A stretch of DNA of 32,000 nucleotides from Lyngbya sp. PCC 8106. Lineage in GTDB: Bacteria; Cyanobacteriota; Cyanobacteriia; Cyanobacteriales; Microcoleaceae. The notes beneath the pieces are model-generated. The model saw nothing but the letters and a program-made list of their open reading frames with translations, was not told where the DNA came from and did no database searches. Below, piece by piece: positions 1 through 32,000 of the stretch (within the stretch, counting starts at the first letter, position 1; each line of letters starts with the position of its first letter). The DNA is taken from positions 38,559 to 70,558 of the forward strand of contig NZ_AAVU01000009.1 in NCBI RefSeq assembly GCF_000169095.1, read 5' to 3'. The translations under genes and the position numbers were made by a program.

Positions 1-104
1 CAATTCCGCCAGTTCCGCTTTCTGTATTTAATTGCACAAGATTCTATTGTCGGGGAATTTTTTAGTTTTGTCAACCCTCCTTCCAGAAGAATTTCACCAA
101 CTCC

Positions 105-1529
105 TTAAGGCAGAGGTATGAAGTCATAACCAACCCCTGAACGATTTCCCGGTTGAATCTCCACCAATTGTACAGCTTGATTGCGATCGCCAGAGGGTAA
201 AAACTTAATAACACTCGTTGCTCCCTCAGCCGAAAAATTAGACTCGGAAAGCACCTGTTGAACTCCGCTTCGGGAAGGTTGCTCTTGGATACCTGCAATT
301 AACGCTTGTGTCGCATCATAAGCCATTGTAGTTCGCCAGTTAATATCCCCTCTCCAAAGTTCATATGCTTCTTGTGTAAATCGAGAATCGAGATAGGCGA
401 GAATATGCCAAGGAACCGCAACCACGACTCCTTCACTATCGCCCCCAACTTTCAAGGTGTCAACTGCATAAAAATCATCTCCCGCTAAAATTGGTAGCTG
501 TTTGCGGTTGACTCGCACAACTTGTAACGCTTTTTCCACGGTAGAAGAATCGGGAAAGAGTACAATAACTTCTACTCCCTGCTGAAAAGCTGCATCCAGA
601 CTTTTGAACGCATTAAAGTGAGAATAAGATAGGTCAAACACATCCACAACTTCTCCGCCATCGCCATAAAGAGCCGTGATAAATTCATCTTTGAGCGACT
701 GACTGTAGGCGCTCTGGCTATTATAAAAAATAACCGCTTTTTGTTGGTAGAGTTCCCCGATCATATATTTGACGAGTTGATTGGCGGCAAAGCGATCGCT
801 CGGTACGGTACGAAATATATAATCTCCCGCAGTTGAGAGTTTAACCGAGGTACTGATCGGCGAAATTGCTACTAAATTTCCCCCTTCATAAATCGGTGCG
901 GCTGCCAAGGAAACACCGCTGGAATAGTGACCCACCACGCCTAAAATCTCATTATTCTTTACCAAAGTTTCGGCGACTTTTTGGGCGATTTCGGAGTTAT
1001 TTTTATCATCTGCAATCACAACTTTTAGAGGAATTCCCGCGATTCCACCCGCCCGATTAATTTCATTTTGGGCTTGGGCTACTCCCCGTAACATTGCTTC
1101 CCCAGTTCCCAAAGACTTGGGGTCTCCTATCGGAACGGTTACCGCAATGCTGTAGGCTTTTTTGTTTCCAATGCGGGCGTTATTGAGATAAATTAATGCT
1201 TCGGGATCATTAGGATTTGTTTGCAGTGAAGCCTCAAAATTCCTAACAGCTTCTTGATAATTTCCAGATGCTAAAGCGGTTAACCCGGCTTGTTTTTCGG
1301 GAATGCTAGGTTTAGGAATTAAACTCTTTTCTCCCTGACTGATTAAATTCTCAAGTGAGGGAATAGCCGTAGAAGCTGGAGAGGAAGATGAACCTTCAAC
1401 AGCAGTTGGAGAAAGATTGATATTGTTTGAACGAGTAAAAAACCAATACCCCACTCCGAGTACACTTCCGGTAATTAACAAGGCTAAGGCGAGAGTCGTT
1501 AGTTCTTTTTGATTGGAGATTTTAGACAT
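105..1529 (-). CDS. Membrane-anchored type-1 periplasmic solute-binding protein (Leu/Ile/Val-binding, Peripla_BP_6-like) with a TPR-like segment
   Basis: 474-aa ORF. It has an N-terminal TM anchor (LTTLALALLITGSVLGVGYWFF), a Ser-rich linker and a TPR-like segment (GNYQEAVRNFEASLQTNPNDPEALIYLNNARI). The PBP1 core follows (YSIAVTVPIG, GIPLKVVIADDKNN, LGVVGHYSSGVS, AISPISTS, FRTVPSD). It lies on the same strand as, and downstream of, the Ser/Thr kinase. Confidence 0.8.
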   Translation of the reverse strand: MSKISNQKELTTLALALLITGSVLGVGYWFFTRSNNINLSPTAVEGSSSSPASTAIPSLENLISQGEKSLIPKPSIPEKQAGLTALASGNYQEAVRNFEASLQTNPNDPEALIYLNNARIGNKKAYSIAVTVPIGDPKSLGTGEAMLRGVAQAQNEINRAGGIAGIPLKVVIADDKNNSEIAQKVAETLVKNNEILGVVGHYSSGVSLAAAPIYEGGNLVAISPISTSVKLSTAGDYIFRTVPSDRFAANQLVKYMIGELYQQKAVIFYNSQSAYSQSLKDEFITALYGDGGEVVDVFDLSYSHFNAFKSLDAAFQQGVEVIVLFPDSSTVEKALQVVRVNRKQLPILAGDDFYAVDTLKVGGDSEGVVVAVPWHILAYLDSRFTQEAYELWRGDINWRTTMAYDATQALIAGIQEQPSRSGVQQVLSESNFSAEGATSVIKFLPSGDRNQAVQLVEIQPGNRSGVGYDFIPLP

Positions 1530-1656
1530 AAGCCGAAAACTATAACGACAAATTTTAACTGTCTAATTCGAGTATATCCTATTTTTTAAATTAAATCCTG
1601 TTTTTGTCAAATTAAAAGTCAACTTGCATAAGCTTATACCATCGCGAACTATATGT

Positions 1657-1767
1657 TTAAATGGAGAATAAAATTAATCCTTCACAACAGTATAGACCTA
1701 CTCCAAGCCCTCCCAGAGTAATCATTAATGCCAAAACTAAAATCGTGGTTTCGTTTTTCTGAGACAT
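1657..1767 (-). CDS. Candidate 36-codon single-TM micro-ORF between the kinase and the binding protein
   Basis: My own translation of the minus strand gives ATG(1767)-MSQKNETTILVLALMITLGGLGVGLYCCEGLILFSI-TAA(1657). It has one hydrophobic helix, is below the ORF-track cutoff, and has no clear SD sequence. Confidence 0.25.
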   Translation of the reverse strand: MSQKNETTILVLALMITLGGLGVGLYCCEGLILFSI

Positions 1768-1804
1768 AAGATTAAAACCAAAATTGAGTTTTTCCGAAAA
1801 TCGT

Positions 1805-3241
1805 TTACAAGAAGCGATAAAGAATTAAATAGATTAAACGAAATAAAGTAGTAATAGCAACACAACCCAAAGCACCTAAAATGGGAAAAATTATCACACC
1901 CGACAACGGAATACCTTGTCCGAATGTGGAAATAAAGATTACTATTGCTAGAGAAATTAAAGCTAAAATAATTTGTTCTTTTGTTTCGATCCAGCGGCGA
2001 TATTGAGCAAAAATCAATCCTCCGAACGTACCGCCAACAATTAAAGCCAAAAGCGGAAGTGAACCTCCCAATAAACCATTGACTGCAATCCGTAATAAAG
2101 CAATTTCAAAACCCGTAAATGCGGCTCCTTTTAACAAATTTATTGTCGAAAAAGAAGGCGAAGAAGTGGGGGGAGCGGGGGGAGCGGGAGAAGGAGAGGG
2201 AGCGGGGGACGGAATTTGAATTTGAGGTTGAACAGAAACCGATGAAATGGGTTGTGCTTTCGGCGTCGATAAAGGAACCTGTGGGGGTGAAGGGAGAGGA
2301 TTTAAAAGCTTAAGAACTTGTTCGGCTGAACCAAAGCGATCGCTCGGTCTAGACTGAAGCATTTTATCTAAAATATAAGCGAGGGAATCGGAAACTTGGG
2401 TTTTATCTTTCCAATTCCAGCGACCATTATGACTATCATAAAGTTCTTTAGGATATTTTCCCGTTAACAGCACAATACAGGTTACAGCTAAAGCATATAA
2501 GTCCGTCGAAGGGAAAACACTATGACCCTGCATTTGTTCAGGGGGAGCGAATCCCATCGAAAAAATTCCGGTCGATGTCCCCAATTTATTCGCCTGTTGA
2601 GTCACCTGTTTAACGGCACCAAAATCGAGTAAATAAAGACGACCTTTGCGATCGCGCATAATATTAGACGGTTTGATATCGCGATGAATCACATCTTCAT
2701 CGTGAACAAATTGGAGAACATTGAGGATTTCTTCTAAAACTTCTCGCACCCCGTCTTCAGAAAATTGACCTTGAGTGTCAAGTTCGGCTTCTAAATCTTG
2801 ACCGTCAATATAGTCTTGAACGATATAAAAAAATTGCTGAGTTTGTGAAGATTGCCAGCCGGAAGATTCTAGGGGAAAATAGGCGAGAAGATTGGGAATT
2901 TGCGGGTGTTGATTTCCCAAACGATCCAAAACAACGGCTTCTCGTTCAAAGAGTTGTAGCGCGAGTTCTAACTCAGAGGGACTCAGATCGTTAGCGGGTT
3001 GAAACAGTTTCACCACACATTTTCGCAAAGCTGGAGATCGGCGATCGCAAGCTAAAAAAGCCGCTCCAAACCCCCCTTGACCGAGTAAGCGTTCGGGTAG
3101 ATAACGACCATCTAAAATTAGAGGCATCCCACAAGTTGTACAATACTTTTGCTGTACTGTTTTGAGGATGGTCTTGTCATCGAGGTCAGCAAACAGATTT
3201 TCGGGACGGGGACACCCTGGACGAGTACAATGAATTTTCAT
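1805..3241 (-). CDS. Ser/Thr protein kinase (Hanks type) with an N-terminal 4-Cys zinc-ribbon prefix, a Pro-rich linker and a C-terminal multi-TM region
   Basis: 478 aa. The CxxC...CxxC prefix is CTRPGC...CTTCG. Kinase motifs are GQGGFGAAF (G-loop), VVKL (Lys), HRDIKPSNIM (catalytic loop), DFG and APPE. A PSPAPSPSPAPPAPP linker follows, then about 4 hydrophobic helices. No extracytoplasmic sensor domain is visible. Confidence 0.9.
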   Translation of the reverse strand: MKIHCTRPGCPRPENLFADLDDKTILKTVQQKYCTTCGMPLILDGRYLPERLLGQGGFGAAFLACDRRSPALRKCVVKLFQPANDLSPSELELALQLFEREAVVLDRLGNQHPQIPNLLAYFPLESSGWQSSQTQQFFYIVQDYIDGQDLEAELDTQGQFSEDGVREVLEEILNVLQFVHDEDVIHRDIKPSNIMRDRKGRLYLLDFGAVKQVTQQANKLGTSTGIFSMGFAPPEQMQGHSVFPSTDLYALAVTCIVLLTGKYPKELYDSHNGRWNWKDKTQVSDSLAYILDKMLQSRPSDRFGSAEQVLKLLNPLPSPPQVPLSTPKAQPISSVSVQPQIQIPSPAPSPSPAPPAPPTSSPSFSTINLLKGAAFTGFEIALLRIAVNGLLGGSLPLLALIVGGTFGGLIFAQYRRWIETKEQIILALISLAIVIFISTFGQGIPLSGVIIFPILGALGCVAITTLFRLIYLILYRFL

Positions 3242-3462
3242 AGAGATAATCAGTGGCTAGTCAAGCGTCACTCCTTGTCATTTGGTTGTTATTATTATCT
3301 CACCCTAACATCTACATTTTATGTCGATCTGAGCCAAAAAAGGGCAACTGTAGATTTAAAGTCTTGAATTTTCGGCTACTTTTCCGGGTTAATTTCTCAG
3401 CCATTTTAACAAAAATTTAACTTTATTTATGTTCTAAAAAATTTGAGGGAATGAATGGAGAC

Positions 3463-4425
3463 TTACTCAGTTGAAACAGGTTCTTCACGAGTTAAGTTCA
3501 GTTTTTGAGTTGAAAATCGAGGTAAGACATCTCGACTAAAAGCTTCTGCGGCTTTTGATTGATAGCGGTTAGGATTGACAATCACAGATAACATTCGTCG
3601 AACTGTTACCCCTTCTATTTTCGTTTGATGAAGCACACCCATTTGCAATTCCTTTTCAATCGCAGAAGTCGAGACAAACGCGGCTCCTAAACCCGCTTGA
3701 ACTGTATTTTTAATCGCTTCAATGGAGTTGAGTTCCATCTCAATTTGTAGACGACGAGGATCAATATTAGAGCGACTGAGAACTTGATCAATCACTTTGC
3801 GAATGGTAGATTGAGAATCGAGGGCGATAAACTGTAACTTATACAAGTCTTCTTTTTGAATACTGTCTTGTTTAGCAAAGCGATGAAAAACAGGTAAAAT
3901 CAAAGCCAATTCATCTTCAATATAAGGCTGAATGGTAATTGATTCATGGAGTTCTGGAGGAACCTCACCGCCAATAATTGCCAAATCAATTTGACCATTG
4001 GCAACACTCCAAGCCGTGCGTCGAGTGGAATGAACGTGTAACTGCACAGCGACATCAGGATATTTTTGCCGAAATAATCCAATCATTCTCGGGAGTAGAT
4101 AAGTCCCTGTTGTTTGAGACGCTCCCACAATCAGAGTACCCCCTTGTAAGTTTTGGAGATCTTCAATCGCGCGACAAGTTTCTTGACATAATGAGAGGAT
4201 TTTTTCACCATAACTCAAGAGGAGATGTCCGGCTTCCGTCAATTTTGCCCGACGCCCTCCGCGATCAAATAGAGGTACATTAAGCTGTCGTTCTAGGTTT
4301 TGAACTTGTAAACTGATAGCAGGTTGTGAAACATACAAACTATCAGCCGCCCGCTTAAAGCTCCCCTCAGCCGCGATCGCTTTGAGAATGCGTAATTGGT
4401 CTAAGGTGAACGGAACATCTGACAT
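3463..4425 (-). CDS. rbcR: LysR-family transcriptional regulator, Ycf30/RbcR-type (tandem paralog A)
   Basis: 320 aa. The N-terminal HTH sequence [43 protein letters not shown] is the hallmark of cyanobacterial/plastid Ycf30 (RbcR). A LysR substrate-binding domain follows. Which of the two copies is the true ortholog is unknown. Confidence 0.8.
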
Positions 4426-4601
4426 AGTTTTTTCTAGCTAATGGTTTAATATTCAATATTCAACAATACCCAAATTACTGATCCAACACAACGGCAAATC
4501 AAACCGGGTGAGTTTAGATTGAGAATGAAAAATTTCCCCCTTTCATGTCAACCACTTGTTAACTGTTGTGGATCGAATCAATAATTAGGATTGTGGAAAA
4601 C

Positions 4602-5624
4602 CTAGACTTTTTTTTCACTCAACTCCGACTGCACCCGAGAGGAATCGGGTAATACCTCTACCCCTTCAGAGGGTTGATAATCTAGGTCATATTTACCCAA
4701 ACCGGGTGTAGAAAACCGAGGTAAAATCTCTTTTGTAAAAGCTTCAGCCGCTTTCGATTGATAGCGATGGGGATTAGAAATCGCCGAGAGAATGCGAGTA
4801 ATGATCACCCGCTCAATCTTGAGAGTTTGCAACACCCCCATGCTTAATTCCTTTTCAATTGCTGAGGTGGAGACAAATGCGACACCCAAACCCGACTGAA
4901 CGGCATTTTTGATCGCTTCAATAGAGCTTAACTCCATCTCAATTTTCAGACGAGTCGTGTCAATACCCGCACGAGTTAGAACTTGATCAATAACGCGACG
5001 AATTGTAGACTGAGTATCCAAACTGATGAATTGGAGGTGATATAAATCTTCTTGGGCAATAATCTCCTGTTGGGCAAAAGGATGAGAAACCGGGACAATT
5101 AATGCCAATTCATCGCGAGCATAAGGCACAATTTCGAGAGATTGTGCAAGTTCAGCAGAAATTTCTCCACCGACAATGGCTAAATCAACTTGTCCATTGA
5201 CCACACTCCAAGCCGTGCGGCGAGTGGAATGAACGTGTAACTGCACCGCAACACTGGGATATTTTTGCCGAAATAATCCAATCATTCTCGGGAGTAGATA
5301 AGTCCCTGTAGTTTGAGATGCTCCGACAATGAGTGTACCCCCCTTCAGATTTTGTAAATCTTCAATGGCGAGGCAAGTTTCCTGACACAATGAGAGGACT
5401 TTCTCACCGTAACTGAGGAGGAGATAACCCGCTTCAGTCAGTTGAGCGCGACGTCCTGCCCGGTCAAACAACGGTACATCTAGCTGTCGTTCTAAGTTTT
5501 GGATTTGAAGACTGATGGCCGGTTGTGAGACATATAGGCTATCGGCCGCCCGCTTGAAGCTTCCTTCAGCCGCGATCGCTTTGAGAATGCGTAATTGGTC
5601 TAGAGTGAATGGCAGGTCAGACAT
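4602..5624 (-). CDS. rbcR: LysR-family transcriptional regulator, Ycf30/RbcR-type (tandem paralog B, with a 20-aa longer C-terminus)
   Basis: 340 aa and collinear with paralog A over almost its whole length. It has the same HTH sequence and is divergently oriented to the NnrU gene. Confidence 0.8.
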
Positions 5625-5711
5625 AAGACTTCACCTCAACAGGCCAGAGAAGCTTTAAGGGAAAATAGGAGGAGATCAAGTTCTTTCAGCATACTGCGGT
5701 TCGGATTTGTA

Positions 5712-6461
5712 TTGAAGTTAACTTTATTATCGACTGAAGAGGTGACAATCGTGGATCAATGGCTAACATCGAGCCATATTGTGATGTTGGGGTTGCTGTT
5801 TGGCTTTGCGATCGCTCATAGTGGTCTAGCAGCATTGCGCCCTTGGGGTGAACAAAAAATCGGCCCTCGACTTTATCGAATTGTATTTGCGCTGGTGAGT
5901 TTACCGTTGGCGGTGGTGTTGATTATTTATTTTTTCAATCACCGTTATGATGGAGTACAACTTTGGCAAGTTAAACAGTATCCTTTTGTTATACCCCTGG
6001 TGTGGGGATTATCGGCTGTCTCGTTTGTGTTTCTTTATCCGGCAACATTTAACCTGCTGGAAATCGCGGCAATTGAAAAGCCGCAAGTTCATCTCTACGA
6101 AACTGGGATCATTCGTATTACTCGTCATCCTCAGATGGTGGGACAGGTGATTTGGTGCATCGCTCACACGCTCTGGCTCGGTACAAGCTTCACGTTGGTG
6201 ACTTCGATCGGTTTGGTTGCTCATCACCTATTTGCGGTTTGGCACGGCGACAAGCGCATGAGAGCGCGTTATGGTGAAGCATTTGATGCCGTTCGGGATC
6301 GCACTTCTGTTATACCCTTTTTGGCAATTCTTCAGGGTCGTCAAACTTTACAGTGGCAGGAGTTTGTCCGCTGGTCTTATCTGGGTGTTGCTATTTTCAT
6401 CATTCTCTTGTGGCAAGCTCATCCATTGTTGATAGGTGCCACAAGTAACGTAGCCTGGTAG
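5712..6461 (+). CDS. NnrU-family integral membrane protein (Z-ISO-related family)
   Basis: Multi-TM ORF with FAIAHSGLAALR, RITRHPQMVGQVIWCIAHTLWLG and LFAVWHGDKR motifs typical of NnrU. The track start is TTG. The true start may be the GTG near 5751 or a later Met. Confidence 0.75.
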   Translation: MKLTLLSTEEVTIVDQWLTSSHIVMLGLLFGFAIAHSGLAALRPWGEQKIGPRLYRIVFALVSLPLAVVLIIYFFNHRYDGVQLWQVKQYPFVIPLVWGLSAVSFVFLYPATFNLLEIAAIEKPQVHLYETGIIRITRHPQMVGQVIWCIAHTLWLGTSFTLVTSIGLVAHHLFAVWHGDKRMRARYGEAFDAVRDRTSVIPFLAILQGRQTLQWQEFVRWSYLGVAIFIILLWQAHPLLIGATSNVAW

Positions 6462-6507
6462 CATGATCCCAGTGATATTAAACGTTCATTAATAAAAAAT
6501 TTCCAAG

Positions 6508-6894
6508 ATGATGCTGCTTTCAATTCGTGAGCAAAATTTTACAAAAGAGGTCTTGGGTGCCTCTACTCCAGTTCTTGTTCATTTCTGGGCGCCCTGGTGT
6601 GGGTTGTGTCGGCTGATTGTTCCTCAGTTACACCAATTTCAAGACAACTGGCAAGATCAGGTCAAAGTGGTTGGGGTGAATGCGGATCAAAGTCTTAAAT
6701 TGGCAAGCACCTACCGTCTTCAGACTTTACCCACGGTCATTTTATTCGATAATGGTCAAGAATTACATCGACTCGAACATTTTCATGGACGGGAAGATTT
6801 GCGACGGACTCTTGATGAGTTTATGCAAAATCACCAAAATCGATGTTCTTCTGTGTCTCTCTCAACCCATGAATATCTCTCTTTAGAAGCCTAG
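6508..6894 (+). CDS. Thioredoxin with an atypical WCGLC active site (TrxC-like)
   Basis: 128 aa with VLVHFWAPWCGLCR, then the TLPTVILF cis-Pro region. As I recall, WCGLC instead of WCGPC characterises the cyanobacterial TrxC group. Confidence 0.8.
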   Translation: MMLLSIREQNFTKEVLGASTPVLVHFWAPWCGLCRLIVPQLHQFQDNWQDQVKVVGVNADQSLKLASTYRLQTLPTVILFDNGQELHRLEHFHGREDLRRTLDEFMQNHQNRCSSVSLSTHEYLSLEA

Positions 6895-6905
6895 TTCCTT
6901 CAATA

Positions 6906-7010
6906 GGGAACAGGGAACAGGGAACAGGGAAAAGGCAAAAGGCAAAAGGCAAAAGGCAAAAGGGAAAAGGCAGTTATCAGTAACTTCTAAGTTCTGACTT
7001 CTGACTTTTC
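6906..7010. repeat. Three abutting heptamer tandem arrays (STRR-like): (GGGAACA)x3, (AAAAGGC)x6, (ACTTCTG)x4 degenerate
   Basis: Read directly: GGGAACA at 6906-6926, AAAAGGC units (one variant, AAAAGGG) at 6930-6971, and ACTTCTA/AGTTCTG/ACTTCTG/ACTTTTC at 6983-7010. The region is intergenic, after the thioredoxin stop. Confidence 0.9.
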
Positions 7011-7016
7011 CCAACT

Positions 7017-7079
7017 GCGGGGCGGGTTTAACTCAATCTTGGAGTGGTTGTCAAGATTGTAGGCTTAACCTGCCCCTAC
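7017..7079. repeat. Long imperfect nested palindrome between convergent genes (possible bidirectional terminator or REP-like hairpin)
   Basis: The outer arms GCGGGGCGGGTTTAAC (7017-7032) and GCTTAACCTGCCCCTAC (7063-7079) are imperfectly complementary. The inner arms CAATCTT (7034-7040) and AAGATTG (7053-7059) match perfectly. There is no clean T-tract. Confidence 0.3.
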
Positions 7080-7154
7080 ATGAAGCTTATTGATTAGTCG
7101 GATATCATATAACTTCTAAGGAGATGGGGAAATTCATAATTTATAATTCATTGA

Positions 7155-7412
7155 TCATGTTTTCTGATTGGATGATTTAAAGCGACCTTTCTCAAAGTCA
7201 CGTTTTTGTCTATGTTTTGTACTGCGTCCACTCACTCGTTTTCGCCACATCCTAAAACTAGAGGGTTTCATTTCTCGCCGCATTAACGCAATTACATCTT
7301 TTTCTTGCAAACCAAATTGGATCTCAATCGCATCAAAGGGAGTTCGATCTTCCCAAGCCATTTCGACAATGCGATCGATGGTTTCTACATCAAGATTAAT
7401 CTCTTTCTTCAT
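7155..7412 (-). CDS. TIGR03643/DUF2805-family small protein
   Basis: 85 aa. IDRIVEMAWEDRTPFDAIEIQFGLQEKDVIALMRREMKPSSFRMWRKRVSGRSTKH matches my memory of the DUF2805 consensus closely. Confidence 0.7.
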   Translation of the reverse strand: MKKEINLDVETIDRIVEMAWEDRTPFDAIEIQFGLQEKDVIALMRREMKPSSFRMWRKRVSGRSTKHRQKRDFEKGRFKSSNQKT

Positions 7413-7647
7413 TGAAGGTTTCTCCGGTTAACTTTATTCTGAGATTCTCCGATCTTACAACAGTTTGAAAAACCGTGCTTTTCACAAATTCACAGTTTCT
7501 CACGTTGGCGATCGCTTCATTGAGGAGATTCAAGCATCAAGGTTTTCTCTACATCTGGATTTTTTAAATATCTAGATCTCTAAAACAAAGAGTTATCATC
7601 ACAGCTTAATTGCTTTGGAAATTGAAATATTGTTTTGAAATCTAATA

Positions 7648-7805
7648 TATAGCACTACGCAAATTGGTTAGGACATTTCTAAATTCTGAAACCCTCTCAG
7701 GCGTGTGCATTCCTTGGCGGCTTACAAAGCCGCAGGGTCACACCGCTTTCATAGTCTGCTGTTCCCTGATCCGGTGTTCCCTATTCCCTAGCGCGCAGCG
7801 CTATA
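7648..7805. mobile_element. MITE-like element, copy 1: 13-bp terminal inverted repeats, degenerate GGGAACA array, and a nested ~50-bp hairpin insertion
   Basis: The ends are TATAGCACTACGC (7648-7660) and GCGCAGCGCTATA (7793-7805). The interior is the reverse complement of the 24526-24644 element (CAAATTGGTTAGGACATTTCTAAATTCTGAAACCCT ... CTTTCATAGTCTGCTGTTCCCTG). It also carries an extra block, CTCAGGCGTGTGCATTCCTTGGCGGCTTACAAAGCCGCAGGGTCACACCG. Confidence 0.7.
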
Positions 7806-7876
7806 CAATTGAAACTTTTGATCACAACTTGATCAAAATACAATCAGTTATTTATTCTGATGAACTGAAGGAACAA

Positions 7877-9868
7877 TCAGCTATCACTAATATCAGATTC
7901 CATTCCAGATTTATCCCCCTCAAAATTTTGCTGATGTCGCTGTTGAGATGACTGGATTGATTCATCGATATAAAATCGGTAAAATAGAGGTTCATCCTTA
8001 AAATCATGTTCATCTAAGACATGATGAATGATGCCCTTTTGTACCATCAACTGTCCAATTAAAATTGCCTCTTGTCGAGTGGAATTTTCAAACTTCATTA
8101 ACCAGTTGACTGCATCTGTTCCTAAAAACACTTTCGGAAATGATTTTAGCTGAAATCTCCGCTCTTTTATTTCAATTCCATTTTCTCCTCGCATTCTAGT
8201 AACAATTTGATCCCAATTATATTCATCTTGAATGATGGGTTCTTCAATAATATTTTTTTCTGTGACAGCATCAAGTTGAGGAAAATCCATACCATTAGAT
8301 TGAACCCAACTTTGAATGATCGGATTCAGATTAGGCGTTTTAATGTGTAAATCTCTTTGTGGGAAAGGAATTTCAATGCCATATTTCCGTAAGTGTTTCT
8401 CGATTTGATTATATAAATGAGTTCTCACTTTCGGTTCTTTCAGAGGATCTCGAATAAATGCGACAACTCGAAATCGTAACCCACTTTCACCAAATTCTCT
8501 AAATTTGACTTTTGGGGGTGGATGACGCAGAATATCAGGATGTTCAACTTGTGAAGCGGCTTGCAATACTTTGTAGATAAAATCAATATCAGAATTGTAG
8601 GAAACCTCAACATATGTTTTCACGCGCGTGAGTTCACTACGATTCCAATTGATAACTTCTCCTTCAATAAACCGAGAATTAGGTAAAGTAATGATATATC
8701 GATCAATATGAGAGATTTCGGTTGTTCGTACCCCAATTCGTTGCACCAATCCTTGAAATTCTCCTACCTGAACCAATTCTCCAATTTTAATCGGACGGGT
8801 AACAATTAAAATTAAACCACAAATAAAATCTTTAGCAATGTTTTGTAAACCAAACCCAATCCCAACTCCAATTACACTCAGGATAATCGCTAAAGCTTGA
8901 AAATCCACACCCCCCGCATTCAGAATCAACAAAAATCCCAGAAAGATCATGGCATACTGGGTTAAAAAGGTGATCGCATCTTGTGAACTTTGATCAACAC
9001 CCGCTAAAGGTAAGATGCGTTTTTTGAGAAATTGCGCGAATAGATTAACCACAAACAACAGAATAATCGTTGAAATTCCGAGTAATATAATTCGGTTGAG
9101 GGAAATAGGAACTGTCCCTAATTTGAACATCCGAGCGGTAAATGTATTTTCAATTAAATAAATAACTTTATAGAATTGACTCCGAGAAGCTGGAAATAGG
9201 TTGATAGTATAACAAATAAAGCCAATCCCAACGAAAATTTGTACCAAAAATAAACCCAGTAATCTCAGTGATCCAGATTGTCGATTTGATTGTTTCAGTT
9301 GTTGGCGTTGATAATAACGATACAACCGGAATAGTCCGGCTAGAATTAGCGAAGTGATGACGAAGCCAATTACTGTCATTTTGAACGCCCAATTTCGATA
9401 GGCAGGTGTTCGTTCTTTTAAGCTTCGTTCGAGGGCTAATTGAACTTTTTCTTGCCAAATTTCTGCTTGTTCTTGTGGTGTCATACCGGGAATGAGATCT
9501 GATGCTATGATGGAAACAAGATATCTGTTATTAACTTTAAGAACTGTTTCTCCCACCTGTTGATCAATAGTGACTTTGACAGGTTCTCCTTGAAGTAGAT
9601 TTTTATTGAGTTTTTCTTGCAGCAGAGCGTTAATCATATTTGCTCGTTCATCAGCAGTAAAATTACCAGAAGCTCCCACTTTATAGAGTTTTCGTCCATC
9701 TAGTACAACGGGAACTTTTGGGGTGATTACCTCAGTGTCCACCGATTCTGCGTTGACAGCAGAGAGAGCAAAAAGGGACAATAGACAAGCACAGCAGGCA
9801 ATTAGCAGTTGTTTAGCCCATTTGCGATTTGGGTAGAACAGATTAGGAGTCATGTTGATTGGCATCAT
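7877..9868 (-). CDS. MscS-family mechanosensitive channel with a C-terminal DEP-like domain
   Basis: 663 aa. It has a signal peptide (LLSLFALSAVNA/ES), a periplasmic segment and multiple TM helices. The MscS beta-domain is GELVQVGEFQGLVQRIGVRTTEISHIDRYIITLPNSRFIEGEVINWN. The C-terminal FLGTDAVNWLMKFENSTRQEAILIGQLMVQKGIIHHVLDEHDFKDEPLFYRF fits the DEP consensus. Confidence 0.8.
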   Translation of the reverse strand: MMPINMTPNLFYPNRKWAKQLLIACCACLLSLFALSAVNAESVDTEVITPKVPVVLDGRKLYKVGASGNFTADERANMINALLQEKLNKNLLQGEPVKVTIDQQVGETVLKVNNRYLVSIIASDLIPGMTPQEQAEIWQEKVQLALERSLKERTPAYRNWAFKMTVIGFVITSLILAGLFRLYRYYQRQQLKQSNRQSGSLRLLGLFLVQIFVGIGFICYTINLFPASRSQFYKVIYLIENTFTARMFKLGTVPISLNRIILLGISTIILLFVVNLFAQFLKKRILPLAGVDQSSQDAITFLTQYAMIFLGFLLILNAGGVDFQALAIILSVIGVGIGFGLQNIAKDFICGLILIVTRPIKIGELVQVGEFQGLVQRIGVRTTEISHIDRYIITLPNSRFIEGEVINWNRSELTRVKTYVEVSYNSDIDFIYKVLQAASQVEHPDILRHPPPKVKFREFGESGLRFRVVAFIRDPLKEPKVRTHLYNQIEKHLRKYGIEIPFPQRDLHIKTPNLNPIIQSWVQSNGMDFPQLDAVTEKNIIEEPIIQDEYNWDQIVTRMRGENGIEIKERRFQLKSFPKVFLGTDAVNWLMKFENSTRQEAILIGQLMVQKGIIHHVLDEHDFKDEPLFYRFYIDESIQSSQQRHQQNFEGDKSGMESDISDS

Positions 9869-10011
9869 CTACGTGAAACGAAGTCATACTTTCACAGAAT
9901 ACTATGCTGGCTCTAAAAGTTGCTCAAATTGTTAAAAATGAAGGCTCTCTTAGACTGAGTATGAGAAATTAATCGCAAAAATGCCAATTTAATAAGACTC
10001 TTATTCTAAAG

Positions 10012-10255
10012 TTATCGCCCATTAGTTAACCCATAAGCTTTTCTCTTAATGAGTTTAATTGTTGGATTTATACCTTCTACGGCTCCTGGGGCTGTTCGAT
10101 TCTCAAAGTAAGCTAAAATCTCGTTTATCCATCTTTTTTGGGTTGAACAGCTTTTCTTTCTTTTTTAGGAACGGATACTTACCGTTTTTTGGTCTTTCTA
10201 ATTTATCCTCTTTTTCTCGATTATTTTTCGATTTTTCAGCCTGTCTATTCTCCAT
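10012..10255 (-). pseudogene. Remnant of an ISL3-family transposase (C-terminal end only, frame-disrupted)
   Basis: My minus-strand translation gives ...QKRWINEILAYFENRTAPGAVEGINPTIKLIKRKAYGLTNGR* (stop at 10012-10014). This resembles the conserved ISL3 C-terminus (YFxNRxTNGxxEGxNNKIKxIKRxxYGF). The upstream part continues only in another frame (RPKNGKYPFLKKKEKLFNPKK), and no intact N-terminal portion is present. Confidence 0.45.
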
Positions 10256-10515
10256 TTTTCTAAGGAAAATAATACTTCTGAACTCTCAAATCAAGGCAAT
10301 AATTTTAAAAATTTAGTCAGATTGATGGTCAGGTTGCGTAGAGACGGCACCCGTTGACGGGGACTTCAAAACACCGAAAAATTAACCCAATCGCCGCTAT
10401 CCGTCTGTAAAAAGTCTGTAAAAAGGTTGATCATTGCCCTCAAACCCCGAAGTCTATGTCAAAATTATCAACAGTTTTGACAACTTCGTGAAGAACGATT
10501 AAGTCCCTAGATATT

Positions 10516-12594
10516 ATGGAACTGCTTTATCAATACGCCTGGTTGATTCCAGTATTGCCCTTACTCGGGGCGATGTTTGTTGGAATTGGCTTGATTTCAT
10601 TTAGTCGAGCCACCAACAGCCTCAGAAAAGCAAGCGCAGTCTTCATCGTCTCCCTACTCGGAGGCGCAATGGTGCTGTCCTTTGCCATACTTTGGAGTCA
10701 AATCAACGGCCACGAACCCTATACCCACATGATCGAATGGGCAGCCGCAGGAGATTTTACCCTGCGTATGGGCTATACCATTGACCATCTCGCCTCGGTC
10801 ATGTTAGCGATTGTTACCACTGTAGCCTTTTTGGTGATGGTCTACACCGATGGTTACATGGCTCACGATCCGGGATATGTGCGTTTTTATGCGTACTTGA
10901 GCCTATTTAGCTCCTCAATGCTGGGCCTCGTCATCTGTCCGAACTTAGTACAGGTTTACATCTTCTGGGAACTGGTGGGGATGTGTTCCTACCTGTTAAT
11001 CGGATTTTGGTATGATCGCAAACCCGCCGCCGATGCTTGCCAAAAAGCCTTTGTAACCAACCGTGTCGGTGACTTTGGCTTGTTATTGGGGATGTTAGGG
11101 TTGTTTTGGGCAACTAACACCTTTGACTTTGACTTGATGGGTGAACGTTTAGAAACCCTCGTCGAAACAGGCGGTTTAAGCGTTGCCTTAGCGAGTCTAT
11201 TTGCAATTTTGGTATTTTTAGGCCCGGTTGCCAAATCCGCCCAATTCCCCCTTCATGTCTGGCTACCGGATGCAATGGAAGGCCCGACCCCGATTTCGGC
11301 TTTAATTCATGCGGCGACAATGGTTGCAGCAGGTGTATTCCTAATTGCCCGGATGTATCCGGTGTTTGAAGGTTTACCCATCGTGATGAATGTGATCGCC
11401 TGGACGGGCTGTTTTACGGCGTTTCTGGGGGCTACCATCGCCCTAACCCAAAACGACATCAAAAAAGGTCTGGCTTATTCCACTGTCTCCCAACTGGGTT
11501 ACATGGTGATGGCGATGGGTGTCGGCGCCTACAGCGCTGGAATGTTTCACCTGATGACTCACGCTTATTTTAAAGCGATGCTGTTCCTGTGTTCGGGTTC
11601 GGTTATTCACGGCATGGAAGTCGTCGTCGGACATGACCCCGTTTTAGCCCAGGATATGCGGTTAATGGGTGGACTGCGGAAATATATGCCGATTACGTCC
11701 GCTTGTTTTTTAATTGGTACCCTGGCAATTTGTGGAATTCCACCCTTTGCAGGATTCTGGTCCAAAGACGAAATCTTGGGTAATGCGTTTGAGGCAAATC
11801 CCGCCTTATGGGTGGTTGGTTGGTTAACGGCGGGTATGACGGCGTTTTATATGTTCCGGATGTACTTCAGCACGTTTGAAGGCGGTTTCCGGGGCAATGA
11901 TGCCACAATCAAACAACAACTGTTAGCCGAAGCCAACGGCCCTAATTATGCTTTTGGCCCGGGTGCAATGAATCCTCAAGAGTTGGTCGCAGAAGCAGAG
12001 GAACACGGCCACGATGATCACGGTCACGGTCATCATAGTGATTCCCCCCATGAGTCGCCCTGGGCGATGACCATTCCATTGATGACGTTGGCGATACCGT
12101 CGATGTTGATTGGGTTGTTGGGGACTCCGTTTGCGAACTATTTTGAGGAGTTTATTCACGCCCCCAGTGAAACGGAAGCGCAAATTCTCGAAAAAGCGGC
12201 AGAATTCGATTTAACTGAATTTCTGATTATGGCGGGAAATTCGGTGGGAATTGCTTTAATTGGGATTACACTTGCTTCGTTGATGTATCTCAGTCATAAA
12301 ATTGATCCGGCTGCGATCGCTGAGAAAATCAAGCCATTGTATCTGTTTTCTCTCAATAAATGGTATCTTGACGACTTGAATGATTTCTTGTTTGTGCAAG
12401 GTCTACGTCGTCTCGCCCGTCAGGTCATGGAAATTGATTTCCGTGTGGTTGATGGTGCGGTTAACCTGACCGGGTTAATGACGCTTTTATCCGGTGAAGG
12501 GTTGAAATATTTTGAGAATGGTCGCGCCCAATTTTATGCCTTAATTGTGTTTGGGGCTGTATTGGGATTTGTAGTGTTCTCCGGCGTGAGTTAG
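10516..12594 (+). CDS. ndhF: NAD(P)H-quinone oxidoreductase subunit 5 (NDH-1 subunit F, NdhF1-type)
   Basis: 692 aa and multi-TM, with canonical ND5/NuoL motifs (FWELVGMCSYLLIGFWY, AKSAQFPLHVWLPDAMEGPTPISALIHAATMVAAGVFL). A His-rich insert (HGHDDHGHGHH) is present. ndhD follows on the same strand. Confidence 0.95.
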   Translation: MELLYQYAWLIPVLPLLGAMFVGIGLISFSRATNSLRKASAVFIVSLLGGAMVLSFAILWSQINGHEPYTHMIEWAAAGDFTLRMGYTIDHLASVMLAIVTTVAFLVMVYTDGYMAHDPGYVRFYAYLSLFSSSMLGLVICPNLVQVYIFWELVGMCSYLLIGFWYDRKPAADACQKAFVTNRVGDFGLLLGMLGLFWATNTFDFDLMGERLETLVETGGLSVALASLFAILVFLGPVAKSAQFPLHVWLPDAMEGPTPISALIHAATMVAAGVFLIARMYPVFEGLPIVMNVIAWTGCFTAFLGATIALTQNDIKKGLAYSTVSQLGYMVMAMGVGAYSAGMFHLMTHAYFKAMLFLCSGSVIHGMEVVVGHDPVLAQDMRLMGGLRKYMPITSACFLIGTLAICGIPPFAGFWSKDEILGNAFEANPALWVVGWLTAGMTAFYMFRMYFSTFEGGFRGNDATIKQQLLAEANGPNYAFGPGAMNPQELVAEAEEHGHDDHGHGHHSDSPHESPWAMTIPLMTLAIPSMLIGLLGTPFANYFEEFIHAPSETEAQILEKAAEFDLTEFLIMAGNSVGIALIGITLASLMYLSHKIDPAAIAEKIKPLYLFSLNKWYLDDLNDFLFVQGLRRLARQVMEIDFRVVDGAVNLTGLMTLLSGEGLKYFENGRAQFYALIVFGAVLGFVVFSGVS

Positions 12595-12607
12595 GTTGAG
12601 CAATTTG

Positions 12608-12657
12608 AAAGGGAATAGGCAATGATTTAGAGTTTTTCTAAACACCTATTTCCCTTT
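12608..12657 (+). terminator. Strong hairpin just after the ndhF stop (candidate attenuating terminator)
   Basis: AAAGGGAATAGG (12608-12619) pairs with CCTATTTCCCTTT (12645-12657) with a one-base bulge. TTTTAAAAAA follows and partly overlaps the stem. It is not a textbook T-tail. Confidence 0.35.
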
Positions 12658-12691
12658 TAAAAAATAAACCTTTCATGCTTTCAAGTTCACA

Positions 12692-13495
12692 ATGTATCCT
12701 GAAATTAATCTATCTTCTCTCCCTTCTGTCTCTCTTTTAAACAAAGATAAACTTCCACATTGTTCGGCTATTTACTTCCTATTAGACTGCGAAAATCGAG
12801 TTTTGTATGTGGGAAAAGCAAGGAACTTGTGTGCGAGATGGAAAGATCATCATCGGTTTGAACAACTCAAAAAACTAAACCGAAAAAGTAATATTAAAAT
12901 ATCTTGGTTAGTTTCCAAAAACGATCAAGAGTTACTGGATCAAACGGAACGATATTTCATAGATTTGTACCAACCTCTACTCAATCAAACCCCTGTACCT
13001 GCGAAAAAAATTATTCCAGCAGAAATCGCTTTAAATAAAACACTCATTAGACTATCCAAGTCAAATGTTATTATCTTGGGAATAGCTTCATCTGATAATT
13101 CTTCTCAGCCAACAGTTTATCTCAAGTATCCAGTTTACGGTCGTCGAGGTTTGTCAGGAACAGTCAGCAGTATTTTAAAATCGGATAATAAGAGAGCAAC
13201 TTGCTTAAGGTGGAAGAAATATGCAACTCGTAAGAAATTTAATTTTTGGAAAACTAGCTGCAATGGTATTTTTATAGACGTTTCACCTTCCTATCCATTA
13301 TTACCCTTACCAGCAATAACGAAATTCCAGACATTATTGGGAGTTGAAATGATCTATATACAAGAGCCAGAATTTACAACGATTTTGGAAGTATGCCCGT
13401 TTATTGAACAACAGCATCCTGGAGTATCAGTATTTACAGAAGATCCGATTCCTCGACTTTGGACAAATTCCGTTGAAAGTCTGAAGAAAAGGTGA
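12692..13495 (+). CDS. GIY-YIG nuclease-domain protein (free-standing homing-endonuclease-like ORF)
   Basis: 267 aa. The N-terminal AIYFLLDCENRVLYVGKARNLCARWKDHH plus ERYFIDLYQPLLN corresponds to the GIY / YIG / Arg / Glu-Asn elements of the GIY-YIG fold. The ORF is visibly more AT-rich than the flanking ndh genes, and its C-terminal approximately 170 aa are uncharacterised. Confidence 0.7.
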   Translation: MYPEINLSSLPSVSLLNKDKLPHCSAIYFLLDCENRVLYVGKARNLCARWKDHHRFEQLKKLNRKSNIKISWLVSKNDQELLDQTERYFIDLYQPLLNQTPVPAKKIIPAEIALNKTLIRLSKSNVIILGIASSDNSSQPTVYLKYPVYGRRGLSGTVSSILKSDNKRATCLRWKKYATRKKFNFWKTSCNGIFIDVSPSYPLLPLPAITKFQTLLGVEMIYIQEPEFTTILEVCPFIEQQHPGVSVFTEDPIPRLWTNSVESLKKR

Positions 13496-13561
13496 AGTAT
13501 AGGCGGTATTACTCAAATTTTGCGGATCTATAATAACTAAGCACTGATTCTATCACTAGAA

Positions 13562-15154
13562 ATGGATCTCGAACAATTTCCCTGGTTAACCACTACAATT
13601 CTATTTCCCATTGTCGCCGCGTTGTTGCTGCCGTTTATTCCCGACAAAGACGGGCGCACAGTACGCTGGTATGCTTTGGTCATTGGGCTGATAGACTTTG
13701 CTATTATTGTCTACGCTTTTTGTACCCAGTACGATTTCAACAAACCCGGCTTACAACTGTTTGAAAGCTACGCCTGGATACCGCAACTGGATTTAAACTG
13801 GTCTGTGGGGGCGGATGGTTTGGCAATGCCTCTGATTTTGCTGACTGGGTTTATTACCACCCTAGCGATATTAGCAGCTTGGCCTGTCACCTTCAAACCC
13901 AAGCTGTTTTATTTCCTGATGTTAGCGATGTACGGTGGCCAAATTGCCGTATTTGCGGTTCAGGATATGTTGCTGTTTTTCCTGGCTTGGGAACTGGAAC
14001 TGGTTCCGGTTTACATGATTTTAGCCATTTGGGGCGGTAAAAAGCGCCAGTACGCCGCGACAAAGTTTATTTTGTATACCGCAGGGGGTTCGCTGTTTAT
14101 CCTGGTTGGCGCCCTAACGATGGCCTTCTACGGCGATACAGTGACATTTGATATGTCGGCGATCGCTGCCAAGGATTTTCCGATTAAACTAGAACTCTTA
14201 TTGTATAGTGGTTTTCTGATTGCTTATGGCGTGAAATTGCCGATTTTTCCCCTTCACACTTGGCTACCCGATGCCCACGGAGAAGCCACCGCCCCGGCGC
14301 ATATGTTACTGGCGGGTATTTTGCTGAAAATGGGCGGTTATGCGTTGCTGCGGATGAACGTGGGAATGTTACCGGATGCTCACGCGACTTTTGCTCCCAT
14401 TTTAATCATTTTGGGGGTTGTAAATATTATCTACGCTGCTTTAACTTCTTTCGCCCAACGAAACCTCAAGCGGAAAATTGCCTATTCTTCAATTTCTCAC
14501 ATGGGATTTGTTTTAATTGGGATGGCATCTTTTACCGAAATTGGGTTAAGTGGTGCCGTGCTACAAATGATTTCTCATGGGTTGATTGGGGCGAGTTTGT
14601 TCTTCCTTGTCGGTTGTACTTATGACCGCACCCATACATTGATGTTAGATGAAATGGGCGGTGTTGGGTCGAAGATGAAGAAAGTCTTCGCCATGTGGAC
14701 GACTTGTGCGATGGCGTCGTTGGCGTTACCAGGAATGAGTGGGTTTGTGGCGGAATTGATGATCTTTATTGGGATTTCTACCAGTGATGCTTATAGCCCG
14801 ACTTTTAAAGTTTTGGTTGTCTTCCTCGCAGCAGTTGGGGTGATTTTAACGCCGATTTACCTACTTTCAATGTTGCGTGAACTCCTTTATGGCCCGGAAA
14901 ATAAAGCGTTAACGTCTCACGAAAAACTGGTCGATGCTGAACCTCGGGAAGTGTTTGTAATTACTTGTTTGTTGATACCCATTATTGGGATTGGGTTGTA
15001 TCCGAAGATTGTCACTCAAATCTATGATTCAACTACAACACAATTAACGGCTTTGATTCGTCAGTCGGTGCCAACGTTGGGAGATAATCCTCCGATTGCT
15101 CAACAAAAGCAAAACTTGTTGTCATTCACGGCACCACATATTCCTCAGAAATAG
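13562..15154 (+). CDS. ndhD: NAD(P)H-quinone oxidoreductase chain 4 (NDH-1 subunit D, NdhD1/D2-type)
   Basis: 530 aa with ND4/NuoM motifs ([61 protein letters not shown]). Confidence 0.95.
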
Positions 15155-15172
15155 TCTGAATATTCTGTAGAG

Positions 15173-15203
15173 TCCCCCTCCCATAAAACAGGGGGATTTT
15201 TTT
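15173..15203 (+). terminator. Rho-independent terminator after ndhD
   Basis: The 7-bp stem is TCCCCCT (15173-15179) / AGGGGGA (15190-15196), with a 10-nt loop and a T7 tract at 15197-15203. Confidence 0.65.
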
Positions 15204-15404
15204 ATTGATGACCGCTTACTTGATGAGTGAATATAGAATCCCATTTTACTATTACAACAAAAAGTACAGTTTGTCAAGTAATATCTATCTCAAGTAATAA
15301 AATCAAGTTAAACGATACAAAACTTAAGCTAGACTATACAAAACTTAAACAGCTTCACATTCAAACCAGGGATGTACTACACCAAAATTCGATAAAGGAT
15401 TAAA

Positions 15405-16928
15405 ATGGAAAATTTAGCAGCCTTAACTGATAACAATACACTCTTGACTTTTAATTCAAGTAACCCTGGACAGGTAACACCCATAGCCGTTACAGGAATT
15501 GAGGGAACCTTACTGGGAATTGATACCCGACCTGCGAATGGTCTAATTTATGGCTTGACAACCGCCAACAATCTCTACACAATTGACCCGAACAGTTTTG
15601 ATGATGGTACGTTTACAGGTACCTTTACGCTGACTGATGAAGAAGAAACCCAGTTGCGGAATAACGCCCTTTACGTTAACCTGCATACCCAAAACTTCAA
15701 CGGGGGTGAACTCCGAGGACAAATTAACGTTCCGACAGCAGGTAACATTTCAGTTAGCGGAATTCCTATTCAAGAGTCTCAAGAAGTCGGTAATGTTGTT
15801 CCTCCCGATAGTCCGGCGACAGGTTCCTTTGACGTCACTTACGATGATGCCACAAATCGTTTAACCATTTCTGGAACTTTTGACAATCTGACTAGCTCTT
15901 TATTCCCTGTAGGCCCGGCGGCGGACGTTGAAGGGAATTCTCGTAGCGCCATTCATATTCATAATGGTGTTGCAGGTCAAAATGGGCCGATTCTTCGTTC
16001 TTTGACGGCTTCTGATGGGGTGGCTACCTTGGCGAGTACCCTGTCTCAACCCTTTGAAGGCGGTACTATTTCTGGTTTTGACTTCAACCCAGCCGCTGAC
16101 CGTTTGCGGTTAGTGGGAGACAACGACCAAGATTTTCGGATAAATGTTGATACAGGTGCCGTGATTGTTGACGGGACTTTAGCATTCGCCCCTGGTGATA
16201 TTAATGCAGGTGTTAATCCTAATGTGACCGCCTCTGCTTATACCAATTCCTTTGCGGGAACGACTTCTACACAGCTTTATAACATCGATACGCTGCTGAA
16301 TACGCTCGTTTTGCAAAATCCACCCAACGACGGCATTTTAGTCACGGTGGGGGAATTAGGGCTTGATTTTGATACTTTGGGCGGTTTTGATATTGCTTCT
16401 TCTCCGAATGGGAGTAATACCGCTTTTGCTGTTTCTAATTCAATGTTGTACACGGTTGACTTGGCAACAGGTACCGCAACAAACGTGGGAATGATTGGCG
16501 ATGATGCTAATCTGAATTTACAAGGTCTTGCGGTTGTAGACCCGTTAACAGGAGATTTTGTATTTGACCCCGCTCAATATTTAGCGTCTAATCTGGATTT
16601 AGCGGGTGTATTTGGGTTTGATTTGGCGGCGGCGAATCAACATTATTTACAGTTTGGGATTAATGAAAATCGACCTGTAGATACGTTTGATGAGGTGAGA
16701 TATTTGGCTTCAAATCAGGATTTGATTGGGGTATTTGGTTTTAATCCTGAATTTGCAACGGAACATTATGTTCGTTTTGGTGCAGCAGAAGGTCGTTCAA
16801 CCAATTCTTTTAATCCAGTTAGTTATCTCAATAATAATGCTGACTTACAGGCTTTCTTTGGCAATGATTTAGATGCCGCGACTCAACATTATGTTCAGTT
16901 TGGATTTTCTGAAGGACGTATCGTTTAA
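15405..16928 (+). CDS. DUF4394-domain protein interrupted by a permuted CHRD segment, with three C-terminal ~40-aa repeats
   Basis: DUF4394 signatures are LLTFNSSNPG...GIDTRPANGLIYGLT...LYTIDP, resuming at ATLASTLS...GFDFNPAADRLRLVG...AYTNSFAG...LYNID...LVLQNPPNDG...LYTVDLATGTAT. CHRD signatures lie in between (YVNLHTQNFNGGELRGQI, then QEV...AIHIHNGVAGQNGPI). No signal peptide is present, and an in-frame stop lies 4 codons upstream of the ATG. Confidence 0.7.
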   Translation: MENLAALTDNNTLLTFNSSNPGQVTPIAVTGIEGTLLGIDTRPANGLIYGLTTANNLYTIDPNSFDDGTFTGTFTLTDEEETQLRNNALYVNLHTQNFNGGELRGQINVPTAGNISVSGIPIQESQEVGNVVPPDSPATGSFDVTYDDATNRLTISGTFDNLTSSLFPVGPAADVEGNSRSAIHIHNGVAGQNGPILRSLTASDGVATLASTLSQPFEGGTISGFDFNPAADRLRLVGDNDQDFRINVDTGAVIVDGTLAFAPGDINAGVNPNVTASAYTNSFAGTTSTQLYNIDTLLNTLVLQNPPNDGILVTVGELGLDFDTLGGFDIASSPNGSNTAFAVSNSMLYTVDLATGTATNVGMIGDDANLNLQGLAVVDPLTGDFVFDPAQYLASNLDLAGVFGFDLAAANQHYLQFGINENRPVDTFDEVRYLASNQDLIGVFGFNPEFATEHYVRFGAAEGRSTNSFNPVSYLNNNADLQAFFGNDLDAATQHYVQFGFSEGRIV

Positions 16929-16940
16929 CGGTTTTTAAAT

Positions 16941-17080
16941 GTAGGGTGGGTGAAGATTATCGGAGTTAAATTTAACTTTTTGCGAATTTTTTTCACCCAT
17001 CCAACGGGTATTAAATGTAGGGTGGGTAAGAATTTGGGCAACAATTCAACAATAATCTTTAAATACCTCACCCACCCTAC
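16941..17080. repeat. Two inverted REP doublets (REPIN-like) 3' of the RayT gene
   Basis: The first doublet is GTAGGGTGGGTGA (16941-16953) with TCACCCATCCAAC (16992-17004). The second is GTAGGGTGGGTAA (17017-17029) with TCACCCACCCTAC (17068-17080). Each inverted pair is separated by about 38 nt. Confidence 0.8.
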
Positions 17081-17628
17081 TCGTTTCCAATATTGTTGGA
17101 AATTTGAGGATCGGTATTTGCACTCCAATCGGTTGGATAAATCCCCCGGGCAACAAATCGATGAAAACTCGAAAATTCCCAATCGGCGGGGGAGTGACAT
17201 AAACCATGTTTTACGGGATTATAATGGATATAATTACAGTGATTTTCATAGTCCTGTTCGTTTCTAATTAAATGTTCCCAAAATCGCTTTTGCCAGAGGT
17301 GAGTTTCTTGTTTTTTGATTCGAGATTCACTGAGTTCAAACGGAATCTTTAAGAAGTTTGCATAACGCTTGCTAACATAAGTTTTTATTAATCTCCACCG
17401 AATTGAATAATTATCATCCCCTTCTGGCAGAGTCCAAATACAGTGAATATGATCGGGCAAAAGAACAATAGCATCCAAGGTAAAAGGATATAATTTCATT
17501 ACACGATTAATCCCATTTCGGATCGTCAATCGGGCTTTTTCTTCGCAAAGCCAAGGAATTATCTTGTAGGTAACTTGAGTAAAAAAATAGGTTCCTCCGG
17601 GTTGGCGCAATCTGCGATAATTTGACAT
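17077..17628 (-). CDS. REP-associated tyrosine transposase (RayT / TnpA-REP, IS200/IS605-like Y1 HUH enzyme)
   Basis: 183 aa with the HUH motif LLPDHIHCIW, the catalytic Tyr region NYIHYNPVKHGL and the N-terminal GGTYFFT motif. It is flanked on both sides by GTAGGGTGGGTGA repeats. Confidence 0.85.
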   Translation of the reverse strand: MSNYRRLRQPGGTYFFTQVTYKIIPWLCEEKARLTIRNGINRVMKLYPFTLDAIVLLPDHIHCIWTLPEGDDNYSIRWRLIKTYVSKRYANFLKIPFELSESRIKKQETHLWQKRFWEHLIRNEQDYENHCNYIHYNPVKHGLCHSPADWEFSSFHRFVARGIYPTDWSANTDPQISNNIGNE

Positions 17629-17630
17629 GG

Positions 17631-17695
17631 GTAGGGTGGGTGAGTTTTTTTAACTATTATCGCTGCATTTTCGCCCCAATTCTCACCCACCCTAC
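17631..17695. repeat. Inverted REP doublet 5' of the RayT gene
   Basis: GTAGGGTGGGTGA (17631-17643) and TCACCCACCCTAC (17683-17695), a perfect 13-mer inverted pair. Confidence 0.8.
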
Positions 17696-17736
17696 TATAA
17701 TAAAAACCATCTATCAACCTTTTTCTACAACAACCA

Positions 17737-18174
17737 ATGGAACCCATAGAACTTACCGTCGCTGCCTTAGCTGCCCTAATCATTACCAAAGCAACCGGAA
17801 AAGTAGGTGACAAATTAGGGGATAAAATAGTTGAACAAGGGGGAGTTTTGCTGGAACAACTTTACCATAAATCTCCCCAAACCGCATCCGCGATCGAACA
17901 AGTGAATGAAAGGCCTTTAGATTGGGGTCAAGCGGTGATTGATGTCAAAGCAACGGCAAAAACCGATCCAGAAGTTGCCCAAATCGTTGAGGATTTAGAA
18001 GTAACTATCAGCGAAGATGCAGACCTCAGAAAGAGGTTAGAAGAAATTGCGGCAACTATTAAATCTCAACAAGCCAGCACTCAAAACTATCACAACACGA
18101 TTGAAAAAGTCGTTAACCTAGCTCAAGGAGAAGGCGCTTCTATCAATATTAAAGAACAGAATATCACAATATGA
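17737..18174 (+). CDS. 145-aa helical module with a hydrophobic N-terminal helix; likely the detached N-terminal (effector-type) domain of the downstream NB-ARC/TPR protein
   Basis: The ORF is in the same frame (position mod 3 = 1) as the NB-ARC ORF. It begins MEPIELTVAALAALIITKATGKVGDKLG, is mostly predicted helical, and ends ...NLAQGEGASINIKEQNITI-TGA. I cannot assign a family by eye. Confidence 0.6.
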   Translation: MEPIELTVAALAALIITKATGKVGDKLGDKIVEQGGVLLEQLYHKSPQTASAIEQVNERPLDWGQAVIDVKATAKTDPEVAQIVEDLEVTISEDADLRKRLEEIAATIKSQQASTQNYHNTIEKVVNLAQGEGASINIKEQNITI

Positions 18175-18249
18175 CTACGCCCCCAAACCCCCAATACTGG
18201 GGGCTTTCAAGAAGGTTCCCCCCAAAGTTGGGGGGCTAGGGGGGCAAAA
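18172..18249. repeat. GC-palindrome mini-element, copy A (two G5-6/C5-6 hairpins)
   Basis: TGACTACGCCCCCAAACCCCCAATACTGGGGGCTTTCAAGAAGGTTCCCCCCAAAGTTGGGGGGCTAGGGGGGCAAAA. The palindromes are at 18188-18203 and 18218-18235. It is homologous to the copy at 22248-22342. Confidence 0.8.
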
Positions 18250-18375
18250 CCCTATGAAAACTTAGGTCAACGTGGCATTACTGAACGCGAGAATTTTATT
18301 GGACGAGATACACAACTCGCAGAACTTCACCAACTCCTACAAAAAAATACCCAAGTTGCGATCGCCGCAGCAGTT

Positions 18376-20949
18376 GTGGGAATGGGAGGAGTGGGCAAAA
18401 CTGAACTCGCCATCCAATACGCCCGACAACATCTCAATGAGATTTACAAAGGCGGTGTTTGCTTCATTTCTGGGGGGAGTTTCATCTTCGAGGTGATGCA
18501 ATTTGCCCGTCCTCGGTTCTTCCCCAAGATGGATTTTACAGGCTTTTCGGAAGCTGAACAATTAACCTATTGCTGGCAACATTGGGCAGAGGGTGAGGTG
18601 TTGTTAATAGTTGATGATGTCACCGCCTACAAACAACAGGTTAAACCTTATTTACCCGGAAATCCTCGGTTTAAAGTATTAGTCACCACGCGAGAACAGA
18701 TTCCTGCTGTTACTCCCCTAAATTTAGAAGTTCTTCATCCCAATGATGCTTTAAAATTACTTGAGTCTATTATTGGCGATCGCATTAAAGCCGAACCGGA
18801 AACCGCCGAAGAACTGTGTAAATGGTTAGGTTATTTACCTTTGGGGTTAGAATTAGTGGGGCGATATTTAGCAGATGAAGAAGATCTCTCTTTAGCCAAG
18901 ATGCTGCAACGCCTGCAACGTAAACGCCTCAAACATTCTTCTCTCCAAAATGAAGACAACACAGCAGAAACCGCAGAATTAGGAGTCGCCGCCGCCTTTG
19001 AGTTGAGTTGGGAACGGTTGCAAAAACAGCCCGAAACGCAACAGTTGGGGTGTTTGTTGTCTTTGTTTTCTCCCGATGCTATTTTGTGGGACTTAGTTGA
19101 AACGGTGTATCAAGGTTGGCAAGGAGAGGAAATTGATCTCGAAGATATTGAGGATAGTAGACGCAAGTTAGTTAAACTCAGTTTATTTCAACGAACCAAA
19201 GAGAAAACCTATCGACTCCATCAACTCCTACGAGAGTTTTTCCGCGACAAACTAGAGGAACAAAAAGACGTAGCCGCAATGAAACAAGCCTTTGTCACCA
19301 CAATGGCTAATATTGCTTCTCATATTCCTCACAATATGACAACGCAACAAGTTAAACGGGTTGAACTTGCTATTAAACATATTGAAGAAGTTGCTAATTC
19401 CTACATTGAGTTGTTATCCGATGAAGATTTAATTAGACCGTTTACTAGGTTAGCTTGGTTTTATAAAGGTCAGACTTTGTATTCTGAAGCAGAACCTTGG
19501 CTGAAGAAAGGTGTAGAAATTACAAAAAACCGTTTCGGAGAGGAACATCCATCTGTTGCCACTAGCCTGAATAACTTAGCCTCACTTTACGAGTCTCAAG
19601 GACGCTACGCTGAAGCTGAACCCCTGTTTCAGCAAGCCTTAGCAATGAGACAACGGCTATTTGATGGCGATCATCCCGATGTTGCTTCCAGCCTGAATAA
19701 CTTAGCCTCTCTTTACGAGTCTCAAGGACGTTACAGCGAAGCCGAACCCTTGTATCAGCAAGCTTTAGAAATGACACAACGGCTATTTGATGGTGACCAT
19801 CCCTCTGTTGCACTCAGCCTGAATAACTTAGCCTCTCTTTACAACTCTCAAGGACGCAACAGCGAAGCCGAACCCTTGTTACAGCAAGCCTTAGAAATGA
19901 CACAACGGCTATTTGAAGGCGACCATCCCGATGTTGCCACTAGCCTGAATAACTTAGCCTACCTTTACAAGTCTCAAGGACGCAACAGCGAAGCCGAACC
20001 CTTGTTACAGCAAGCCTTAGCTATGTATCAACGGCTATTTGAGGGCGACCATCCTAATATTGCCACCAGCCTGAATAACTTAGCCTACCTTTACGAGTCA
20101 CAAGGACGCTACAGCGAAGCCGAAGCTTTGTTTCAACAAGCTTTAGAAATGAGACAACGGCTGTTTGAAGGCGACCATCCCTCTGTTGCTACCAGCCTGA
20201 ATAACTTAGGCTTACTTTACAACTCTCAAGGACGCTACAGTCAAGCCGAACCCTTGTATCAGCAAGCCTTAGCAATGAGACAACGGCTGTTTGAGGGCGA
20301 TCATCCCAATGTTGCTTCCAGCCTGAATAACTTAGCCGGACTTTGCCATTCCCAAGGACGCAACAGAGAAGCCGAACCCTTGTATCAGCAAGCCTTAGCT
20401 ATGTATCAACGGCTATTTGATGGCGACCATCCCGATGTTGCTTCCAGCCTGAATAACTTAGCCTACCTTTACAAGTCTCAAGGACGCAACAGCGAAGCCG
20501 AACCCTTGTATCAGCAAGCCTTAGAAATGACACAACGGCTATTTGAAGGCGACCATCCCGATGTTGCCACTAGCCTGAATAACTTAGCCTACCTTTACAA
20601 GTCTCAAGGACGCAACAGCGAAGCCGAACCCTTGTATCAGCAAGCCTTAGAAATGAGACAACGGCTATTTGAGGGCGACCATCCCGATGTTGCCACCAGC
20701 CTGAATAACTTAGCCTATCTTTACGAGTCACAAGGACGCTACAGCGAAGCCGAACCCCTGTTTCAGCAAGCGTTGTTTATGTTAGTCAAAACTTTAGGTA
20801 AAGATCATCCTAATACTCAAACAATTTGGCAAAACTTAATCATATTTTTAATCAAAGTCATCCAGGAAAACAAAACCGATCAATTAAGTGATAATGAATT
20901 CATTCAATCTTTAGTTTCTCAGCTTCAGCAGCAAGAAAACTCATCATAA
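18376..20949 (+). CDS. NB-ARC (STAND/NLR-type) NTPase with a C-terminal TPR array; the conserved in-frame coding sequence actually extends upstream to 18175
   Basis: Motifs present are Walker A GMGGVGKT, Walker B LLIVDDV, VLVTTR, GYLPLGLELVG (GLPL motif) and an MHD-like YRLHQLLREF. A cap plus ten 42-aa TPR units follow. The track start is a GTG sitting on the P-loop itself. The upstream in-frame ...ENLGQRGITERENFIGRDTQLAELHQLLQKNTQVAIAAAVVG is typical NB-ARC N-terminal sequence but has no ATG/GTG/TTG start. Confidence 0.85.
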   Translation: MGMGGVGKTELAIQYARQHLNEIYKGGVCFISGGSFIFEVMQFARPRFFPKMDFTGFSEAEQLTYCWQHWAEGEVLLIVDDVTAYKQQVKPYLPGNPRFKVLVTTREQIPAVTPLNLEVLHPNDALKLLESIIGDRIKAEPETAEELCKWLGYLPLGLELVGRYLADEEDLSLAKMLQRLQRKRLKHSSLQNEDNTAETAELGVAAAFELSWERLQKQPETQQLGCLLSLFSPDAILWDLVETVYQGWQGEEIDLEDIEDSRRKLVKLSLFQRTKEKTYRLHQLLREFFRDKLEEQKDVAAMKQAFVTTMANIASHIPHNMTTQQVKRVELAIKHIEEVANSYIELLSDEDLIRPFTRLAWFYKGQTLYSEAEPWLKKGVEITKNRFGEEHPSVATSLNNLASLYESQGRYAEAEPLFQQALAMRQRLFDGDHPDVASSLNNLASLYESQGRYSEAEPLYQQALEMTQRLFDGDHPSVALSLNNLASLYNSQGRNSEAEPLLQQALEMTQRLFEGDHPDVATSLNNLAYLYKSQGRNSEAEPLLQQALAMYQRLFEGDHPNIATSLNNLAYLYESQGRYSEAEALFQQALEMRQRLFEGDHPSVATSLNNLGLLYNSQGRYSQAEPLYQQALAMRQRLFEGDHPNVASSLNNLAGLCHSQGRNREAEPLYQQALAMYQRLFDGDHPDVASSLNNLAYLYKSQGRNSEAEPLYQQALEMTQRLFEGDHPDVATSLNNLAYLYKSQGRNSEAEPLYQQALEMRQRLFEGDHPDVATSLNNLAYLYESQGRYSEAEPLFQQALFMLVKTLGKDHPNTQTIWQNLIIFLIKVIQENKTDQLSDNEFIQSLVSQLQQQENSS
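19546..20805 (+). repeat. Ten tandem 126-bp units (42-aa TPR_10/12-like repeats) inside the NB-ARC gene
   Basis: The units start at 19546 + 126n, each beginning CAT CC(N) = His-Pro. The consensus is HPDVATSLNNLAYLYKSQGRNSEAEPLYQQALEMTQRLFEGD. Units 4 and 9 share an identical run of more than 80 nt. Confidence 0.95.
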
Positions 20950-20957
20950 TAAATTCA

Positions 20958-20995
20958 AAGTCCCTCGCCTCGTAGGAGAGGGATTTAGGAAGAAG
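20958..20995 (+). repeat. 38-bp hairpin repeat, copy 1 (AAGTCCCTCGCCT...ATTTAGGAAGAAG)
   Basis: It matches the copy at 21706-21743 at 32 of 38 positions in the same orientation. It contains the stem TCCCTC/GAGGGA and lies just after the NB-ARC stop, so it may also serve as a terminator. Confidence 0.7.
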
Positions 20996-21073
20996 TTCTT
21001 CACAAACTGCGATCGCATTCTAACGAGCTATACTATAATTAACCTAAAATATAGAATCCTCAAAAAAAAGATT

Positions 21074-21364
21074 ATGCTAAATGGTATCAAACAGCGAGGA
21101 GTTGTTAGCAAAGATGGCACAATTGAAATTCAAACACCTGAACTTCCAGAAGGAACCGTTGTTGAGGTGATTATTTTAGTAGAGTCAGAGGCAATAGAGT
21201 CAGATAGTAGCTCACAAATTCCACAAGATACAACAGAATATTTACTCTCAAATGAAGCGAACCGTCGTCACTTACTCACTGGAATTCAAAATATAGAAAC
21301 CAATACTAATTTAGTCAGTTTTACATTAGAGGAATGGAATGAGGAACATAACATTCACTCCTAA
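21074..21364 (+). CDS. Type II antitoxin with a YefM/Phd-like C-terminal toxin-binding segment and a different N-terminal domain
   Basis: 96 aa. The C-terminal TTEYLLSNEANRRHLLTGIQNIE resembles the YefM tail (LLSxPxNAxxLxxSI). The N-terminal GVVSKDGTIEIQTPELPEGTVVEVIIL looks like a small beta (AbrB/AF2212-like) domain. The ORF overlaps the start of the downstream yoeB-like ORF by 26 nt. Confidence 0.55.
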   Translation: MLNGIKQRGVVSKDGTIEIQTPELPEGTVVEVIILVESEAIESDSSSQIPQDTTEYLLSNEANRRHLLTGIQNIETNTNLVSFTLEEWNEEHNIHS

Positions 21365-21603
21365 ATCTTTTGAAGATTTTAATAATTGGTCAAAACAGGA
21401 TCGGAAAATTTATCGTAAGATTATTACTCTGATTAACGATATACTCCGTCAACCTTTCACTGGGCTGGGTAAACCTGAACCCCCTAAAACATGAGCTGAA
21501 AGGATATTGGTCACGACGCATTACCGATGAGCATCGTTTAGTATATCAGGTCAGTGAGAATGCAATCACTATTCTAAGTTGCCGATTTCATTACGATAAT
21601 TAA
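21339..21603 (+). pseudogene. yoeB: YoeB/Txe-family toxin gene disrupted by a 1-nt insertion in a C5 run
   Basis: Frame 1 reads [51 protein letters not shown] (stop at 21492-21494). Dropping one C of CCCCC (21480-21484) restores ...[44 protein letters not shown] (stop at 21601-21603), which is a canonical YoeB sequence. Confidence 0.8.
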
Positions 21604-21705
21604 AATCAAATAAATTCTATACGAAAAGTTTATAAAATCAAACTCAATTCATCTAATCCTCGTTACTATTGCTTAAAATATTTAAAATGCGATCGCTATG
21701 TTTCC

Positions 21706-21743
21706 AAGTCCCTCGCCTTATAGCAGAGGTATTTAGGGAGAGG
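21706..21743 (+). repeat. 38-bp hairpin repeat, copy 2
   Basis: AAGTCCCTCGCCTTATAGCAGAGGTATTTAGGGAGAGG, a direct repeat of 20958-20995. Confidence 0.7.
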
Positions 21744-21786
21744 TTGAAATGGTAAAATAAAATTATCCTTGATTAAGATTCCGATT

Positions 21787-22212
21787 ATGGAAGAAATTCT
21801 AGAGTTAAAAGAATTGCTACTCAAAGGTGATATCAAAGGATCGTTAACCCTGGTTGACGAGTTAGAAGAAATGGGTCGCAAAGATATTATTAACAATATT
21901 CGCAGTTATGCGGTCATTTTACTCCTACATTTAATTAAACAACAAGCAGAAAATCGGACAACTCGATCCTGGGATGTTTCCATTCGTAACTCGGTTTTGG
22001 AAATTCAAGACTTAAACGAACGTCCGAAGTCAAAAGGGGTTTATTTGAATTCTGAAGAATTACGGGGTATTCTGGAGAAAGCCTATCCACAAGCCGTTAA
22101 CAAAGCTTCCCTGGAAGTTGAAGAAGGACGTTATGATTCTCGCGAATTGGAACAAAAAGTTAATCAGATCGAAATTTTGAATCAAGCGATTAATTTAATT
22201 AATCCGGCTTAA
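21787..22212 (+). CDS. DUF29-family protein
   Basis: ELEEMGRKDIINNIRSYAVILLLHLIKQQAENRTTRSWDVSIRNSVLEIQDL resembles the DUF29 core (EEIESLGRSEKREL...LLxHLLKWQYQPxxRSxSWxxTI). I prefer the ATG at 21787 over the track's TTG at 21769. Confidence 0.6.
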   Translation: MEEILELKELLLKGDIKGSLTLVDELEEMGRKDIINNIRSYAVILLLHLIKQQAENRTTRSWDVSIRNSVLEIQDLNERPKSKGVYLNSEELRGILEKAYPQAVNKASLEVEEGRYDSRELEQKVNQIEILNQAINLINPA

Positions 22213-22247
22213 AAATTTTATCCCAAAAAATTAATCCGAAACCCCCG

Positions 22248-22342
22248 TGACGTTGCCCCCAAACCCCCAATATTGGGGGCTTTAAGAAATGGGGACTTTT
22301 AAGAATATTCCCCCCAGAATTGGGGGGCGAGGGGGGCGAAAA
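22248..22342. repeat. GC-palindrome mini-element, copy B
   Basis: TGACGTTGCCCCCAAACCCCCAATATTGGGGGCTTTAAGAA[ATGGGGACTTTTAAGAATA]TTCCCCCCAGAATTGGGGGGCGAGGGGGGCGAAAA. It lies between the convergent DUF29 and mnmA genes. Confidence 0.8.
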
Positions 22343-22351
22343 ATGGGGATA

Positions 22352-23410
22352 TTAACTGCAAATAATTCCGCCACCTAAGACAATTTCTCCGTCGTACCAC
22401 ACGGCTGCTTGACCCGGTGTAATTCCAAAAATCGGTTCATCAAATATCAGCTTAACTTGTTCATCTTCTGCGGAATTTAACGGTACAACGGTAACAGGTT
22501 GAGGTTTTGTCCGGTATCGAATTTGCACTTCGGCGCGAATAGGAGAAGTTGGCGGTGCTATTGATACCCAATTCACCCGTTTAATGATACACTCAGTTTG
22601 TGTTGCATTTTCGCGATCGCCAACAATAACTAGATTTCGTCCGGCATCAATTCCAATCACATACAACGGGTTAGGTGCGGCAATTCCTAAACCTTTGCGT
22701 TGTCCGATGGTGTAGTGATGAATCCCCTCATGTTGACCCAACACTTTACCATTTTCATCAACAATATCGCCTGTTTTCCCAGTAATATATTTATCCAAAA
22801 ACGCCTGCATGGAACCGTTGGCTTCAACTAAACACAGGTCTTGACTTTCCGGTTTGTCTGCCGTTTTTAGATTATATTGTGCCGCAATACGTCGGGTTTC
22901 AGTTTTGAGAACTTCCCCCAACGGAAACACTACACCCGCCAGTAAATCTTGAGTTAAATCATACAAGAAATAAGACTGATCTTTACTTTTGTCAACCGCT
23001 CTTAATAATTGATAACGGTTATTTTGTTCATCATACCGAATTCTGGCATAATGACCTGTGGCAATCAAATCAATTCCCAATTCTTCTTTTGCATGACGCA
23101 ACATCGGGCCAAATTTTACGGTTTTATTACATTGAGAACAGGGTAGGGGGGTAATCCCGGCACTATACCCTTCGACCAAATAATCAACAATATGAGTTTG
23201 AAACAACTCTCGACTGTCCACGATATGATGAGGAACGCCTAACTGTTCGCAGATAAACGCTGCATCTACCATTCCTTCCGAACAGCATTGACCTTTTCCT
23301 TTCATTAACCATAGCGTTAACCCAACCACTTCATAGTCTTGGTGGTGGAGAATAGCGGCGGCGGCGGAACTGTCAACTCCTCCGGATAAACCGACAACGA
23401 CTTTTTTCAT
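22352..23410 (-). CDS. mnmA: tRNA 2-thiouridine(34) synthase MnmA
   Basis: 352 aa with the PP-loop [11 protein letters not shown], and CCSEG...[11 protein letters not shown]...ATGHYAR typical of MnmA. Confidence 0.95.
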
Positions 23411-23457
23411 TGGATTAGGGGATAATAAGCTGCTACTTTAGATTTACTTCTCTATAA

Positions 23458-24480
23458 ATGATGGCATTAATACGTTCAGTGTTGGAGGAACCGAGAATGT
23501 CTGTAACTTCTATGATAATACATAAAAACTACAAATGGGGGACTTGGCAGAGATTGCGAACCCCGCTGAGGTTGATTTTGATACTGTTGGGAACTTGTAT
23601 AACAGTAATTTCTCCAGGGTTCGCCCAAGAAGAACGCTATGGAGTGTATATTAACAGCGATAGTGTCTTTTTGCTGGAAGTGGTTCAACAGGTACAACCG
23701 GGCGCTGTCATTCGGAGATATAGAAATCGCAGAATTATCGATGCGGGGATTTATTTTAGAGAGAGTGAAGCCGAAAGAGTGGTTGAAGATTTACAGGCTG
23801 TCGGTGTAGACTCCCAAATTACAGATTTTGAGGATGAAAAAGAATTTACAGGTGCCATTACTGCTTTTCCGCCTGTTGTTCCTTTACCCACTGAAGAAGA
23901 TAAACCCATCGAAACCAATTTTCCGCCCATTTATGTTTTTCCAGAAGGGAGTTTAGGTTTATATCAAGTGTTTGTGAGTGTGAATGATGCAGCATTATTT
24001 GAAGTTCTTCAAGTGGCACCCTATGCTGAGATAAAAGAATATCAAGGTAAACTGATTATTCAAGCCGGAAGTTTTCTAAACTTAGGAAATGCTCAACAAT
24101 TGATGGATGAGTTAAACTGGCGAGGAATTCCCTCAGAAGTTATTCAAAGTTTGCGAGAGTTGCAACTTTGGGTAGCAATTCAACCTGAAATTCCAGCTAC
24201 GCGAGTTACTGCGACTCCTGCGAATCCGGGTGGGGGTTATGGGTTATCGGAAACGAATCGTTATTTTGTATTAATTCCGACTCAACCTGCTGATTTAAAC
24301 ATTGTTGCGAATGATGTGGTTGCTTTGGGTGCGCCCGAACAAAGTGTGATTGTTCAAGACTTAGAAGTTGACCCTTTTGTTGCGGTGGGGCCATTTTCAA
24401 GTGAGACTCTAGCCGAAGAATGGGAAAATTATTTTATTGATGCGGGAATTCCGGGGGCGCAGGTTTATTTTGGGAAGTAA
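23458..24480 (+). CDS. Membrane-anchored/secreted protein with three SPOR-like repeats
   Basis: 340 aa with a hydrophobic anchor (LRLILILLGTCITVISPGFAQ). Three segments of about 70 aa follow the pattern YxVxI/V...A...L...G. The last is ...FVAVGPFSSETLAEEWENYFIDAGIPGAQVYFGK. Confidence 0.5.
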   Translation: MMALIRSVLEEPRMSVTSMIIHKNYKWGTWQRLRTPLRLILILLGTCITVISPGFAQEERYGVYINSDSVFLLEVVQQVQPGAVIRRYRNRRIIDAGIYFRESEAERVVEDLQAVGVDSQITDFEDEKEFTGAITAFPPVVPLPTEEDKPIETNFPPIYVFPEGSLGLYQVFVSVNDAALFEVLQVAPYAEIKEYQGKLIIQAGSFLNLGNAQQLMDELNWRGIPSEVIQSLRELQLWVAIQPEIPATRVTATPANPGGGYGLSETNRYFVLIPTQPADLNIVANDVVALGAPEQSVIVQDLEVDPFVAVGPFSSETLAEEWENYFIDAGIPGAQVYFGK

Positions 24481-24525
24481 AGTATGACCTTAAATTCAAA
24501 AAAAGTGTTAAAAAAAGACAGAAGA

Positions 24526-24644
24526 TATAGCGCTACGCGCTAGGGAACAGGGAACAGGGAACAGGGAACAGGGAACAGGGAACAGCAGACTATGAAAGGG
24601 TTTCAGAATTTATAAATGTCCTAATCAATTTGCGTAGCGCTATA
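24526..24644. mobile_element. MITE-like element, copy 2 (13-bp TIRs, six perfect GGGAACA heptamers)
   Basis: TATAGCGCTACGC (24526-24538) ... (GGGAACA)x6 ... CAGCAGACTATGAAAGGGTTTCAGAATTTATAAATGTCCTAATCAATTT ... GCGTAGCGCTATA (24632-24644). It is the reverse orientation of the 7648-7805 copy. Confidence 0.8.
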
Positions 24645-24711
24645 GAAGTCAGAAGTTTTTTCTATCTCCCGATATCCTTCCTATGACTGAAGACACTCAG
24701 GAAAATGAATC

Positions 24712-26283
24712 ATGTTTACTCGTGAAAATCGACAAGAAATTCAACAGTTTGTTGTGACAGCCAAACAAATGCAGGCAATAGAATCTCGTATCTTTGAAGC
24801 GGGAATGCCTGTAGCCGCGTTAATGGAAAAAGTAGCCGGACGAATTACCGAACGGATTCTCAGCAAAATCAAGTCAATTTCGGTGACTTCAATTGGCGTT
24901 TTAGTCGGGCCTGGTCATAACGGGGGGGATGCGTTAGTTGTTGCCCGAGAATTACTATTTTTAGGATATTCTGTGGTTGTTTGTTGTCCGTTTTCCAAAT
25001 ATAAAGAACTCACCGAATCTCATTATCATTATATCACAAGTTTGGGGATTTCAATTCATCAAAATATAGATGCTTTGCAAAACTGCGATGTGATTATTGA
25101 TGGAATGTTTGGCTTTGGTTTAACTCGTCCGATTACCGATGAATTGGCGGAGGGGGTTAACCAGATTAATGCTGGGAACAAGCCAATTTTTAGCATTGAT
25201 TTACCTTCCGGGATTCACACCGATACTGGGGAAGTTTTAGGAACAGCTATTCAGGCGAATTACACGTTTTGTTTGGGGTTGTGGAAGTTAGCATTCTTGC
25301 AAGATTCAGCCTTAGAATATCTCGGAAAAGTTGAACTGATTGATTTTGATATTCCTTTAGCAGATATTGAGGCAATTTTAGGTCAAACTCCAGAATTTCG
25401 CCGGATTACACCTGAAAATGCGATCGCTGATTTACCGCTTCCGCGTCCTTTGGCTACTCACAAATACAAGAATGGTAACTTACTAATTGTCGCAGGTTCT
25501 CATCGTTATACTGGGGCGGCAATTTTAGCTGGTTTAGGCGCTAGGGCGTCGGGTGTGGGAATGTTATCAATTGCGGTTCCTAACTCGATTAAACCGTTAC
25601 TCAGTACCCAACTTCCTGAAGCATTAATTATTGGCTGTCCCGAAACAGAAGACGGGGCAATTTTAGATTTTCCCTCTCATTTTAGTTTAGATCAATTTGA
25701 TGCGATCGCCTGCGGCCCTGGTTTGACACAATCGGCAACTACCGTTGTACAATTGATTCTAGACTGTAATCGACCTTTGATTTTAGATGCAGATGGTTTA
25801 AATATTTTAGCCCAACTCAACCCCGTTTTTACGCTATCTCAACGACAAGCTGCAACGATTATTACCCCTCATCCAGGTGAGTTTAAGCGATTGTTTCCTG
25901 AGTTAGCTGAGGAATTAAAAGATCATGTTTTAGTTACTCAAAAAGCCGCCCAAAAAAGTCAAAGTATTGTAGTCTTAAAAGGGGCAAGAGTTTGTATCGG
26001 AACAGCGAACACCGTTTGGATTAATCCTGAAAGTACACCTGCATTAGCAAGGGGAGGAAGTGGAGATGTTTTAACGGGTTTATTAGGGGGGTTATTAGCC
26101 GCAGTGGTATTAAATCAAACTCCTCTTGATGCTATCGTGAAAACGGCGGTTTGGTGGCACGCCCAAGCGGGTATTCAAGCTGCAAAAGACAAAACAGAAT
26201 TAGGGGTTGATGCGTTTACCTTAACTCAGTATTTGAATCTCAACCCAATTCAATCTCGTTTTTTGAACAAATCTCACCCTTGA
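24712..26283 (+). CDS. nnr: Bifunctional NAD(P)H-hydrate repair enzyme Nnr (epimerase + ADP-dependent dehydratase)
   Basis: 523 aa. The N-terminal YjeF_N is GVLVGPGHNGGDALVVAR...DGMFGFGL. The C-terminal carbohydrate-kinase-like domain has HKYKNGNLLIVAGS..YTGAAIL, ITPHPGEF and LARGGSGDVLTGLLGGLLA. Confidence 0.9.
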   Translation: MFTRENRQEIQQFVVTAKQMQAIESRIFEAGMPVAALMEKVAGRITERILSKIKSISVTSIGVLVGPGHNGGDALVVARELLFLGYSVVVCCPFSKYKELTESHYHYITSLGISIHQNIDALQNCDVIIDGMFGFGLTRPITDELAEGVNQINAGNKPIFSIDLPSGIHTDTGEVLGTAIQANYTFCLGLWKLAFLQDSALEYLGKVELIDFDIPLADIEAILGQTPEFRRITPENAIADLPLPRPLATHKYKNGNLLIVAGSHRYTGAAILAGLGARASGVGMLSIAVPNSIKPLLSTQLPEALIIGCPETEDGAILDFPSHFSLDQFDAIACGPGLTQSATTVVQLILDCNRPLILDADGLNILAQLNPVFTLSQRQAATIITPHPGEFKRLFPELAEELKDHVLVTQKAAQKSQSIVVLKGARVCIGTANTVWINPESTPALARGGSGDVLTGLLGGLLAAVVLNQTPLDAIVKTAVWWHAQAGIQAAKDKTELGVDAFTLTQYLNLNPIQSRFLNKSHP

Positions 26284-26360
26284 GGTGATAAAATTTGAGT
26301 TTAAACTCGTCGTCTACTCCCTTGTCTTTCTGGTTCGATTAGCATCTAAATTTAACTCCC

Positions 26361-27098
26361 ATGAAACTCAGAATCATTAACAATACTGTTTTTAAAGATC
26401 GACCTATTCAATCTGATTTGATTGCTTACAACCGAAAAGTATCAGCTTATGCGGGAACAGAATTTGAGATTGAGAGTTATGATTTTGTTGAAAATAACCA
26501 CTATAAGATTATCTTTATTAATCCTTTACCCCGCAATCAAAATCTTTGGTATGTATTCTGTGATCATGTCGAAATTGTTGATCCTAATAATCCGATCAAA
26601 AGCACTCAACCCGACTCAACTAACTCCTCTGACCGTGATAAACTTTATACCTCATCCGGCTGGATATGGCCGATGAGAGGAACCAGTATGGGGCCAAGAA
26701 CAGAATTTGGTTACGCCCGAGGACGCTTACACGCAGGGGTTGATATTGGTGGCTACACTCCCGATGAATGTTTTGCAGCGAGTGATGGAACAGTAAGTTA
26801 TGTTAAAAGAGATACCAGTGGGCTAAATGGTCGTATGATTGAAATTACCCGTCCTGATGGTTGGAAACACATTTATTTACACTTACGATCTATTTCAGTT
26901 GAACTCAATCAAAATATAGAAACAGGTCAATTAATTGCAATTCGAGGCGGTTCAGGATTTGGTTCAGAAGGGTTAGAAATTGATGGCGGTGGCTATTCAA
27001 TTCATCTACATTTTGAAATTCATAACCCAGCAGGAACACCTGTTAACCCTCGTTTATATTTACCCAAAGATGGGAGTGTACCCAATTTAGGATATTAG
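26361..27098 (+). CDS. M23-family metallopeptidase with an N-terminal SH3b-like module
   Basis: 245 aa with M23 motifs HAGVDIGG, DGTV, HIYLH and SIHLHFEI. The N-terminal approximately 75 aa resemble the repeated modules of the 29868-32000 protein. Its stop overlaps the convergent NUDIX stop. Confidence 0.85.
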   Translation: MKLRIINNTVFKDRPIQSDLIAYNRKVSAYAGTEFEIESYDFVENNHYKIIFINPLPRNQNLWYVFCDHVEIVDPNNPIKSTQPDSTNSSDRDKLYTSSGWIWPMRGTSMGPRTEFGYARGRLHAGVDIGGYTPDECFAASDGTVSYVKRDTSGLNGRMIEITRPDGWKHIYLHLRSISVELNQNIETGQLIAIRGGSGFGSEGLEIDGGGYSIHLHFEIHNPAGTPVNPRLYLPKDGSVPNLGY

Positions 27099-27541
27099 TT
27101 TTTTAGAATTTCCCCTTTTTGTTCTATAAAATCAAGTAAAATATTTTGATGAGGACGACCTAATAATCTCTCCATTTTAGCATTTTGAGAGTAGGCTTGA
27201 CCCTGGCGAATTTGTTCAGGGGTAATCAATCCAAAATCCCACCCTTCACCGAGAACTAATTGACTCATCTCAACCTTTAAAGGCGCGTAAAACACATGAC
27301 GAACGACATTTGTTTCTTGATAACAGTGAAACGCTAAAACTTCAGATAGTTCATAACCAATTTCTTCAATCACTTCTCGTTTGACTGCTATTTCCGGCGT
27401 TTCTCCGGGTTCGATATGACCCCCAAATAAACCCCAAACACCCGGATAGACAATACTCGGAATATCATCTCGCAACTGCATTAAAAATTGACCTTCGCGG
27501 TACAAAATTGCCAGGGAAACATGAACAGGTGAGTTGATCAT
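27095..27541 (-). CDS. NUDIX hydrolase
   Basis: 148 aa with the Nudix box GGHIEPGETPEIAVKREVIEEIGYE. Its start overlaps the stop of the upstream gene by 4 nt (ATGA). Confidence 0.85.
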   Translation of the reverse strand: MINSPVHVSLAILYREGQFLMQLRDDIPSIVYPGVWGLFGGHIEPGETPEIAVKREVIEEIGYELSEVLAFHCYQETNVVRHVFYAPLKVEMSQLVLGEGWDFGLITPEQIRQGQAYSQNAKMERLLGRPHQNILLDFIEQKGEILKN

Positions 27542-28017
27542 TCTTCGTCATCCACAACTTGTTCAGACTTAGGAGTTGGGGGTTGAATGGGTTCTTTCTC
27601 CCCGTTTTCGGGTGTCGGTTCTTGAATGCGTTCTAGTTCTTGAAGATAAACCCCACCAATATTTTGACCTTGAAGTTCTTTGAGGGTAATTGTCTCATAA
27701 TTCACTTGACCTCGAACTAATATTTCCTGTCCCTCTTTCGGTAAATCGTCAGTGCTAAAAACCCAAACTGTACCTGTGTTATCCTCAAGTTGATAGGCAC
27801 CGGCACCAACAAAGGGCGCAAGACTTTCGACTGTTCCTTTAATATAAACCTTTGTGTCAGCTTTGCGTTTTTCGAGGTTTTCAATCGGAGTAACATTGAG
27901 ATTGAGTTTAGCCGTTGAAGTCGCTAACTTTTCGCAGCCAAATAGCAACGGTGTTAGGCCAAATAACATGACGATGGGAAACGCCCGAACGAATTTAGAT
28001 TTGGTTGCAGTAGTCAT
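27538..28017 (-). CDS. Putative lipoprotein with an OB-fold-like core and an acidic, Pro-rich tail
   Basis: It has a lipobox-like LLFGC after a hydrophobic leader, and a beta-rich core (KVYIKGTVESLAPFVGAGAYQLEDNTGTVWVFS...EILVRGQV). I prefer the ATG at 28017 over the track's TTG at 28050. Confidence 0.5.
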   Translation of the reverse strand: MTTATKSKFVRAFPIVMLFGLTPLLFGCEKLATSTAKLNLNVTPIENLEKRKADTKVYIKGTVESLAPFVGAGAYQLEDNTGTVWVFSTDDLPKEGQEILVRGQVNYETITLKELQGQNIGGVYLQELERIQEPTPENGEKEPIQPPTPKSEQVVDDEE

Positions 28018-28273
28018 GGAATAGAAAACATCCTGTAAAATTGTAGGCAACGAATAAATTATGGTATTTTGATCGCTGTTCTGAAAAAAAGAGGTGAGTT
28101 GGGAAGTTTGTAATTACCCCGTCTCACCTGAAAATTTAAGCAAGGAGTTATGAGACATAACTCGATCTACAGAGAGTGACGGTAGGTTCTATAGTTTTTG
28201 TTCCGAATGTAGCCAACAAAACAGGCTTGTGTGAATATAGTTGAACTGATGTCCTTTTAACCTAAAAATTATT

Positions 28274-29149
28274 ATGGCTAACATATTAGATGGTAAAGCA
28301 CTCGCCCAAAAAATTAGAAAGCAGCTACAACAGGAAATTCAATCTTTGCAAGCCCAAGCTGGACGTCCACCGGGACTCGCCGTGTTGATGGTGGGAGAAA
28401 ACCCCGCCAGTTCGGTGTATGTTCGCAATAAAGAACGGGCTTGTGAACAGGTGGGAATTGTATCATTTGGAAAACATTTTCCCACAAATATCACTCAAGC
28501 GGAATTAACTGAAGTCATTCATTCACTCAACCAAAACTCCGAAGTCGATGGAATATTGCTTCAGCTTCCTTTACCGCCTCATCTCAACGCAATTCCGCTA
28601 TTATACGAGATATCTCCCGACAAAGATGTAGACGGGCTTCATCCGGTGAATATGGGGCGACTGGTTCGAGGTGAAGCGGGACTTCGTAGTTGTACACCTG
28701 CGGGAGTGATGCAGCTTTTGCGAGAATATGAGATTGAGGTTACAGGAAAAGATGCGGTGGTTGTTGGGGCGAGTATTTTAGTCGGAAAACCGATGGCGTT
28801 GATGTTGTTGGAAGCCGAAAGTACCGTGTCTATTACTCATATTAAAACAAAAGATTTAGCAAAACTCACTTGTGAAGCTGAGATTTTAGTGGTTGCTGCG
28901 GGTTATCCGAAGTTAATTACACCTCAAATGGTTAAACCGGGCGCTGTAGTTGTTGATGTGGGAATTAACCGTATTACTGACTACGAAGGACGATCACGAA
29001 TTGTCGGAGATGTGGATTTTGAGGGAGTAGAACCTTTAGTTGATTATATTAGCCCAGTTCCGGGCGGTGTTGGGCCGATGACGGTGGCGATGTTGTTACA
29101 AAATACTCTTTGGAGTTATAAACAACGAGTCGGTAAAAATCTGGAATAG
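28274..29149 (+). CDS. folD: Bifunctional methylenetetrahydrofolate dehydrogenase / methenyl-THF cyclohydrolase FolD
   Basis: 291 aa with [36 protein letters not shown] and [15 protein letters not shown]. Confidence 0.95.
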
Positions 29150-29199
29150 ACATCGTTTTCTCCGAGTTGGGAGATCAAAGGCTGTGAATTTTACCTGCG

Positions 29200-29232
29200 A
29201 AACCCGGTTGATTAAAAAGTATCGGGTTTTTT
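29200..29232 (+). terminator. Hairpin terminator after folD (between convergent genes)
   Basis: The stem is AAACCCG (29200-29206) / CGGGTTT (29223-29229), with a 16-nt loop and a T-run through 29232. Confidence 0.5.
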
Positions 29233-29233
29233 A

Positions 29234-29785
29234 TTAATTTTCTGCTGCTGTTGAATTGGGAAATAATGTGGTTTCTTGGGGAAAATAACCCGCAGGCATA
29301 TTCACGTTAACGGTCGTCCACTGGAGTTGATTTTCAAAAGCTTTTTCGATGAATTTGACTTGAAAATCACCAAGTTTAATTTCTTTACCCTGACGAATAT
29401 CAATGGCTTCAAGTTTGAGGATATTACCCTGACGAACTCCCCATAAACTAATCTGTTTCCATTCATCTTCTGTGGTATAATTATAGGTATCAACATACCC
29501 TCGAACTTCTCCTTTTTTTGACTCCAAACAAACATCAATAAAAGGAGGAGGTATTGCCACATTACCTTCATTACTCCAACACTGAGAAATGAGTTGATCG
29601 AGTTTTTCGTCCTGCTGCTGTTGGTTTTTTCCGACGGTATTTACTGTATTGATCAGTGTTGTCGCAGAATCCGTGAAAGTAGCTAAACCTGTTATGCCAA
29701 TAGAGATGAGAATAATCACCACAATTAACGGATGATTTTTTATATTCTCTGTTGTTTTTTCAAGGAGATTTTTATCTTCACTCAT
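29234..29785 (-). CDS. Hypothetical single-pass membrane protein
   Basis: 183 aa with a TM anchor (LIVVIILISIGITGLATF), a Q-rich linker and an approximately 110-aa beta-rich domain. It lies 82 nt downstream of, and co-oriented with, the C39-like peptidase gene. I recognise no motif. Confidence 0.5.
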   Translation of the reverse strand: MSEDKNLLEKTTENIKNHPLIVVIILISIGITGLATFTDSATTLINTVNTVGKNQQQQDEKLDQLISQCWSNEGNVAIPPPFIDVCLESKKGEVRGYVDTYNYTTEDEWKQISLWGVRQGNILKLEAIDIRQGKEIKLGDFQVKFIEKAFENQLQWTTVNVNMPAGYFPQETTLFPNSTAAEN

Positions 29786-29867
29786 TTTTCTATCCTTTTT
29801 TTATCTTAGAAAATGGGTAGATTTTGACCGCTAGAAGGCGCAAACCGCAGCGCCCCTACAGATCATT

Positions 29868-32000
29868 TTAAGGTTCGATAAAATGCGCCCAAACATTCCC
29901 ATCGGGGCCAGCAACTTGGTTGAAATAACCATAGGAATACAACAACCGTCGCCCTTCTGTATTGTTATAACCAGTGTAAGCATCTCCCCAAGGATCATTG
30001 ACAATATAGCCTTTTTTGTTGTAGCCAATAATCGTTAAAATATGACCGGACGGCGTTAAATCTGCCCCAATAACCACAGGACGACGATTAATTAATTCTT
30101 CTTGAATCTCAGACCAACGGCGAGTCGTACTAAAACTACTTTTATAACCATAAGCCCGAATTAAAGCCGTTAAAACATTATGTTCAGTTTGCGATCCAAC
30201 TCCAGCATAATTAAAACACCATTGCAACAATTCATCCTCTAATTGTCCGCCATATTGCGATCGCAAACCATAATAATATAACACCATCGCAATTGAAGTC
30301 ACATTACAAGTAGACCAAGAATAGCGAGGATTATCTCGTTGAGAAAAATAGGGAACATTCAATTCAATTTGGTCAGGTAAGGGATCAAAAGTTTTCCCGC
30401 CTCGCTGAAATTTCACAAAGTCAGGAAACACATAACCCGTATTCCCAAAGCCCCGTAATTCCTCCGTTAAAGCAACTCGAATATGATTGTCAGCGATCGC
30501 ATAACTTCTGACTCCATACACTCGACCTAACGGTAAAGTAGTCCGTTCAGAAGCCGCCAAACGACTCGCATCTATCGGGCGTTTTTTTAACACTGTTGTT
30601 TGCCCAATTGTCATCGTCAACGAGTCAGGATCAAAGGGGATTTCTTGACCATTTCGCAGCAACCGAACGTGTTGCCAATAAATATATCCGACATTACCAA
30701 ACTTCTCAACAGAGTCAGCCAAAGTGACACGAAAATGACCTTGAGTAGAAGCATAACCCTTAATCGGATAAGTTTGACCGAGTAATAAAAGTGCGGATTG
30801 ATCCGGTGACAAATCAGAAGAATCAATCGGTTTTGCTTTAATTTTTGTCGTTTTAATCACCAACATTTGGGCATTAACATCAGTATCCCGTACACTATCA
30901 ATCTCAAACTGAAGCACTTCCGAACCTTTGCTGAGTTGAACATGACTTTGGAAGAAATAACCAAATGTTCCGATAGGTGAAATCGCGTTATTTAATAACA
31001 CTTTCAAATGACCATCAACCCAACCATACTTCAAAACCTTAAACTTCTGACCCGATGCGATCGCGACTTTTTGAAGTTGATTTAGAGAAGCAGAATCAAA
31101 CGGTGCGACCTTAAAAAGGGTATCATTAGTAATCCTTAGAGTTAACCCTTCTCCCACCGTCAACGGGCTACTACTCACCGTTAAATTAATCACCTGAGAA
31201 GCAATCAACTCCTTTTTACTATTTGTTGCTTTCAGTCGTAACCAACGATAACCCGCCTCACTAAATCCTTTTTCTAACTTGACTTCCCAAGTCTTCGCCG
31301 TCGAATTCAAAACAACATCAAAACCATAACGATCTTCCGCCATCAAAGTCATCGCCGTCACAACACGCGGATCAAAACTTCCTTTAAGAATAGTCGGTTG
31401 ATTCACCAAAACTTCTGATGGTCCCTGATAAGTCACAGGTAATTTAGGAATAATCGGTTGATCAGCCCGACTCAGTTGAACAAAATCAGGATAAACATAA
31501 CCCGTATTTCCAAAACCCGGTAAATTTTCCGTGAGGGCGACTTTGAGATGACCATCTTCTGTGGTATAACTTTGTACACCATAAACCATTCCGGCTGGAA
31601 TTATGACCTTATCCGTTTCGCTGAGATAAGCCCCATCAACAGGTCGTTTTTTGAAAACAGTGGTATTAATAACCGTTAGATTAATTGCATTTGTATTGTA
31701 GGTAATGGCTTGATCTTGTTCCCAAAGTTCAGCATGATAACGGTAGATATAACCATATTGACCAAAACCCGGAATACTGCGATCAAAAGTTACACGGAAA
31801 TGATCTTCAACACAAGCATAACCTAAAATTGTGTAGGTACTGCCGTGAGTTAATTCAATGGTTTGATTCATTCCCAATTGGGCGGAATCTTGAGGTTTTA
31901 CTTTGACAGAGGTAGTTTGTGTAATCCATAATAATTGAGTCCCCGATGGAGTCGGGGGTAAATCTTCACGATCAAACCAGAGGATTTGTCCATTTTTAAC
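29868..32000 (-). CDS. Large cell-wall-type protein: repeated SH3b-like modules plus a C-terminal C39-like (papain-fold) peptidase domain; 5' end lies outside the window
   Basis: The reading frame stays open from 31877 to the window edge (VKNGQILWFDREDLPPTPSGTQLLWITQTTSVKVKP...). At least five modules of about 95-110 aa follow the pattern TTVFKKRP.D...L......P.G..Y.V.SY...DGH.KV.L......G..GY.....V.L. The C-terminus is VPYFSQRDNPRYSWSTCNVTSIAMVLYYYG ... SGHILTIIGY ... NDPWG (Peptidase_C39_2-like Cys/His). Confidence 0.75.
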   Translation of the reverse strand, partial: VKNGQILWFDREDLPPTPSGTQLLWITQTTSVKVKPQDSAQLGMNQTIELTHGSTYTILGYACVEDHFRVTFDRSIPGFGQYGYIYRYHAELWEQDQAITYNTNAINLTVINTTVFKKRPVDGAYLSETDKVIIPAGMVYGVQSYTTEDGHLKVALTENLPGFGNTGYVYPDFVQLSRADQPIIPKLPVTYQGPSEVLVNQPTILKGSFDPRVVTAMTLMAEDRYGFDVVLNSTAKTWEVKLEKGFSEAGYRWLRLKATNSKKELIASQVINLTVSSSPLTVGEGLTLRITNDTLFKVAPFDSASLNQLQKVAIASGQKFKVLKYGWVDGHLKVLLNNAISPIGTFGYFFQSHVQLSKGSEVLQFEIDSVRDTDVNAQMLVIKTTKIKAKPIDSSDLSPDQSALLLLGQTYPIKGYASTQGHFRVTLADSVEKFGNVGYIYWQHVRLLRNGQEIPFDPDSLTMTIGQTTVLKKRPIDASRLAASERTTLPLGRVYGVRSYAIADNHIRVALTEELRGFGNTGYVFPDFVKFQRGGKTFDPLPDQIELNVPYFSQRDNPRYSWSTCNVTSIAMVLYYYGLRSQYGGQLEDELLQWCFNYAGVGSQTEHNVLTALIRAYGYKSSFSTTRRWSEIQEELINRRPVVIGADLTPSGHILTIIGYNKKGYIVNDPWGDAYTGYNNTEGRRLLYSYGYFNQVAGPDGNVWAHFIEP

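What the first reader, a model, noticed from the sequence alone, without database searches (positions are those of the whole stretch)
17737..20949. NLR-like STAND NTPase whose N-terminal module and NB-ARC/TPR body share one frame, broken by a single TGA at the edge of a GC-palindrome mini-element
Frame evidence:
- ORF 17737-18174 and ORF 18376-20949 are in the same frame (both positions equal 1 mod 3).
- I translated all 67 codons between them (18175-18375) and found no stop and no ATG/GTG/TTG. They read LRPQTPNTGGFQEGSPQSWGARGAKPYENLGQRGITERENFIGRDTQLAELHQLLQKNTQVAIAAAV.
- The second half is the conserved pre-P-loop segment of NB-ARC proteins (FxGRxxEL...beta1-GMGGVGKT). It must therefore be coding, yet it has no start of its own.
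- The only interruption is TGA at 18172-18174.

Link to the mini-element:
- That TGA is the first three bases of TGAC, which also begins the second copy of the repeat (TGACGTTGCCCCC at 22248).
- The stop therefore appears to have arrived with the element.

Inference: the ancestral gene was one polypeptide, N-terminal helical module + NB-ARC + TPR, the all-in-one architecture of bacterial NLR-like conflict/defence proteins (Avs/bacterial NLR class).
- The N-terminal module starts with a hydrophobic helix and ends in a short beta-prone N/Q/I-rich tail.
- This is reminiscent of the membrane-targeting Bell/HeLo-like effector domains, with or without amyloid signalling motifs, described next to bacterial NLRs.
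- I cannot confirm that family by eye.

Open alternatives: a dead gene, a split two-protein system, or low-level UGA-C readthrough giving the full-length protein.
Basis: partly seen in the sequence, partly recalled or inferred. Interest (0 to 1): 0.75.

Follow-up and report, generated by a model that had tools for sequence, protein, structure and literature searches.

The report
Conserved in-frame stop between effector, NLR
A cyanobacterial NLR-like immune-sensor gene has no start codon of its own and lies in frame behind a small effector gene, separated only by a UGA stop that is conserved across many cyanobacteria together with an RNA hairpin just after it, which suggests the sensor is made by deliberate read-through of the stop; in this genome a small GC-rich repeat has replaced the hairpin.

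Summary
ORF 17737-18174 and the NB-ARC/TPR body share one frame, interrupted only by TGA 18172-18174, and no ATG/GTG/TTG precedes the P-loop.

The stop did not arrive with the GC-palindrome element. The same in-frame TGA occurs in about 20 related loci from four cyanobacterial orders, most of which lack the element. No relative has an uninterrupted fusion.

In element-free relatives the UGA (almost always UGA-C) is followed, after an 8-nt spacer, by a 5-bp hairpin with compensatory changes (98.5% paired; 3 of 5 pairs covary). A downstream pseudoknot stem is possible. About half of the lineages have no canonical start before the first conserved NB-ARC motif. The NLR is nevertheless under purifying selection (dN/dS 0.10-0.33).

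The small protein belongs to a family of 288 clusters with Bell-like features: an N-terminal hydrophobic helix, a helical bundle, and variable adaptor or amyloid-type tails.

Best reading (about 0.55): programmed UGA read-through yields an abundant free effector plus a rare effector-adaptor-NLR fusion. In the window the native hairpin was replaced, in frame, by a palindromic repeat. No product has been detected, so read-through remains an inference.

The parts
17737..18171 (+). Small effector ORF (145 aa). [quoted passage not shown]
   Evidence: ORF. AF2 gives pLDDT 79.5 and pTM 0.75, seven helices, residues 133-145 disordered. The family has 288 cluster representatives, nearly all stand-alone at 120-160 aa. 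There is no Pfam hit.
18094..18171 (+). C-terminal adaptor or amyloid-type motif of the effector (NTIEKVVNLAQGEGASINIKEQNITI).
   Evidence: The motif is conserved in relatives. It is duplicated onto the NLR N-terminus in L002. It is exchanged for other short G/N/Q-rich tails or for Pfam EAD9 in family members.
18172..18174 (+). In-frame UGA, followed by C at 18175. This is the only interruption between the effector ORF and the NLR body.
   Evidence: The same TGA occurs at the homologous position in all in-frame relatives. The +4 base is C in all but two.
18179..18249 (+). GC-rich palindromic mini-element: outer arms GCCCCC/GGGGGC, inner hairpins 18188-18203 and 18218-18235. It is translated in frame as part of the linker and occupies the place of the native hairpin.
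   Evidence: It folds at -42.2 kcal/mol starting 5 nt after the UGA. The same element sits at the same junction in L001, L004, L010 and L012, with spacer lengths of 78-144 nt that are all divisible by 3.
18175..18375 (+). Linker plus pre-P-loop N-terminus of the NB-ARC domain. There is no ATG/GTG/TTG.
   Evidence: The last 42 codons have pN/pS 0.14-0.38.
18307..19266 (+). NB-ARC NTPase domain (Walker A GMGGVGKT at 18379-18402) plus the helical DUF7779 region.
   Evidence: Pfam NB-ARC 9.1e-15 and DUF7779 1.9e-06. dN/dS is 0.10-0.33 against relatives.
19486..20949 (+). TPR sensor array (about 10 units of 126 nt, roughly 80% identical to each other) running to the stop at 20947-20949.
   Evidence: Repeat family D1. 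TPR_12 and TPR_10 at E values down to 1e-199.
22240..22340 (+). Second, intergenic copy of the GC-palindrome element, with the 5' arm and an internal duplication of about 16 nt.
   Evidence: (D15).

Best explanation
The locus is a cyanobacterial effector/NLR conflict system expressed as a single reading frame with a conserved leaky UGA.

Proposed mechanism:
- Most ribosomes terminate at UGA 18172-18174. This gives the free 145-aa product: a helical Bell-like membrane-targeting domain plus a short adaptor or amyloid-type tail.
- A minority decode UGA-C, most likely as Trp, and continue through a flexible linker into NB-ARC-TPR. This gives a rare effector-adaptor-NLR fusion of about 1070 aa.
- The fusion is the only form of the sensor that carries the adaptor motif. 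On ligand-induced NLR oligomerisation it would nucleate and activate both its own effector domains and the free ones.

In relatives, read-through would be promoted by a conserved signal: UGA-C, an 8-nt spacer, a 5-bp hairpin with a G-rich 8-nt loop, and possibly a pseudoknot. In this window and four related lineages the native hairpin and linker were replaced by a GC-rich palindromic repeat that keeps the frame open and supplies a strong structure of its own.

Shown: the in-frame arrangement, the conservation of the UGA, the hairpin covariation, the lack of start codons, and purifying selection on the NLR.

Inferred: that read-through actually occurs, its efficiency, the amino acid inserted, and the signalling model.
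For: 1. An in-frame TGA with an open downstream frame occurs in about 20 distinct loci. Their small-protein identity to the window is 30-94%, and they come from Oscillatoriales, Leptolyngbya-like lineages, Coleofasciculales and Nostocales.
2. The stop is always TGA in these loci. Background TGA use is 23% among long ORFs in the held loci. Three of the four orphan or canonical loci use TAA or TAG (L025, L033, L039), and all four lack the hairpin.
3. In 7 of 13 NLR-type lineages there is no ATG/GTG/TTG before the first conserved NB-ARC motif. Annotation pipelines resorted to CTG, ATT or internal starts beyond conserved motifs.
4. The NLR body has dN/dS 0.10-0.33, including 0.10 for window vs L001. 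The pre-P-loop segment has pN/pS 0.14-0.38.
5. The hairpin 8 nt after the UGA is 98.5% paired, against 78.6% in shuffles (0/500) and 23-46% when slid. Three of five pairs show double-sided changes in 12 cells. RNAalifold predicts the same hairpin. The covarying changes alter the encoded amino acids, so the constraint is on the RNA.
6. The 36 nt after the UGA are more conserved than the preceding coding sequence and show no third-position relaxation.
7. The covariance model hits only the junctions in 218 kb, including the held-out L034 and L036.
8. Five element-bearing alleles have UGA-to-YENL spacers of 78, 84, 93, 111 and 144 nt, all divisible by 3, although the internal indels of about 16-17 nt are not.
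9. In L002 a 74-nt tandem duplication gives the NLR its own ATG and motif. There the codon homologous to the UGA is a sense codon, TTA.
10. Canonical pairs such as L033 carry the motif on the sensor N-terminus. The in-frame sensors have none, so only a fusion would couple sensor and effector.
11. UGA is the leakiest stop in E. coli and is mainly read as Trp. Reported read-through reaches 14% and higher under stress (PMC11126739).
Against: - There is no direct evidence of a read-through product. No proteomics or Ribo-seq data were available here.
- A 5-bp hairpin is a weak stimulator, and the pseudoknot stem has only modest support (P = 0.016, register not fixed).
- RNA-stimulated stop-codon read-through of cellular bacterial genes is, to my knowledge, undescribed. 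The prior is therefore low.
- Some lineages do have in-frame canonical starts close to the UGA: L019 GTG immediately after it, L013 TTG/GTG, L001 TTG inside the element.
- The post-UGA linker shows no coding-type periodicity. Its translation is inferred from the open frame alone.
- The loci are phylogenetically related, so the counts are not independent events.
- The window itself lacks the native hairpin. Its allele could be less functional than those of its relatives.
Confidence: 0.55

Rival explanations
1. Two separate proteins. The NLR is initiated independently at a non-canonical codon: the conserved ATT of '...QRG-I...' at 18277 (GTG in L013), a CTG, or re-initiation after termination at the UGA. 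The hairpin would then be an intercistronic regulatory or processing element, and the NLR would be made at a low level without being fused to the effector.
For: - The ATT at the 'RGI' position is conserved in the Limnoraphis/Lyngbya clade and aligns with a GTG in L013.
- NCBI pipelines chose ATT in L009 and L032 and CTG in L004.
- L019 has GTG directly after the TGA. L013, L031 and L036 have canonical starts near the NB-ARC N-terminus.
- Near-cognate starts work at low efficiency in bacteria (general knowledge).
Against: - It does not explain why the stop is always TGA, nor why the frame is continuous with the small ORF and stop-free in every lineage, including five element alleles with compensating indels.
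- It does not explain why the hairpin sits at a fixed 8 nt from the UGA.
- It does not explain why L002 converts the UGA-homologous codon to a sense codon once the NLR has its own ATG.
- An NLR made this way would lack any adaptor motif to talk to the effector.
- The codon right after the UGA (CTA, CCG, CCA) is mostly not start-like.
Confidence: 0.2
2. The family uses recoding, but the window's allele is impaired or on its way to decay. On this view the palindromic element destroyed the native read-through signal, so here the NLR is expressed poorly or not at all.
For: - The covariance model finds no native hairpin in the window, L001, L004, L010 or L012.
- L012/L017, an element-bearing allele, has a further insertion that breaks the NLR frame.
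- L018 has another insertion inside the element.
- The neighbourhood shows other decay: a frameshifted yoeB and a RAYT insertion.
Against: - Window vs L001, which both carry the element, has dN/dS 0.10 at dS 0.22 over 330 codons. The full 924-codon frame is intact.
- Frame and openness are preserved in four intact element alleles of different lengths.
- The element itself provides a -42 kcal/mol structure 5 nt after the UGA.
Confidence: 0.12
3. +1 ribosomal frameshift. The NLR would initiate at the ATG of ATGA (18171, translationally coupled) and shift +1 at a CCC-C site in the element (ACG CCC C) into the NLR frame.
For: - ATGA is present in the window, L001, L004, L007, L010, L022 and L024.
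- CCC-C sites follow the ATG in these alleles.
- CCC-C is a known +1-prone sequence (general knowledge).
Against: - The ATG is not conserved. L013, L019, L020, L031, L034, L036, L040 and L042 have TTTGA, ATTTGA or similar.
- The ATG frame hits stops within 6-22 codons in several loci.
- This was my own first hypothesis, in the form 'the element frameshifted a coupled gene'. It was dropped when element-free relatives turned out to be in frame 0.
Confidence: 0.04
4. Selenocysteine insertion. The UGA would encode Sec and the downstream hairpin would be a bacterial SECIS.
For: An in-frame UGA followed closely by a conserved hairpin with a G-containing loop is the generic anatomy of a bacterial SECIS.
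Against: - No relative has Cys (TGY) at the position. L002 has Leu TTA.
- The residue lies in a flexible linker with no catalytic context.
- The hairpin loop starts 13 nt after the UGA, nearer than I recall for SECIS consensus models. That comparison rests on memory and was not tested.
- There is no Rfam match.
- The element-bearing alleles replace the hairpin with an unrelated structure.
- As far as I recall, the Sec-decoding trait is rare or absent in cyanobacteria. This was not tested.
Confidence: 0.03
5. A single ancestral polypeptide (effector + NB-ARC + TPR) was recently broken by a stop codon carried in by the GC-palindrome element.
For: The shared frame, the single TGA, and the element immediately next to it.
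Against: - The TGA is present at the same codon in element-free relatives down to about 30% identity.
- No uninterrupted fusion exists among 8 + 96 homologues and 288 representatives.
- The TGAC in copy 2 is internal to the element.
Confidence: 0.02

Closest known systems
Bell-domain/BASS effector + NLR gene pairs of filamentous bacteria (Dyrka et al. 2020, bioRxiv 10.1101/2020.01.06.895854)
   Same: [quoted passage not shown]
- A short C-terminal G/N/Q-rich motif.
- An adjacent NB-ARC/TPR NLR.
- A multicellular cyanobacterial host.
- Relatives L033 and L002 have the canonical layout, with the motif repeated on the sensor N-terminus and a 4-bp ATGA overlap in L002.
   Different: - Here, and in about 20 related loci, the NLR has neither its own start codon nor its own motif copy.
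- It is in frame with the effector behind a conserved UGA followed by a hairpin.
- The motif-pair screen of that paper required annotated NLR N-termini, so it would not have picked such loci up.
Bab/Agp amyloid-signalling Abi system of E. coli (bioRxiv 10.1101/2024.11.07.622273) and fungal HET-S/NWD2
   Same: A cell-death effector with a helical membrane-targeting domain, activated through a shared short motif by an adjacent sensor.
   Different: Those systems have two separately translated proteins, each with its own motif. Here a single motif copy would be shared by two products of one frame. Neither amyloid formation nor defence activity has been tested for this family.
All-in-one NLR/STAND conflict proteins (effector-NOD-repeat in one polypeptide: Avs, bNACHT, fungal NLRs)
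   Same: The putative read-through product would have exactly this architecture: effector, NB-ARC, TPR.
   Different: No relative encodes the uninterrupted fusion. The stop is conserved, which implies that the free short effector is also needed.
Viral programmed stop-codon read-through signals (MuLV gag-pol type: stop, 8-nt spacer, pseudoknot; alphavirus/'UGA-CUA' context; phage Q-beta A1 UGA read-through)
   Same: - A conserved leaky stop (UGA-C, often UGA CUA G).
- An 8-nt spacer, then a conserved structured element with an A-rich 3' flank.
- Two products sharing an N-terminus at a set ratio.
   Different: The host is a bacterium and the gene is cellular. The stem is only 5 bp and the pseudoknot is only tentatively supported. 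No experimental evidence exists. The viral features listed are from general knowledge and from PMC13517186 (abstract only).
Effector-associated domains (EADs) coupling effectors to STAND NTPases (Pfam EAD9, PF19962)
   Same: One family member (P0240) carries EAD9 in the C-terminal tail at the position of the window's motif. This supports an adaptor role for the tail.
   Different: The window's own tail has no Pfam match. EAD pairs are described as present on both partners (from memory), which is not the case here.
Cyanobacterial small palindromic repeats (MITE/REP-like elements)
   Same: The 18179-18249 insert is a nested GC palindrome of about 70-100 nt. It has a second intergenic copy in the window, and its presence varies between close relatives (L004 has it, L009 does not).
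   Different: It lies inside a translated frame and has been kept open and in frame in several lineages. No transposase link, terminal inverted repeat or target-site duplication could be defined, and no named family could be assigned.

Membership tests
Bell-domain effector with C-terminal signalling motif (Dyrka et al. 2020) | Alpha-helical globular domain of about 100 aa (a helix bundle) | tested here: met
   The AF2 model has pLDDT 79.5 and pTM 0.75, with seven helices over residues 3-130.
Bell-domain effector with C-terminal signalling motif (Dyrka et al. 2020) | N-terminal hydrophobic helix with an acidic residue at position 2 or 3 | tested here: met
   The sequence starts MEPIELTVAALAALIITK. 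M1, E2 and P3 are invariant in close relatives, and ME/DP is conserved across the family.
Bell-domain effector with C-terminal signalling motif (Dyrka et al. 2020) | Significant match to the published Bell profile HMM | not testable with these tools
   The Bell pHMM is not in Pfam, NCBIfam or PADLOC, and there were no hits there. Foldseek against the PDB gave no significant match.
Bell-domain effector with C-terminal signalling motif (Dyrka et al. 2020) | The same short motif at the effector C-terminus and at the N-terminus of the adjacent NLR | tested here: not met
   The window's NLR has no motif copy and no N-terminus of its own. The feature is met only in relatives L002 (74-nt duplication) and L033.
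Bell-domain effector with C-terminal signalling motif (Dyrka et al. 2020) | The motif forms amyloid or prion-like fibrils | not testable with these tools
   This needs in vitro fibrillation or Podospora assays. AF2 only shows that the tail is disordered.
Bacterial NLR-like STAND NTPase (NB-ARC + TPR) | NB-ARC domain above the Pfam gathering score, with a Walker A motif | tested here: met
   PF00931 scores 55.0 bits against a cutoff of 23.5. GMGGVGKT lies at 18379-18402.
Bacterial NLR-like STAND NTPase (NB-ARC + TPR) | C-terminal repeat sensor array | tested here: met
   TPR_12 at 3.6e-199. There are about 10 units of 126 nt.
Bacterial NLR-like STAND NTPase (NB-ARC + TPR) | An independent cistron with its own initiation codon | tested here: not met
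   There is no ATG/GTG/TTG between the UGA and the codon next to the P-loop.
Programmed stop-codon read-through (recoding) signal | A downstream ORF in frame with the stop, open and conserved across divergent relatives | tested here: met
   About 20 loci show this. dN/dS of the extension is 0.10-0.33.
Programmed stop-codon read-through (recoding) signal | Conserved stop identity and leaky 3' context | tested here: met
   The stop is TGA in all in-frame loci, and the +4 base is C in all but two. Background TGA use is 23%.
Programmed stop-codon read-through (recoding) signal | A conserved RNA structure at a fixed short distance 3' of the stop, supported by covariation | tested here: inconclusive
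   This is met in element-free relatives. In the window itself the native hairpin is absent and has been replaced by the element's structure. The pseudoknot stem is only tentative.
Programmed stop-codon read-through (recoding) signal | Detection of the extended protein, or of ribosomes translating past the stop | not testable with these tools
   No proteomic or Ribo-seq data are accessible here.
Bacterial selenoprotein gene (UGA = Sec with SECIS) | Cys-containing homologues at the UGA position | tested here: not met
   No TGY occurs at the homologous codon in any locus. L002 has TTA there.
Bacterial selenoprotein gene (UGA = Sec with SECIS) | The genome encodes SelA/SelB/tRNA-Sec | not tested
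MITE/REP-like palindromic repeat | Multiple dispersed copies with a conserved palindromic structure | tested here: inconclusive
   There are two copies in the window, and presence varies between L004 and L009. Among the held loci all other copies are at this same junction. A viral-contig scan was empty, and no genome-wide census was possible.

The most novel reading that the evidence does not exclude
Filamentous cyanobacteria carry a conserved, RNA-stimulated programmed UGA read-through signal: UGA-C, an 8-nt spacer, and a 5-bp hairpin or small pseudoknot. This lets one reading frame produce both an abundant free pore-forming-type effector with an amyloid or adaptor tail and a rare effector-adaptor-NLR fusion that acts as sensor and nucleator. 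It would be a recoding-based intermediate between 'all-in-one' and 'two-component amyloid-signalling' NLR architectures. The cassette is modular: it is also joined to FGE-sulfatase, PsbP-like and other sensor domains. It also tolerates replacement of its hairpin by a palindromic repeat, as in this window.
Probability: 0.5. Interest if true: 0.9.

Novelty: new variant of a known kind. Interest (0 to 1): 0.8.

Why it matters
- **Recoding.** If read-through is confirmed, this would, to my knowledge, be the first cellular bacterial gene family that uses a stop-codon read-through signal with a conserved RNA stimulator. That kind of recoding is so far associated with viruses and eukaryotes.
- **A stoichiometry problem in NLR and amyloid signalling.** The arrangement would explain how a cell makes many effectors and few sensors from one gene with one motif copy.
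- **Evolution of NLR architectures.** It gives a concrete route between fused and split forms. L002 shows a 74-nt duplication converting the read-through form into a canonical gene pair.
- **Annotation.** Genome pipelines mis-annotate these NLRs, giving them truncated N-termini or ATT/CTG starts. Motif-pair screens for bacterial amyloid signalling would miss them.
- **Testability.** The signal is short and easy to test with reporters.

Tried and rejected
1. **My first alternative.** I proposed two translationally coupled genes (ATGA), with the 67-nt element (1 mod 3) having frameshifted the NLR start. L002/L003 seemed to support this. I rejected it when the element-free loci L007/L009 and L013, and later about 15 more, proved to be in frame 0 behind the TGA. 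L002 itself proved to be a 74-nt tandem duplication.
2. **+1 frameshift from the ATG.** The ATG is not conserved.
3. **Dead gene.** Rejected on dN/dS.
4. **Structural confirmation of a HeLo/Bell fold.** Foldseek against the PDB gave no match with E below 0.9.
5. **HMM libraries.** Pfam, NCBIfam and PADLOC gave nothing meaningful for the small protein.
6. **Broad alignment for the metagenome scan.** A narrower one worked.
7. **Missing or unusable data.** P0233 had no gene on record. L015 has an N-gap at the junction, so its frame cannot be judged.
8. **Pseudoknot stem 2.** It could not be written in one fixed register on the alignment, so I tested it only by permutation (P = 0.016). I treat it as tentative.
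9. **Other searches.** Rfam gave no family. A viral-contig scan for the element gave nothing. Literature searches found no prior description of an in-frame-UGA effector-NLR arrangement. The held library does not cover subscription journals.

Full report
**1. Observation.**
The window is cyanobacterial: 41.6% GC with 21 HIP1 sites. It is about 90% identical at the DNA level to 'Cyanobacteria bacterium J06592_8' and syntenic with Limnoraphis and Lyngbya contigs.

ORF 17737-18174 and the NB-ARC/TPR ORF are in the same frame. Translating 17737-20949 gives a single stop, TGA 18172-18174. The 67 codons that follow have no stop and no ATG/GTG/TTG. Pfam finds NB-ARC, with a match beginning 45 residues after the TGA, followed by TPR_12 and TPR_10 repeats.

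A GC-rich nested palindrome occupies 18179-18249, and a second copy lies at about 22240-22340. The raw observation is confirmed.

**2. The stop is older than the element.**
All 8 close homologues of the 145-aa ORF are stand-alone proteins of 143-156 aa. I examined their loci and found three situations.
- **Element present.** L001, L010/11, L004-6 and L012 carry the same element at the same place. The NLR is in frame behind the TGA in each.
- **Element absent, still in frame.** L007-9 (Limnoraphis robusta, 82% identity) and L013 (57% identity) have no element. The NLR is still in frame behind a TGA, followed by a short conserved linker (NITI*PDSSERERTKLTPPYENL... and NINL*LDSSAEVRTKFTSIPQNL...).
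- **Two genes overlapping by ATGA.** L002/3 has two genes in different frames. This is a 74-nt tandem duplication of the motif-coding DNA (copies about 88% identical). It gives the NLR its own ATG and its own motif copy. In the second copy, the codon homologous to the TGA is TTA.

The element did not bring the stop.

**3. The arrangement is widespread.**
A profile search gave 288 cluster representatives of the small protein. Nearly all are stand-alone at 120-160 aa. The few long ones are fused to HEAT repeats, a dynamin-like GTPase or unknown regions, and never to NB-ARC.

Distant relatives show the same junction again and again: small ORF, TGA, in-frame open ORF. They came from metagenomes (30-44% identity), from a second subfamily of 96 clusters and from annotated cyanobacterial plasmids. 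The loci are L019, L020, L022/26, L024, L028, L031 (Alkalinema), L032 (Allocoleopsis PCC 7113), L034, L036, L038 (Microchaete), L040, L041 (Nostoc C057) and L042 (Nostoc UHCC 0870).

The downstream module is usually NB-ARC-TPR. It can also be an FGE-sulfatase domain (L028), a TM + PsbP-like module (L038) or an unknown domain (L020).

The exceptions are informative:
- L033 (Anabaena cylindrica) is a canonical pair. It has a TAA stop, an ATG 14 nt later, and the motif on the sensor N-terminus.
- L025, L029 and L039 are orphans with no in-frame partner. Two of them end in TAG.

**4. The NLR cannot start on its own, yet it is maintained.**
In 7 of 13 NLR-type lineages no ATG/GTG/TTG precedes the first conserved NB-ARC motif. 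Annotators chose CTG (L004), ATT (L009 and RefSeq L032), or internal codons beyond the conserved GR motif or even the Walker A motif.

The NB-ARC region nevertheless has dN/dS 0.10-0.33 at dS up to 1.2. That includes 0.10 for window vs L001, which both carry the element. The 42 pre-P-loop codons, which lie upstream of the only candidate GTG in the window, have pN/pS 0.14-0.38 and coding-type periodicity. The region 18253-18375 is therefore translated, and the gene is not dead.

**5. A conserved RNA signal follows the UGA.**
In element-free loci the sequence after the stop is colinear: UGA, C, an 8-nt spacer, a 5-bp stem, an 8-nt G-rich loop, the other strand of the stem, then AAAG....
- On 15 sequences the stem is 98.5% paired, against 78.6% in column shuffles (0/500) and 23-46% when the partner is slid.
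- Three of five pairs show double-sided changes in 12 cells: UA/CG/GC, GC/CG/UG and GC/CG.
- RNAalifold predicts the same hairpin.
- The covarying substitutions change the encoded residues (S/A/P, P/R/G, T/P/V). The constraint is therefore on the RNA and not on the peptide.
- The 36 nt after the UGA are more conserved than the 36 nt before it, and they lack third-position relaxation: entropy by codon position is 7.6/9.0/7.9 after the UGA against 13.5/11.1/19.2 before it.
- The loop can pair with a C-rich stretch 7-12 nt after the stem (GGGAG/CTCCC, GAGGT/ACCTC, AGGAT/ATCCT, CGGGA/TCCCG, GGGG/CCCC). A permutation test gives P = 0.016. An H-type pseudoknot is therefore possible but not established.
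- A covariance model of UGA + hairpin hits only these junctions in 218 kb. It recovers the held-out L034 and L036. It finds nothing in the orphan or canonical loci or in the element-bearing alleles.
- Rfam has no match.

**6. What happened in the window.**
In the window, L001, L010, L004 and L012, the native hairpin and linker (42 nt in L007) are replaced by the palindromic element.
- The UGA-to-YENL spacers are 78, 84, 93, 111 and 144 nt. All are divisible by 3 and stop-free, even though the alleles differ by internal duplications of about 16-17 nt and other indels that are not multiples of 3. This points to selection for continuity with the frame of the small ORF.
- L004 and L009 have nearly identical NLRs (dS 0.12), but one has the element and the other has the native hairpin. 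The element is therefore polymorphic, or it has been exchanged by recombination.
- In the window the element folds into a -42.2 kcal/mol structure starting 5 nt after the UGA.

**7. Identity of the small protein.**
AF2 gives a confident helical bundle with a disordered tail at residues 133-145. The N-terminus is a hydrophobic helix with Glu at position 2.

Family tails are short, variable and rich in G, N and Q. Examples are ...IEKVVNLAQGxxASINIxxQNI...GTTITGGNVGNTGIVGSTIEGGTFNI and ...KIGFVIQGGYNPVKIEKLEL. One member has Pfam EAD9 at that position.

These are the features described for Bell-domain/BASS effectors next to NLRs in multicellular bacteria (bioRxiv 10.1101/2020.01.06.895854). The canonical relatives L033 and L002 show the expected motif sharing.

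I could not test the Bell HMM, and Foldseek against the PDB gave nothing significant. Membership is therefore likely but unproven.

**8. Mechanism.**
The simplest model that accounts for all of the above is programmed read-through of the UGA. It explains:
- the fixed UGA;
- the leaky +4 C;
- the hairpin at the distance typical of recoding stimulators;
- the in-frame open linker;
- the lack of start codons;
- selection on the NLR;
- the absence of any adaptor motif on the sensor;
- the TGA-to-TTA change once L002 acquired a separate start.

UGA is the leakiest stop in E. coli, is read mostly as Trp, and is strongly dependent on context and stress (PMC11126739).

The model predicts two products: an abundant free effector and a rare effector-adaptor-NLR fusion. 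I rate it at about 0.55 because nothing here shows the product directly.

The rivals, each with its evidence and refuting tests, are given in the Rival explanations section:
- non-canonical independent initiation (about 0.2);
- an impaired allele in this window (about 0.12);
- a +1 frameshift from the ATGA start (about 0.04);
- selenocysteine (about 0.03);

**9. Novelty.**
Effector/NLR pairs with shared motifs are known, and so are all-in-one NLRs. I found no description of a conserved in-frame UGA plus RNA hairpin joining the two, nor of its replacement by a palindromic repeat, in the searchable literature. I file it as a new variant of a known kind. It is of high interest because it would add a recoding mechanism to bacterial immunity, and because it can be tested directly.

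Noticed in passing
window 17000-17679 (gene 17077-17628, minus strand; inverted repeats 16927-17091 / 17620-17704): There is a cassette of about 680 bp with an IS200-like Y1 transposase (a weak Pfam Y1_Tnp hit, RAYT-like) flanked by inverted GTAGGGTGGGTGA repeats. Relative to L010 it is an insertion between the DUF4394/CHRD gene and the effector ORF, directly upstream of the effector's start.
   Followed up: partly
window 21074-21600: This is a type II toxin-antitoxin remnant. The antitoxin-like ORF 21074-21364 is intact, but the YoeB-like toxin (21339-21494) is cut to 51 aa by a frameshift. The intact homologue in L012 is 87 aa.
   Followed up: partly
window 20954-20997 and 21702-21745: Another small palindromic repeat (TTCAAAGTCCCTCGCC...GAGGGATTTAGG, 84% identical copies) is present. 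The first copy starts 5 nt after the NLR stop codon.
   Followed up: no
window 6890-6976, 7648-7805 and 24526-24644: STRR-type heptamer tracts (GGGAACA)n lie next to inverted repeat copies of about 120-150 nt (92-96% complementary). The copies are 16.7 kb apart and bracket the region that contains the NLR locus.
   Followed up: no
L002:6365-6510 (also L003): A 74-nt tandem duplication of the motif-coding segment converts the in-frame-UGA form into a canonical two-gene pair: an ATGA overlap, with the NLR gaining its own ATG and motif. It is a natural example of how split amyloid-signalling pairs could arise.
   Followed up: yes
L004:6380-6471, L012:2830-2922 (proteins P0006, P0007, also P0010): The effector C-terminal tail is exchanged as a cassette. 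A different motif (GTTITGGNVGNTGIVGSTIEGGTFNI) sits on an otherwise 70-80% identical helical domain. The UGA and the in-frame NLR are retained.
   Followed up: partly
L012:3040-3075 (= L017) and L018:4500-4628: These are secondary hits on element-bearing alleles. A roughly 28-nt insertion after the GRD motif breaks the NLR frame in L012/L017. In L018 unrelated DNA interrupts the element itself just before the contig end.
   Followed up: no
L032 (NC_019761.1, WP_226883740.1), L041 (WP_179076033.1), L042 (WP_237997356.1), L040 (ARV63362.1): Public annotations start these NLRs at ATT or at internal codons, cutting off conserved NB-ARC residues. In L040 the annotated start lies after the Walker A motif. 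This looks like a systematic annotation artefact of the in-frame-UGA arrangement.
   Followed up: yes
L028:3882-4781, L038:3888-4547, L020:617-1618: The same effector-UGA-hairpin cassette is followed in frame by non-NTPase modules: an FGE-sulfatase domain, a TM + PsbP-like module, and an unknown domain. The cassette is therefore not tied to NLRs.
   Followed up: partly
window 19486-20793: The TPR array consists of about 10 head-to-tail 126-nt units that are roughly 80% identical to each other. This high internal repeat conservation is the kind reported for NLR sensor arrays prone to repeat shuffling.
   Followed up: no
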